From assembly GCA_965261345.1 (NCBI GenBank), contig OZ253449.1, positions 160,001 through 224,000 on the forward strand: 64,000 nt of DNA, given 5' to 3'. Below the pieces are notes generated by a model that saw only the letters and a list, made by a program, of their open reading frames with translations, was not told the DNA's origin and searched no databases. This DNA is from Chloroflexota bacterium. GTDB taxonomy: Bacteria; Chloroflexota; UBA11872; VXNJ01. Each line of letters begins with the position of its first letter. Position 1 is the first letter of the stretch. Position numbers and translations under genes: made by a program. Positions 1 to 64,000 of the stretch are shown one piece after another.

Positions 1-248
<248 letters not shown>

Positions 249-460
249 ACGCCTGGCAGGTCCGATCGCTCTTGCGGGCAAGGTCCCTGGCGAAGCCATG
301 CCCGGGATCGGGCTATTGCGGCGATTACGCATCCGGTTATCGCCTGTCGATCGGGCTGCGGTCACTATGAACCGCGGTCGGGGCGCTGGATCTATCCTCC
401 CCTTTCTCCTGGACCCCTCTGACCCCACCTCTGCCGGAATTGACAATCAAGACAATTGCT
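249..460 (+). mobile_element. IS110 right non-coding end, with outward -35 box TTGACA (440-445) and probable CT core at 459-460
   Basis: TTGACAATCAAGACAATTGCT resembles the right-end signature of IS110-group elements, whose -35 completes a promoter at the circle junction. Confidence 0.65.
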
Positions 461-524
461 TTTAAGAGCTTCATTCGCCCAGGCGACCACGGTATGCGCG
501 GTGCCTTGCTTGTGGCAAACGTAG

Positions 525-954
525 TCAGGTCGGCTGGCCGGGAGTAACCAATCGCCCCTCGTGCCTTATTGAATATCTTGGGGGGACCAGTACCTCGGCC
601 AGAGCTGGCCGCGGTGGATGCCCGGTGGAGAGATCGCGTTTGGCTCTAAGTCCGTGGCGGTCGCAGAACCGGCGCATCGACGAGCAGGAGACTGAGATGC
701 CGCGCTCGATCAGCAGTTCATGGATGCGGGTGAGCTGGAGCCTGTCGGTCTGGAGCCACTGCTTTATTTTCTCGGTGTGGGTCAAGGGGTGTCGGCGGCC
801 GGGGTGATGACCCCAGTCGGGGTGGTCAGGTTGAGCGCGGTCAGTTTGGCCAACTGGTCGTCGGTCGGATCGGGGCCGCCGGGCTGAAGGCCCAGTTCCT
901 GGGCGGCGTTTACATAGCGCCGCACGGTGTCGCGGACGCGGCTTGAGATCTTGG
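525..954 (-). pseudogene. Degenerate IS21-family istA, N-terminal region (second part; codons 1-29 are at 5998-6084)
   Basis: Reads ISSRVRDTVRRYVNAAQELGL...HTEKIKQWLQTDRLQLTRIHELL with a frameshift. Homologous to 22919-23336. Joins to 5998-6084 across the CTTGG duplication. Confidence 0.75.
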
Positions 955-982
955 TGATCAACGACAACTATTCTGTCCGGTT

Positions 983-2665
983 CCCGTTGCCTCACCAAAA
1001 AATGTAACCGAAATTTGGGACCGTTTATTTGACTCCGATTGGCGCGATTTCACTTACGATTTCGGCGTTCTCAACCGCACCATCAGCACCGTTTACGACT
1101 CCGTATACAAGCTCTTTGGCCATCACCGACCGCCATTGCTTGAGCCTTCGCTGCAACGTCCGCAGCTGCTTGGGCCCGACGGCGTCGGGGTGATCACGCA
1201 TGAGCACTTTCAGGATCTGCATGCCGCTGGCGTCGGGATGATCCTGCAGGTAGGTAAGCGCCGCGGGCCAGACGTGCTCTAGGGGGTCGGGGCAAGTCCG
1301 CCACCACCTGCGGCGCTTTCGTTTTGGACGGCGGGTCGGATTTGCATCGCCCTCGCGCCACAGATGAGAGAGCTTGGCTAAGGAACTGCGACAGATCATC
1401 CTTTTGCACCTTGCTTCTTTCCTCGGGCGATGCCAATGTGGCCAGGGCCGACTGGGCCTGGCGGATCTCGCTAAGGAGCAAGAGCGGATCCAGTTGCAAG
1501 CGCGTAGCGCGCAACCCCTCCTTGACCTTTTCGGCAACGGCGGGGTGATCGAGCAGGCGCTGGCAGGGAGTTAGCGGACGGTCGTAGCGCTTTTGGGTTC
1601 TGGCTCCATAGCGCTGCTTGGAGATCAGTTTGAAAGACGGTTGGAAGAAATTGGTGTAGAGACCAACTAAGGCAAAGAGTCGGGCCAGGGTCTGTCCGGC
1701 GATGAGGCCGGCAAAGCGCTCGTAACCGGCAAAGCGTCTGATTACGGCGCCGTTCTTCTGTTCGATGTAGGCCTGATCGTTGGAGCGGTAGGCGCGGGAG
1801 CGGGTGAACTCGATTTCACGCTCTTGGCAGTAATCGATAAGGGTCTGGGAGATAAAGGCGCTGTCGTTGTCAGTATCGATTCCAAGTATTGGCACCGGTA
1901 CCCGCCCGCCTATAACCTCAAGCGCCTCGGTCACAAGCGTCTGCTCCCTTGCCAGCAGCGGGACTGCCTCCACCCAGCCCGAGCACACATCGGTAACCGA
2001 CAGGGACTGGATGAAGCTCCCGGCCATGTTGCCACCACAGTGGGCCACCAGATCTATTTCCAGGTAGCCGGGGTCGGGGCCATGCCAATCGGCAAACGTC
2101 CGGATCGGGACCTTGGCGTGATGACGGTTGCGGCGGCGGGGGTGACGCCGTCGACTGCTGCCGGCGGTCTTGCGGACTGGTTTGAGGAGGCGATCGATCG
2201 ATGCCGGGCTGATCGCGAAGAGCTTGCTTTTAAGGTCCAGATCAAGCTGCAGGTGGCCATGCCCTTCCAGCGATTCGATCAGGCTGGGCAATATCGCTTG
2301 CAACCGTTTGCCGCAGATCCGATCGGCCGCTTCCCAGAGGATGATCAAAGACTCCCTGACGGCCTCGTCGTAGATGCGGTATGAGGACTTGGTGGGCGGT
2401 GCCGGAGCAGGGCTTGCAGCATTGCCCAGCAATCGGGTTGCGTATTTGCGGTTGTGGCCAGATAGAGCCACGAACTCGTTAAGGATTCCGCCCTTGTCGA
2501 TCTTGGACGCCCTCGCATAGCGGCCCCTTAAGGCCGCTAGCAGCTCCTTCCGCACCGCCCGGCTCAGCTTCTTTCCTCGCATCGGTTGCCTCCCTGTGGA
2601 TTTGGGTTACAAATCTAGTGAGGCAACGGCCCTGTTTGGGTTACAAAAACAGTGAGTCAATGCGC
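983..2665 (-). mobile_element. Unclassified DDE/rve (ISNCY-type) insertion sequence, copy 1
   Basis: Terminal motif GGTTACA-N8-TGAG(G/T)CAAYG occurs once inverted at 985-1009 and twice at about 2605-2662. Encloses the transposase ORF. Ends approximate to +/-3 bp. Confidence 0.8.
1025..2582 (-). pseudogene. DDE integrase-type transposase with +1 frameshift near 1380 separating a C-terminal HTH domain
   Basis: ORF 1194..2582 has EIDLVAHCG, DTDNDSAF and NDQAYIEQKN catalytic motifs. It continues in ORF 1025..1537 as LAKLSHLW...WWRTCPDPLEHVWP...LRTLQRRLKQWR. Confidence 0.82.
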
Positions 2666-3430
2666 ACGAGAACGGGGTGGTCGAGCAGGCCCACCGCCGC
2701 ATCAAGGACGCGGTTCGACAGGCATTGGTCCTGCGCGGCAGCTGCGACTTTACATCGCGCGAGGACTACTACGAATTTGTCAGGGAGGTTGTCGCGCGCA
2801 AGAACCGGCTGGCGGAGCCGAAGTCAGAGATTGAGCGCCCGCACCTCCGACCACTGCCGGCGGCGGCGATTCCCGATTACGTAAATTACCAGGCTCAGGT
2901 GCGCAAATGGAGCACGATCCGAGTGTTAAGCCGCACCTACACGGTACCACCGCGCCTGATCGGACAGAAGGTGGAGGTCCGTCTCTACGCCGACCACCTG
3001 GACGTGTACTACAAGAGCCGATTGGTCGAGCGCCTAGAGCGCGCCACCGGTCCCCAAAGGGCCCGCGTCAATTACCGCCACGTGATCGGATCGCTGGTGC
3101 TTGGAGCCGGGCGCCTTTACCCGCTACCGCTGATGCGAACAGCTTTTTCCCACCCCTACCTTCCGCCGCGCCTACGATGCGCTACAGGGGTGGCGCAGCC
3201 GGCACTCGGCCGACGTCAACTACCTGCGCATCCTGCAATTGGCGGCCACTACCATGGAGGCCGATGTCGATAAGGCCCTGTCCAAACTCTTGGACCAGGG
3301 GAAGCGCTTTGACTGTCAGGACGTGCGTGATCTGGTCGCGCCGCGCTCGCCGTCGATACCCGAGCTAGCATCCTTGGCCACACCCGACCTGGCTGTCTAC
3401 GATCGCCTGCTCTTGCGGGTGAACCGATGA
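2662..3430 (+). pseudogene. istA: IS21 transposase IstA, C-terminal half only; frameshift near 3100 and internal stop near 3131
   Basis: AHENGVVEQAH motif, YTVPPRLIG, VNYRHVIGSLV; final segment in ORF 3239..3430. Confidence 0.85.
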
Positions 3431-3816
3431 CCGCGCCGTCAGTTGTCGCCAAACAAATGCAGCTAATGTGCAAGGATCTGCGGCTGCCCACGATCGGGAC
3501 CGAGGCGGTAGAGCGCTTCGTTGACGCCGGACATGTTGATGCGCTGCCCACCCTGCTCGAAGTCTTCCGGCAGGAAATGGACGATCGTTACCAGCGGCGG
3601 GTGGATAGGCTGCGCAAGTCCTCGCGCCTCCCGCCGGGGAAGACCTGGGATAACTTCGAGCAGCAGAAACTGCCGCCGCCGCTCAGGGCCCAGCTGCAAG
3701 ACCTGCTGGAGGGCCAGTTCTTAGATCGTGCCGTCAACGTCCTGGCCTTTGGTCTGCCCGGCACCGGCAAGACCCATGCTCTGTGCGCGATCGGACACAA
3801 GCTGGTCGAATCTGGT

Positions 3817-5568
3817 GGACGTGTCCCACGGTGTGGTGTGACTAAGCCGTCCTCTACGTTTAGGGGTTCGGCAGCTGCAACTCTACAGAGTTGCAGCTGC
3901 CGGCAGGGCCGGCAGATGGTTGCTGGGGCTTGCTGGGGGAGTTTCGAGTCCTTGGCTGTGACGGCGACTGCCGGTAAGGCGTCCATCATTTTGCCAGTTG
4001 CGACCATGGCGCGGTCGCGGTCATATGGGCTTCCATGGGTCCGAAGGCCGGCCCCGGCCCGTAACGGCTCGCATTCGGGCTCACCGGGCCGGGTTTGTTG
4101 GGAAAGTCGGCCCAATTCGACGCTAGTGATCCTTATTTAGGCCCAGCTAGCGCCAAGCCGGGCGCACGACCTTCCATTTCCCTGGAGGGCGCTACGGCCC
4201 CCGGCGGCGGTTGCTACCCCGCCGGCAATGCCAGCGGGGACTGCCTCTCTCCCGGAGATGGGGGTTGGCCGATTAAGGCCATCGAGTGCCTGGACATATA
4301 GCGGCGCTCGGATGCGAGCCATTCGTCGTTCTGCTCAATTAGGACCGCTCCGATAAGGCGCAGGACCGAGTCATCGTCGGGGAAGAGCTGTACTACCCGG
4401 GTGCGGCGCTTTAGCTCGCCCATAACGCGCTCTAGGGGATTGGTGGACCAGATCTTGCGCCAGTGCGAAGGCGGGAAGGCGGTGTAGGCAGTCAGGGCGA
4501 TCTCGGAGTCCTCGAGGATCGTGGACAGTTCCGGATACTTGCGCTCTAAGCGATTGGCGAAATCTCCGAAGGCGTCCATGGCGCTCTGCTTGTCAGCCTG
4601 CCCAAACAGCGACGCCAGTCCGGCTGCCACCAGCCCGCGGTCGCCGCTTCTGACCCTTGGCAGAAGATTGCGCCCAAAGTGTGTCCTGCACGTCTGCCAG
4701 GCGGCCTCGGGAATAAGCTTTGTCACCGCGTTGCCGATGGCTTGGTTCCCATCGGAGATCACCAGCCGCACGCCGGATAGACTGCGCGTTACCAGGGAGG
4801 CGATCAAGTCCTCCCAGAAGCCCTGCGCTTCGCTGTGGCCGATTGCAAGCCCCAGCAGCTCGCGATGGCCGTTCTCGTTTATGGCCATTGCTATGCCCAC
4901 CGCCCGCGACCTTACCGCATGCGCGTTTCGGGCTTTTACGTAGGTGGCGTCGAGATAGAGGTACGGGAAGGTCGTATGCGCGAGATCGCGTTCGCGGAAG
5001 GCATTGACCAGCTCGTCGATGCCTTTGCAGATCCTTGACACCTCGGACCTGGAGATCCCGGCGTTTACTCCCATCGCCTCCACCAGCTTGTCGACCTTGC
5101 GGGTGGAGACGCCCTTGCTGTAGGCGGTCATGATGACGCCGTAGAGGGCCTGGTCGATGCGGCGCCGCCGCTCCAAGAACTCGGGGTAGTAGCTGCCTTG
5201 GCGCAGCTTGGGCAGGGCAATCTCGATGTCGCCCGCCCGGGTGGAGAGGGTGCGCTTGCGCGAGCCATCAAAGCCGATTGCGACGCTCGCCGTTGCGCTC
5301 GTGCGGTTTGGCGCCGATGTTTTCGGCCAGGCCGGCGTCAATAAGTTCCTGGTAGGCGTGCCGTACGGCGCTGCGGACGAATTCGCTGCTGTCAAACCCT
5401 TGCTTGGCGATAAGGGCAAGCAAGGTCTGATAATCAAGTTGGGCCATCGATGGTTCCTCGACGAAGTAAGTGAATTGACTCCGTAGAGGTTTACACGATG
5501 GCCCTTTGTCATCGCGTTGGCTTAGTTGATCAAGCGGGTGCTCTTACACCACTCCAGGGGACGTGACC
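3817..5568 (-). mobile_element. IS256-family element type A, copy 1 (1752 bp)
   Basis: IRs GGACGTGTCCCACGGTGTGGTGTGA / GGTCACGTCCCCTGGAGTGGTGTAA. 8-bp TSD AATCTGGT at 3809-3816 and 5569-5576. Confidence 0.95.
4214..5447 (-). CDS. IS256 (Mutator-type) transposase; needs a +1 shift at CTT-TGA (5268-5273)
   Basis: True start MAQLDYQ (5447) aligns with paralogue MAQIDYQ. Body has LYLDATYVK, LVISDG, CRTHF and STNPLER motifs. Confidence 0.85.
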
Positions 5569-5997
5569 AATCTGGTAGATCGGTGCTGTTTGCTCCGGCC
5601 TATCGGTTGGTGCAGGAACTATTGGCGGCCAAGCGCGACCTGGATCTGCCCCGACTCTTGCGCAAGCTCGACTACATCGACTTGATCATCATCGACGACC
5701 TGGGTTACCTGCCGCAGGGGACCGATGAGGCCGAGGTGCTCTTTACCCTGATCGCCGAGCGCTACGAGCGGCGCTCGATCGGAATCTCATCAAACCTGGT
5801 CTTCTCCGAATGGGGCAAGATCTTTCCCAATCCGATGGCCACCGCGGCGGCGGCGGACCGAATCGTCCATCACGCCGTAGTACTTGAATTTGACGTGCCC
5901 AGTTACCGGACCGGGCTTGAAAAAGAGGAGTTAAAGCCGGATTGAAACCGGCCAAAATAATTGACGCACACCCGGCCAGAGTAATAGGCGTTCTTCA

Positions 5998-6242
5998 CTT
6001 GGCGATGCGGCGCTGGCTCAGGCCCTTTTGCCAGAGCCGGATAAGTACGCGTGTATCCACTCGGAACTCCTCCTGGTAGGCCATGACGGCTCCCGGTTGG
6101 TTGGAACACGGGTAGCCGCAATGGTGATTGATAAGTGCGTTTGCCGGGTGGACTAGTGCCCCTGGCTAAGTGGCCTAATGCCCATGAACATGGGTGGATG
6201 AATTCCGTTGGCTAAGTGGGCGATAGGTGGTGGAGATCGACA
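5998..6242 (-). mobile_element. Left end and first 29 codons of istA of an older IS21-family element
   Basis: MAYQEEFRVDTRVLIRLWQKGLSQRRIAK from ATG 6084. Terminus TGTCGATCTCCACC at 6242. Homologous to 23250-23476. Confidence 0.7.
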
Positions 6243-6431
6243 AATCTTGGATTATTCGTGCTGTGTGATAAGTCCAATCGGCATCAGCAACGCTTCGCGC
6301 GAATGATTCAACATAATCGCCACTATGTCGATTACGGTAGTTACCAACACGCTGCGGCGTTGATTCGAGGGTGGTCTGCTACATCGAATCGCTTGGGCAA
6401 AAGCAATACCCACCCAGGTGCTGGCGCCTGT

Positions 6432-6755
6432 CTAATCGATGGCGGCTCGATCGCGCGCCTGGCCCGTTTCGGCAGCAGGCCGTGTAGGCAGTTGATCAAT
6501 CAGGGTCCCCACATCGTTTGTAGCCTGCACCAAATCGAATTGGTTTTGCAGATTCAACCAGAATTGCGGGTCCATCCCGAACCAATGCCCTAGCCGCAAC
6601 GCGGTGTCGCAACTGATCGATCGGCGGTGGGCAATGATTTGGGAAATTCGATTTGCGGGCACATCCAATTGCCGAGCAATTTCAGTCGCCGATATACCCA
6701 ACTCGGCAATTTCGTCTTTGAGGACTGTTCCAGGATGCACCGCTCGCTTAAACAA
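6432..6755 (-). CDS. higA: HigA-family antitoxin (Xre HTH)
   Basis: VHPGTVLKDE...RISQIIAHRRSISCDTALRLGHWFG...FWLNLQNQFDL is the canonical HigA pattern. Confidence 0.92.
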   Translation of the reverse strand: MFKRAVHPGTVLKDEIAELGISATEIARQLDVPANRISQIIAHRRSISCDTALRLGHWFGMDPQFWLNLQNQFDLVQATNDVGTLIDQLPTRPAAETGQARDRAAID

Positions 6756-6776
6756 CGTAGTCCGCCTTAGCCAAAA

Positions 6777-7061
6777 TTAGTGGCAGTTAACGATCTCGAC
6801 CCGAGCGGGACCTGCTTGGCCAACAGGCCACTTAAAGCAGATTCGCCACCGGTGATTAATCCTGTTTGAGTATTGACCACGACGCCGACCACCAAGTGAC
6901 TGGAGGCGATTGCTGGGCAGCGCCCGCAATGATTCGATAGCAGCGGCGGCATTGAGAATCGATAGACGTTTCTCAGCTTGCTGCTCAATCGACTCAAACT
7001 CCCTAACAATTTCACCACCTGCAAACCTCTCGGTCCGCTTGTCGGCGTAGTCGACGATCAT
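6777..7061 (-). CDS. higB: HigB (RelE/ParE killer-type) toxin
   Basis: MIVDYADKRTERF...LPSNRLQSLGGRRRGQYSNRINHRWRICFKW...VEIVNCH, directly upstream of higA. Confidence 0.88.
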   Translation of the reverse strand: MIVDYADKRTERFAGGEIVREFESIEQQAEKRLSILNAAAAIESLRALPSNRLQSLGGRRRGQYSNRINHRWRICFKWPVGQAGPARVEIVNCH

Positions 7062-8398
7062 CTCTGATCTTTCTCGGTCAATAGACGCAGTACGTAAAGC
7101 GTACATTGAGATCGCTATTGATGCCTGTTGAAACGCAGGCAAGGTGAAATCTGAGATTTTGACACCTGCCCGAGGCGCCAAGGAAGTATTCAGACTCGGA
7201 GGTTAGTTCCCAGCTTGCTGATGCCGGACAATGCAGCAGCTTCTATAGGCTGCGATCAGATACAGGAATAATGATTCTGCCTCGTATCTTTGGCCTCAAC
7301 ATGATATTCAGAGGTCTAGCACTGTGCGCAACCCTCGATATATCTGTGCCAAGACCGGCCCGGGGGCACGGCCGGCAAGTTCAACTAAGTGATCGCGGTC
7401 AATGGTAATGATTTGGGACACGTTAGCCACCGAGTCTTTCGGCAGCCCAAGGACGTGTCCCGTAGTTTGGTGTAAATAGGCCATTGCCTCTACGTGGGGT
7501 TCGGCATGATCATCTTTAAAGATGATCATGCCGGCAGGGCCGGCATATGGACGGGCGACGTTTCCTTCTGGCTAGCTTCCGCGGCGCTTGGTTACGCCCA
7601 ATATTCTCATCGACGAAGGATCTTTCCATCATCAATGGATCCAACCTCGGGTCGGAGAACTAAAGGGCCGCAAATCGCCGCAGAGTACCTTCAAGTTCCA
7701 ATGCGAACAGGCGACGAAGTACGAACTACGTTCAATTGAGGGTGTGCTCGCGCCAACGGGCCGACCTTTAGAAACCGGCCCCGGGTGAGCTGGGGCGGCC
7801 TCTACAGGCCGACCACCGTCGGCAAGGCCAGATGGCGGTTGATCTCCTCGGATGTTGAGACCTTGCCGATCATCGCCATGGTCCGAGCGGCCATGTAGCG
7901 GCGTTCGGACACTGCCCACTCGTCGTTTTGTTCACAAAGAACCGCTCCCACGAGGCGCAGCACCGAGGCATCGTCAGGAAATAGCTGCACCACCCTGGTC
8001 CTGCGCTTGATTTCAACCATGAGCCGCTCTAAGGGGTTAGTCGACCAGATCTTGCGCCAGTGCTCTGGCGGGAAGTCGGTATAGGCGGTCAGCTCGATCT
8101 CGGCGTTATCGAGTATTGCCGCCAATTCGGGATAGCGCCGCTCCAATCGATCGGCGAAGTGATGGTAGGCGCCTATGGCGCTCTCCCGGTCGGGCTGGGC
8201 GAAGACCGATGCCAGGCCGGCCGCCACCACTCGTTGATCAGCCCTTTTCACCTTTCGCAACAGATTGCGTTCGAAGTGGACCCTGCAGGTCTGCCAGGCG
8301 GCATCGGGCAATAGCCTGGCAACCGCGTTGCCGATCGCCTTGTGTCCATCGGAGATGACCAGTCTGACGCCGCTGAGGCCGCGCTCGGTAAGTGACCG

Positions 8399-9761
8399 TG
8401 GCAGGTCCCCGGTTTTGGTACCAGGTGGTTTGAGACATTGTCTTGTGGGAGGGTGCCGCCAGCTCTCCTGCAGGAGAGCTGGCGGCGAAGCTGATATTGC
8501 GGCCGCCCGTAGCACCCACGAAGACGGACGCCGGGCCGTCGATGAGGCCGGCCAGCAGCAGCCGGATTGCAACCGGAAGTTGATCCATCACGCCGCCGCC
8601 TCGATCGCTTCCAGGGGCGCCAGGTAGCCGAGCGCCGAGTGCGGGCGCACGGTGTTGTAGTCGATCCGGAAGCGCTCCAGCATCACCCTGGCTTCTTCGA
8701 GGGTGAAGAATATCTCGCGGTCCAGGAGCTCGTCGCGGAGCTTGGATATGAACGATTCCGCATAGGCGTTCTCCCAGGGCGCTCCGGGCTTTATGTAGAC
8801 GGTCTTGACGCTGTTGCCAGATAGCCATTGCCTTATCGCTTTGGCGGTAAATTCGGGGCCGTTGTCAGAGCGGATGTGCTCGGGGACCCCGTGGATGAGC
8901 ATGAGGTCGGCGATTGTCTCGATCACGTCCCGGGCAGGGAAGGATCGGGCCGCCCGGGCCGCTAAGGCCACGCGGGTGAACTCATCGACCACGGTAAGGA
9001 TCCGCAGTGGTCTGCCGTCCTCGGTGCGCTCGTAGGTAAAGTCGTAGGCCCAGACGTGATTCGGGCGCTCGGCCATAAGCCGCGTAGAGCGTCCGTTCTC
9101 CAGCCAGAGGCGCGACTTCTTGACCTTTCGGATCGGGACCTTAAGGCCCTGCGCGCGCCAGATGCGCAATACCCGTTTGCGGTTCAGTTTCCAGCCCGAG
9201 TGTTTAAGCAGGGCGGTGATGCGCTTGTAGCCATAGCGGGGGTGCTTGAGGGAAAGCATCCTGATCTCGGCGGTGAGGTTGTCCTCTTCCGGATCGGGTT
9301 TTGGGATGTAGCGCTGGGTGCGGCGCGATTGGCCCAGCACCCGGCAGGCTCTTCGTTCAGACACCGGGAACTTGGCCCGGACGTGGTCGACGCACTTGCG
9401 CCGCCGCTCCGGGCTTAGAAGTTTCCCGAGGCCGTCTCTTTCAGGATCTGGTTGTCGAGCGTTAGATCGGCCACCGCGTGTTTTAAGCGCTTGTTCTCCT
9501 CGCGCAGGCGCTTGTTCTCCTTGGCCTCGGCGAGCGTCATCCCGCCGTAGCGGGAGCGCCAGCGGTAATAGGTCTGGACGTTGATCGCCGCCTTGCGGCA
9601 GCTCTGCTCGACGGTGTCGCCCTGGGCGACACCAAGCTCTATGGCCCGGAGCTTGTTGATGATCTGTTCGGGCGAGTACTTTCGCTTCGCCATTGCAGTC
9701 CCCTTTCGTTGGAACCAGATTATTCACATTCCCTCTGGTACCAATGAGGGGGAGCCGGCCA
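8399..9761 (-). mobile_element. IS3-family element (IS407-like), apparently intact
   Basis: IRs TGGCAGGTCCCCGGTTTTGGTACCA / TGGCCGGCTCCCCCTCATTGGTACCA. 4-bp TSD ACCG at 8395-8398 and 9762-9765. Confidence 0.93.
8588..9693 (-). CDS. IS3 transposase OrfAB (orfA 9415..9693; -1 frameshift at GGGAAAC near 9422-9428; orfB ends 8588)
   Basis: OrfA MAKRKYSPEQII...LTLDNQILKE. OrfB has WAYDF, IRSDNGPEF, WENAYAESF and RPHSALGY. Confidence 0.93.
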
Positions 9762-10738
9762 ACCGCAGGAAGTCCTCCCAGAAACCCTGCTCTTCGCTGT
9801 GACCGACAGATAGGCCCAACAGTTCGCGATGGCCGTCCCTGTTAACGGCCATGGCCACCGCCACCGCCCGCGATCGCACTGCGTTGCCGTTGCGGGCCTT
9901 TAGGTAGGTGGCGTCGATGAACAGGTAGGGGAACTCGGTATGGAAAAGATCGCGGGAGCGGAAGTCGGAGACCATCGCGTCGATTCCCTTGCAGATGCGG
10001 GAGACCTCGGATTTGGATATCCCGGCATTGACACCCAGGGATTCGACAAGCTTGTCGACCTTCCTTGTGGAAATCCCTTTGATGTAAGCCGTCATGATCA
10101 CCGCGTAGAGGGCCCTGTCGACGCGTCTTCGCTTCTCTAGAAATTCGGGGTAGTAGCTTCCCTTGCGCAGCTTGGGCAGGGCGATCTCGATATCGCCGCC
10201 ACGCGTGGAGATGGTTCGTTTGCGGGATCCGTTGCGCTGGGTCCTGCGTGATCCATTGCGTTCATGCGGTCCGGCGCCGATATGTTCGACCAGACCGGCG
10301 TCAATTAGCTGCTGATAGGAGTGCTCGATGACGTTGCGGATGAATTCGCCGGTGTCTAGCCCCTCATCGCGAATTTGAGCGAGCAGGGACTGATAATCGA
10401 TCTGGGCCATCGTTGTGGTACCTCGAAGAGAGAAGTGAAGTTCATCTCGTAGAGGATTGCACGATGGCCCTTATTCATCGTGATTGCTTATTTGAAATAA
10501 GCTGGCAGAGTTACACCAATTGGTGGGACGTGATCCAGCCCAACTTCTTCGGCCCGCATGAAGACTTTGCCTGGAGCTTCGTTTAAGCGAAGGTTTGAAG
10601 TGACGGTGATAGCTACTACGGTGCTCATCCGACTGAGGTTGAATGAATCTGCCTGAACGACCAACAAGGGACGCCTGAACAAAGGTTCAGATCCGCGAGA
10701 TTCGGGCAGATTTGCCCACCAGACCTCGCCGCGTTCAA

Positions 10739-10975
10739 TCACCACTGTTTGGAGGCGAGTGTCCGAGATTGAGCATCTACGATTTCCGGGTCGAGCGCGC
10801 TGGGCAATTCGGCGTACACCTCGTTTAATTTGGCGGTAACGCCGTCGCGGCGATGCTTGGCCACAAATTCAGCCAACGCGGTGGCGTACAAATTGCTGCG
10901 AGTGGTCCCGAGGCTGTCTGCCAATTCATCGGCCGAATGGAACAGATCATCGGGGAGTGAAATCGCCGTTTTCAT
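10739..10975 (-). CDS. Ribbon-helix-helix antitoxin (MazE/ChpI-like), partner of the split MazF
   Basis: MKTAISLPDDLFHSADELADSLGTTRSNLYATAL; stop overlaps the toxin start. Confidence 0.85.
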   Translation of the reverse strand: MKTAISLPDDLFHSADELADSLGTTRSNLYATALAEFVAKHRRDGVTAKLNEVYAELPSALDPEIVDAQSRTLASKQW

Positions 10976-11209
10976 GCAGGTATTAAACCCGCGTATAACC
11001 ACAACGCGATGATCGCGTCTTCAGCCAACGAGTTACCGACGCCGTACTCGCCCTCGGGAACAATGATTATGTTTAAAGACTAATTTCCGCAAGGAGCCGA
11101 TCTTCGTCCGGCCCCACCACTGGGGCCGGGGAATAGACGGAGCCCCAGCTATATCCCAGCGCTCAACGCTGGCCTTTTCGTGCTTGCGGTTTCAGGACTG
11201 TCCACTCAG

Positions 11210-12256
11210 TTAGCGTTGAAGGAGCTCCATGATCGCATCACTGATAAAGCGAGCATCAGTATCGTTGATTCCACTTCCCGCGAAATGTCCCCAGGCCGAC
11301 GGAATGACCCGCAGTTCGACTTCACTCTGAGTCATCTTCTCGACGATTGTGGCTTCGGCTGCGGGCGAGAAGAAGAGGTCGCCCTGAGCCGGCATCACCA
11401 GGGCTGCTGCTGTAACCCGTTGCAGCGCCTCGGCCAACGATTCCTGTCCAACTGCAACATCAGCGTTTTGCCATGTCCAGAGCATCGAGAGAAGATCGTT
11501 GGCGTCTCGACTCAGTGTGAACCCTTCCCAGACGGCCACTAGAAAGTCCTCAAGTGTTGGGAAGCCAACATGACGAAACATACGTTCCTCGTAAAAGTGC
11601 CTCGTTAGGCTCCACCCAGCGAAGACCCGCCCCATGGCTCGGAGGCCAACCGTTGGAGGTTCCGAGTACCGCCCGCCTCTCCAGTCCGAGTCCGCTTGAA
11701 CCGCGGCTCGTGCGCCCTCTAACGCAACAATGTTCTGGACACTCGTTCTGGCTGACCCGCAGAACGGAGCCATTCGAAGCACAACGTCTGGAAACGTCAC
11801 GGCCCATTGATAGGTCTGTGCGGCACCCATGGACCATCCCGTCACCAACTGAAGCTCACCAATCCCAAGTTCGTCGGTAACCAATCGATGCTGCAGCATC
11901 ACGTTGTCGAGGATTGTGATATTGGGAAATGACGCTGCATCGAATGGCGCGGGCGTATTGCTCGGCGAAGAAGAGCACCCATTTCCGAGAAGATGTGGAA
12001 TAATCACGAAGTAGCGGCTGGGATCTAGAACCATCCCGTCCCCCACCAGCCAGTCGATGTCCGTGTGGCGAGCCGCATATGACGCCGCGTACAGAACTAC
12101 GTTGTCCTTATCTTGACTCAACTCGCCGTACGTCGCGTACGCAAGTTGGACGTCCCTCAACACTCCGCCGTTCTGAAGCGGCAAATCACCACCCGCGTAG
12201 ACGTGGAAATCGCTAGGTTCAGACACGCTGCACCGAACCGGTTTTTTGTGTTCCAT
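11210..12256 (-). CDS. Alpha/beta hydrolase, homoserine O-acetyltransferase (MetX)-like family
   Basis: LAYATYGEL, GNGCSSSPSN, nucleophile elbow GWSMG, D-LFF and WGHFAG catalytic residues. Confidence 0.85.
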   Translation of the reverse strand: MEHKKPVRCSVSEPSDFHVYAGGDLPLQNGGVLRDVQLAYATYGELSQDKDNVVLYAASYAARHTDIDWLVGDGMVLDPSRYFVIIPHLLGNGCSSSPSNTPAPFDAASFPNITILDNVMLQHRLVTDELGIGELQLVTGWSMGAAQTYQWAVTFPDVVLRMAPFCGSARTSVQNIVALEGARAAVQADSDWRGGRYSEPPTVGLRAMGRVFAGWSLTRHFYEERMFRHVGFPTLEDFLVAVWEGFTLSRDANDLLSMLWTWQNADVAVGQESLAEALQRVTAAALVMPAQGDLFFSPAAEATIVEKMTQSEVELRVIPSAWGHFAGSGINDTDARFISDAIMELLQR

Positions 12257-12337
12257 TCAAATATCTGTGACAGATCATAAGTCGTCACCTCCGTTCATCA
12301 GTTGGGGAACGTCGCAGCTCCCTCGCCGGTCCCACAC

Positions 12338-13063
12338 CTAGGCGTTCTGAGCCGCAGCCTCTTTGAGCATCTCCTCGTACTCAGAAGACAGCAAGACATC
12401 ACCAAAGGTCAACTGAATCGACCTAAGGGCTTCCCAATGCTGTCCATATCCGAGTGGTGGATTTTCAAGTGGTGACGGCACGGCGGTCGTTGTATCTGCT
12501 AGGACAATGATTTTTATGTCACGCGACCAAGCGTCGTGTGCGGTCGACACCACACACTGGGCAGAAGTCACGCCCACCAAGACAAGGGTGTCTGCGTCAA
12601 AATGGCGGAGATACTCTTGGAGCTTCGTTCCGTAGAACGAACTCATCCTGTGTTTGACGATCCGCATGTCGCCATCCTGGGGTTCGAGTCCTTCAGCCAA
12701 CTCTGATCCCCAATTGCCCCAAGTGAGTGGTGAATTAGGAGTCCCAGGGCTGATCTCCGGCCACTTGTACTCAACGAGTCCGGCATCTCGCCCGTCTCCT
12801 TGCAGTCCAAACTTCGACCAAATAATCGGGATACCGTATTGCCTCGAAAGCTTCACGGCATCGATCACTGGACCAACGACGTCCTCCCCAGCAGGTGCTC
12901 CGCCGACGCTCGGAATGTGCTGAGGGCTGTTGGGATCGACTACCAGCTTTTGGAAGTCAACCACCATAAGTACCGTTCTATCAAGCTCCAGCTTGGGTAC
13001 GCTTCTGTGGATCCTTGGAACCACATCGTCTAGGTGTTCTATTGTGTAATTGAGGGTAGACAT
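12338..13063 (-). CDS. Isochorismatase-family cysteine hydrolase (amidohydrolase)
   Basis: D-K-C triad in VVDFQ, VKHRMSSFYGT and GVTSAQCV; SD AAGGAGG upstream. Confidence 0.88.
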   Translation of the reverse strand: MSTLNYTIEHLDDVVPRIHRSVPKLELDRTVLMVVDFQKLVVDPNSPQHIPSVGGAPAGEDVVGPVIDAVKLSRQYGIPIIWSKFGLQGDGRDAGLVEYKWPEISPGTPNSPLTWGNWGSELAEGLEPQDGDMRIVKHRMSSFYGTKLQEYLRHFDADTLVLVGVTSAQCVVSTAHDAWSRDIKIIVLADTTTAVPSPLENPPLGYGQHWEALRSIQLTFGDVLLSSEYEEMLKEAAAQNA

Positions 13064-13164
13064 TGGCGTTTCTGCCTCCTTACTACTTAAGCTACGTATA
13101 CCACATTGGTGCGTAGCGGGGGATATTACAATTCGCGATCAGATTCGCATAACTATCCATCTCT

Positions 13165-13261
13165 CTCCTTTCTAAGAACTGTCAGCGGGCTCCTTTCTAA
13201 GAACTGTCAGCGGGCTCCTTTCTAAGAACTGTCAGCGGGCTCCTTTCTAAAAGCTGTCAGC
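13165..13261. repeat. Tandem repeat, 25-bp unit CTCCTTTCTAAGAACTGTCAGCGGG x3 plus a degenerate fourth copy
   Basis: Exact copies at 13165, 13190 and 13215; partial at 13240. No spacers. Overlaps the GMC stop codon. Confidence 0.95.
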
Positions 13262-14988
13262 AAGGCAGCGCGCTCCTCAGCATATGCGGGCATAGGAGTC
13301 AATCCGCCACACAGCTTGTCCGCCGCCATAAAGGCGAGTGCCATGATGGTTACTGTTGGGTTATAACCGAAGCACGTCGGGAACTGGCCTCCGCCTATTG
13401 CGTAAAGGCCCTCACATTCGTGTACGCGGCCAAACTGATCGACAACAGACGCTGACGGATCGTCACCCATGCGATGCGTGCCGTGCTCGTGAGTTGAGAG
13501 ATGATAATCAGGATTTGAGCTATCGACCCACCAGTCCGTCATCCCCATCTCCTCGGCGATCCGAGCTTTCACACCTATCAACATTTCGGTCGCTTTGATG
13601 TCATGCTCGACCCACGAGTGGGTCATTCGAAGAGCCGGCTGGCCGAATCGGTCTTTGACCCTCGGATCAAGGTCTACATAGAACCTCTCATCCGGGAAGT
13701 TAGATACCTGAGCATAGATGCTGTGGAGTCGCCGATAGTTCTCACGCATCCACTCCTTCAACGGTGCCCCCCACCGAGGAAGATCCGGTGGAAGACCGTG
13801 GGCAGCTTTGAGCGGAGGCACATCTCCGGTGAAACTCGTAATCGCGGAGCCCCAGATGACTCCATCCTCGTTGTCGGGCACAAGCTCGCCGTTGAAGTCG
13901 TCTATGACGCTCGACGCATTGAGTGGTCCCATGAACGGATTCGTGAACTCTGGGAGCAAGCCCGTGAACCACCCGAAGTTGTGAGTCGTAAGATACTTCC
14001 CGGTCACGCCGCTCTCGTTGATGCCTGAGACCAAGAGGAGGCGAGCATTCTCGAGCGCATATGCGGCGAGGATCACATTGTCTGCTTCGCATGTCCGGAG
14101 CTCGCCAGCAGCGTCCATGTACTCTACCCCTTGAACACGACTATTCCGATGAATTACTCTCAGGACGCGCGAGAACGGGCGAATCTCAAGGTTGCCGGTG
14201 GCGACAGCTTCTGGAATAAGGTCGTACCTGTGGTTGGTCTTCGCATTCACATGACAAGGGAAGCCGTGACAAAAGCCACAGTAAACGCAGCCGGACCGTC
14301 TTCCATAGTCCTCCGATGCGATAGCCGTCGCCTGAGGGAATGGATGGAAGCCAAGTTTCTCGCACGCTTCAACGAAGTGCCTGTCAGCGGCACCCGCCGT
14401 CAACGGCGGTAGTGGGTAGTCGCGCGATCGTGGCGCCTCGAACGGGTTTCCCCCTGGCACGATCTCACCTTTGACATTTCCCGCTTTCCCCGAGAAGCCG
14501 AACTCCCACTCGACCCTGTCGTAGTAGGGCTCTAAGTCTGAATAGGAGATCGGCCAATCCACGATGCTCGTGTGTTCAGGAATTGCCTCTTTACCGAAGC
14601 GCTCGAGGATGGTGCTGCGCATCCGGAAGTCCGACTGCCGTAAGCGCCAAGCTGAACCACTCCAGTGGACGGTGCCACCTCCGGTTCCGATGGATGGCGG
14701 CAAGTGGAGTGGCTCGTGAGTAGCCAGCGGTCCTGTCGCCCACGGCAGTAAGACTGCCTCAGTCATGTCGTCGGGACGCCATGTAATCGGGTCACTCTTC
14801 ATGTCTGGTATCAGCTCATGACGCGACCAATACCTGATTTCATCCTGCTTGAACCGAAAGTCCTCCTGCGAGTAATACGGGCCCTTGTCAATCGCTATGA
14901 CGCGGGCACCACTCGAGGCTAGCTCACGGGCTAGTATCGAGCCCGATGCTCCAAGACCTACGATGATGAAATCGGCCTTGCTACTCAT
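13222..14988 (-). CDS. GMC-family FAD oxidoreductase (gluconate 2-dehydrogenase flavoprotein-like)
   Basis: IIVGLGASG Rossmann motif, GGGTVHW, CVYCGFCHGFPC cluster motif, HEHGTHRMG, NPTVTIMALA. Confidence 0.9.
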   Translation of the reverse strand: MSSKADFIIVGLGASGSILARELASSGARVIAIDKGPYYSQEDFRFKQDEIRYWSRHELIPDMKSDPITWRPDDMTEAVLLPWATGPLATHEPLHLPPSIGTGGGTVHWSGSAWRLRQSDFRMRSTILERFGKEAIPEHTSIVDWPISYSDLEPYYDRVEWEFGFSGKAGNVKGEIVPGGNPFEAPRSRDYPLPPLTAGAADRHFVEACEKLGFHPFPQATAIASEDYGRRSGCVYCGFCHGFPCHVNAKTNHRYDLIPEAVATGNLEIRPFSRVLRVIHRNSRVQGVEYMDAAGELRTCEADNVILAAYALENARLLLVSGINESGVTGKYLTTHNFGWFTGLLPEFTNPFMGPLNASSVIDDFNGELVPDNEDGVIWGSAITSFTGDVPPLKAAHGLPPDLPRWGAPLKEWMRENYRRLHSIYAQVSNFPDERFYVDLDPRVKDRFGQPALRMTHSWVEHDIKATEMLIGVKARIAEEMGMTDWWVDSSNPDYHLSTHEHGTHRMGDDPSASVVDQFGRVHECEGLYAIGGGQFPTCFGYNPTVTIMALAFMAADKLCGGLTPMPAYAEERAALLTAFRKEPADSS

Positions 14989-15548
14989 CCCGCTTCCTTC
15001 ACCGGAAATGACCGCTCGGCCTCTTCGCTAATGAGGTCGGCGAGCGTTTTTACCGGAAGTTGAGTCGAGTCGAAGTCTGGCAGTCCTTGCCATTCCGAGT
15101 ACCCCCAATATGCACCAGGGAAGCCCACGAGTTTCCACCCAACGGCATTCTTATTGCCTCCGTAAGATGGATCACAAAAGAACCCCTGTAGTACGTGCTC
15201 GCAAACAACAGCGAAGAAGTACGGCAATATCTCGTACATTGCCCCAACTGACGGTATCACATCCCCGCTATCGTCAATTTGGCTCAGGATTTCGTCTTGG
15301 GAGTCAACACTCAGTGACGTGAATAGCCCGCCTTTTTCGTCCATCGCAAATGCATCAAGGAGGCGAATGCCCTCTCGATAAAGAGGGCGAAGCTCCTGGT
15401 ATGATCCCGCTAGCGATTCGTCGATGAACACGACGGCGTCTGCCTCTTTAGCTCCCGGATCCGAGTCGTTTCCTGGAATGATTCTCGACGCAACCGCGTC
15501 GAGAGTGCGTGCTTCACTCGCGTTGAAGAATTTCATGGCACGGGTCAC
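14985..15548 (-). CDS. Gluconate 2-dehydrogenase subunit 3 family protein
   Basis: RIIP...PGAKEADAVVFID and GFFCDPSYGGNKNAVGWKLVGFPG; 4-bp overlap with the flavoprotein gene. Confidence 0.9.
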   Translation of the reverse strand: MTRAMKFFNASEARTLDAVASRIIPGNDSDPGAKEADAVVFIDESLAGSYQELRPLYREGIRLLDAFAMDEKGGLFTSLSVDSQDEILSQIDDSGDVIPSVGAMYEILPYFFAVVCEHVLQGFFCDPSYGGNKNAVGWKLVGFPGAYWGYSEWQGLPDFDSTQLPVKTLADLISEEAERSFPVKEAG

Positions 15549-15608
15549 GGTCCTATCACTCTCCTTGATCTGATGGGCGCAGCCGTTGCTACCGGCCGCG
15601 TAACCTCA

Positions 15609-16676
15609 CTACTTGACAACATCGTCCTTTCCTCGATCGAGAGTGATTGCAACGGCCAGAACAACCACTGTACCCATCACTATCTGCTGCACGTGGGGAT
15701 TCAAAGCCGCCAAGACCATGCCGTTGCTGAGGATCGCGATCACGACAACTCCAAGCGTCACGTTCAAAGGACCGCCCCGACCTCCGGACAGAGGTATTCC
15801 GCCCATGACAACGGCCGCTATTGCTGGCAGAAGCAAGGAGTCGCCCATCCGCGGGCTGGCGCTACTCGTGCGCATGGCCAGCATCAATCCGGCGAAACCA
15901 GCAAAGAGCCCGCTGATCATGAAAGCCTGGAGTTTTACTCGCTCCACTGGAACCCCGACTAGGCGCGCCGTACGCTCGTTCCCGCCGAGCGCGTAAATGT
16001 GTCTGCCCAGGCGCGTAAAGCGCAGCCAGAGAATCGAGAAGACCATTACACCGACTGCCCAGAGCCCGATGACCGACACCCCGACCACAGATCCCGCAAA
16101 CCAGTCACCTGCCCCGAGCAACGGTAGTGATATGGGTTGGCCATCAGACATGTAATTCGCAAGGCCGTTGTATGCGAACAGGCCACCCAGCGTCACTAGA
16201 AATGACGGCATCCGCCCGTAAGCGACAACCGCTCCGTTAACTGCTCCGCATAGCAATCCGACCACCGGGAGGACGAGCAGATAATCGGTGGTTCCGGCAG
16301 CGGAAGCCAGGGTCGCTCCAACGAATGCCGATAGCGTCAAGACGGATCCGACCGACAAGTCGATACCACCAATCAGGATGACAACCATCGAACCAAGCGC
16401 TATCACCATCAGTACTGCGGAGCTCCTGAAGATGGCCAGCATGTTGTCCAACGTTAGGAAGTGTTCACTTAGTAGCGAAAAACCAGCCAACAGGGCCAAC
16501 AGAACGGCAACGGGCGCAGCCTTGGACCAGTGCTTAGTCACAAATTCCAGCCCGCTTATTGGTCGCAGACCTTGTGGTTCTGTGGCTGGCGGCGTATCGC
16601 GCAGGAGCGAGCCGCGTAACTCCGACTTGGAAACGCTTCGACGAACTTGATCGCTTCTTGAGTCGAATGCGCTCAT
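15609..16676 (-). CDS. Monosaccharide ABC transporter permease (RbsC-like)
   Basis: GGIDLSVG, TRLGRHIYALGGN, IAAVVMGG..LSGGRG. Confidence 0.93.
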   Translation of the reverse strand: MSAFDSRSDQVRRSVSKSELRGSLLRDTPPATEPQGLRPISGLEFVTKHWSKAAPVAVLLALLAGFSLLSEHFLTLDNMLAIFRSSAVLMVIALGSMVVILIGGIDLSVGSVLTLSAFVGATLASAAGTTDYLLVLPVVGLLCGAVNGAVVAYGRMPSFLVTLGGLFAYNGLANYMSDGQPISLPLLGAGDWFAGSVVGVSVIGLWAVGVMVFSILWLRFTRLGRHIYALGGNERTARLVGVPVERVKLQAFMISGLFAGFAGLMLAMRTSSASPRMGDSLLLPAIAAVVMGGIPLSGGRGGPLNVTLGVVVIAILSNGMVLAALNPHVQQIVMGTVVVLAVAITLDRGKDDVVK

Positions 16677-18196
16677 ACCATGTGAGCCACTAGCTCGGCT
16701 TCACTGGGCTTTCTATCCGGCGGAGCGTCGATCCAAGCTTGAGGCTCGCCGCTCCTCAATATGAGAATGCGGTTCGAAAGGCCGATCACCTCGAGAAGGT
16801 CGTCACTGATGAGGAGAATGCCTACGCCAGACAGGGTGAGTTCCCGCATCAGCACATAGATCTCCTCCTTGGCTCCCGCGTCCACCCCGCGCGTCGGATT
16901 GTCGAGGATCAAAAGGCCGACATCGCAGGCCAACCATCTAGCGATGATGACCTTCTGTTGATTCCCACCGCTCAAGGCAAGAATCGGCTCATCGGGCGAG
17001 GGAGTCCGGATCCGGAGCTTCTCGACGAAGCGGCGACCTAACTCCCTCTCTTCTCCAAGTCGAAGAAATCGCTTCTGACGAAGATTGAGCTGCGCTAAAG
17101 ATATGTTCCAGGTCACCGAAAACGTGTCGACGATTCCGTCTACCTTGCGCTCCGGCGAAATATACCCAATTCCGAGCCTCGCTACATCGCGAATCGATCT
17201 CCCCTCGATTCTCAGTTCCCTATACGTAATCTGCCCTGAGACCGTCTTGTGGTCGCCGTAGATCGCCCGACCGAGCTCGCTCTTTCCAGATCCGAGAACA
17301 CCGGCGATACCGACGATTTCACCGTGATTGATGTCAAAGCTCACGTCACGGAAGCTCTCGCCATCACTCAATTCAACTACTGACAGCAGTTGTTCGGGCT
17401 CAGGCGTACGTTGTTGAGCCTCTCGATAGAACCTAACGTCCCTCGTTCTGCCCACCATCAAATAGTGCAGGGCTTCCTCGGAGAACTCGTGTGATCCACC
17501 TTCGCCGGCTATCTTGCCGTCCTTGAGGACAACCACCCGGTCGCTCCAGTGCAGTACCTCGCTCAAGCGATGTGAGACAAAGATGATCGCACTGCGATCC
17601 CGCAGAGAATCAATCAATTCTTTGAGGAATACGACATCGCTCGACGCCAGGGCGGCTGTAGGCTCGTCAAGGAGAATGACTGGATCGTCGCGATCGAGAA
17701 CGCGCGCCAACACGAAAGCACGAAGTATCTCAACAACCTGCCGAACAGCGAATGGATAGTCCCCCGCAAGTCGTTCAACGTCAATCCAACTATGACCCAA
17801 CGCTTCAAAATGCTCACGGGCTAGTTCTGCAGCCTTCTTTCGCTCTATCACGCCCCAGCGGGAAACAATCTGCTCGTGTCCCATGAATACGTTTTCCCAA
17901 ATCGTGAGATTGGGCAGGATCGCTAGCTCCTGAAATACGCGATATACACCATCGATCACAGCATCGAAATAAGACTCATATGACGTCAGCTTGCCACGGA
18001 CCAGGATCTTGCCGCAATCCGGCGCAGTGATTCCGGATATGACATTTAAGAGAGTGGACTTCCCGGCGCCATTCTCCCCGGCGAGCCCTAGTACCTCACC
18101 CCGCGCGAGTTGAAGAGTTACTCCATTCAGTGCGTCGACTGGGCCAAAGGATTTCGAGACATTGCGGATATCCAACGCCGTAGATCCGCCACTCAT
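16673..18196 (-). CDS. Monosaccharide ABC transporter ATP-binding protein (RbsA-like, two ABC domains)
   Basis: GENGAGKST, LLDEPT, LSGGNQQKV, PTRGVD. Confidence 0.95.
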   Translation of the reverse strand: MSGGSTALDIRNVSKSFGPVDALNGVTLQLARGEVLGLAGENGAGKSTLLNVISGITAPDCGKILVRGKLTSYESYFDAVIDGVYRVFQELAILPNLTIWENVFMGHEQIVSRWGVIERKKAAELAREHFEALGHSWIDVERLAGDYPFAVRQVVEILRAFVLARVLDRDDPVILLDEPTAALASSDVVFLKELIDSLRDRSAIIFVSHRLSEVLHWSDRVVVLKDGKIAGEGGSHEFSEEALHYLMVGRTRDVRFYREAQQRTPEPEQLLSVVELSDGESFRDVSFDINHGEIVGIAGVLGSGKSELGRAIYGDHKTVSGQITYRELRIEGRSIRDVARLGIGYISPERKVDGIVDTFSVTWNISLAQLNLRQKRFLRLGEERELGRRFVEKLRIRTPSPDEPILALSGGNQQKVIIARWLACDVGLLILDNPTRGVDAGAKEEIYVLMRELTLSGVGILLISDDLLEVIGLSNRILILRSGEPQAWIDAPPDRKPSEAELVAHMV

Positions 18197-18245
18197 TCAG
18201 ATTACCTCTCAGATCCAATGCAGTTCTCTGGATAGCGAACTGCAT

Positions 18246-19634
18246 CTAGACAATGTCTTGACCATCGCCGTAGTTCACTAAGCCACGGATCTCACTGAAT
18301 GGATCGCTCTGGAAGTGCTCCTCATACTCCCGGGCAACGGCGTCAAACTCTCCTGATTCCTTCGAGTCCACGAAATCCTGAGATACCTCATAGCCATCCG
18401 GGGCTGGGCCTTGAAGGCTGAAGAATTCGGGGTAGTCGATGGGCCTGAGAAGCGTCTGCGGATCCCAATCGTTCGGATGCAAGGCTTTTGACCATCTTTC
18501 GTAATCAAATGGATAGGAACCTGAGTCCGTGAACATGAGTTCTGTATATGCCTCGGCAGCCTCTGGCGTATCAAGTACAAACCCTCCGGCATACATCATG
18601 CGCTCAGGAGCTCGCAACTCTACTCCCGAAAGTGCATCGAACGCCTGCACTATCAACCAGGCGCCTAGCCACGGCCCCCCGCCACTCGTCGTAGTCCAGG
18701 TGGCGAATGCGCGAGCGGGGTCGTTTGCTATGAGGTCGACGAAGTCGGGGATGGCATCAATGGCTGCCACCGGAACTTCCAAGTCGCGCGAACGTAGGGC
18801 CGCAATCGCACCTACCCCCATATCGTCGTTCTGGCAGAAAACTCCGCTCACATCCGGGTTTGCTGTCAACAGGGCCTCAATGACTTCCGTGGTGCCGCCT
18901 CTGCTCCAGTTTCCTGTCTCCTTCGCCACCATCTCGATATTGGAGTAGTTTGCGAGAGCGCGGTCTACCCCCAACGAACGCTCCACCTCGACAGGATCTC
19001 CGGGAACCCCGGTGATCTGAATTAGTTTGCCCGAGCCGCCCATGCGGTCGAATAGGGCATTGCAGGTGGCTTCGGTACCCGCGACGTTGTTGGGAGTCGT
19101 GAAGGAATTAAAGTGGGGCCCGACGTCGAAAGGCGATATCCAAGGAGCCACAGCCCAGGCCATCTGGACGAACATCTCGGCATCTGTTGCGATATCAAGT
19201 AGTGTGCGGGACAGTCCCGTATCAAGGATCCGTGTAGTGATCGCATCAACGCCCGTTCGTGCTGCGTTCTCGAATGCGGTGAGCACGGCCTCGGGGTTGA
19301 AGTTGTCGACTTGCCTTTCACTAGTCATTCCGAGAAGTTGAGCAACCTCGGTCTGCGCTTCATCCCAGCCCTTGAAGTAGGCATTCTCGAGTGTGAAGAA
19401 CTGGTTCATCACCGCCCACGTAGGTGGCGTGGTTGGGGATGAAGCGGGCGACTCGATTGGCGAAGCAGTCGTATCTGCCGTTTCTTCATCGCACGCCGCA
19501 AGGATCAATCCAGATCCTGCGAGCAGGGCAAATCCACCACCGCCTATCAGGCCCCTCCGAAGGAACTTTCGCCGGGTGAGTGCGCTGGTTGCCAATATAC
19601 GATCGCCAGGGGTTGGGTGGTCAGTCTGTGCCAT
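18246..19634 (-). CDS. Sugar ABC substrate-binding lipoprotein with Tat signal
   Basis: TRRKFLRR twin-arginine motif, lipobox LAAC, VFCQNDDMGVGAIAAL type-1 periplasmic binding motif. Confidence 0.88.
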   Translation of the reverse strand: MAQTDHPTPGDRILATSALTRRKFLRRGLIGGGGFALLAGSGLILAACDEETADTTASPIESPASSPTTPPTWAVMNQFFTLENAYFKGWDEAQTEVAQLLGMTSERQVDNFNPEAVLTAFENAARTGVDAITTRILDTGLSRTLLDIATDAEMFVQMAWAVAPWISPFDVGPHFNSFTTPNNVAGTEATCNALFDRMGGSGKLIQITGVPGDPVEVERSLGVDRALANYSNIEMVAKETGNWSRGGTTEVIEALLTANPDVSGVFCQNDDMGVGAIAALRSRDLEVPVAAIDAIPDFVDLIANDPARAFATWTTTSGGGPWLGAWLIVQAFDALSGVELRAPERMMYAGGFVLDTPEAAEAYTELMFTDSGSYPFDYERWSKALHPNDWDPQTLLRPIDYPEFFSLQGPAPDGYEVSQDFVDSKESGEFDAVAREYEEHFQSDPFSEIRGLVNYGDGQDIV

Positions 19635-19765
19635 CTCAATATGCTCCTCGCATGTAGGTTGCGGCTGTTTGAATCTGTTAAAGAGAACTACGAAATACCT
19701 CGCGCCTCCACTTAAGAGCGGACTTGGTCTCCATTCACTGCATCCTGCTTCCGATGCCTGTTAGT

Positions 19766-20905
19766 TCAATCAAAACTCGGGACCTCGACCTTCACACCAT
19801 TGGCCATCGCTGACTGATGCGCACAGATGCCGACACAGGTCCAGTTCGCGGCCGTTACTTCATCGATCAGAGGCTTACGCTCCTCCACAATGGCCCGTAG
19901 GAACTCGTGCGCCATATGCGGGTGGGAGCCTCCGTGACCGCTTCCCTGCTTGAATGACAAGTGCGCGTGTTCCTCGTCGTAGACGCCGCGGGTGGTGTAC
20001 TGCCGAACGCTAGCTGGCAATCTGTCCGCGTAGTCGGGGATGGTGATGCGCTCAGCATCCTCGCCTCTATGTAGAACCGGCGAATCGCCTGCGACCCTCT
20101 CCCACTCGAACGACAGCGTGTCGCCGTAGACATCAAAGCTCTCCACATACTCTCGAGCTGTCTCGAAGAGGGACCGAGTCACTTCTGCCGCAAGGTTCGA
20201 ATCCCGAAGCCCGATCAGTGTGCTCTCAACGGCGAATGGTGACCCGTAGTTGCTTGCCAGATCTTCTGCTATATGGCCAGATCCTAGGCATACCACAAAC
20301 GCTGCTAGTCGATCTGCCAAGGCGAGAAGCGGACTCACAGCATGCGTTGCGTAGTGCATCGGCGGTAGCCCTTCCCAGTATCCAGGCCAGCCTGCCATCT
20401 CTTGCTGATGGGATCCCCTAAGGAATTGGATCCTCCCCATTTGTCCAGACGAAACCAAGTCTTGTACATACAAGAACTCTCTGGAGAAGACGACCGTCTC
20501 CATCATCATGTACTTGCGCTTGGCCCGTCGCGCAGCCAGGACGATGTCCCGGCAATCGTCAATTGACGTTGCCATTGGCACGGTGCAAGCCACGTGCTTG
20601 CCCGCCTCAAGACCTCGAATGGAGTGCGGGGCATGATCGGGGATAGGCGTGTTGATGTGCACGGCGTCAATTTCCGGGTCAGCGAGCATCTCGTCGTAGT
20701 CGCTGTAACGCCTGTCCACGCCCAACGCATCACCAATGCGATTCAACGAGTCCGTGTCGCGCTGGCAGATAGCCACCAACTTGGAATCTGGGTGGTCCTG
20801 ATAGATCGGAATGAATTCGGCGCCGAATCCGAGACCGACCAGACCAATTCGTACGTAGCGAGATTCGGAATCCGCCACTTCCACCCATCTATCCACATCA
20901 CGCAC
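19766..20905 (-). CDS. Gfo/Idh/MocA family NAD-dependent oxidoreductase
   Basis: IGLVGLGFG, DAVHINTPIPDH, GKHVACTVPMA. Confidence 0.9.
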   Translation of the reverse strand: MRDVDRWVEVADSESRYVRIGLVGLGFGAEFIPIYQDHPDSKLVAICQRDTDSLNRIGDALGVDRRYSDYDEMLADPEIDAVHINTPIPDHAPHSIRGLEAGKHVACTVPMATSIDDCRDIVLAARRAKRKYMMMETVVFSREFLYVQDLVSSGQMGRIQFLRGSHQQEMAGWPGYWEGLPPMHYATHAVSPLLALADRLAAFVVCLGSGHIAEDLASNYGSPFAVESTLIGLRDSNLAAEVTRSLFETAREYVESFDVYGDTLSFEWERVAGDSPVLHRGEDAERITIPDYADRLPASVRQYTTRGVYDEEHAHLSFKQGSGHGGSHPHMAHEFLRAIVEERKPLIDEVTAANWTCVGICAHQSAMANGVKVEVPSFD

Positions 20906-21159
20906 CGGACACTGTGATCATTCCCAAAGAACGCTCACCCCGCAGTATAGGGCAATTAGTTGGGACCGTTGAAATGGCTGATTGTTCGGGGGCAATTGCC
21001 GCCTACAGCGATTCTTGAAACCCTCGCGTTGCCCGCTGGTCAGATGTCCAGAATGGCCGAATTGCTCGTTAACGTCGGCAACTGACGGTGCATCCGCCGG
21101 GCGGAATGCCCTTTTTGCGCATATGGCCGGAATTGAGCCAAGTTTGGTGCCAATCACCG

Positions 21160-21355
21160 TCATTTAGGCCGCCGCCTTAACCATTGTTTGCGGCTGTCTG
21201 GATTGGAGCCGACGCGGTGCAAGGCTTTATTGATGTGGTGCGCCAGGGACGCGATGAATCTCTCACAGAAGACCTTGTCAAGGCCCCCGCAACCGGCCCC
21301 GGGCCCAGCCCAGGCGGTCAAGTGATGCAAATGCGCCCTCGACCAGGTGCGAATG
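21160..21355 (-). pseudogene. C-terminal remnant of an IS1182/IS5-type DDE transposase
   Basis: With one frameshift reads HLVEGAFASLDRLGWARGRLRGLDKVFCERFIASLAHHINKAL, resembling the VE..F...R.RGL.KV...A.NL pattern. Confidence 0.4.
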
Positions 21356-21528
21356 TGATCAACGAACGGCATTTATGTGCGTCCTGTACTGCGGTTGCGC
21401 TTTTGGGCCCTTAGACAGGCATCGTAGTAGCCGCTCAACCCCACCGATCGACGCATTTGATTCGATTGGAGGCCCTGGTTGGACAGGCTTGGCAGTCTCT
21501 TTCCAAGGCTACATTTTGATAGGTCGTG

Positions 21529-22891
21529 TCGTCCTTTGGGGAGCGGCCGATCGGATCTGCGGCAAACGATTGCAAGCGATATTGCCCAGCCTGATCGAAT
21601 CACTGGAAGGGCATGGCCACCTGCAGCTTGATCTGGATGTACGCAGCAAGCTGCTCTCAATCAGCCCGGCGTCGATCGATCGGATGCTCAAACCGGTGCG
21701 CAAGACCGCCGGCAGCAGTCGACGGCGTAATCCCCGCCGCCGCAATCGTCATCACGCCAAAGTCCCGATCAGGACCTTTGCCGATTGGCATGGCCCCCAG
21801 CCCGACTACCTGGAAATAGACCGGGCGGCCCATTGTGGCGGCAACATGGCCGGGGCCTTCATCCAATCCCTGTCGGTTACCGATGTTTCCTCGGGCTGGG
21901 TGGAGGCGGTTCCACTGCTGGCCCGCGAGCAGACGCTGGTGACCGAGGCGTTGGAGGTTATAGCCGGGCGGGCACCGATTCCAGTGCTCGGCATTGACTC
22001 GGATAACGACAGCGCCTTTATCTCCCAGACCCTGATTGACTACTGCCAGCAGCGTGATATCGAGTTCACTCGCTCACGTGCCTATCGCTCCAACGATCAG
22101 GCCTTCATCGAGCAGAAGAACGGCGCCGTAATCTGAGCGCTTTGCCGGCTATGAACGCTTTGCCGGATTCATCGCCGGACAGACCCTGGCCCGACTCTTT
22201 GCCCTGGTCGGTCTCTACACCAATTTCTTCCAACCGTCTTTCAAACTGATCTCCAAGCAGCGCTATGGAGCCAGGACCCAAAAACGCTACGGCCGTCCCT
22301 TAACTCCCTGCCAGCGACTGCTTGATCATCCCGCTGTTGCCGAAAAGGTCAAGGCGGGGTTGCGCGACAAGCGCTCCAAACTGGATCCGCTCTTGCTCCT
22401 TAGCCAGATCCGTGCGGCTCAATCGGCTCTGGCCGCGCCGGCAGCTCCTGAAGATCGCAACAAGGTGCAACGGGAAGACCTGTCGCAATTCCTGGCCAGG
22501 CTCTCTCAATCTATGGCGCGCGGGAGAGGCCAATCCCGCGCGGCGGCCAAAACGAAAGCGCCGCATCTGGTGGCGGACGCGTAGAGATCCCCTAGAGCAC
22601 ATATGGCCCAAGGTGCTTAGCTACCTGCAGGATCATCCCGACGCCAGCGGCACCGGGATCCTGGAAGTATTGATGCGCAACCATCCCGACGCTGTCGGTC
22701 CCAAGCAGCTGCGGACGTTGCAGCGCAGGCTCAAGCAATGGCGGTCGGTGATGGCCCGAGAACTTGTATACGGGGTGGTTAATGGCGCTGCCGATACGGT
22801 CGACAAAGTCGAAATCGTACATGTAATCGCACCGATTGGGGCCAAATAAACGGTCCCAAATTTCGGTTACATTTTTTGATGAGGCAACGGG
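21529..22891 (+). mobile_element. ISNCY-type element copy 2, 3' portion (pseudogene, frameshifts near 22135 and 22509)
   Basis: Strongly similar to the reverse complement of 983-2345, starting at VLWGAADRICGK. Terminal GGTTACATTTTTTGATGAGGCAACG at 22865-22889. Confidence 0.88.
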
Positions 22892-22918
22892 GTCGGCCAG
22901 AGTAATAGACGTTCTTCA
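22892..22918 (+). mobile_element. Isolated IS21 right terminus, same type as 5970-5997
   Basis: CGGCCAGAGTAATAGACGTTCTTCA vs CGGCCAGAGTAATAGGCGTTCTTCA (1 mismatch in 25). Confidence 0.85.
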
Positions 22919-23476
22919 GATGGTGGACCGATTGCGTTTGGCTCTTAGCCTCTCGCGATCTGAAGAAACGCCTAAGCGATGAGTAGGAGACGCTTAATCC
23001 GCGCTGGCCGAGCAGCTCGTGGATGCGGGTCAGCTGCAGCTTCTCGTTGTTGAGCCACTGCCGTATCTGCTCGGTGTGGGGCCTGAGGATATCGGCAGCC
23101 GGGGTCTCAACCTGAGCCGGAGTGCTCAGGTTGAGCGCGGCCAATTTCGCCAGCTGCTCGTCGTTTGGCTCGGGACCGTCGGGTTCTAGGCCCAGCTCCA
23201 GGGCGAGATTGACGTAGCGCCGCATGGTATCGCGGGCGCGGCCTGAGAATTGGGAGATCCGGCGCTGGCTCAATCCCTTTTACCAGAGCCGGACCACTTC
23301 ACGTGTGTCCACTCGGAACACCTCCTGGTAGGCCATGACCGTTGCCGTGCTTTAAAAAACGGGTCGCCGTAATGGTGCTGTTAGGTGCGCTTCCCGGATG
23401 GCCTAGTGCCTTATGCCTATGAACATGGGTGGACGAAAGGTGTTGGCGAAGTGGACGATAGGTGTGGAGATTGACA
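22919..23476 (-). pseudogene. Left end and truncated istA (ATG 23336, internal TAA) of the older IS21-family element, copy 2
   Basis: MAYQEVFRVDTREVVRLW*KGLSQRRISQFSGRARDTMRRYV...; terminus TGTCAATCTCCAC at 23476. Confidence 0.75.
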
Positions 23477-23960
23477 CAAGCGCAGGGTCAACATTGCGAA
23501 AAAGGCTCAGTAAGTTGTCGCAATACCGCCCGATACCTCAATTGCTGCAATACCGACGTCGCTGCGCAGGTTGTAGATCAAGGCGTATATGGCGGATGTT
23601 TCGGGCAATGACCAAGCGCGTTAAGAGCCCCTAATTGCCGTTGCCGGGACAATTGCCAATGACTTGGACATAGCTTTTGCAATGCGGCTCACCGCCAAAT
23701 ATTCGCCAATCTCTTTCGCTCACCTGATTCAATTGTGATAGGGATTACACGAAGTAATCACGGTTTTCGATCTGTGTCGTTGTCGAACGGATCCAATGTA
23801 GATGGGATCGGACGAACATGCCTTCGCCCCCAAAAAAGGAGCGGCCCAATATCAATTCTCGCTTTTCCGACCGGCATTGCGGCAGATCTTGGAAGGTAAC
23901 GGCCTGGAGGACAAGATCCCGCTCAGGGCCATGTCCGACACCAGGGGTCAGGTAACGTGC

Positions 23961-24242
23961 TTAGTCGGAATTCTCCGCGAGTGGCGCCGGAATAAGCCCG
24001 TATTCGGCTACCCCTTCCGCGCGGGTCCGCTCCATCTGGCGGCTGTAATCGATGTAGGGGCAAAACTTCAGGCAGTGTGGGGATAGAATCCGCGTCGCCC
24101 GCAGCTCCGGATCTTCCTCGGTCCCGGTCACCTCATATACGGGCAAGCTAAAGCGCGCCAGCTTAGCCTCGGTGCCGAATGCGATTAATGGGTGGCCTGA
24201 ATTGTCTATTCGGAAAAATACTGCCATTCTGATCAAATCCAA
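23961..24242 (-). CDS. Hypothetical protein
   Basis: Co-directional ORF 35 bp downstream of the thioredoxin-like gene; no recognised motif. Confidence 0.3.
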   Translation of the reverse strand: MDLIRMAVFFRIDNSGHPLIAFGTEAKLARFSLPVYEVTGTEEDPELRATRILSPHCLKFCPYIDYSRQMERTRAEGVAEYGLIPAPLAENSD

Positions 24243-24277
24243 TTGACCGGAAGTGAAGAATTGCTCTATATCGCCGG

Positions 24278-24703
24278 TTACGCCGAGGATTCAAGCACCG
24301 AACGCACCTGAATATCCAACTTCTCGAACGATGCCAGGCCGTAGTTCACGTGCTGGATTGTGCCGCTAGTGACGATGACGGTGCTTGGCACCGTCAAGAT
24401 TCGCATTTGCCTAGCAAGGTCCGCGTGCGCGAAAGTATCAATGTCGAGTACGCAGACCTTTCCCGCATACTGTGCGCTTATTGATTCAACAACCGGTTTC
24501 TGGGAGCGACGGCAAGTTTCACAAAATGCGTTGCCGAAGCTCAGGAGCGCGACAGGCGCCGAAGATGCGGGGATTGGGAGCGCGTCTCCTATGAATTCCA
24601 ATCTAGCCTTGGAGGCGCATCGCCGCGCCCATAACCGCACCATCAGAATGACTACGGCTACCATCGCAATTGCAACGAATAGGATTAGTGCTCGTTCAAT
24701 CAA
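24278..24703 (-). CDS. Membrane-anchored thioredoxin-family protein
   Basis: N-terminal TM, CETC motif, cis-Pro motif ILTVPST. Confidence 0.85.
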   Translation of the reverse strand: MIERALILFVAIAMVAVVILMVRLWARRCASKARLEFIGDALPIPASSAPVALLSFGNAFCETCRRSQKPVVESISAQYAGKVCVLDIDTFAHADLARQMRILTVPSTVIVTSGTIQHVNYGLASFEKLDIQVRSVLESSA

Positions 24704-24712
24704 TTCGCTGCA

Positions 24713-25207
24713 TTACCCTGCTGGTTTTTGTCTGGTCAGGCGGCCAGCTAGGTGTCCAAATCGGTGGAAAACGAAACACAAAGCGCAGAAGTCGAAAGCC
24801 GCGTCAAGCAGGATCATGAGTCCTACCGCCCCTGACAACGTCCAGGGTAGCCAACCCAATTGCGGAACCGACACCACTAGTACGGCGGAGGCGGCGAATA
24901 CGATACCACCCAACACGCGCGCAATGCGGCGAGTTGCGCGATCTTCGACGGCCAGCCGCTTTGGCAACAGGCCGCTTGGTTGCAGCAGCGAAACAGTCAA
25001 AACTCGAAATGGGTCAAATGGGCGCCAATATCGACCAAGCGCCATGCACGCAGCCGCAACAATCAGCGATATCGCCCCAACTCCATTACCGGCCACAAAC
25101 CCGACCGCTATCACAGCGAGTACCGCGTACTGATGCACCTTTCGCGGCACAACGTCGACCCGTTCGAATTGGCTGCTGTCGCGGTCTTCGCTTGGCAATT
25201 CAGCCAC
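24713..25207 (-). CDS. DUF4395 family membrane protein
   Basis: ED...RRIARVLG and C-terminal LDAAFDFCALC; typical neighbour of a thioredoxin. Confidence 0.75.
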   Translation of the reverse strand: MAELPSEDRDSSQFERVDVVPRKVHQYAVLAVIAVGFVAGNGVGAISLIVAAACMALGRYWRPFDPFRVLTVSLLQPSGLLPKRLAVEDRATRRIARVLGGIVFAASAVLVVSVPQLGWLPWTLSGAVGLMILLDAAFDFCALCFVFHRFGHLAGRLTRQKPAG

Positions 25208-25567
25208 GACTAGAAACTCCCGAAATCGCCTAAATCAGTCAACACCGCGGCATTGTCTGTGAGATTATCTGCATTTCCTGACTATTTAACGTAGATTCCT
25301 TAGTTATTCGTACAGATCACTATTTCCACAGTCGCGGGTGGGCAAGCTGGGCTGTATTTTGGGGCCTTGGAGCCAAATTCCCCGGTCATCGATTCGGTCG
25401 TCGACGTCAAAATGGACCAATCGCGGTACATGGCGCGGTCCGTGCCCTATTGGAATTCAACGTTGATACCGACGTGACTGGTATCGGCAGACGGGGTTTT
25501 TGAATGCAACCCAAGCGCCAGCGACTGTGAGGATTCGGTCGGTGGCGCCTTGCCATCGTGATCGGGA

Positions 25568-25890
25568 AAGGACTCCCTGACGGCCTCGTCGTAGATGCGG
25601 TTTGAGGACTTGGTGGGCGGTGCCGGAGCAGGGCTTGCAGCATTGCCCAGTATTCGGGTTGCATAGTTACGGTTGTAGCCAGATAGAGCTACGAACTCGT
25701 TCAGAATCGCGCCCTTCTCGCTTCTTGGACGCCCGCGCGTAGCGGCCCCTTAAGGCCGCTAGCAGCTCCTTCCGCACCGCCCGGCTCAAACTCTTACCTG
25801 CCATCGGTTGCCTCCGTAGAGATTTGGGTTACAAATCTTGTATGTTGGCAACGGTCCTGTTTGGGTTACAAAAACAGTGAGTCGATGCGC
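25568..25890 (-). mobile_element. ISNCY-type element copy 2, 5' portion (upstream end plus about 78 codons, frameshifted)
   Basis: Similar to 2350-2665: MAGKSLSRAVRKELLAAL..., with two GGTTACA end motifs. Stops at ...AVRES. Confidence 0.85.
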
Positions 25891-25931
25891 CGAGCGACGA
25901 TGAATGTCGTCTACCTTTACGTCGACTTAGG

Positions 25932-26139
25932 GGTCACGTCCCCTGGAGTGGTGTAAGAGCACCCGCTTGATCAACTAAGCCAACGCGATGACAAAGGGCC
26001 CTCGTGTAAACCTCTACGGAGTCACTTCACTTACTTCGTCGAGGAACCATCGATGGCCCAACTTGATTATCAGACCTTGCTTGCCCTTATCGCCAAGCAA
26101 GGGTTTGACAGCAGCGAATTCGTCCGCAGCGCCGTACGG
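25932..26139 (+). mobile_element. IS256 type A, truncated left end
   Basis: Nearly identical to 33785-33992; cut by the IS21 left end at 26140. Confidence 0.92.
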
Positions 26140-26364
26140 TGTGGGCGGACACGAAAGATCGCCCATTGGCGGCCACGGAATTGCCCGCCCTAACGATCCT
26201 GCGGCCACGTAAAACTGCCCAAAAGCGACCACGAAGGAACCGTTAATCGACCTGATTTCTCGCTGATCTAGTAACCCGCCGGAAACCCTGACGGGCCCCC
26301 GGCGGAGGCTGCCCCGGTTTGACTTAGCTGGTTTCTCAACTCCAGCGGCAACCGGAATCGCCAT

Positions 26365-27855
26365 ATGAAATCTTCGGAGGAAGTAATGCGGATTCTCAAG
26401 GTCTACGATCGCACCCTTTCACTTAGGGCCACGGCCCAAGAATGCGGCTGCTCGCACCACACCGTGGCCAGCTACGTGCAAAAGCGCGCGCTGGGCCAAT
26501 TGGGAGAACCGGTGCGCCGGCCCCGGTTATCGCTCATCGACCCCCACCGCCCCCTTATCGACGACCTGGTGCAACAATCGCGCGGCCGGATAAGGGCCGA
26601 CAAGTGCCACCAACGACTCATGAAGCTGGGTTACACGGGCTCTGAACGCACCACCCGCCGGGCGGTGGCAAAAGCCAAGCAGGCCTACAAAAAGCAAAAC
26701 CGCCGGGTATTTCGGCCCTGGATAACCGAACCGGGCAAGTGGGCGCAGTGGGACTGGGCCAAGGGGCCGCCGGTAAACAGGGAGGCGAGCAACCTCTTCT
26801 GCGTCTGGCTGTCCTGGTCAAGGTACCGGGTGGTACTGCCGACCCGGGACCGCCGACTGGAGACCCTGATCGGCTGCCTCGCCGAGGCCCAGTCCTGGTT
26901 CGGCGGCGTGCCCTCCAACTGGCTCACCGACAACGAGAAGACCGTCTCCAAAGAATTCGTGGCCAGCATCGCCGTCAGACACCCGCTGATGGTCAAGTTC
27001 GGGCGCTTCCACGGCTGCGCGATCGCCACCTGCCAGATAGCGGATCCGGCCACGAAGGGCGGTTCCGAGGCGACCGTGAAAATCGCCAAGGCCGATCTTG
27101 TCCCCACCGATCACAACCTGTTGCCGGAGTACTCGTCCTGGAACGAGCTGGCCGACGCCTGCGATGAATTCATGCGGCGCGTTAACACCCGTGAGCACTC
27201 GATCACCAAACGCCCCCCGATGGAAATGCTCGCAATCGAACGTGATTCCCTGCACCCTCTGCCCAACCGCGTCTTCAGCGTCGCCCTGGGCAAGACCCGC
27301 ACCGTCTCCGACACCTCCCTGGTGGCCTGGCGATCGGCCTGGTACTCGGTGCCGCACATCTATAGCGAGGAGATCGTCTGGGTGCGCGAACGCGGCGCTA
27401 TGGTGATCGTGAGCGCCGAGACCGATCACGGCGTCATCGAGGTGGCCCGACACCGGAAGGTCGGCCGCGGGCAGCGGGTAGTTGTCGATAGCCATTATCC
27501 GAAGACTCCGTCGGGACCGCTGGCACGCCGGCCAAGGCCGCGCAACCAGGTAGAGAAGGAGTTCCTGGCCATCGGCCCCGGCGCGGCGGTATGGCTCAGG
27601 GCCGCCTGCGCGGCCGGTGCCGCCCGGCTGAAGGAGAAGCTCGAGGAGATAGTCGAACTCTCGCGCCTTGACGGCTGTGAGGCAATCGATGCCGCCCTGG
27701 GGGTGGCGTCGGAGGTGGGGCGCTTCGGCTTCGGCGACATCGCCTCCATCGCCGCCGCCTCGAGCGGACCGCTGTACCAGGCGTCCGAGGACTCGTTCCT
27801 GCAGGACGGCACCGGCCGCTGGCAGGACTTCGGCGCAACCGGAGGCGACCGATGA
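26365..27855 (+). CDS. istA: IS21 transposase IstA
   Basis: EPGKWAQWDW, GGVP..WLTDNEK, KGGSE, YSVP motifs. Confidence 0.95.
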   Translation: MKSSEEVMRILKVYDRTLSLRATAQECGCSHHTVASYVQKRALGQLGEPVRRPRLSLIDPHRPLIDDLVQQSRGRIRADKCHQRLMKLGYTGSERTTRRAVAKAKQAYKKQNRRVFRPWITEPGKWAQWDWAKGPPVNREASNLFCVWLSWSRYRVVLPTRDRRLETLIGCLAEAQSWFGGVPSNWLTDNEKTVSKEFVASIAVRHPLMVKFGRFHGCAIATCQIADPATKGGSEATVKIAKADLVPTDHNLLPEYSSWNELADACDEFMRRVNTREHSITKRPPMEMLAIERDSLHPLPNRVFSVALGKTRTVSDTSLVAWRSAWYSVPHIYSEEIVWVRERGAMVIVSAETDHGVIEVARHRKVGRGQRVVVDSHYPKTPSGPLARRPRPRNQVEKEFLAIGPGAAVWLRAACAAGAARLKEKLEEIVELSRLDGCEAIDAALGVASEVGRFGFGDIASIAAASSGPLYQASEDSFLQDGTGRWQDFGATGGDR

Positions 27856-28619
27856 GGCCCCCACAGGTAATCGACGAGGTGGTGGGCCAGCTGCGCACCC
27901 TGCGCCTGCCGCACATGCGAAAGGCCGCCCCGGAGCTGCTTAGGACCGCAAAGTCGCAGCGCTGGGATCCGGCCGAGGCGCTGAAGGCGCTCCTGGACGA
28001 GGAGATCGCCGGGAGGGCGGCCTCGTCGCGGGAGCTGCGCCGCAAGGCGGCCGGGTTTCCCTCAGGGAAGACGCTTGACAGCTGGGACGGCGAGCTCTCC
28101 TCGATCCCCGAACCCACCCGGCGATCGCTTATGACCCTGGAATGGATAGAACGCAAAGAGAACGTGGTCCTATACGGTCCGTCCGGTACCGGCAAGTCCC
28201 ATTTCCTGGAGGCTCTCGGCCAACTGGCGGTAGAGCGCGGCTACCGGGTGTCCTGGTTCGCGCTGGAAGAGCTGGGACAGCTGGTCAAGCGCCACCGGGT
28301 CGATGACTCGGTCGGCAGGGCGGTAAGAAAGCTTTTGAAGGCGGACCTGATCGTCATCGACGACATCGGGCTGCTGCCGGTAGGCCAGGAGACCGCCGAG
28401 GCGTTCTTCCGGGTAGTTGACGCCGCCTACGAACGGCGCTCGGTGGCCGTCTCCTCGAACTTGCATCCGTCGGGCTTTGACGAGATCCTGCCCAAATCAC
28501 TGGCCAATGCGACCGTGGACAGACTACTCCACCACGCCCATGCCCACCCGACCTCGGGTGAGAGCATTCGCTTAACCCAGGCGATGGCCGGGCAAGGAGT
28601 GGCGCCGCTGACCGGATAA
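27852..28619 (+). CDS. istB: IS21 helper AAA+ ATPase IstB
   Basis: GPSGTGKS, LIVIDDIG, VDRLLHH; ATGA overlap with istA. Confidence 0.95.
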   Translation: MRPPQVIDEVVGQLRTLRLPHMRKAAPELLRTAKSQRWDPAEALKALLDEEIAGRAASSRELRRKAAGFPSGKTLDSWDGELSSIPEPTRRSLMTLEWIERKENVVLYGPSGTGKSHFLEALGQLAVERGYRVSWFALEELGQLVKRHRVDDSVGRAVRKLLKADLIVIDDIGLLPVGQETAEAFFRVVDAAYERRSVAVSSNLHPSGFDEILPKSLANATVDRLLHHAHAHPTSGESIRLTQAMAGQGVAPLTG

Positions 28620-29423
28620 CCCTTGCCCGAAGTGATGAAATGCTCGTCGCGGTAACGATTGCAGCGGCCCCGTCCAATACCGGATCCGGGCCGCTGCCGT
28701 GCATGCGGGCAAATTGGACGGTCTGCGCCACGGCAGGCCGCCTCAACCTGCCCGCCCGGAAATCGAATGCGGGAAAAGCGCCCCCGCCGCTGCGGGCCGA
28801 TTGACGCCATGCGGCCCCCAATTCAGTCGATATAGACAACATCTGCAAAAAGCATGGCCGCCAGGAGGCCCATACAGCGGTTCTGACGGGCGGTTGTGAC
28901 CCCGGACCCTTGGCGCAAACCGGTTTGTGGCGGGCAGCTTTGGCCAAAATCGGGGTAGGAACAACTGACGCCGCCGCCGGAGAGGAGGTGTTCGGATCAG
29001 CCTGCGGCAGGGCGTCCAATTAGAGAAATCAGGCCGGTCGCGGCGCCTTCAACAAACTGCCCACGCATGGGCAGTTTGTTGGCCACCTATGTGCAGAGAT
29101 ACATGTCCGCCGGCGGGCACTTCTCAATGTCCGCGAACAGCGGCACCTATGGATGGCATTGAGCCGCTGTCCGCCTGTCGGACGAGCGATTGTTTTTACT
29201 TGGTGAGATATTGTTTCCGCATCACCACACGACTTGCTCCCGACGGTGGGGCCACGATATTTGGTGTGCGCAATCCGGTCGGAAGTTTTTCGACAACATC
29301 ATATCGTGCATCAACGGATCTAAGCCTGCTTTGTTTGGATCGCAAATCTGATACCCTCGATAACCCGGCAATCAATGACGCACGGCGTGAGATTCATATC
29401 CACCAATTAACTGAAGAATTCAA

Positions 29424-29669
29424 ATGTCGGAGGACAGCAACCGTCACGTGGTCACTAATCCTGAAGGTGGGTGGGATGTCGTCAAGCCGAACGCGGATCG
29501 GTCGTCAGCTTATCTGCAAACGCAAGCTGATGCGGTTGAGCTCACGCGCGAAATCGTAGAGAACTTTGGCGGGGGCGAAGTCGTGATTCACCGCCGCGAT
29601 GGCCGGATCCGGGATTCCGATACAGTTCCGCCCGGGAACGACCCTAACCCGCCACGCGACTCTCGTTAA
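29424..29669 (+). CDS. DUF2188 family protein
   Basis: RHVV...GGWDV...TQADAV...EVVIHRRDGRIRDSDT...GNDPNPPRD pattern. Confidence 0.88.
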   Translation: MSEDSNRHVVTNPEGGWDVVKPNADRSSAYLQTQADAVELTREIVENFGGGEVVIHRRDGRIRDSDTVPPGNDPNPPRDSR

Positions 29670-29930
29670 TCGGTCGCCAATTAGAAGTGCCGAGTGACTA
29701 ACCTAGCGGCTGAGATTCGGTAGTGACATTGGTCTGCCGACTCTCGGCGAATCTGTCAGAGTGATGGGCCAGTTCGAACTGGAGCAATCCTATTGGCTGG
29801 TTTCCTTGCAGGCGGTGGCATTCGTGCGTGAACGGATCGTTTCTGCGCCGGCCCTTTCGCCGAATTGAATCAATTGTGGTTGAGGTGAACCGATTCAACG
29901 GCAAGTCGCGATTCGAGCCGAGAGATCCAC

Positions 29931-30848
29931 TTGGGACAACATAAAAACCCACAAGAGTATTTGCGGCATTTCGGGAGTCCACCCGGCAAACGCATGATCT
30001 GGCAATTTGACACGAAAATTCTGAAATATTCCAATCGCCCAATTCCAATCAAGAATGTCGCGCAAGCACGCAATTACTATTCGCCAGTTGACGAAAAAAT
30101 GCTGGCTGAATTGATTGAAGCTCCTGCCCACGGGCCACTAAACAAGCTCCGCAACCGAGAGGACCTTAACCCCGACGATCGCTCGAGCGTTGCGTGGTAC
30201 ATAAACGCGATGGTTCGGCGGGGGCCGCGCGCCCGAAATCATTTGCTGGAAGTATTACCAACCGAATTCAGCGCCTATCGTAAACGACTAATTGCAAATC
30301 TCGACCAGCTGATTGAGCGGTACGGACATACCAGTGCCGAATGGATCAACGCACTTGATCAATTGAGTGAACGCATCCTTCGCGGCGACGTTTCTGACAA
30401 GGACGACTTAATCAGGTCGCAGTATTTGGTGGGAAAAGTCGCACTTGCCGTCTTTCATATGCAATGGGTGATAGTCCATTCGAATCGAACTGGTGAGTTC
30501 ATAACCAATGACAACCCGGTGTTTTTTACTGAAGGGATCGGCTTGGGGCACCCACAAGCAGAATTGACTCTTCCGCTGTCGCCGCGCACGGCGTTGCATG
30601 CGTCGTGGCGAGGACGGGAATTCGGGCTCGAACATGCATCAGCGACTCAAAATCAACTGGTGAAAGAGATTAATCGACGGACGGTATATGTTGCGGATCG
30701 CATGTTGTACTCACGCGGTAAGCACGATTGGTTAGCGGCAATCGCCGCAAAAAAGCCAAATGTCTTGCTGAAGCCCCTGTACTTTGGACATCCTGGATTC
30801 CAACCAGTTGAAATCCCGGACGAGGACCAATATGCTAGCGTGATTTGA
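29931..30848 (+). CDS. DUF4238 family protein
   Basis: N-terminal QHKNPQEYLRHF (cf. HYVPQ.YLR.F), FITNDNPV, LPLSPRTAL, EINRRT. Confidence 0.8.
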   Translation: MGQHKNPQEYLRHFGSPPGKRMIWQFDTKILKYSNRPIPIKNVAQARNYYSPVDEKMLAELIEAPAHGPLNKLRNREDLNPDDRSSVAWYINAMVRRGPRARNHLLEVLPTEFSAYRKRLIANLDQLIERYGHTSAEWINALDQLSERILRGDVSDKDDLIRSQYLVGKVALAVFHMQWVIVHSNRTGEFITNDNPVFFTEGIGLGHPQAELTLPLSPRTALHASWRGREFGLEHASATQNQLVKEINRRTVYVADRMLYSRGKHDWLAAIAAKKPNVLLKPLYFGHPGFQPVEIPDEDQYASVI

Positions 30849-31042
30849 GCTCAAATCCGAACGGCGCAGCCTAGTGCAACGAAGTGAAATGCCGCAACGA
30901 ACCGCGTCATCTGAACTTTCGATTGGTCCTCAGCAGACAGCGTCCGTTTTTCATAATCGCAATTATGTCGATTAGTTGATTGGGTCGGCTGCTTGGCGAG
31001 AAATTGGTCCCGATAGTGCAACCGCGATAAGTGCAGATCCAA

Positions 31043-31321
31043 TCAACCAAAAAGATCAGAGTGAGTCCCTGTTCGGATCAGGTGAAGTTCACGGTTGCCT
31101 TCTCGCCAAATCAACAACCAATTTGATTCAATGTGGCATTCCCGGCGATCGTGCCAATCTCCAGCCAAACGGTGTTGGCGTAGCGCCGGATTTAGCTCCA
31201 TGCGATTCTGCAATCCATTGACAATGCATTGCAGTTTCGAAAGGTCTTTCGAGCGCCGCTTGGGTGCCCTGGCATTCTTCTTAAATTGCCTGGTGGTGAG
31301 GACCCGTTTGGGTTCACTCAA
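31043..31321 (-). CDS. yafQ: YafQ-family mRNA interferase toxin
   Basis: QHRLAGDWHDRRECHIESNWLLIW...LIRTGTHSDLF; TTG start overlaps the antitoxin stop. Confidence 0.9.
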   Translation of the reverse strand: MSEPKRVLTTRQFKKNARAPKRRSKDLSKLQCIVNGLQNRMELNPALRQHRLAGDWHDRRECHIESNWLLIWREGNRELHLIRTGTHSDLFG

Positions 31322-31578
31322 TATCCGCAATCCGCAATTATTTCATCAAAACTGGCGTACTCGGTAAGCCCTTCCCTTTTGCGGGAATGAGCAATCGCTT
31401 CCAGGGTTTCCCGATTTGGAAGCCTCACGTCAAATGGTATGCCGTGATGAATGATTACTTGCTTGTGGAAAAGGGTGATTGCTTCCGTGGTGGACAAACC
31501 GAGCGCAGAAAATACTGCCTCGACACCACGTTTCAATTCCGGCTCGACGCGAGCCCGAATCATGTCAGTTTTGGGCAT
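31318..31578 (-). CDS. dinJ: RelB/DinJ-family antitoxin
   Basis: IRARVEPELK...LGLSTTEAITLF...GIPFDVRLPNRET. Confidence 0.9.
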   Translation of the reverse strand: MPKTDMIRARVEPELKRGVEAVFSALGLSTTEAITLFHKQVIIHHGIPFDVRLPNRETLEAIAHSRKREGLTEYASFDEIIADCGY

Positions 31579-32423
31579 TAGATGTTGCCAATCCGAGTTT
31601 CTTGTCTCAATCGTATCCCTTAGCGGATACGTTGGCGGAAGGCGAATGGCGATTCCGATGACGCACGCGCAATATCGAAATAACGCTCCACCAGCGCCGC
31701 TTCCGTGGGTGCGAATTGCGCGTATCTCGATCAAGCTGCCGAACTTAGGGACGCGGAATGTGCTTCAGCGACGTTGTAATGATTATGTCCAATGCTTGCC
31801 ATGTTCATGGCTTAAAGGGTAGAAGTTGCTCAATTTCATTGAATGCCGAATAGTGGGCGACTAAATTGCCAGTACCAAGAGCAAAACGACCAGTGCTACG
31901 CCGGCCCAAAAAGCCCAGAGGACAAATTGGACGAAGGTTCTCAGCACCTACCCCCAGCCCAGCGAGCCCCGGAGTTTCATTCACTCGAGTCAATTAGACG
32001 TGCCGCAAACGGGCAACCGCCGGTGGTACACAGATTCGTGCTCGAATGGTCGTTCATTGACAATCTTGCGACAGGATTAGTCGACCGCAGCGACCAAAGC
32101 GTACTTTGACCAAGTGCAATTGCCACCCGTGTGCGCCCTCAACGGGACGTTGAGAATCTCAGTTTGCACCAATAGCCACAGTCGCGATTAATTGACTGGC
32201 ATTGGGTGTCGGCGGAAATTAGAAAGGGCCTGCTGAAAAAGTCCCGCCTGAACTGACACCGCACCTTAAGTTGGCGTACGGCGGCCTCGACATCTTTTCG
32301 AAGTGCAACAAGTTGCCGCTTAAGTCCAATGGCCTGGGATGCCCGAAGGTGGGATTCAACCCCGACGAGAGCCGTTTCAATGCCTGTTGTGTTGGCAGAA
32401 CCCCGGGGCACTTTCAAGTTGGC

Positions 32424-33698
32424 TCAATTTGCGCCGGAAGGCGTGCCGGCTCTGCAGGCCCTAACTTCACCAAGGATCGCGTTCGCGTTAGCAAGGTGGA
32501 CATTTACTTCCAACATTTTGGCGACCCCAGATTCCATGGATGCCACGTCGAAGAAATCGATGCCTTGTTGAACGTGGCCCGAAACCTCAATTGAATCGCT
32601 GGCGATCGCATTTATTTCTGTTTCAAGATTGGCCAAATATGGCGGTGCATCGGCGAGATTGACAAGCGATTCGGCCGACAACTCAAGTTGTACCAATTGC
32701 AACGCCAATTGGAATATCCACGTTTCTTCAAACAGCAATTCCGGATTCGAGCCTAAGTCGCCAAATACGGAAGCGAGTTCCGTGTACGTGTTGCCTAGCG
32801 TCGCCATGTGCGGCCCGATGTCTTCTAGGTATCTCTGAACGGCTGGATCCAAACAAGCCGGAACGGGTGTTGAGGAGGCTGTCCCGGTTGGTGTCGGTGT
32901 CGCGGTCAGTGAAGTCCCTGATGTCGTCGTCGCGGGCGATTCTCCCAGAATTACCAATACCTGCCCAGGGTGAATCACAGATGTTGCATCTAAGCCGTTA
33001 GCATCCATCAAATCTTGTAAATCGACCTGGTAATCAAAGGCGATCGCCGCTAACCATTCCCCAGGTTGTACGGTGTGCGTTGTGGGGACCAATTCTGTTT
33101 TCGCCGTAATCTCAGATTCGGCCTCAGCAGGGGTTGGGGTATCTTGTGGTGATGGGCCGGGTCGCGCGCCAGGTGTCGGGGGAGTCTTCGTCAATAAGGA
33201 AGCCACGCTCGGGCCTGATTGCGTGGTGCCGCTAATCGTCAACTCCGCCCCTTCGACGCCGTCCTCAGAAACCGCCCGCACACGGTATCGCCGAGTTTTT
33301 CGGCGCTCGAGGCCGTCGTCGGTGAACGTCGTATCTGCCACGAAATGGTGTTCGTCAGTGAAGAACGCAATGTCCACGGTGATTTCGTAACGCTCGACAG
33401 AAACTTCAGTCGCGTTGGCCGGAGCGCCCCAGCGCAGCGTGATTGAATCATGCGTGGTGCTTTCAATTTTCAGGTTCTGAACAACACCCGGTTTGTCGGT
33501 AACAGCGTATGGAGTTGTCGGACTAGGAGACTCTTCTAATTGCGCGTCCTTCCCGACCTCTGCGATTTCGGTCGGGGTGGTCAACTCGAGCGACGGGTCG
33601 CCAGCAGCCTCGCATTCGGACTCGGCCGCCGCTAAGACCAGGGCCAAAGCGCAAATCAGAAAAATGGTGTGCCAACGGCTAAACCGCGCTGACTTCAT
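32424..33698 (-). CDS. Secreted protein with fibronectin type III and LysM domains
   Basis: Signal peptide; FN3 (PGVVQNL..SITLRWGAP..YRVRAV); LysM (HTVQPGEWLAAIA..LMDANGL..IHPGQVL); Thr/Pro linkers; helical C-terminus. Confidence 0.85.
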   Translation of the reverse strand: MKSARFSRWHTIFLICALALVLAAAESECEAAGDPSLELTTPTEIAEVGKDAQLEESPSPTTPYAVTDKPGVVQNLKIESTTHDSITLRWGAPANATEVSVERYEITVDIAFFTDEHHFVADTTFTDDGLERRKTRRYRVRAVSEDGVEGAELTISGTTQSGPSVASLLTKTPPTPGARPGPSPQDTPTPAEAESEITAKTELVPTTHTVQPGEWLAAIAFDYQVDLQDLMDANGLDATSVIHPGQVLVILGESPATTTSGTSLTATPTPTGTASSTPVPACLDPAVQRYLEDIGPHMATLGNTYTELASVFGDLGSNPELLFEETWIFQLALQLVQLELSAESLVNLADAPPYLANLETEINAIASDSIEVSGHVQQGIDFFDVASMESGVAKMLEVNVHLANANAILGEVRACRAGTPSGAN

Positions 33699-33784
33699 GA
33701 AACCAACTCCTCAGGTCGGCATCGCCAGCGGCGTTACCAACCCGCCGGCAAACACAAGCTGTCGACGCCGACCATTATGCGGTG

Positions 33785-35536
33785 GATCACGTCCCCTGGA
33801 GTGGTGTAAGAGCACCCGCTTGATCAACTAAGCCAACGCGATGACAAAGGGCCATCGTGTAAACCTCTACGGAGTCAATTCACTTACTTCGTCGAGGAAC
33901 CATCGATGGCCCAACTTGATTATCAGACCTTGCTTGCCCTTATCGCCAAGCAAGGGTTTGACAGCAGCGAATTCGTCCGCAGCGCCGTACGGCACGCCTA
34001 CCAGGAACTTATTGACGCCGGCCTGGCCGAAAACATCGGCGCCAAACCGCACGAGCGCAACGGCGAGCGTCGCAATCGGCTTTGATGGCTCGCGCAAGCG
34101 CACCCTCTCCACCCGGGCGGGCGACATCGAGATTGCCCTGCCCAAGCTGCGCCAAGGCAGCTACTACCCCGAGTTCTTGGAGCGGCGGCGCCGCATCGAC
34201 CAGGCCCTCTACGGCGTCATCATGACCGCCTACAGCAAGGGCGTCTCCACCCGCAAGGTCGACAAGCTGGTGGAGGCGATGGGAGTAAACGCCGGGATCT
34301 CCAGGTCCGAGGTGTCAAGGATCTGCAAAGGCATCGACGAGCTGGTCAATGCCTTCCGCGAACGCGATCTCGCGCATACGACCTTCCCGTACCTCTATCT
34401 CGACGCCACCTACGTAAAAGCCCGAAACGCGCATGCGGTAAGGTCGCGGGCGGTGGGCATAGCAATGGCCATAAACGAGAACGGCCATCGCGAGCTGCTG
34501 GGGCTTGCAATCGGCCACAGCGAAGCGCAGGGCTTCTGGGAGGACTTGATCGCCTCCCTGGTAACGCGCGGTCTATCCGGCGTGCGGCTGGTGATCTCCG
34601 ATGGGAACCAAGCCATCGGCAACGCGGTGACAAAGCTTATTCCCGAGGCCGCCTGGCAGACGTGCAGGACACACTTTGGGCGCAATCTTCTACCAAGGGT
34701 CAGAAGCGGCGACCGCGGGCTGGTGGCAGCCGGACTGGCGTCGCTGTTTGGGCAGGCTGACAAGCAGAGCGCCATGGACGCCTTCGGAGATTTCGCCGAT
34801 CGCTTAGAGCGCAAGTATCCGGAACTGTCCACGATCCTCGAGGACTCCGAGATCGCCCTGACTGCCTACACCGCCTTCCCGCCTTCGCACTGGCGCAAGA
34901 TCTGGTCCACCAATCCCCTAGAGCGCGTTATGGGCGAGCTAAAGCGCCGCACCCGGGTAGTACAGCTCTTCCCCGACGATGACTCGGTCCTGCGCCTTAT
35001 CGGAGCGGTCCTAATTGAGCAGAACGACGAATGGCTCGCATCCGAGCGCCGCTATATGTCCAGGCACTCGATGGCCTTAATCGGCCAACCCCCATCTCCG
35101 GGAGAGAGGCAGTCCCCGCTGGCATTGCCGGCGGGGTAGCAACCGCCGCCGGGGGCCGTAGCGCCCTCCAGGGAAATGGAAGGTCGTGCGCCCGGCTTGG
35201 CGCTAGCTGGGCCTAAATAAGGATCACTAGCGTCGAATTGGGCCGACTTTCCCAACAAACCCGGCCCGGTGAGCCCGAATGCGAGCCGTTACGGGCCGGG
35301 GCCGGCCTTCGGACCCATGGAAGCCCATATGACCGCGACCGCGCCATGGTCGCAACTGGCAAAATGATGGACGCCTTACCGGCAGTCGCCGTCACAGCCA
35401 AGGACTCGAAACTCCCCCAGCAAGCCCCAGCAACCATCTGCCGGCCCTGCCGGCAGCTGCAACTCTGTAGAGTTGCAGCTGCCGAACCCCTAAACGTAGA
35501 GGACGGCTTAGTTACACCACACCGTGGGACACGTCC
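33785..35536 (+). mobile_element. IS256-family element type A, copy 2 (1752 bp)
   Basis: Near-identical to the reverse complement of 3817-5568. Confidence 0.95.
33906..35139 (+). CDS. IS256 transposase; needs a +1 shift at CTT-TGA (34080-34085)
   Basis: Frame 0 (33906..34085) encodes MAQLDYQ...ERRNRL*; the +1 frame continues DGSRKRTLSTRAGDIE... Confidence 0.85.
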
Positions 35537-35807
35537 GACTTAGGCCGCTAGTGCTGTGTTGGCTGTGTCCGAAAATCATTGTGTCTAGAGGCGGTCGAAC
35601 ACGCCGCAAACGCCAATCGACTCAAACCGCGGAGACGCCGTTCCACTTTGGGACCTCACGCACTCGAATTAGTTTGGAGCTGGCGAGCACCGGAACGCGG
35701 CCCCGGTGAAGAATTACGAGCAGCGATACGTACCTATTCGTTCAACCGCAATCCATACGCCCGATGCCGACAAGTGAATGATGGTTGACCAGTTTCAGGA
35801 AAATTGC

Positions 35808-36242
35808 ATGAGCGAGATCACCATCAAGCTGGTTGAAACCAAAGCCGAATTCAAGGGCGCCTTAACCGTCCGCGAACGCGTATTCGTACAAGAACAACAA
35901 ATTCCTGCCGAAGTGGAACTCGACGAGGCCGACGAAATCGCAATCCATGCCGTCGCCCTGCATCAAGGGAGAGTAGTCGGAACCGGCCGGCTGGTAATCG
36001 AGAATGACAGCTGGGCCCGGATCGGGCGTATGGCCGTAGATGAGAAATTCCGCCGGCAGGGAACCGGGGCGCGGGTCCTCGTATTTCTAGAAGATGCAGC
36101 CCGGGCACAAGGATCTTACCGGTCCGTCCTTCACGCCCAGGAGTACATCAAGAGCTTTTACGCCCGGCGCGGTTATCGGGAGCACGGCGCAGCCTTCTTA
36201 GAAGTGGGCATTCCTCACATCGAGATGCACAAGCGCCTGTAG
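35808..36242 (+). CDS. GNAT N-acetyltransferase (YjcF/ElaA-like)
   Basis: VRERVFVQEQ, RIGRMAV...RRQGTG, FLEVGIPHIEM. Confidence 0.9.
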   Translation: MSEITIKLVETKAEFKGALTVRERVFVQEQQIPAEVELDEADEIAIHAVALHQGRVVGTGRLVIENDSWARIGRMAVDEKFRRQGTGARVLVFLEDAARAQGSYRSVLHAQEYIKSFYARRGYREHGAAFLEVGIPHIEMHKRL

Positions 36243-36432
36243 TCCAAACCTTTTAACCCCCTCCCATTTAATTGGTGGGCGCGATAGGCCAGGCTTTTCG
36301 CAAACAAGAATCGACGGAAAGCGTGCTGGGTTCGGTTCAATCCTTATGTCAATTACTTGTGGCTTTTCGGACATTGCCGAGTGGCTTTACGTGAGGCTGA
36401 TCCACTTGGCAGCTGGGGCCAGGTAGACCGCA

Positions 36433-37944
36433 ATGGGCTCGGCCCCTGAAGATATCGCTTTGAAATTCCAAAGTTCGCCCTTTCCGCGCATGAGCTTACA
36501 CACGAGGTTCGCGCCACTGGTGATCGGATTCGTTTGTGTTTTTTTGGGGACCTATGACGCCACCGCCTGGGGAGTGGTTCTACCGGCGGTCGCCAATCAA
36601 CTTGAACTCGATCTGATCGTTGCGCAGTGGGTCGTATTGGCGCCAATAATCATAAATGCATCGCTGCTCTTAGCAATGGGAAACTTGGCCGACAAGGTCG
36701 GTCACCGGCGCGTTCTCTACTTCGGATTGGCGGTCTATGTCACTGGCGCCCTGTTGGTTACGCTCTCAAGCGGGTTCCTCCTTCTGATCGCTGCCCGGTT
36801 ACTTTCCGGGATTTCGTTTGCCGTTCTCTTCACCGTCGGTTCGGCATTTACGGTGCGGGCGTTCGTGCCCGCCCAGCGGGCGCGGGCACTTGCAATCGTC
36901 GGTATTTGTAGCACTGTTGGTCTGACATCAGGCCCGTTGATTGGTGGATTGATCACCGCGCAGATCGGATGGCGCTACCTTTACGTGGTCCCATTGGTCA
37001 TCCTGGCGGTCTGCCTGCTGGTGATCGTAATCGCGGTCCGCACCCGACTCTGTGAGCGGTTGTGGGAAACCCCGCGGCGCCTCCGGCGCCGGTTCGACCT
37101 TCCCGGGGCGGTCCTGATGTTGGTTTGGCTGGGTCCGTTGCTCTTTGCAATCACCTTGGGCAACACAAGAGGCTGGTTGAGCCCAGAGATCATAGCGGCG
37201 GCAACTGTCGGAGTTCTGGCACTTGCGGCGTTCTTCCGCCTTCAGCTGCGTGCGCCCGAACCCACCTTAAATTTCTACCTTTTCAAACTACGAGATTTCC
37301 GGTTGCCGGTCCTAGCCGCGTATCTGGGGTTCATGACGGGTACCGTGGGCTTCCTGTTGCTGCCGATTTACATGGCCCAGGTTCTCGGGTTGTCACCATT
37401 CCTGATCGGCGCGGTTTTCGCGTTAGGGCCGGCGATGACGTTCATCATGGCCCCCCTCGCGGGTATGTGGGCCGAACGATCTTCGCCGCGCCAGCCAGCG
37501 ACGACAGGGCTACTCGTGATTGCGCTTGGGTCGGCTGCAACGTTGCTGCTCCAGACTGATTCGCCGGTCTGGTTTCTGCTGATCCTGTCGGCTTTGACCG
37601 GACTCGGATTCGGGGCATTCGAGTGGACGATCAGCGCTTCCATCGTGGGCTCGTTGCCAAGATCAATGCTTGGCTTGTCGGCCGCCTTTTTTGCCACTGC
37701 TCGCACGTTGGGTTTTTCCACTGGCCTGGTGCTTTGGGGGCTAACGTTTACCCTTGTCGTTACCACGTATGCCGGGACCACCGAAGCGCTCGCGGCCGGC
37801 CCCGAGGACCTGTTGATCGGACTCCGCTTCTGCCTGGGGGCCAGCACCTTGATCGCCCTTTTTGCGGCTTTCCTGACGATACGCCAGCGTGACAATCCCG
37901 ATGCCATCACGGAGGCTGAAATCACCGCGTTGCGCCCGCGTTAA
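36433..37944 (+). CDS. MFS transporter, DHA2 (14-TM) type
   Basis: GNLADKVGHRR motif A, GPLIGG motif C, FDLPG; start may be ATG 36490. Confidence 0.88.
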   Translation: MGSAPEDIALKFQSSPFPRMSLHTRFAPLVIGFVCVFLGTYDATAWGVVLPAVANQLELDLIVAQWVVLAPIIINASLLLAMGNLADKVGHRRVLYFGLAVYVTGALLVTLSSGFLLLIAARLLSGISFAVLFTVGSAFTVRAFVPAQRARALAIVGICSTVGLTSGPLIGGLITAQIGWRYLYVVPLVILAVCLLVIVIAVRTRLCERLWETPRRLRRRFDLPGAVLMLVWLGPLLFAITLGNTRGWLSPEIIAAATVGVLALAAFFRLQLRAPEPTLNFYLFKLRDFRLPVLAAYLGFMTGTVGFLLLPIYMAQVLGLSPFLIGAVFALGPAMTFIMAPLAGMWAERSSPRQPATTGLLVIALGSAATLLLQTDSPVWFLLILSALTGLGFGAFEWTISASIVGSLPRSMLGLSAAFFATARTLGFSTGLVLWGLTFTLVVTTYAGTTEALAAGPEDLLIGLRFCLGASTLIALFAAFLTIRQRDNPDAITEAEITALRPR

Positions 37945-38278
37945 GGCCGGAAAAGGGAGCGTATTTGCGTGCGAATTGCCCGGGCACAACACCCGGGAGG
38001 CGAGGGTCGACTTCCCATTCCGCGGCCCTGGATTCGATGCGCAATTGGGGAGCGAGTTGAATAAATCTATAGGATGGGGTCGGCGCATGTCGAAAGCAAA
38101 ACCTGACGATTCAACACTTGTGGTCGTCCGCGGACACGACCGGCGATTGAATTCGAGTCGGGTGCGATGACCCGCATCGCGAAGCGTCCGGGGCGTTGAC
38201 CGGGACCCAGAGAAATTCACCGTTTGGCGTGAACGATTTCTCCCGGGCATTGCTCGACTGGGCACTATAACCCGAACT

Positions 38279-38485
38279 GTGAAATTAAAGTTTTATGTCG
38301 CCTACCGCCAGGTGGTCATCCTCTCGGGAGCTGACCTGTCCATTGAAGCCGTAACCCGCCTCGGAGAAATGTCCTATGTCCCGCCCGGCGCAGCTCACCG
38401 GCCAGTCAACACCAGCGAAAACGAGTCACTGCGGTTGATCTTCGACCGCAACGCCCCAGTCGAATTTGCCGCGGAGGTGGAATGA
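38279..38485 (+). pseudogene. Cupin-domain C-terminal fragment
   Basis: GEMSYVPPGAAHRPVNTS resembles cupin motif 2; motif 1 is absent. Confidence 0.5.
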
Positions 38486-38534
38486 GTTAGCCCAATCGAC
38501 TGCTGATCTTTCCTCCTCTCCCTGCAAATATGGG

Positions 38535-38590
38535 AGATCGAATTCACCAGGGCTCATGTAGCCGAGCGCTTAGTGGCGGCGCTGGCCGAC
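38535..38590 (-). pseudogene. Short IS3-type transposase C-terminal relic
   Basis: Minus strand reads QRRH*ALGYMSPGEF (cf. RRHSALGYLSP.EF). Confidence 0.45.
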
Positions 38591-39201
38591 TGAGTCATTC
38601 ACGATCTTTCGTATTTCGATGAAAAGCCATGCAAAAGCGTTGCCGCGATGACGCGGTACGAGGAGGGACACTTTCGACTTTGTGGCGAAGCGGCGGATCA
38701 ACCCCGGTGCGCCCGATCAGCAAGGTCGGCTAAACGGGTAGGAATCGCTGCGGGCCGAATCCACTCAAGTCAATGAGGGGGAGCCGGCCACTGGCTGCTG
38801 AAGTGAAATTTGTTGGGCCGGTGGCCGAATTGAACTCAGATGACATGCTGCTCGCCGGATTGTTTGTGACCGTCGTGATCCTTTTTGCGGGTTCGATCGG
38901 CGCAGACGTAGCGATCTCCATTCGTGTGCGACCACGAATTAGAGTTCGTTTTCGCACGTTTCGTTGCGCCACTTCCGAAGAGGGAATTGCGCGTTGATCG
39001 CCGAATCGACTCCACCGCGCTCTTGCGCAATTCAATTCTTAACGGTAGTCGCCATTATGTCGAGTGTCGCATCATGGCCGAACACCTGCCCTGCCGCCGC
39101 TAGTGATGGCGCCGCAGTCGGGCGCCGGGCAACGTCCCTCAGTGCTTGGGCCTGCAAGCGCAAATCGCCGGCATCCTGATTGCGGCAGTGCGCAGGCACG
39201 T

Positions 39202-39887
39202 TTAGTGCAACAAGCCTTTGGCAAACTTCTGCGCGACGATCCTCCGCACGGCGTCATCCAGGGGGCCATCACCGGCCACAAGCTCGGCGAGGCCGCCGCC
39301 CGCAAACAGTACCGCCCAGCGATAGGCGCTTTCCGCACCGGCGCGCCCGCCTTCCAGGACCGGGACCTCGCCCAACGCCTCATCCAACAGCTGTATCATT
39401 TCGGTGGCAATCCGCCGGTGGTAGCGCTCCGAGACCGCGGCGGCGTCACCGCCCTGCCCCAGCGATTGCTGGTACCAACGCATTCCGTCCAGGTGCTTGA
39501 TCCGGGTGCGCGGAAAAAACGACACCATGAGGTTCCAGGGATCGGCGTCGGGCCGCTGGTCGCCCCGTGGCGGAAGTCGGTCCGCAAAATCACCGTGGGA
39601 ATATCCAGCATGTTGGCGTACATGTACTCAACGACCGCTCCTGAACCCAGTTCTGAGCCGTCGAAGTTAAAGAGCGCCAGATCACACTCCATCACCGCGT
39701 TAAGGTCCTGATCGCGGATCCCCATCGGACCAATGTCCCTCTGCTCCAGGTCCTGGGGAAGGACGCACTTGAAACGCCCCGCGGAAGCGTCATCAATCTG
39801 GGCACCGAGCAGGGCATTGCCTGCCAGACCTTTGTGATCGAACAAGTGGCCCGTGAAATAGATGGTGTACGGCGCTGACATGGTCAT
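39202..39887 (-). pseudogene. Nucleoside 2-deoxyribosyltransferase-like protein, frameshifted at a G4 run near 39563
   Basis: IYFTG...LPQ...DL..V..CD...FDGSELGSGAVVE...LRTDFR continues in another frame as GDQ..DPWNLMVSFFPRT. Confidence 0.75.
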
Positions 39888-40061
39888 TTCGGTTTCATCC
39901 AGATGCTTGGTCGCCAGCTCCTGCATTCGGATCGCAAGACGCTGTCCCAAACCTTCGTGCACAAGGCTAGCCGCGCCATTGCGTGAGTCGCTGGAAACAT
40001 TCGTACTGCAACCCCGTTATCGGTGAATACAAATACCTTTACGCTCGCGGCGGACGCATTC

Positions 40062-41486
40062 CTAAGGGCGCCCTGGTTTCCAGTATCCGGACGAGACAAA
40101 GGCTTGCCCGGCATTTATGAGCCGGCGTTTTTGCTGCGACAGGAGCACCCGTTGGCAAATTTCCTCCGGATCGTAGTCGCGCAAGGCCCGGGCCCGGAGT
40201 TCGGTCAGTTTCTCAGCGTAATCGGGATTCTTGCTCTGGTCAGCCAATTCGTCCGGGTCGGTGACTAGGTCGAACAACTCTTCGGATTCGTCCAAGTGTC
40301 CGTGATAGTAGTTGTATTTCAAGTCGCCAACGCGCACCATCCGACATGGCCCCTTGGCGGCCACCGCGGCATAGTCGGCGATTACCTCGCCGGCCGATTC
40401 TTCGGCGCCCGCGGACAGCGGCAGAAGGCTCTCGCCGGCCCAGTAATCGGGGGCTTCAACACCGGCCGCGTCGAGGATCGTGCTCGATAAGTCGACCAGC
40501 GACACCGGCTGCTTGACGCGGCGGCCGGGGTCTGCGCGCCCAGGCCAACGGATGTGCAGGGGGATTCCCACTGAATCCTCGTAAAAGGTCTGCTTGGTCC
40601 ACATACCATGCTCACCGGCGCTGTCCCCGTGATCGGATGTGTACACGACCATGGTGTCCTCATGCTGCCCGGATTCTTCCAGCGCGTCCAAGACTGCCCC
40701 GAGCCGATCATCACAGTAGGTGATCAACCCGTAATAGGCAGCCCTACATCGGGCCGTCAATTCTGGGTCCACGCCGATATAGGAAAACCATTCCGCCACC
40801 CGACGATTGTGCGGGTGGATGTTGTCCCAGTGGGGCGGAATGTGTGGCTGATCGGCGTGCTCGGGGAAGTACTGGTCCCAGTAGGGTTGGCGTGCAACGA
40901 AAGGGAAATGGGGAGTGATGAGCCCGACCAACAGCGCCCACGGGCGCTCGCTGTCGGCCTGCGCGCGAATGTAAGTGCTGGCTTGGGCGGCCGCGATTTC
41001 GTCATAGGCCGAAAAAACGTTCTCGCCAGGGCCGGAAACGGTGAACAGATTCTTGCCAAAGGCGGCTTTTTCAGGGTGCCATTCCGACCAGTTGGCAGTC
41101 AGGTTCAGATCCCAGTCGCCATGGCAATCGGAGAGGATGCGGCGCTGGAAACCGTGCATCTGATCCGGCCCCTGGAAGTGCATCTTGCCGCAAAGCACAG
41201 TCTCGTAACCGGCGGCGTTGAGCAGATGGGCCCAGGTGGCCTCGTCGCTGCTGAGCGCGGCAGCGTTGTCCCAGCTTTCGATGCTTGGAAGGAGCTGCCC
41301 GGCCATGAAAGAAGCGCGCGATGGCGCGCAGACCGGGGAATTGCAATACGCGTTTTCGAAGGTGGTGCCCTCGTTGGCCAGCAGTTGCATGTTGGGCGTT
41401 TCGACGAAGGGGTGGCCGTACGGGGCGGAAAAACGCGGTGAATGCTCGTCACTCATCACTACGAGGATGTTGGGTTGCTTAGGCAT
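40062..41486 (-). CDS. Sulfatase (choline-sulfatase-like, Cys-type)
   Basis: PNILVVMSDEH, CAPSRAS, GKMH, PHFP, SDHGD..GEHG..K. Confidence 0.92.
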   Translation of the reverse strand: MPKQPNILVVMSDEHSPRFSAPYGHPFVETPNMQLLANEGTTFENAYCNSPVCAPSRASFMAGQLLPSIESWDNAAALSSDEATWAHLLNAAGYETVLCGKMHFQGPDQMHGFQRRILSDCHGDWDLNLTANWSEWHPEKAAFGKNLFTVSGPGENVFSAYDEIAAAQASTYIRAQADSERPWALLVGLITPHFPFVARQPYWDQYFPEHADQPHIPPHWDNIHPHNRRVAEWFSYIGVDPELTARCRAAYYGLITYCDDRLGAVLDALEESGQHEDTMVVYTSDHGDSAGEHGMWTKQTFYEDSVGIPLHIRWPGRADPGRRVKQPVSLVDLSSTILDAAGVEAPDYWAGESLLPLSAGAEESAGEVIADYAAVAAKGPCRMVRVGDLKYNYYHGHLDESEELFDLVTDPDELADQSKNPDYAEKLTELRARALRDYDPEEICQRVLLSQQKRRLINAGQAFVSSGYWKPGRP

Positions 41487-41766
41487 GACTACCTCTTAAA
41501 TTGCTGCTTGGAGGCTGATCGTCGATCCGGAAACCGGATTCTGGACCAGTTGAAGTTCCCGAGCTGAAAGTGCTGGCGCCAGGAGCGGTTTCCGACCGGA
41601 TGCTGTCGGCGGACTCGAGAAATCCGGCCCCCGGGATGATCCCTAGCATTGTCCCTTGACCACCAACGCGTACGCGATTTTCCTGGGCATGAATCGGATC
41701 TAGGAACGGACGCAGCACGAGGCCCTCACCAGCTAGAAAAGCTTGGATCCCGGTGGGGGCACGCTC

Positions 41767-42855
41767 CTAGTCGGTGCGGTCCAGGTAGGCCTTCACGATG
41801 TCGATGATGAGAGAGATGTCGGCGCCAACCTCGCCGATCGGCGAGGTTGGCCGACAGCCGGTGGTGATGCATTCGTGGAAGCGGCGCAACTCGCGGCGGA
41901 AGGGACTTTCCCAGTCCAGTGCCGGTTCGTTGGTAAATGTGGATCCGGCGGCATCGATACCATGGATCCGAACGCGCGAGAGCCCGCGCGAGAAACCGGT
42001 TTCGTAGGAAACAATGACACGCTTGCGGGAACTGAAGACCTCGAGCGTCTCGCGGAAGTCCCACAGGTCCGGAAGGTCCACCCAGGTGGCCACGCAGCGG
42101 AAACCAGGAGCGTATTCGAGCGTGGTTGAAACCGCGGTCCCTTCCTGCCATATGTCGGCACTAACCACGCGCTCGGGCAGCCCGAAAAGCGCCCGGAGGC
42201 CGTAGAGATCGTGGATCAGACTCCCCGAAAGAATTCCGAAAACCCTGGTGATTTCCGGGCCGACATTCCCGATCGCGTCGTGGACGGCGCGGGCACGTTC
42301 GCTTTTTTTCTGCTCGATCGCCGACCGCGGAACGTCGCCGAAACTCCGGGTTCGGAACTGGCCGACGTGCAGGTCGTTGTGAGGGTGCAGGTGATTGACC
42401 TGAACGAAGCGGATGTCTTCCATCTCTGCAACTTCGGTCCAGGCCCGCTCGAATGCCGGCTCGTAGAGCTTTACGTAGCCGGCCAGGGCGACCTTTTGAG
42501 CGGCGGCGATTGCCCGGGCGATCGCCTCAAATTCGGCCGGGGAGAAACAGATCGGCTTTTCGGCGAAGACGTGCTTGCCGGCCGCCAGCGAGTCCACGAT
42601 CGACTGCGATTTGGGGTCCGTCTGGCACAGCAGGACGGCATCGATGTCGGCTGCGAGCAATTCGCGATAGTCGGTGAACGTCCGCGGCACGTGGAACTGC
42701 TGGGCAGCATGGGATGCCGCTTTCGCCGAGACGTCACAGACGGCGACCAGCTCGAACTCCTCGGCCAGCTCACTTAGGAAGGGCAGATGCTGGATCTGGG
42801 CGATCGCGCCGCAGCCGATGACGCCGATCCGGACACGCCGACAGCTGGACGTCAT
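41767..42855 (-). CDS. Gfo/Idh/MocA family oxidoreductase
   Basis: IGVIGCGAIA, GKHVFAEKP, LIHDL. Confidence 0.9.
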   Translation of the reverse strand: MTSSCRRVRIGVIGCGAIAQIQHLPFLSELAEEFELVAVCDVSAKAASHAAQQFHVPRTFTDYRELLAADIDAVLLCQTDPKSQSIVDSLAAGKHVFAEKPICFSPAEFEAIARAIAAAQKVALAGYVKLYEPAFERAWTEVAEMEDIRFVQVNHLHPHNDLHVGQFRTRSFGDVPRSAIEQKKSERARAVHDAIGNVGPEITRVFGILSGSLIHDLYGLRALFGLPERVVSADIWQEGTAVSTTLEYAPGFRCVATWVDLPDLWDFRETLEVFSSRKRVIVSYETGFSRGLSRVRIHGIDAAGSTFTNEPALDWESPFRRELRRFHECITTGCRPTSPIGEVGADISLIIDIVKAYLDRTD

Positions 42856-43487
42856 GTCCGGCCCGCCCGCGGCGCGATGTCATTCCAGCGGTTGGCCAGT
42901 TCGGCGACCTGGCGATGGACCTGGAACAACGCATCCCAAATCCGGCCGCGATGTTCATCGGCGCTCCCCAGGTCGCCGGCCGCAGCCGCGTCCGCCAGGT
43001 CTGTGGCGAACTCCGACTGGGCGTCGGCGGCCGAATCAGCCGCGTCCCTGATCGCCAACGTGGTCGCCCGCAGACGGTCCAAGAGCTCCCCTAAAGGAGT
43101 AATCGCATCGGTTGGGTGATCGTAATTTGAAGAATCAACGAACCGGTGTGGAAGTCGCCGGCCGCCTGGCCCCCAGTAGGTGTGGGTCGGCTGGATGTGT
43201 GGGGTCACCGACAGGTACATGATCATCGGCTTATCGCCGATCGCACGCACCGAGTGCATCTGGTCCACCAGAGCGATGCAAAGCTGACCCGGACCGACTA
43301 AGGCGGTTTCGCCGGCGATTGTAAATTCGGCCTTACCCGCCAGGACCAGGAAGATCTCGTGACCAAGGTCGTGCGAGTGCGCCCGCGCCGTCTCGCCGGG
43401 ATCAAGGCGCATGAACCGGGCCCGGATCTGGGGCGAAACCAGCAGGTTGCGCTCGTCGGTCCGGTAGTCGTAGATCGGTAGCGGCAT
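42852..43487 (-). CDS. Cupin-domain protein with helical C-terminus
   Basis: HSHDLGHEIFLVLAG and QMHSV metal-binding motifs; ATGA overlap with the next gene. Confidence 0.85.
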   Translation of the reverse strand: MPLPIYDYRTDERNLLVSPQIRARFMRLDPGETARAHSHDLGHEIFLVLAGKAEFTIAGETALVGPGQLCIALVDQMHSVRAIGDKPMIMYLSVTPHIQPTHTYWGPGGRRLPHRFVDSSNYDHPTDAITPLGELLDRLRATTLAIRDAADSAADAQSEFATDLADAAAAGDLGSADEHRGRIWDALFQVHRQVAELANRWNDIAPRAGRT

Positions 43488-43711
43488 CGGGGGGCTCACT
43501 CTCGAAACGCTTAAGGTACGCAATTGTCCGTGCAGCCTATTCCGAGAGACCGCCAATTTCAGGCCAGCGGCGTTCGGCGTCACCAAACGGAACCTTCACC
43601 GCCGAAGGCTGGTTGGCGGCTGCCGGCTGCCAATGCCGAAAATTCGTGCAGAGACTAATGTAAAGGCCCCGGCTTTCCGGGGCGCGGTAGCTATTTGCGA
43701 GGTGGCAGGCG

Positions 43712-44215
43712 TTGGTCAAATTAAGGCAAATATCCCAACGATACCTCGCCGCGGGCGGACTGCTACTGCTAGCAGCAGTGCTCGTGGGCGGTGTGATCGC
43801 CGCGTTGCTGGAGGAAGAGGCCAGTTTTCCCAAAGATTCCGCCGAGGCGATCGTGCAGCGCTATGAAAAAGCGGTGGCGGACACGGATTGGGACACGGCA
43901 TATGCGTTCCTGGCCGATGAGCTGCAGGAAGTCTGCCCGCTGGAAGAAATCGCCCCGATGCGCTTTACGGCGCCGGAGGGTCAGAGGATCACCCTGCAGG
44001 GCTCGCAAATGGTCGGCAACACGCTGGTTGTGACCGTGCGAGTTACCGAATCGGAGTTCGAGGGACCATTTGGCGGCGGACAACGGGCCTTTGAGCGGCG
44101 TTACTCACTCAAATTTGCCAATGAGCAATGGCGGTTTAGTGAGTTTCCAGAGCCGTTCTATCGGTGTCCCGAAGCGCGCGAGGCGGCTGGGCCAACTCGG
44201 GTTCAGGTCCCTTGA
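43712..44215 (+). CDS. Membrane-anchored hypothetical protein (NTF2-like/lipoprotein-like)
   Basis: N-terminal TM, AEAIVQRY..A...DWDTAYAFL; apparent operon with the next gene. Confidence 0.7.
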   Translation: MVKLRQISQRYLAAGGLLLLAAVLVGGVIAALLEEEASFPKDSAEAIVQRYEKAVADTDWDTAYAFLADELQEVCPLEEIAPMRFTAPEGQRITLQGSQMVGNTLVVTVRVTESEFEGPFGGGQRAFERRYSLKFANEQWRFSEFPEPFYRCPEAREAAGPTRVQVP

Positions 44216-44245
44216 GCAACCCCCAGGGGGCATAGGGCCCAGCCG

Positions 44246-46057
44246 ATGAACCCAGCGGTTTTCGCGTTGCTGGCGCTGCTTTCCCCGGTTGCGATCGTGG
44301 CGGCAATTGTGTACGGCGTTAACCGCTGGCGAAGAGCGGGTGCTGCTGCCGATTCAAGCGAACCGATCGCCGTCTCGGTCCGACGCTTCTATTTCTATTT
44401 CGTGTCCCTGACGGGGCTTGTGGTGGGCGCTAGCGGCCTCTTTTTCATCGTGCATTTCGTGCTGGAGCTAATTTTTGGCGCGCTCGTCATGGCGGCTTCC
44501 CGCGATCCCCTGGCAATCGGTCTGTCACTGGCGGTGGTGGGGTTGGCAGTCTGGGGATTTCACTGGCGGCATATCCAGCAGTCCCTGCAAGCAAGGAAAT
44601 CCGAGGCGCAGGCGCTGCTGCGCAGCTTCTACATCTACCTGATCCTGGCCATCGCCGGCGTGATATTGCTGACTACGGGATATGCGATCCTGCGCTGGCT
44701 GTTGGCATCCTACCGCGGCGACGTATTTGATGCCGCACCCTTGGCGTTCGCCGCCATCTGGGGACCGATCTGGGCCTATCACTGGAAAGTTGGCTCCGTT
44801 AGTGCTCCTACGGACGCGGCGCTCGCGGTCCGCCGCGTTTACATCTACAGCGCCTGCGCGGTCGCCCTGGCGATGGGTGCAACTGGGATCGGGATGGCGA
44901 TCTTCGTCGTGCTGCGTGCGGGCTACTTGGCGGTATTCGGGGATCCCGCACTTGCACAAGTCGGAAGCGGGTTGTGGAACGAGACGATGGTTACGGGTCT
45001 GGCCCTGGCAATATCCGGCGCGGTGGCCTGGTGGACGCACTTTAGGCGCTTCGGCGCCGGCGCACCTGATTCGGTGCTACGCCAGGCATATATATTCGCA
45101 GCCACCCTGCTCGGTGGGTATCTGGTGGCAATCGTGGCCGCGATTGCGGCCATAAGACTGATCCTGATTTGGCTGGTCGGCGTCCCGCCTAACCCAGCGC
45201 TTATCCACTTCGATTCGCTCCCCAATTGGATCGCTACGCTGGCCGTCGGGATTGCGGTCTGGGCCTACCATCGCGCCGTTATGCGGCGAGACTCTCGCGC
45301 GTCGCCACTGGGTCCGGTCTCCAGCTTGCGGATCTATACGTACACTCTCGCCGTATTCGGACTGGCCGTGCTGGCCGGGGCGGTGAGTATCGCGGTCACC
45401 CATCTGGCCGCGAGCCTGCTCGAAGTCCATGAAGGGATATTGGCCGGCGCCGGTTCGCAGCGGAATTCAATCGCCACGGCGATTTCCCTGGCGGTGGTCG
45501 GCACGCCGGTCTGGCTTTGCTACTGGCGGGCGGCGCAGTTGCGCGCGGGCGCCAACGGTGATCAGGAGCGATCCGCCTTGGCGCGGAAGATTTTCGTGTT
45601 CGCCGTGTTGGGCACCGGCGCCCTGGTCCTGATCAGCAGCCTCAGTTATCTCCTCTATGCCCTGCTCAGCGACTGGCTGGAGGGGGAATTTGGTATTGCA
45701 TTTCTCTACCAGGGGCGCTACGCGCTCGGTGCTATCGCCGCATCCCTGCCGTTTGTGCTCTATTACTGGAGCATCCTCCGGCAGGACCGGGCGTCCGAGC
45801 CGGTCAAGGAGCGAGCCGTCCACCGAACAGTGGCGGTGCTGTCGGGCCCGGGAGGCGAGCGGTTCATCGCCGATCTTGAACAGGCTCTCGGTTACCGAGT
45901 AGAGGCGTTTGACTGGATAGATTCCGAAGGCCCGGTTCAATCATTTGACCCCGGCCGGGTTCAGGAGATTGCGGTCGGGGTGTCCGCCGCACCGGGGTCA
46001 AAGGTGCTGATCACGCTCGATGTGAACGGAGCCAGGATCTTGTCCTACGACCGTTGA
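44246..46057 (+). CDS. DUF5671-type multi-pass membrane protein with six internal repeats
   Basis: Recurring units VRRFYFY, LRSFYIY, VRRVYIY, LRQAYIF, LRIYTY, ARKIFVF, each followed by TM helices ending in a W..HW-like motif. Confidence 0.75.
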   Translation: MNPAVFALLALLSPVAIVAAIVYGVNRWRRAGAAADSSEPIAVSVRRFYFYFVSLTGLVVGASGLFFIVHFVLELIFGALVMAASRDPLAIGLSLAVVGLAVWGFHWRHIQQSLQARKSEAQALLRSFYIYLILAIAGVILLTTGYAILRWLLASYRGDVFDAAPLAFAAIWGPIWAYHWKVGSVSAPTDAALAVRRVYIYSACAVALAMGATGIGMAIFVVLRAGYLAVFGDPALAQVGSGLWNETMVTGLALAISGAVAWWTHFRRFGAGAPDSVLRQAYIFAATLLGGYLVAIVAAIAAIRLILIWLVGVPPNPALIHFDSLPNWIATLAVGIAVWAYHRAVMRRDSRASPLGPVSSLRIYTYTLAVFGLAVLAGAVSIAVTHLAASLLEVHEGILAGAGSQRNSIATAISLAVVGTPVWLCYWRAAQLRAGANGDQERSALARKIFVFAVLGTGALVLISSLSYLLYALLSDWLEGEFGIAFLYQGRYALGAIAASLPFVLYYWSILRQDRASEPVKERAVHRTVAVLSGPGGERFIADLEQALGYRVEAFDWIDSEGPVQSFDPGRVQEIAVGVSAAPGSKVLITLDVNGARILSYDR

Positions 46058-46669
46058 CCCCGGTCCGTCGACGGTCGCCTGTCAGGCGGAATTGGTTTGA
46101 AAATCTCCGCCCGGCGATCGCCGCACCCGGAAAGCAGATCTGACGGCGGAAACGCAGCGCAGGCGTTGTCGCCGGATCTGTGCACGAAGCGGCTGCGTCC
46201 CGAATCGGCGCCGCGCGCAAGCAGTTCAAAGTGTTCGGACAAGATGCGCCAAAAGACGCAGCGGTGGCCTGGATGGGCCCCTGCGCATGGCCACCAAGAG
46301 CGGCGCGCGGGTGGGGCTTGTCCAGCCGCTTGGGCCGCTTCACCCGCTTGTACCGGCAGGCATCGGCGCGCCGGTTGGACGAGCGAGCGCCGAAATTGCG
46401 GGGCAGCCGCAACGAATTGATTCCGTGAACGGTTGGTAGCCGGAACCGCTGGCGGGCGAATTCGGCTCAAAAACCCAAATCGAAGGCCAGATTGTGGGCC
46501 GGCGGTATGACGTCTTGCAATCGTTGTTCAATCTGCAGCAACTGTTCAGCAAATACCGGCGCAGCCCGACGCCTGCGTAGAAGATACCGCCATTTGCCCA
46601 TGTCTGATTCGGGATGGCGGCAGATGCAGGGCCGTATCGCACGCCCGATCCAGCGCTTTGCCAATCGTT

Positions 46670-47470
46670 CTATCCGCGCAAGCGATCGAGCGCAGCCAGA
46701 TGAAGACCGCGCGAAGCCGATGCCAACACCCGGCCCTTTGAGGCAAGGGTGATCGGCTCACCGTCCCAGTCTGTCATTTGGCCACCGGCGCCGCGCACAA
46801 TCGCGACCAACGGCAAGTAGTCCCACAATTTCAAGGACGCTTCACACACAATGTCCACAAAGCCCGAAGCAAGCAAACCGTAGGCATAGCAATCTATCCC
46901 GTACCTTGACCGATACAGGGAAGACGAAAGCGCGTTCCACGCGTCGCGTTCCGGACCCTGGAACATCGTCGGGTCGGACGCAAAACCGATTGAGGCCGCC
47001 AAATCGGTCGTTGAGGATGTGTGGACAACGAGTGAATTGTGTCTAGCCTGCGGCGAAAGATGGGGGAAATCCAGACCTATCCAACGCTCCTTAGATATCG
47101 GTTGGTCAAGTACGCCGAGCACGGGGAGGCCGTTCCGGACGAGCCCAATCAACGTGCCGAACGTCGGCAGGCCTGAAATGAATGCGCCGGTCCCGTCGAT
47201 CGGATCGATCAGCCAGACCCATTCGGCGTCGGCCCGATCCGCTCCAAACTCCTCGCCCACGATTCCGTGATTGGGAAAGCGGCTGGAGATCCGCTTGCGG
47301 ATCGCGGTCTCGGCAGCGCGATCCGCCTGGGTAACCGGAGACCCGTCACCTTTGCGCTCGACCTGCACGTCGCTGCGAAACCAGGGCCGGATCGCTTCCC
47401 TAGAAGCATCGGCCAACTCCCCCGCAAATTGCACGTACATATCCGCGACCAGCTCGCGAGGATCAGGCAT
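46670..47470 (-). CDS. hisN: Histidinol-phosphatase, inositol monophosphatase family
   Basis: SPVTQADRAAE, GEEFG, WLIDPIDGT..F..G.P.FGTLI, DCYAYGLLASG, WD. Confidence 0.82.
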   Translation of the reverse strand: MPDPRELVADMYVQFAGELADASREAIRPWFRSDVQVERKGDGSPVTQADRAAETAIRKRISSRFPNHGIVGEEFGADRADAEWVWLIDPIDGTGAFISGLPTFGTLIGLVRNGLPVLGVLDQPISKERWIGLDFPHLSPQARHNSLVVHTSSTTDLAASIGFASDPTMFQGPERDAWNALSSSLYRSRYGIDCYAYGLLASGFVDIVCEASLKLWDYLPLVAIVRGAGGQMTDWDGEPITLASKGRVLASASRGLHLAALDRLRG

Positions 47471-47711
47471 GACCTCGGCCTACCCCGCGTCCATTCGACA
47501 CGCGGTTAAGCGCACTGTCGATGACGGGGGACGCATGTCAATGTCTACCTTGATATCACTTAGGGTTACCTGATGTTGGATCGAAGCACTCGCATTTGGA
47601 CGACGCGGTCGAAACTGGGCGGAAGCCTGATTGTTTCGACATCGATGGCCACTACCCAGGATCGATCCTACCGGTCCAACAGCGCGATTGCCAACCGCCA
47701 GCTCATACGAC

Positions 47712-49094
47712 CTATCCAACGAGATCCGATTCGACAAATCGGTAGACGCGGCGCGTGAACGAGATCACATAGATCTCACCGTCGGGGCCTTCGGCAAACG
47801 CGGAGATCTGCAGATCGGTGTCGGCAACCTGAATATGTTCGGTAGCCACGCGACCATCAAACCGCAGCGCCCAGATCCGCCCCGAACAGAAGTCGCCATA
47901 GACGTAGGCCCCATACAGTGATGGCAGATTTGATCCGCGATAGACGTAACCGCCGGTGACCGAACAGCCGTCGGTGCGATCGTATTCGGCGACCGGGAGC
48001 ACCAGGCCGACTCCGCTGCAACCGCGTTCGGCAAAGCAGTGGGCACCCTCCATCAAATTCCATCCGTAGTTGGCCCCGGGCAGGATTATGTCAATCTCCT
48101 CATAGAGGTTCTGGCCCACGTCAGCAGTCCAGAGGTCGCCGGTTAAGCGGTCAAAGGAAAAGCGCCAGGGATTGCGCAATCCGTAGGCCCAGATCTCGGG
48201 CCGAGGGCCTGTCTGTCCAACGAATGGGTTGCCGGCCGGCACGACATAGCCGCCATGTTGATCGATCGAGGAAACGTCGATGCGCAGGATCGTCCCCAAC
48301 AGGGTGCCAAGGTCCTGGCCATTGCCGCCGGGATCGCCGGCCGAACCACCGTCGCCCAGCCCGATGTAGAGAAACCGGTCCGGCCCGAACGCTATCTCAC
48401 CGCCGTTGTGGTTCGAATGTGGCTGGCCGATCTCAAGAATGATCAGTTCGCTGTCGGGATCGGCCCGGTCATCGGCGGCGCGTAGGCGCGATATCACCGA
48501 TCGCCGCGGACTGGCGGCCGAATAGTAAACGTAGAAGAAGCCGTTGCGGGCATACTCGGGATCAAAAGCCAGGCCCAGCAGGCCCTCCTCGTTGCCGGAG
48601 CGGTTTACGCGATCGGTCAGGTCCAGAAACACGCGATACGAATCGGCTTCTAAGTCGTTGGCAATCGAGACGATGCGGCCTTCCTGCAGTACCACGTAAA
48701 GGCGCTCCGGATCGGGGTCCGGGTAGTACATCCCCACCATTCGGTCGAACGCCAACGCCGGAAAGACCGGCTGCAGTTCAAGCTCGGCCAGGGGCTCGCG
48801 CGCTGCTTTGCCATCGGCGATCACGCCCTCGGGAGAAGGCTCAAACGGCGGTGCCGTATCGGGCTCAGCCGACACCCCCGCGATCGGATCGCCCGCGGGA
48901 AGTTGGGCCGGAGCGCTCGGCGGTTCCAGGTCCGCTGCAGGTGCGCCCACAGTCGCTACGTATTGGTTATCGGGAGTTGCCGGGGCGGCGGGATCGGCGG
49001 GTCCACATCCGGCCAACGATCCAGCACCTAGGGCGAGCACGATAACAGCTGCCAGAGTAGTTCTCCAGGCCGCTCTGGGGACGGAATTAATCAT
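47712..49094 (-). CDS. PQQ-dependent sugar dehydrogenase (GSDH family) lipoprotein
   Basis: Lipobox LAGC, EEGLLGLAFDP, NHNGG.IAFGPD, YGLRNPWR, ADVGQ, NYGW. Confidence 0.9.
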   Translation of the reverse strand: MINSVPRAAWRTTLAAVIVLALGAGSLAGCGPADPAAPATPDNQYVATVGAPAADLEPPSAPAQLPAGDPIAGVSAEPDTAPPFEPSPEGVIADGKAAREPLAELELQPVFPALAFDRMVGMYYPDPDPERLYVVLQEGRIVSIANDLEADSYRVFLDLTDRVNRSGNEEGLLGLAFDPEYARNGFFYVYYSAASPRRSVISRLRAADDRADPDSELIILEIGQPHSNHNGGEIAFGPDRFLYIGLGDGGSAGDPGGNGQDLGTLLGTILRIDVSSIDQHGGYVVPAGNPFVGQTGPRPEIWAYGLRNPWRFSFDRLTGDLWTADVGQNLYEEIDIILPGANYGWNLMEGAHCFAERGCSGVGLVLPVAEYDRTDGCSVTGGYVYRGSNLPSLYGAYVYGDFCSGRIWALRFDGRVATEHIQVADTDLQISAFAEGPDGEIYVISFTRRVYRFVESDLVG

Positions 49095-50298
49095 GCGCGG
49101 GTGAATTTATGTCGCGCCGAACGGCGGCAAATAAACCGACGCTCAGCAGCGTGCAGGCACCAAAGAATATCCCTACCGCCGGGTAGCCGCCAGTTGCCAG
49201 CGCGACTCCTCCGAGGGCTGATCCGAGCATGGTTCCGCCCGAAAAACTCACCTGCGAGAGCCCGGTAATGGCGCCGCGGTGTTGCGGTGCAAGATCCAGG
49301 ATCACGGCATTGAACGAAGTCGACCGCAGCCCCAGGCCAAACGACCAGGCCGCTGACATTGCGACCGCAAATGCCGGCACCAGCGGAAAGTTGAGAAGGA
49401 TCGCCAATGGCAGAAACACGATCAAGCCCGACCCCACCAGCGCGAACGCACGACGCTCGGGCCCAATCCGAACCGATAACCAGGTTGCAACTATCGCAAC
49501 CGCCGGCCCGACCGTAAGCAGCAAGCCGACCTGTCCCGGGGCGAGGCCATAGGTTTGGGCGGCGAAGGCGCCGAAATAGACATCAATCCCGTAGCCGCCG
49601 ATAACGAATGCGACATTGGCGGCCAGAACCGTGGCGGTCACGCGCCGGCTGAGGAGGTGACGGTAGGCGCCGGCAACCGTGGCCAAGGCCGCCGGCAGCG
49701 ACCCGCCGCGGACTGGCAAGCGCGGGACCGCGATCCAGGCCGCCACCATCGACAGGGCGGTGATGAGCGATCCGGCCGCAAAGGTGGCGGACCAGTCGAA
49801 GATCCCGGCTAGGAATCCCGACAGCAGCGGCCCGACCAGAAAGGCCACGCGGGCTACGATCAACAGCAGCGCCAGCATTCGATCGCGCTGCCGGCGTTCG
49901 AATAGGTCGCCAACGGTGGCAAACACCTGCGGGAAAAAGATTCCATTTCCCACTCCCATCAAGGCCGATCCGAGAAACAGCGCGCCCAGGCTTGGAAAGA
50001 ACCAGATGAGGGCGCTGCCGAGGGTGTGTAACCCGATGGCGGCCAGGATCACCGGTCGCCGCCCGATGCGGTCGGCCAACGGCGATATCAGCAGCGCCGC
50101 CAAGACCGAAAGAATCGTCTCCACGGTGAGGGTCTGACCCACCACGGCCACCGGGACATCTAGGTCGGCAGCGATAAATTGCGGCAGCGGGCCAAACATG
50201 CGGCGGCCCACCACCATTGCAAACATCATCCCCAGGAACGTGGGCGTAAAGAACGGTTTCTGCGGGAACCGGGACTCCGGCTGGGCCGGGGATTTCAC
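49087..50298 (-). CDS. MFS transporter (12-TM)
   Basis: SPLADRIGRRPV motif A. Start set at GTG 50298 because the upstream frame extension overlaps an IS relic. Confidence 0.85.
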   Translation of the reverse strand: MKSPAQPESRFPQKPFFTPTFLGMMFAMVVGRRMFGPLPQFIAADLDVPVAVVGQTLTVETILSVLAALLISPLADRIGRRPVILAAIGLHTLGSALIWFFPSLGALFLGSALMGVGNGIFFPQVFATVGDLFERRQRDRMLALLLIVARVAFLVGPLLSGFLAGIFDWSATFAAGSLITALSMVAAWIAVPRLPVRGGSLPAALATVAGAYRHLLSRRVTATVLAANVAFVIGGYGIDVYFGAFAAQTYGLAPGQVGLLLTVGPAVAIVATWLSVRIGPERRAFALVGSGLIVFLPLAILLNFPLVPAFAVAMSAAWSFGLGLRSTSFNAVILDLAPQHRGAITGLSQVSFSGGTMLGSALGGVALATGGYPAVGIFFGACTLLSVGLFAAVRRDINSPAHD

Positions 50299-50339
50299 AG
50301 ACGCGATGGGTGCTCGTTTCCCCGCCTTTAAATTAGGCC

Positions 50340-50730
50340 GCCAAATTATCCGGCCCGGGAGGCGGCGCCGCACCACCACCACGGCGTTGTCGTACGGGCT
50401 GCGCCTGGAGGACCCCACCCGGGTACTCGACGGCGTTCAGATGACAGGCGATGAAGGTGACCACCACAACTCGCTTGACGTTCTCCAAGTAGATGGCCAG
50501 GGAGTTTCCATGGCCATCACAAATGCCCACTTGCGTGCCCCTGGCGTTCGCTGCAAACGTGGGTCGAGCTGCCCCACAGTTCGCTTGGGCCCGCTCACTG
50601 GGCTTGGCCCCAATACGCGCCGTCCCCCTCGGGGGGGGTTCGGTGCCGGCGAGGCTTTACGTACTCCTTGAAGGGTCGCGTACCCACCTTCATAGTCCAT
50701 CACCCAAAGCTCGCGCAGAAGGACCACTCC
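50340..50730 (-). pseudogene. Heavily degenerate IS21 istA fragment
   Basis: Across frameshifts reads VLLREL..DYEGGYAT-KEYVKPRR, PSERAQ..WG, KWAFVM, CHLNAVEYPGGV-RRSPYDNAVVVV, matching IstA motifs GY.GGY..LK.Y, PGEQAQVDW and GGVP...YDN. Confidence 0.65.
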
Positions 50731-51117
50731 TGTGTAGTGGCCGTCAGATGGCCGGAAGTCTAAGTGCTCGATGTGCGGATCGGACTTTTACTCCCCGCTT
50801 AACCGCGATTTGGGTTTTCAGGATGCCGCCGCGGGCGAACTGTCTGCCCACCGTGTTGCGGGAGATTCCCATGGCGCGGTCGATGCCGAATTCGGGGTTG
50901 CGCACCCCCATCAGTTCAACGTTTTGTCTCACTGTGCCACACTCCCGGATCGGGTTTCCGAGTCCCGGCGGGATCTGTCCCGCTAGATTTTTATACCGAT
51001 GTTCAGTAGCCTAAATCGGGTCCAATTGCCAGTTTCGGCAGGAAAACAACCACGCAAATTGTTGTGTTGGCGGCCATCTAAGAGTAATCAGCGGCGGCCA
51101 AACAAGGACGCGGCTCC

Positions 51118-51687
51118 ATGCCTCGGGTAGCGTCAATAATTGACGTCTCCGATTTGTCTCAAATCGTTGCTATTGATGTCGAAACCACCGGGTTGTCGCC
51201 CAACCGTGACCGCATCGTCGAGGTGGCATTGGTCGGATTGGATAAATCCGCGAACCCGGATTGGTCCTGGCAGTCGCTCATCAATCCAGGTCGCCAAATA
51301 CCTGCCCAGGCCACAGCAATTCACGGTATCACCAGCCGGGAAGTTGCAGCGGCGCCGGCTTTTTCCGATCTATCCGACGAGATCCTGCAATCCTTGCAGG
51401 GAAAGATCTTAATGGCGCACAATCTGCAGTTTGATGCCCAATTCTTACGGGCGGAAATTCGGCGGTCTGGCAGGAAGATGCCCGCCCTCCACGGCGTGGA
51501 CACGCTAGATTTGGCTCGGCGATACGGTTGGCGGGCCGGATCCTCGCACCGGCTCGGCGACCTGTGCCGCCAATACGGGATCCAAACCTCCAATTTGCAC
51601 CGGGCGCTCGGCGATGCGATGGCAACGTGTCGGCTGCTGCAGGTCATGATGGGGAGTTCGGGGGAGTTCGCCCGCCGGCAAGCGTGA
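51118..51687 (+). CDS. DEDDh 3'-5' exonuclease (DnaQ-like)
   Basis: IDVETTG, AHNLQFD, HRALGDA. Confidence 0.92.
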   Translation: MPRVASIIDVSDLSQIVAIDVETTGLSPNRDRIVEVALVGLDKSANPDWSWQSLINPGRQIPAQATAIHGITSREVAAAPAFSDLSDEILQSLQGKILMAHNLQFDAQFLRAEIRRSGRKMPALHGVDTLDLARRYGWRAGSSHRLGDLCRQYGIQTSNLHRALGDAMATCRLLQVMMGSSGEFARRQA

Positions 51688-52670
51688 TTTACGGCTACGC
51701 TGCGCTTTTACATTTCATGGCACGGACGCAGATGTTCGCTAACCGATTGAACATTTCAGAGTTTTAAAAAATTTGGTTCGAAATTTCTCGATGAGCCGGG
51801 TCGGACCAAGATAACGTAATGCATCGTCTCCAATTGAACAAAGAAATCGACTTATTGCAGATGCCTGACCGACACAGAATTAACCGTGGGGGCGGCCGAG
51901 TCTTATCAATAATTTCTCGCCGTGGTTTCCCGGCATCCTGCCTTTGCTTTCTACAGCAGGGCGAATTGCCCGACTTCAGCGTGGGAGATTGGGCTTGGTT
52001 CGAGGCCAAGTTCGGACCGCTACCTCAGTCCGAGCCTTACTTTCAGCAGCGCTGGGTGCTGTGCAAAACAGGCAACGACGGCGCCGAGCATCTGGCTCGA
52101 TCGAACAGGCACCCTGGACTCATCACCGCCGGAGTTATGGCAGGTTGCAATCATCACCATCGTTCGGCGTCGGATGCTTGGTTCTGTCCCGACTCCGCAT
52201 CCCGCAGTCGACATAGGGCGGGTACGCTCAGTCGCAATTCCCCCAAAGCGCCAGATCGCCCACGCGAACGCACCGATTGGCACCTGGAATTGCTCGCTTG
52301 CGTCGGCGGCGTATGGCGCATGATCGACGAAGTTGAAAACCACGGAATCGTGTTGTACTGAGTCTGGCGGCGATCCCAATACGAACTTATTGCCGAGTCC
52401 AATCCGCATGGATCCCCAATCAATGGGGACCGCTCATCGTCGACAGATGAAGTTGCAAAAGCCGGTTGATCAAATCGATTCATAAACCCGAACAAATGGA
52501 ATGGCGCTTCGTCGAAATACGACGATCACTCTCAGGCGTGTTAACTATCTGTAGTAAGCACTATGTCGAGTGTTCGTTCGAGCAAACGATTGTGCTCATA
52601 TTGGATCCGCAGATCAGGTGCCATCAACTCCGGGCCGGACTCAATCACGACCACGGCTCTGGCCGCTTCC

Positions 52671-54437
52671 CTACGTTTCCGTGGGATTCTCAGCGCCGGA
52701 GTCGCGGCCGCCAGATCGGATATCAGACATCAATTGAGTAATTTGTCTTTGCTGGCGTCGGCGCCATAGCTCAATGAGGCGGGGGGGGGTAAAGAAAGCG
52801 ATCACCGCAAGCGGGATCCAGTAAACGGATAGCGCCACCACCCAAATCAACACGGTCCCCAAAGCTTGTCCGATTCCGGCGACTGCCTGAGTTGCCGTCC
52901 GGATGGTCGCGCCGGGATCCCAGCCGGTTGCGAAAAAGCCGCGATATTCATTCACGACCACTTGGGTCGACGCAATTGCCGAAATCTCACCGGCATCGCT
53001 GTCGGCCGTGATCGTAAGGACCGCCACAAATGGTTCGGCTCGGTGGTTTTCGTAGGTATGGGTTCGCCGTACTTCCGTTTCGCTCTCGATGAGCGGCAAG
53101 ATGGCATCGGGTGAGTCGTCACCGAAACTCCATCGGGCGCGGAAGTTCGAGAGGCCGGCCGGCCGGGTGAAAGATCCAACCAATTCGATTGGGCGCCCAG
53201 CGTCAACTTGCAGTCTCTCGTCGCCGGCGAAAACGGTAATTGCAGGAACTCGGGCAACGGTCGCGATCAGGGTATCCGATCCTTCAAATATTCCTGCGGG
53301 ACCGGTGGCAGAAATTTGAAATTCGATGATGTACGGAGACTCGGTGACATGGTGGTAGGAGTGGATGACGGTCGAAGTTATGCGCTCGCCCGGAACAGTA
53401 GTGGGTGCGGTTCGATAGCCAGTCACCACAGGCGAGCCGTCGCCGAAATCCCAGTGGTATCCGAAGGCTTCTATATCTTCCGGTGGGACAAAGGTTGCCC
53501 GAAAAGTAGACCGCCGGCCAATGCTCAACGTCTGATCGACGCCGACGTCCACCGGCATTGATTGCGGTGCCAGATTGACTCGGATATTGATCAATGAATA
53601 CGCCGATGCTTGTTCCAAGTATTTGTTGCGCCCCAAGATCGTTTCAATCTACGATTGGATCTGGACCAATTCGCGCTGCACAGTTAGCGCGTCCTGCACG
53701 CTTTCAGCGCGATCCATGATTACCAGGACGATCGCTTCAGCTGCCCGCAGGCTCGTTAATCGCGATTGGTTGTCGACGTACTCATCAGTCAAATCGGTAC
53801 TAGATGATGCTTCCGCGGTAACTTCAACCGCCGTCTGCCGCAAAAAAGAAAGGGCGTCGTCTAGGAGTTCAGCTGGTACCCGGATGGACACAAAGCCGGT
53901 GTGGGTCGACTCCCTATCGGATGAAACCACCCATCCGCCCAACTCTCTGGCAACCGTGCTGATTCGGTCGATTGCCCCGGCGACGTTGCTGGCAATGAGC
54001 GAAATATTAACGGTTCGAATGATGATTCGGCCGCGGTCGGCCGAGGAGGATTGTGCCGCCGGCAAGGGCGGCAGGGTTACGTCGCTGGCAGTAGACGCTG
54101 CAGAGGAACTGGACCGGGCAACTGCGGCGCTGGCGCTCGATGGCGCTGGCACGGACGGTGGCGCGGAGGCTGAGGCGGCCAACGCCACCGGAACAGGCCG
54201 GGACTCATCAAAGGATGGGGCGCCGCCGGACATCGCTTCAGTGCTGAAAGAAAAGTCGCTCTCGACCATCTCGACCATTGCGCTTGCGGGGGCAGCGGCC
54301 TCGAAAGCAACTGATTCCTCCTCGCCACCGCATCCGGCCAGGGCCAACGCCACCACGAAGAGGGCCGCAGCTATTACTACTGGCCTAAGCTGCCGTGCGA
54401 CACCCAGCATCTTCACCACCGCAATTAGTTTGAGCAC
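52671..54437 (-). pseudogene. DUF4349 lipoprotein with two inserted PKD domains; single in-frame TAG at 53649-53651
   Basis: Lipobox LAGC, DUF4349 motifs (IRVPA, DLTDEYVD..SRL), PKD motifs WDFGDGS and WSFGDDS, C-terminal TM. ORFs 53649..54437 and 52671..53636 share a frame. Confidence 0.8.
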
Positions 54438-54819
54438 ATAAGGGCCTTCTCGTGGCCCAATCTTGTTCCAACAGGGAAGGCGCCACCGAGAGGTGGGTCC
54501 CTACAAAATTGCCCTTCTCAGGCCTCTGGACAGGGAAATCTCCGCCGGCAAGGTGCTCGCGCCGCGACGCAAACTCGTTGCCAAATGAAGCTTGTCGTTC
54601 CTCGGTGGGGCCCAGATACTCGAGGAGACCGCATGGTCATTCCATGTCCTTGTTCGCACTCATTTGGAACAATGATCATGTCTTGTATCCAGATTCCGCC
54701 GCATCCGGATGCGGCATCCAAGATAACAAGACATAACACGGATTATGTTCAATGGATGCCAAATTGCGGCTTGTTGACGCCTTCTGAATTCGATTGCGAT
54801 CGGACTCAACTTGCCTCGA

Positions 54820-57276
54820 TCAAGGTGCCCAGACGTTAAAAATATGAAATTCGCGCGGTTCTTGCTGCCCGCCGAGTAAACCGGCAAAAATCGACACTTG
54901 CCCTCGATCAAAGTTGTGGCTCAGATCGAGTGGGCCGACAGGCTGCCCATCAACGAATAGCCAACCGAGTGCGCCGAATGCAATCAACCTGATCCGCCGG
55001 TTGGTTTCCCACCATTCCGGCGCCGGCAATTCACCGTCGGCAACCAGCGTGAAATCTTCGTCATCGGGTTCGCGTGTGTAGTGGTACCAGCGATCGTTGC
55101 CCGAAATGCCAACTATCTCCGTTCGGTTAAATTCCGAATTGCGCACCGCGAAACCAGCACTCCACCCCCTGCCACTGGGGAAAGGGAATGCCACTTCCGC
55201 AACTACATCACGCGTATCTACGCCGCTAAGGTGCCACAGGGTATTTGTTTGTGACCCTTCTAGCAATGCGCCGCCGTCTGACAGATAGCGGTCTTCAAGC
55301 GCCTGCCCTGCGAAGTTCTCAACGGTGGTCTTAGCGCCAGCTACTTCATTCCCTGCAAAGAAACCCGTCATCACTGCGACTTCGCCGGAATGCTCTGCCG
55401 CAGAAAGGTCCAGCTCAGCTACGAACGCGCCATTGCAGAAGAGCCATCCGGTCCGGCCGATCGCGGCCAGCTGAATGCGGTTTCTGCCGCCGGCTTCAAG
55501 ATTGAATCTCTCCACCGTCCCATCTTGAACCAAGTCCCGACTGCTGCCTACTCCGGCGAAAACGTACCACTCGGAATTTGTCACGAACACAATAAATATT
55601 GGTGGCGCGGCTTCCCCGCCGCGTCGCAAGATGAATCCATAGTCGATCGGTTGGTCAACTACAGCTTTCGGGTTGACAAATGTGGCGTCCAGCCACATGT
55701 TTTCCGCATTGAATCGCGCGAAGCCGGTTTCGATTCTTCCGTCTTCGGGGTCGTGGGGTATCTCGACCGTGATCGGGCCAAAATTACTTGCGGCCGCATC
55801 GGGCATCTGATCAGGTGGCGGATTTGTGTTCGGGGCTGGACGGGCCAGTGCCCCTGACAACAGATCCGGCAATTGGCTCGCGATCTGATCATAGCGAATG
55901 GCGAATCCGATTCCTTGCGCTACATCCCCGCGGAAACCCGCGGTATTCATGCCCACGACCTGGCCGCGCAGATTCAATAACGGGCCGCCGCTGTTTCCCG
56001 GATTGATTGCGGCATCGGTCTGAAGAAATAAGACCGGTCCGAATGTTCGGTTCTCTGATGAGACAATTCCGGTCGTAACCGTCATACCGCCCTGGAGTCC
56101 GAGCGGGAATCCCAGCGCCACCACGGATTCCCCGGAGTTGATATCGGTGGCAAGCATCAGGTGAGGGGTTGACGCGGGCACGTCGATCTTCAGCAAGGCC
56201 AAATCGTGCGTTGAATCGAATCCGACAACCGTTGCCGCGTACTGTTGGCCGCCTTCATATTCGACCGTTAATTCGCTCATGCCCTCCACCACGTGCGCGT
56301 TGGTTAAGACATGCCCATCCGAATCAATCAGAAATCCGGAGCCAGACCCTAGCGCGCCAGTTATTCGGACGACTGAAGTCCGGGCGTCGGCGACAACCTC
56401 GGTGACCGTGCGCAGCGGCGGCGGCAGAAGGTCGCCTATCAGCGCGTATTGATCGGGAAGTTCGGGGGCCAAGCCGCCCGCCGGAAACATTCCCAACTGC
56501 TTGGCTACGTCACCGCCGTTGGCCACGGTCACCTGGCCGGCGTTCGCCCAGGGGAAATCCTGGGTCCATAGTTGAAGCACTGCCCGTTGCAACCGCACCG
56601 TTCGCAATCCCGGGAATGCATTCACCACGGAAGTCGGGAGTCCGAAGAACCGCAGCGGGTCGGACACCGAGCGATACGCCTCAAGCAATGCCGGTTCGGC
56701 TTCCAGTAGACGCGTTCGGCCGGCAACTACCTGGCTGAACGAGAATCCGGCTTCTTCGAATTCCTCCTCGGCCGGGATCAACAGCCCTTCAAGTGATTCG
56801 TCAAAGCCGAGCCGGTGCAAATCATCCAATACGTTTACGAAAGCGACGGAATCGGATTCCGGCCGCCACTGGAACACGACCTTCTGCATGGCCTGGGTCG
56901 TAAAACCATCCCAGATGAAGCGCCGCGAGACCGGATACCCCACTGCCTCCACTCCGCCAAAGGCTTGAAATGCCTCCCAGAATCGGGCTTCCTGATCGTC
57001 GGTGACCGCATATCCGTCAAGCGGATCGGGACTGTCGCCGCCTGTTTGGGTGAAGAACCACCCATTGGCAATAGGAAAGTCCGGGCTCTCTGCTAACGCG
57101 TCGATCGGGGTCAGGAAAGAAGCGAACAGCAAGGCGAATATGGCCGCCCAAATCGTCGCCTTTCCGCGTCCGAATTTGCGAAGACAGGCTATTTGGGATG
57201 TGTTCATTACCCGTAAATTAAGCGAAACATTCCCCCTGGGGACAGATTCGTCGCGACCCGTTGTTAGTGACATCAC
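54820..57276 (-). CDS. Secreted trypsin-like (S1C) serine protease, multidomain, no PDZ
   Basis: TNAHV, HDLALL, GNSGGP triad; N-terminal GYPVSRRF/FGLP domain; two C-terminal beta repeats. True start may be downstream. Confidence 0.88.
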   Translation of the reverse strand: MMSLTTGRDESVPRGNVSLNLRVMNTSQIACLRKFGRGKATIWAAIFALLFASFLTPIDALAESPDFPIANGWFFTQTGGDSPDPLDGYAVTDDQEARFWEAFQAFGGVEAVGYPVSRRFIWDGFTTQAMQKVVFQWRPESDSVAFVNVLDDLHRLGFDESLEGLLIPAEEEFEEAGFSFSQVVAGRTRLLEAEPALLEAYRSVSDPLRFFGLPTSVVNAFPGLRTVRLQRAVLQLWTQDFPWANAGQVTVANGGDVAKQLGMFPAGGLAPELPDQYALIGDLLPPPLRTVTEVVADARTSVVRITGALGSGSGFLIDSDGHVLTNAHVVEGMSELTVEYEGGQQYAATVVGFDSTHDLALLKIDVPASTPHLMLATDINSGESVVALGFPLGLQGGMTVTTGIVSSENRTFGPVLFLQTDAAINPGNSGGPLLNLRGQVVGMNTAGFRGDVAQGIGFAIRYDQIASQLPDLLSGALARPAPNTNPPPDQMPDAAASNFGPITVEIPHDPEDGRIETGFARFNAENMWLDATFVNPKAVVDQPIDYGFILRRGGEAAPPIFIVFVTNSEWYVFAGVGSSRDLVQDGTVERFNLEAGGRNRIQLAAIGRTGWLFCNGAFVAELDLSAAEHSGEVAVMTGFFAGNEVAGAKTTVENFAGQALEDRYLSDGGALLEGSQTNTLWHLSGVDTRDVVAEVAFPFPSGRGWSAGFAVRNSEFNRTEIVGISGNDRWYHYTREPDDEDFTLVADGELPAPEWWETNRRIRLIAFGALGWLFVDGQPVGPLDLSHNFDRGQVSIFAGLLGGQQEPREFHIFNVWAP

Positions 57277-58162
57277 CTCTAGCTAATTGCCCGTCAATTT
57301 ACCCTTCCTGGATGGGCTTCAAGGCCTCCGTTAGACAATGCCGAATTGAACACTTGAGATTGCGGCAGCAAATCACGCGTAGGCAGCCAATCTGCAGATG
57401 AAACCACGTTGCGGCCATACTGCTGGCAACCGATTGATTCTTTGTGAATTGGCGCGAGCGCGGTGCGAACGCCATCTCCGCAATGCCAGCGTTCGACGAT
57501 GCCGCGGCGCGATCCATTCCTGCGTATTGCGACCGAATCGCATCGAGTTTCACCCCTAAATTTAATTGGACGGATATTGGTGGCGCCAACCATGGCACCC
57601 TCGGCCAGTTCAACCTGCCACCCGGGGCCGATCGAGGGCCGCATCCGAGAGACGGAACAATCATTGACAGCAGGGAGGGGTGAAATGGCCGACAAGCGAA
57701 GGATTTTGATGTGCGCCCGAGTGAGCACTTTAAATGTTCTGACATAACGCTCAATCGGCATTCGTCCGATACGAAACTAATATAAGTTGCCATTTTCGGG
57801 AACAGGCCACTTGGTTTGTGGCGAGAAATAGGCGCATCGAAATTGGTTCGAGCTCAGTTAATGTGAACCTAATTACAATTATGTCCACCTACCCTGACGA
57901 GCGAAGAATTATCTCGGTTCGAGGCGAAAGCGGCGGCACGGCTTCATGCCGCTAACCGGGATCGGGCGGGTGCGCCAACGGCGGCCGCTGCGCTTGGGCT
58001 CTCCCAACCAACGTCATATGGGTCGCGGTACTCGACTGAGCACGACCGCTGGCAGCCCAGGAGCCAGATACCGCAGCGACAATTTAGACTGTCTGCCCAT
58101 GATGCACGAACCTCCGACACCTAGCCCGGCACCCGGTTGCGAGTACTTCGATTTCGCCCAAT

Positions 58163-59761
58163 ACGAGTAGATTCACGCATGTAATCGTCGGTGCCGGCGC
58201 CGGCGGTTGCGTGGTCGCAAATCGCTTGAGCGAAGATCCGGCCAACAACGTGCTGCTGCTCGAGGCGGGCGGGCGCGATCGGAATCCTTTGATTCAGATC
58301 CCTGCCGGAATTACGCGGCTCGCAACTCCCGACTTGGATTGGACCTTTACAACCGCACCGCAGGTCCAGATGAACAACCGCGAAATGTGGTATCCGCAGG
58401 GCCGAACGCTGGGCGGATCGACCTCGATCAATGCCATGATCTACGTCCGTGGTCACCGGAGCGACTATGACGGTTGGCGAGCCCTTGGCAATCAGGGGTG
58501 GGGCTATGACGATGTCCTGCCATGGTTTCGCCGATCCGAGAAACATGCGCGCCTCAACAACGAGTTTCATGGAGTCGACGGCGACCTGAGCGTTTCCCGC
58601 CAAGCCCAGTACAACCCCTTAACGCGGGCGTTCGTGCTGGCCGGCCAGGAATTGGGCCTGGAATTTAACGACGATGTGAACGGGGCCCGGCAGGATGGGA
58701 TCACGTTCTACGACTTGACCCAGCGCGACGCCCGGCGCGAAAGTGCCGCCACCGCATTCCTGCACCCGGTCGGCGATCGCGACAACTTGACCGTCCGCAC
58801 GCGGGCGCATGCGACCCGGATTCTGATTGAGGGCGGCGCCGCAATCGGAATCGAATACCGCTGCAGGGGCCAACTCGAGACTGCTTTAGCCGACGATGAG
58901 GTGGTCCTCAGCGGCGGTACGATCAATTCCCCGCGCTTGTTGCTGCTGTCAGGGATCGGGCCGGCCGACGAGCTGGGCGGCCTCGGCATCGAGGCAGTGC
59001 ACGATCTTCCCGGGGTTGGCAAGAACTTCCAGGACCACATGGACGTTTTCGTCGTCGCCGAAACCGAACCAGTTTCATACAGCGGGATCAACCGCTTGGG
59101 TAACCGGCTCCGGCACATGCTGCAGTACAAGCTTTATCGATCCGGCCCGATGGCGGCCGCTGTGGCCGAGGCGGGCGCCTTCATCCGCTCCAGCGATGCG
59201 GTCGAAGCGCCCGACATCCAGGTTCACTGCCTGCCGTCCCTGGTTGTGATAAAAGATGGCCCAATTCCGACCAAGGGCCACGGTGTTTCCCTTTTTTCCT
59301 GCAATCTGCGCCCGAAAAGCATCGGGTCGATAACGCTGCGTTCATCCAATCCTGAAGAACCACCCCTGATCGATCCCAATTACTGCGGCGATTCGGAAGG
59401 CTACGACTGGAAGATCTCAATCGAGGGACTCAGATGGGCCCGCCGGTTGTTGCAGACCCGGGCTTTTGCGCCGCTAGTCCGTTCAGAGCAGTTACCGGGT
59501 CCGGACGTTCAGAGCGAAGAGGGGATCCGTGCCTACATCCGAGAGTGGTGCAAAACCGATCATCACCCGGTGGGCTCGTGCGCGATGGGGGAGGGGGATA
59601 TGGCGGTGGTGGATAACCATCTGCGGGTGCATGGTTTGGACCGGCTGCGGGTTATCGATGCTTCGGTCATGCCGCGCTTGATCAGCGGTAACACCCAGGC
59701 AACGACGATGATGATCGGCGAACGTGGGGCGGCGATGATACGAAGCGGCCAACTGGCCTGA
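58163..59761 (+). CDS. GMC oxidoreductase (choline dehydrogenase-like), canonical start codon missing
   Basis: VIVGAGAGG motif lies upstream of GTG 58211; GRTLGGSTSINAM, GKNFQDH, HPVGSC, GNTQA. Confidence 0.85.
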   Translation, partial: TSRFTHVIVGAGAGGCVVANRLSEDPANNVLLLEAGGRDRNPLIQIPAGITRLATPDLDWTFTTAPQVQMNNREMWYPQGRTLGGSTSINAMIYVRGHRSDYDGWRALGNQGWGYDDVLPWFRRSEKHARLNNEFHGVDGDLSVSRQAQYNPLTRAFVLAGQELGLEFNDDVNGARQDGITFYDLTQRDARRESAATAFLHPVGDRDNLTVRTRAHATRILIEGGAAIGIEYRCRGQLETALADDEVVLSGGTINSPRLLLLSGIGPADELGGLGIEAVHDLPGVGKNFQDHMDVFVVAETEPVSYSGINRLGNRLRHMLQYKLYRSGPMAAAVAEAGAFIRSSDAVEAPDIQVHCLPSLVVIKDGPIPTKGHGVSLFSCNLRPKSIGSITLRSSNPEEPPLIDPNYCGDSEGYDWKISIEGLRWARRLLQTRAFAPLVRSEQLPGPDVQSEEGIRAYIREWCKTDHHPVGSCAMGEGDMAVVDNHLRVHGLDRLRVIDASVMPRLISGNTQATTMMIGERGAAMIRSGQLA

Positions 59762-60329
59762 TTGCGATCGAGGGCTAACGCGCGCGTCCACGCCATCGAC
59801 CCGTTCAGGTCGGGGGGCGTCGGCCGAAGGGATGTTGCCGGTGCGCTCTCTCAGCTCGATGTCACTGATCTGGGTCCGAAAGGTGTGGCCGGCGGGGTTG
59901 ATCTCTACCGCGGCGAGTGTCTTGGGCGGAACGTCCTCTACAACATAGGAATCGCCGGTGCCGGCCAGGGATTCCGATACCCCGATGCCACAGCGGGCCA
60001 ATTTGCCGCCCGGATACGCCCCTCAACCAGCATCGCCACACCCCGCAATTAGCAACGACGAAGTTTCCAGCAGCGCCAATTCGGCCTGCTTTTTCCAGCC
60101 TGAGATCATCGGTCAGGAGATTGAGGGTCGATTTGTTTTGGTCACGCCGCGCTAATTTTCCAACTACAACGCCAAGTGCCCGTTGCCCCTATGCCAGTTC
60201 GCCGCGTCCGCGCCATTGCGCAGTTGGCACTGGTCCGGACGGATCGGCGAAAACTGGCATTGGACCAGTGAAAATTCTTGCGGTCCTGTGCCCTTCGCGA
60301 CGACGATCCGAAAAATCTAGCTGCGATGG

Positions 60330-61245
60330 TTAGGAATCGGCATCGCAACCGCTCGATTCCGGATAGAACTGATCGCAGTAGGCGCGAAAGGCCCTAACCT
60401 CGCCATCGGATCGGCAAAGGCGCGGCTGGGAGAGGTATTGCTCGCGGCCCCAGATCTCCACATCCTGTAGGACATCGTGCTCCTGCGGGGACGCCATGAA
60501 CTTGTCCGTGATGGGGGCGCGCAACCCGACCGGCAGAAACCCGAGGCCCAGAATCCATCGCTTCGGGCTGGCGGATCGCGCGCACCTGCGAGGCCAGCAA
60601 CATATCGATTTTTTTACCGTCGACCGGGGTCGCCAGTATCCAAAGTCGCATATCCATGCCGATCGAGCGTTCATGGATCTCCACGTACGAGTAGCCCAAA
60701 CCATAAATGTGAGTGTTGGCCGATGGTGCAAAGGTAAGGCTGGCGATGCCGGCGATGTTGCGGGTGCGCGTGAAGTCGAATCGGCTTCTCAGATAGATGC
60801 CGTCAACCAACAATGGATCGACGCGGTCCACGTTGCCATACCCGTGGACGTAGCGCAGGTGGGCCAGATCGACCGAATTTTCGGTTGTTTCCTGAGGGTG
60901 GCCGGGCAAACGGCTGGTCCGAATCGCGAGATCGCACCAGCCGGCCTGGTCGGGCTCATCGGCCGGTAGGTGCCACACCGGCGCCCGTCCATTAATCCCC
61001 CACCAGGCAAAGATCATGCCGCAGATCTCCTTGGTCTCAAAGACCGGCAATCGAGCCGACCTGGGCGGGGCGACAAATGGCGTCTTAACGCACTTGCCGG
61101 TCGCGTCGAATTCGAAGCCATGGAATGGACAGACCAGCCGTCCGCCGCATACCCCCGCCGGCGGTCGGTTCCAAGTCGGAACCCAAGTGCGGACAGACGG
61201 CCTCCGCAACGCAAACCCGCGCATCATCATCTGCCTGATCACCAC
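60330..61245 (-). pseudogene. Rieske oxygenase (KshA/Neverland-like), 5'-truncated, two frameshifts
   Basis: CPHLG and CPFHG Rieske motifs in different frames; ENSVDLAHLRYVH iron site; C-terminal QDVEIW...DGEVRAFRAYCDQFY in a further frame. Confidence 0.85.
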
Positions 61246-61247
61246 CT

Positions 61248-61799
61248 GTGATCTCTTGCGCTTCGTTTTTCAGCTGGAAGCTGGAAGAAGGGCAGGAGGA
61301 GCGGATCGAGCTCATCTGCAAGATGGATTTGATCGGCCGCTCCATCGCCGAGGCGGTCACACAAAACATGTCCGGCGCGCTGCTGCGCCGCCCCGCGCTG
61401 GCCAAGAAGATTCCGACTGTGCCGCTGCGCCAGCTGGTATTTAATCGCCACCTCCGAAGCGGCAATTTGCCAGCGCTATTTGCAGACCTGGCAGCAAAGC
61501 ATGGCCCAGTTTTCCAGATCGACCGCCGTGCTCGAAACCTATGATCTTTCTCGCTGGCGCCCGCGCCATTCGTTGGACAAATCGGCACGGGCGCATGTAC
61601 CTGCGTGCCCAGGATTACCTCGCCGACTTCGAGAAGGTATACGGCGCGCATGGAATCCTACCCGCCCTGGACGGCGCCGATCATTTTCGGTTTCGCAAGG
61701 CGATGGCGCCGGCACACTCGCTTCAGCGATTGGAAGGGCAGATAGACGAGCTCTACCGCCATGCCCACGAGCACATGGCAAATTGGCAGGTTGGCGAGA
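61248..61799 (+). pseudogene. Cytochrome P450-like N-terminal part, frameshifted near 61530 and interrupted by IS21
   Basis: LAAKHGPVFQI...IFLAG...ILPALDGADHFRFRKAMAPA fits P450 helices A-C. The heme motif is not in the window. Confidence 0.65.
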
Positions 61800-62024
61800 T
61801 GTGGGCGGACACGAAAGATCGCCCATTGGCGGCCACGGAATTGCCCGCCCTAACGATCCTGCGGCCACGTAAAACTGCCCAAAAGCGACCACGAAGGAAC
61901 CGTTAATCGACCTGATTTCTCGCTGATCTAGTAACCCGCCGGAAACCCTGACGGGCCCCCGGCGGAGGCTGCCCCGGTTTGACTTAGCTGGTTTCTCAAC
62001 TCCAGCGGCAACCGGAATCGCCAT

Positions 62025-63515
62025 ATGAAATCTTCGGAGGAAGTAATGCGGATTCTCAAGGTCTACGATCGCACCCTTTCACTTAGGGCCACGGCCCAAG
62101 AATGCGGCTGCTCGCACCACACCGTGGCCAGCTACGTGCAAAAGCGCGCGCTGGGCCAATTGGGAGAACCGGTGCGCCGGCCCCGGTTATCGCTCATCGA
62201 CCCCCACCGCCCCCTTATCGACGACCTGGTGCAACAATCGCGCGGCCGGATAAGGGCCGACAAGTGCCACCAACGACTCATGAAGCTGGGTTACACGGGC
62301 TCTGAACGCACCACCCGCCGGGCGGTGGCAAAAGCCAAGCAGGCCTACAAAAAGCAAAACCGCCGGGTATTTCGGCCCTGGATAACCGAACCGGGCAAGT
62401 GGGCGCAGTGGGACTGGGCCAAGGGGCCGCCGGTAAACAGGGAGGCGAGCAACCTCTTCTGCGTCTGGCTGTCCTGGTCAAGGTACCGGGTGGTACTGCC
62501 GACCCGGGACCGCCGACTGGAGACCCTGATCGGCTGCCTCGCCGAGGCCCAGTCCTGGTTCGGCGGCGTGCCCTCCAACTGGCTCACCGACAACGAGAAG
62601 ACCGTCTCCAAAGAATTCGTGGCCAGCATCGCCGTCAGACACCCGCTGATGGTCAAGTTCGGGCGCTTCCACGGCTGCGCGATCGCCACCTGCCAGATAG
62701 CGGATCCGGCCACGAAGGGCGGTTCCGAGGCGACCGTGAAAATCGCCAAGGCCGATCTTGTCCCCACCGATCACAACCTGTTGCCGGAGTACTCGTCCTG
62801 GAACGAGCTGGCCGACGCCTGCGATGAATTCATGCGGCGCGTTAACACCCGTGAGCACTCGATCACCAAACGCCCCCCGATGGAAATGCTCGCAATCGAA
62901 CGTGATTCCCTGCACCCTCTGCCCAACCGCGTCTTCAGCGTCGCCCTGGGCAAGACCCGCACCGTCTCCGACACCTCCCTGGTGGCCTGGCGATCGGCCT
63001 GGTACTCGGTGCCGCACATCTATAGCGAGGAGATCGTCTGGGTGCGCGAACGCGGCGCTATGGTGATCGTGAGCGCCGAGACCGATCACGGCGTCATCGA
63101 GGTGGCCCGACACCGGAAGGTCGGCCGCGGGCAGCGGGTAGTTGTCGATAGCCATTATCCGAAGACTCCGTCGGGACCGCTGGCACGCCGGCCAAGGCCG
63201 CGCAACCAGGTAGAGAAGGAGTTCCTGGCCATCGGCCCCGGCGCGGCGGTATGGCTCAGGGCCGCCTGCGCGGCCGGTGCCGCCCGGCTGAAGGAGAAGC
63301 TCGAGGAGATAGTCGAACTCTCGCGCCTTGACGGCTGTGAGGCAATCGATGCCGCCCTGGGGGTGGCGTCGGAGGTGGGGCGCTTCGGCTTCGGCGACAT
63401 CGCCTCCATCGCCGCCGCCTCGAGCGGACCGCTGTACCAGGCGTCCGAGGACTCGTTCCTGCAGGACGGCACCGGCCGCTGGCAGGACTTCGGCGCAACC
63501 GGAGGCGACCGATGA
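62025..63515 (+). CDS. istA: IS21 transposase IstA
   Basis: Protein identical to 26365..27855. Confidence 0.95.
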   Translation: MKSSEEVMRILKVYDRTLSLRATAQECGCSHHTVASYVQKRALGQLGEPVRRPRLSLIDPHRPLIDDLVQQSRGRIRADKCHQRLMKLGYTGSERTTRRAVAKAKQAYKKQNRRVFRPWITEPGKWAQWDWAKGPPVNREASNLFCVWLSWSRYRVVLPTRDRRLETLIGCLAEAQSWFGGVPSNWLTDNEKTVSKEFVASIAVRHPLMVKFGRFHGCAIATCQIADPATKGGSEATVKIAKADLVPTDHNLLPEYSSWNELADACDEFMRRVNTREHSITKRPPMEMLAIERDSLHPLPNRVFSVALGKTRTVSDTSLVAWRSAWYSVPHIYSEEIVWVRERGAMVIVSAETDHGVIEVARHRKVGRGQRVVVDSHYPKTPSGPLARRPRPRNQVEKEFLAIGPGAAVWLRAACAAGAARLKEKLEEIVELSRLDGCEAIDAALGVASEVGRFGFGDIASIAAASSGPLYQASEDSFLQDGTGRWQDFGATGGDR

Positions 63516-64000
63516 GGCCCCCACAGGTAATCGACGAGGTGGTGGGCCAGCTGCGCACCCTGCGCCTGCCGCACATGCGAAAGGCCGCCCCGGAGCTGCT
63601 TAGGACCGCAAAGTCGCAGCGCTGGGATCCGGCCGAGGCGCTGAAGGCGCTCCTGGACGAGGAGATCGCCGGGAGGGCGGCCTCGTCGCGGGAGCTGCGC
63701 CGCAAGGCGGCCGGGTTTCCCTCAGGGAAGACGCTTGACAGCTGGGACGGCGAGCTCTCCTCGATCCCCGAACCCACCCGGCGATCGCTTATGACCCTGG
63801 AATGGATAGAACGCAAAGAGAACGTGGTCCTATACGGTCCGTCCGGTACCGGCAAGTCCCATTTCCTGGAGGCTCTCGGCCAACTGGCGGTAGAGCGCGG
63901 CTACCGGGTGTCCTGGTTCGCGCTGGAAGAGCTGGGACAGCTGGTCAAGCGCCACCGGGTCGATGACTCGGTCGGCAGGGCGGTAAGAAAGCTTTTGAAG
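63512..64000 (+). CDS. istB: IS21 helper ATPase IstB (partial, window edge)
   Basis: Matches 27852 onward, including GPSGTGKS. Confidence 0.93.
   Translation, partial: MRPPQVIDEVVGQLRTLRLPHMRKAAPELLRTAKSQRWDPAEALKALLDEEIAGRAASSRELRRKAAGFPSGKTLDSWDGELSSIPEPTRRSLMTLEWIERKENVVLYGPSGTGKSHFLEALGQLAVERGYRVSWFALEELGQLVKRHRVDDSVGRAVRKLLK

Follow-up and report, generated by a model that had tools for sequence, protein, structure and literature searches.

The window analysed here is a stretch of 64,000 nucleotides from a Chloroflexota bacterium (contig OZ253449.1, positions 160,001 to 224,000), in which one insertion sequence sits in the end of another. The host is an IS21 element that spans 955-5997 and is flanked by a 5-nt target duplication, with the left copy at 950..954 and an identical right copy at 5998..6002, just outside the right tip. 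Its right end is intact (5946..5997, minus strand) and carries repeat 2 and then repeat 1, with the tip at 5997. All that remains of its left end is the outermost terminal repeat, L1, at 955..982 (plus strand; about 26 nt plus 2 nt). This repeat starts with TG, has its partner in the right end at 5997 and shows homology with the L1 repeats of intact IS21 copies in the genome. The istA gene survives as a remnant (2666..3430, plus strand; Pfam Mu-transpos_C_2; 80% identical to intact istA copies at the DNA level) that begins at the region of the catalytic glutamate and lacks the first ~250 codons. The istB gene (3427..5945, plus strand), identified from open reading frames and from pieces that match intact copies, is split at 3816/5567 by a 1,750-bp IS256-like element (3817-5566, repeat I1). 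In an intact IS21 copy of the same subgroup (L024), IstA scores 192 bits on NF033546 (cut-off 160), and the IstB of this subgroup scores 225.7 bits on NF038214 (cut-off 200; Pfam IstB_IS21 E 7e-48). Each free IS21 end has two repeats and a TG/CA tip, and the target duplications measure 5, 5, 6 and 7 nt; the range for the IS21 family is 4-8 nt. With its IstA, downstream IstB, ends and duplication, the host element at 955-5997 is a member of the IS21 family. The window as a whole is full of nested IS elements, among them the IS256-like element in istB and one IS21 inside another.

The inserted element is a DDE (rve) insertion sequence with a mobile core of 1,683 bp at 983-2665 (minus strand), with 983 as its left end (LE) and 2665 as its right end (RE). 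These bounds are the points at which homology among nine near-full genomic copies ends, and the same unit is defined by a core-only insertion elsewhere in the genome with empty sites in sister species. The N-terminal part of the transposase, with the rve catalytic domain (Pfam E 1.7e-9), is read from a frame of 462 aa at 1194..2582 (minus strand), which leaves the correct frame at its end. The C-terminal domain lies in a second frame of the open reading frame list, 1025..1537 (minus strand), and alignment to an intact copy shows that one additional base near 1379 separates the two. The window copy is a frameshifted pseudogene, a dead copy; intact 518-aa versions of the transposase are present in the genome copies at 256k and 2060k. 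The right end of the core (2583..2665, minus strand) holds two tandem copies of a subterminal repeat that is present once at the left end (983-~1020), an architecture also found in loci of other phyla. No second gene was found in the 1.68-kb core. The segment 955-982 was at one point read as part of the element, prompted by homology among copies that seemed to start at 955; this reading was dropped, since these 28 nt vary among otherwise identical copies and pair with IS21 right ends. A second copy of the core, 86% identical, consists of an LE part (21529..22891, plus strand, tip at 22891) and an RE piece (25568..25890, minus strand) that is inverted relative to it, with the break at element position ~1390.

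The first-pass annotation of the window had proposed that both copies abut IS21 ends at almost the same depth, one a left end and the other a right end, through independent events, and each part of this claim holds. The LE tip of copy 1 at 983 is preceded by the 28 nt of 955-982, with their TG start; the tip of copy 2, on the other strand, ends at 22891 and is followed by 27 nt (22892..22918, minus strand) that end in CA. The latter are the outermost repeat of an IS21 right end and sit within the istA gene of another IS21 type. The host right-end tip (5972-5997) matches this flank at 24 of 26 positions and the copy 1 flank at 19 of 26, the lower figure being expected if the copy 1 flank is a left end; the same comparison bears out the independence of the two insertions. 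That the flanks belong to IS21 and not to the inserted element follows from the pairing of 955 with 5997, from the 5-nt duplication and from cores that are ~99% identical with different flanks. The window copy is not a simple insertion, as IS21 positions ~29 to ~900 are absent on its right.

By transposase score the element falls outside the IS21, IS481 and IS3 families. Pfam and NCBIfam searches with the transposase found the rve domain only and nothing above any IS-family cut-off: the protein P0001 scores 16.5 bits on the IS21 model NF033546 (cut-off 160), 39.3 bits for IS481 (cut-off 224) and 26.1 bits for IS3 (cut-off 160), and the element has no IstB gene. Relatives of the transposase carry the precomputed label PF27155, and RefSeq plasmid homologues with 46% identity are annotated as 'ISNCY family transposase' (H8, H10, H11, H18) or as 'DDE-type integrase/transposase/recombinase'. 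Through these annotated homologues the ISNCY label applies, and ISNCY is a holding class of ISfinder, not a true family. More than 5,000 related proteins pass E 0.001, in phyla from Chloroflexota to Pseudomonadota. With independent insertions that recur in position and orientation at a recognisable site, and with empty sites present, the element belongs among the target-site-specific insertion sequences. No earlier description of it was found in the literature searched; IS catalogues or paper supplements may hold one.

At its C-terminus the 518-aa transposase has ~90 residues that resemble the linker and second helix-turn-helix (HTH) region of the resident IstA. BLASTP aligns residues 402-486 of P0001 with IstA residues 31-115 in 90 columns, of which 43% are identical (E 2e-13). 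When IstA residues 1-120 are used as a tblastn query, they match the transposase C-terminus in nearly all of 80 loci from many phyla. This establishes the homology to the N-terminal region of IstA that had been claimed from the window. All 22 family members that were aligned have conserved the domain, so any capture must be ancient. The sign that it may have been captured at all is the nearest out-group transposase (394 aa, 37% identical), which stops where the domain begins and lacks it. By its position the domain probably corresponds to the structurally defined HTH-2 of IstA. PDB sequence searches with the domain, by phmmer and with a 23-sequence profile, gave no match, and Foldseek with its AlphaFold model (mean pLDDT 81.9) gave none at E<1; IstA is absent from that list, which is headed by a Pax paired domain at E 1.5. 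Full-length IstA itself matches PDB 8b4h/8q4d only over its catalytic and barrel parts. As described for the IstA of IS5376, HTH-2 recognises, in each repeat, the conserved box nearest the tip, and IstA normally requires both repeats of an end (PMC10122671). We infer that the domain does the targeting. A role for it as a recruiter of IstB was rejected, as IstB is described as contacting the β-barrel of IstA and not its HTH domains (PMC11208146).

In this 2.39-Mb genome (G000), 10 of 11 readable LE junctions (9 of 10 LE junctions plus one diverged fragment) adjoin an IS21-type outer repeat at a depth of 26-28 nt. All seven LE junctions of two sister species do so as well (4/4 in G002 and 3/3 in G003), and 17 of the 18 junctions in the three species show this constant depth of 26-28 nt. 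Nine different repeat sequences, counted by eye, are involved, and the cores are 98.6-99.3% identical; loci L044 and L043 carry L1 and the spacer of the genome's intact IS21 type. Simple insertions are absent from G000, and the RE adjoins deleted IS21 interior in three copies, an inverted outer repeat in three and other DNA in three. In three composites, duplications of 5-7 nt enclose both the outer repeat and an IS21 right end that lies far from it. The off-target copy at genome position 2060k has flanks that are contiguous in G003 and G005 and overlap by 3 nt. As the site is empty in both of these sister species and the duplication is 3 nt long, the core alone is the mobile unit.

The preference for IS21 ends extends far beyond this genus. 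Among the 80 loci, 57 of 70 scorable LE sides and 40 of 71 RE sides adjoin an IS21-type outer repeat, compared with 1.1% of random windows. The consensus score used for this count was derived from IS21 ends free of contact with the element and misplaces some tips (for example on the RE sides of L075, L096 and L100), so the counts are lower bounds; some of the 12 of 70 LE sides without a scored repeat are such misplaced tips. An earlier classifier built on a fixed spacing pattern overlooked obvious cases and was dropped. In about 24 of the 57 junction strings the depth was read by eye, and it is 26-28 nt in all of them. Non-random flanks of homologous elements had been set beforehand as a test of the targeting claim, and this is what the three species and the other phyla display. 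Dehalococcoidia loci contain simple insertions, in which the core separates repeat 1 from repeat 2 at one end of an intact IS21 copy. In L066, L072 and L090 this is a right end and in L067 a left end, and all four IS21 copies retain full istA and istB. L066 and L067, from one genome, serve as mutual empty sites and are consistent with a 2-4-nt duplication. The repeat that adjoins the element in genome G064 is 100% identical to resident IS21 tips ~100 nt from istB. Two rhizobial plasmid copies are off target, one in a recombinase gene and the other in an IS66 element.

These observations are probably best explained by a widespread IS family with a 1.68-kb unit that prefers the junction of IS21 repeat 1 and repeat 2 and carries an IstA-like domain. 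The core encodes a single 518-aa DDE transposase and inserts with a ~3-nt duplication. It prefers the point at which the outermost IstA-binding repeat meets the second, at a depth of 26-28 nt in either the left or the right IS21 end, and its own LE usually faces the IS21 tip. The domain, which is homologous to the linker and probable second HTH of IstA from the exact IS21 subgroup hit, may dock the transpososome on the repeats of IS21, or on an IstA that occupies them, and so set the insertion point. Insertion parts two repeats which IstA has to bind as neighbours and so disables that IS21 end. In most copies the IS21 interior beside the element's RE has later been lost, often as far as the outer repeat of the other end. 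Outer repeats stand on both sides in 28 of 80 loci, the double-repeat form, and few of these have a duplication outside them (5 of 28 by script, plus L100 by eye); the simple model does not yield this majority form. A bolder reading, which is tentative and on balance doubtful, is that of a two-level IS21 parasite: its IstA-derived module would dock the transpososome on the IstA-binding repeats, and the element would insert between these, kill the end and replace the interior while the outer repeats are kept, and the resulting unit could be moved by the IstA/IstB of intact copies. The repeats so kept would be those that hold the cleavage sites, and the element would spread both by its own enzyme and by that of its victim.

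It is unlikely, and still worth weighing, that the targeting is real and the domain does not read IS21 DNA. It would then bind the element's own tips, or touch an IstA that already occupies the IS21 end, and the ~70-degree bend that IstA imposes where repeat 1 meets repeat 2 would set the insertion point. In the description of IstA, the R1-R2 junction is sharply bent and the HTH-2 domains of its subunits touch each other (PMC10122671). The element tips, read outward, also resemble by eye the tip-proximal box of the IS21 repeat, and the domain could instead bind these. Elements persist in G065, a metagenome-assembled genome in which no full istB was found, an observation that says nothing on the time of insertion.

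A second alternative, which we consider rather improbable, places the weight on IS21 mobility: once the interior has been lost, the core with its two outer repeats would spread mainly as a passenger of IstA/IstB from intact IS21 copies. The outside duplications of 5-7 nt are the size that IS21 makes, and two composites in G000 share a junction, have nested deletions and are bracketed by distinct duplications of 5 nt and 7 nt. The cores of these two composites are not closest relatives, however (97.9% identity, as against 99.3% to another copy), and the existing duplications can be relics of the original IS21 insertion. Passenger transport also sits poorly with the 23 of 28 double-repeat loci in which the script found no outside duplication, with the normal need of IstA for both repeats of an end, as described in PMC10122671, and with the conservation of the transposase across phyla.

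Far less probable is a third alternative, in which the TG-tipped repeats of 26 nt belong to the element as its terminal inverted repeats and resemble IS21 through common descent; the transposon would be repeat-core-repeat, and contact with IS21 would arise through end confusion or recombination. This would suit the double-repeat loci, the 5-6-nt duplications outside the few of them that have any, the 10 of 28 loci in which both repeats are of the same type, at times of the same sequence (by eye), and the absence from the core tips of the TG/CA dinucleotides that are usual with rve transposases. Several observations contradict it as the sole explanation. Cores that are 99% identical carry different repeats, both in G000 and in one Aminicenantes genome, where three cores with 99.3% identity have three different LE-side repeats. 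The orientation of the core relative to left-type and right-type repeats varies (by eye, 10 loci against 6), one genome has both filled and empty IS21 ends, and the repeat in G064 is that of the resident IS21 tips. The core-only insertion has a 3-nt duplication, whereas the outside duplications of 5-7 nt have the size of IS21's own in the same genomes. Chance nesting, suggested by a window crowded with nested IS elements, is refuted by the counts, namely the constant depth in 17 of 18 junctions and 57 of 70 family-wide against 1.1% by chance, and the other nested elements of the window do not occupy the 26-28-nt position.

The preferred reading, a family that inserts between IS21 repeats 1 and 2, has consequences beyond this locus. 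To our knowledge, target-specific insertion sequences are rare. The known site readers are guide RNAs in IS110/IS1111, and a subgroup of IS1202 finds its site by means not yet understood. Here, a single-protein DDE element has the end of another IS family as its target and, as candidate reader, a domain shared with the transposase of that family. This offers a simple and testable model of how DDE transposases may gain site specificity through domain fusion. The element is also an example from nature of a transposon that polices or exploits a different one. Given its wide spread, the element may shape IS21 copy number, and it may explain many of the 'solo' IS21 terminal repeats and IS21 internal deletions met in genome annotation. 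IS catalogues probably mis-delimit those ISNCY-labelled transposases that have IS21-like 26-nt flanking repeats.

A comparison with known systems places the element among several partial parallels. The N-terminal DNA-binding region of the IS21 IstA is built of HTH-1, a linker and HTH-2, and the element appears to share the linker and HTH-2 region, judged by position on the solved IS5376 IstA. Unlike in IstA, the domain is C-terminal and follows an unrelated catalytic core, and HTH-1, the β-barrel and IstB are absent. Tn7 TnsD and the Tn5053-type 'res hunters' likewise insert at a fixed distance from a site read by a dedicated DNA-binding module; these systems consist of several proteins, among them an ATPase and a separate target selector, in contrast to a single 518-aa protein. 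IS4321 and IS5075, of the IS1111 group, insert in the terminal inverted repeats of Tn21-family transposons and inactivate that end, and share with the element a specificity for terminal repeats that belong to a different transposable element. When IS30 targets inverted repeats, deletions and rearrangements follow. As described in PMC9333248, IS30 has an end-binding DDE transposase and prefers IS ends as targets; it hits its own ends, whereas the element hits those of another family, with whose transposase it shares a DNA-binding module. Elements of the IS4321/IS5075 type are described as having DEDD transposases and a guide RNA that selects the target (PMC11187229), compared with a DDE/rve enzyme and a protein domain as candidate reader here. 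A further parallel is an IS1202-family subgroup, ISAjo2 and ISAba32, reported to insert beside dif and pdif Xer sites (PMC10132070; bioRxiv 10.1101/2022.12.17.520857). As these sources describe them, they too are DDE elements formerly in ISNCY that insert in one orientation and at a fixed distance of a few nucleotides from a site bound by the proteins of another mobility system. Compared by description, their duplications are 5-6, 15-18 or 24-29 nt, the sizes expected for IS1202, and that of the element is ~3 nt, which in this trait sets it apart from that family; their abstracts report no domain borrowed from the protein that binds the target. Their target is a Xer recombination site, whereas that of the element described here is the end of another insertion sequence.

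The 1.68-kb DDE (rve) insertion sequence is present twice in the window. Copy 1 spans 983-2665 (1,683 bp), with its transposase on the minus strand; the catalytic part lies at 1194-2582 and the C-terminal domain at 1025-1537 (both minus), and one extra base near 1379 disrupts the frame and splits the two. Two other copies in the genome carry intact genes for the 518-aa transposase (P0001). The left end (LE) of the element is the side downstream of the transposase gene. Its tip in copy 1 is 983, preceded by 28 nt (955-982) that start with TG, while copy 2, on the opposite strand, has its tip at 22891, and the next 27 nt (22892-22918) terminate in CA. The first-pass annotation had proposed that both copies abut IS21 ends, and the sequence bears this layout out, as both LE tips adjoin TG/CA-tipped IS21 flanks. 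Copy 2 is broken and partly inverted into pieces at 21529-22891 and 25568-25890, split at element position ~1390, in opposite orientation and 2.7 kb apart; this arrangement is an inversion with one break within the element. Positions 955-982 were initially read as part of the element, since homology among genomic copies appeared to start at 955. This reading was ruled out: the cores are 98.6-99.3% identical, yet their flanks differ at many positions, the partner of 955 is an IS21 right end with its tip at 5997, and the copy 2 flank matches 24/26 positions of that tip.

The IS21 that hosts copy 1 can be delimited. Identical 5-nt sequences lie at 950-954 and 5998-6002, and since these stand outside the paired tips 955 and 5997, 955-5997 is one IS21 insertion, located within istA of a different IS21 type. 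The assignment of the copy 1 flank to a left end and the copy 2 flank to a right end, also made in the first-pass annotation, holds as well: the copy 1 flank matches the right tip at 19/26 positions, against 24/26 for copy 2, as would be expected of an imperfect left/right pair. On the right side of the core, the host IS21 sequence picks up only mid-istA, with ~870 bp of IS21 absent; an IS256-like element (3817-5566) interrupts its istB. The right end of this IS21 is intact. The IS256-like element, with a 432-aa transposase, has two inverted 1,750-bp copies that are 100% identical (3817-5566 and 33787-35536) and more diverged relatives at about 7800-8570 and 9720-10410. The host IS21 was inserted into the part of the other type's istA that codes for the first N-terminal HTH. 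At L059, a Dehalococcoidia locus, an IS21 outer repeat just downstream of the element adjoins the corresponding position in an unrelated istA, and this IS21 subgroup may have a target preference for that position. Fragments at window 3-248 and genome ~938,500 are C-terminal parts of what we take to be IS110-type transposases, and the element copy at genome 938-940k has its right flank in one of them. Two small adjacent minus-strand ORFs at 6432-7181 (107 aa and 134 aa) resemble genes for a HigA-type antitoxin containing an XRE HTH and for a toxin of the HigB/RelE type.

The association extends throughout the genome of the window (G000; 2.39 Mb, one contig), which holds nine near-full copies and several fragments. 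The outermost ~26-nt IS21-type terminal repeat (outer repeat, or repeat 1) adjoins LE, 26-28 nt deep, in 9/10 junctions, or 10/11 with one diverged fragment. The nine right-end (RE) junctions meet IS21 interior in three cases (istA in two, istB in one), the inner edge of an inverted outer repeat in three and other DNA in three, and every copy has a deletion on this side. Duplications of 5, 7 and 6 nt enclose three composites of IS21 plus core, and one of 5 nt encloses an intact IS21. A related IS21 type is represented by three intact copies with neither end occupied; the outer repeat plus spacer of this type is occupied by the element in the sister species G002 (L044) and G003 (L043). LE contacts an outer repeat in 4/4 junctions found in G002 and 3/3 in G003, and nine different outer-repeat sequences were counted by eye across the three species.

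Scoring of 8,000 candidates gave more than 5,254 related proteins at E 0.001. The top 120, with lengths of about 510 aa, span many phyla, and plasmid homologues are named 'ISNCY family transposase' or 'DDE-type integrase' in RefSeq. Junctions at 80 fetched loci were scored with a consensus built solely from IS21 ends not touching the element, at a threshold that 1.1% of random windows reach. An outer repeat adjoins 57/70 scorable LE sides and 40/71 RE sides, both lower bounds, as some tips were misplaced by the script; the LE insertion depth is 26-28 nt in all of the roughly 24 of these 57 loci counted by eye. Another genome (G064) has a single core, and the repeat next to it is 100% identical to the tips of resident IS21 copies, which lie ~100 nt from istB. 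At four loci (L027 in G002, L095, L096, L115), RE adjoins two forward IS21 repeats at a depth of about 49-50 nt, so the inner edge of the second repeat also serves as a junction. Two rhizobial plasmid copies annotated ISNCY (L126, L127) are located in a recombinase gene and an IS66 element; their left end has two inner repeats, and only on that side is there an outer repeat.

The mobile unit is the core alone. Only one G000 copy, at genome 2060k, lacks an IS21 repeat; in G003 and in G005, another sister species, its two flanks run together uninterrupted with a 3-nt overlap, which indicates a 3-nt duplication. The core inserts preferentially where repeat 1 meets repeat 2, the next repeat inward. 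It does so at either end of IS21, with LE pointing at the tip, and generates a ~3-nt duplication. Four Dehalococcoidia loci have the core between these repeats in an IS21 with full istA and istB, three at the right end (L066, L072, L090) and one at the left (L067). L066 and L067 belong to one genome, their IS21 copies are 86.8% identical, and each gives the uninterrupted version of the end broken in the other; their comparison reveals a clean insertion at IS21 positions ~26-28, with a 2-4-nt duplication and LE toward the tip. L063, L079 and L108 look, by eye, like further simple insertions from their junction orientation.

These occupied and empty ends within one genome, together with the core-only insertion and its empty sites in sister species, count against the alternative that the 26-nt repeats are the element's own inverted repeats. 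That alternative has real support: the repeats flank the core on both sides in 28 loci, outside duplications of 5-6 nt occur in 5 of these (and in L100, by eye), and the core tips lack TG/CA. However, those duplications are of the size made by IS21 itself, and the repeats are not inherited together with the cores, either in G000 or in an Aminicenantes genome, where each of three cores 99.3% identical has an LE-side repeat of its own and two of these copies carry the same repeat pair with the orientation swapped. Core orientation relative to left-type and right-type repeats also varies, with 10 loci one way and 6 the other by eye; the remaining double-repeat loci have two left-type repeats (10), two right-type (1) or an unclear pair (1). 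Ownership of the repeats by the element fails on these points, and they very probably belong to its IS21 target.

The commonest state is two outer repeats around the core with the IS21 interior gone. Here RE must meet the opposite outer repeat at its inner edge, a junction that one insertion in the usual orientation cannot yield. This junction could arise if two cores occupied both IS21 ends in direct orientation and a homologous deletion followed, if RE attacked the opposite end of a synapsed IS21, or through mobilisation by IstAB at a later stage. The script found no outside duplication in 23/28 double-repeat loci, which suggests exchange between separate IS21 copies. L076 has, upstream of the transposase gene, a ~10-nt remnant resembling the left-end tip between outer repeat and RE, which may be a trace of how these junctions form.

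The proposal of an IstA-like C-terminal domain is supported by alignment of P0001 402-486 with resident IstA 31-115 (43% identity, E 2e-13). A tblastn search with IstA residues 1-120 matched the transposase C-terminus in nearly all 80 loci, and the domain is kept in 22/22 aligned family members. The closest out-group in 60 related genomes, 37% identical over residues 5-391, is a 394-aa transposase that terminates where the domain would begin. Precomputed Pfam assignments place PF27155 beside rve in all listed family members, and this entry may already describe the domain. Alignment of this subgroup's IstA with the solved IS5376 IstA begins only at residue 129, so the shared region would correspond by position to the linker and HTH-2. 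A Foldseek search with an AlphaFold model of the domain (mean pLDDT 81.9) gave no hit at E below 1; a Pax paired domain came highest, at E 1.5, and IstA was not among the hits. Excerpts of the published account (PMC10122671) describe HTH-2 contacting the tip-proximal conserved box of each repeat and HTH-1 the inner box, with DNA sharply bent near the R1-R2 junction.

These features suggest a model where the IstA-like domain would anchor the transposase at the IS21 repeats, either on their tip-proximal box or through IstA already sitting there, with strand transfer then occurring at the bent repeat-1/repeat-2 junction. The element's own tips resemble this box, so the same domain may also grip the element's ends. 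Insertion puts 1.7 kb between the two repeats, which IstA requires next to each other, and so disables that IS21 end.

The open-access literature searched holds no description of an insertion sequence aimed at IS21 ends. The element belongs with the target-specific IS elements. It is unusual in aiming at another IS family, and in having as its putative reader a domain that the victim's transposase also carries. The closest described systems are IS4321/IS5075, found in Tn21-type repeats, the IS1202 subgroup at dif sites and IS30, which targets its own ends.
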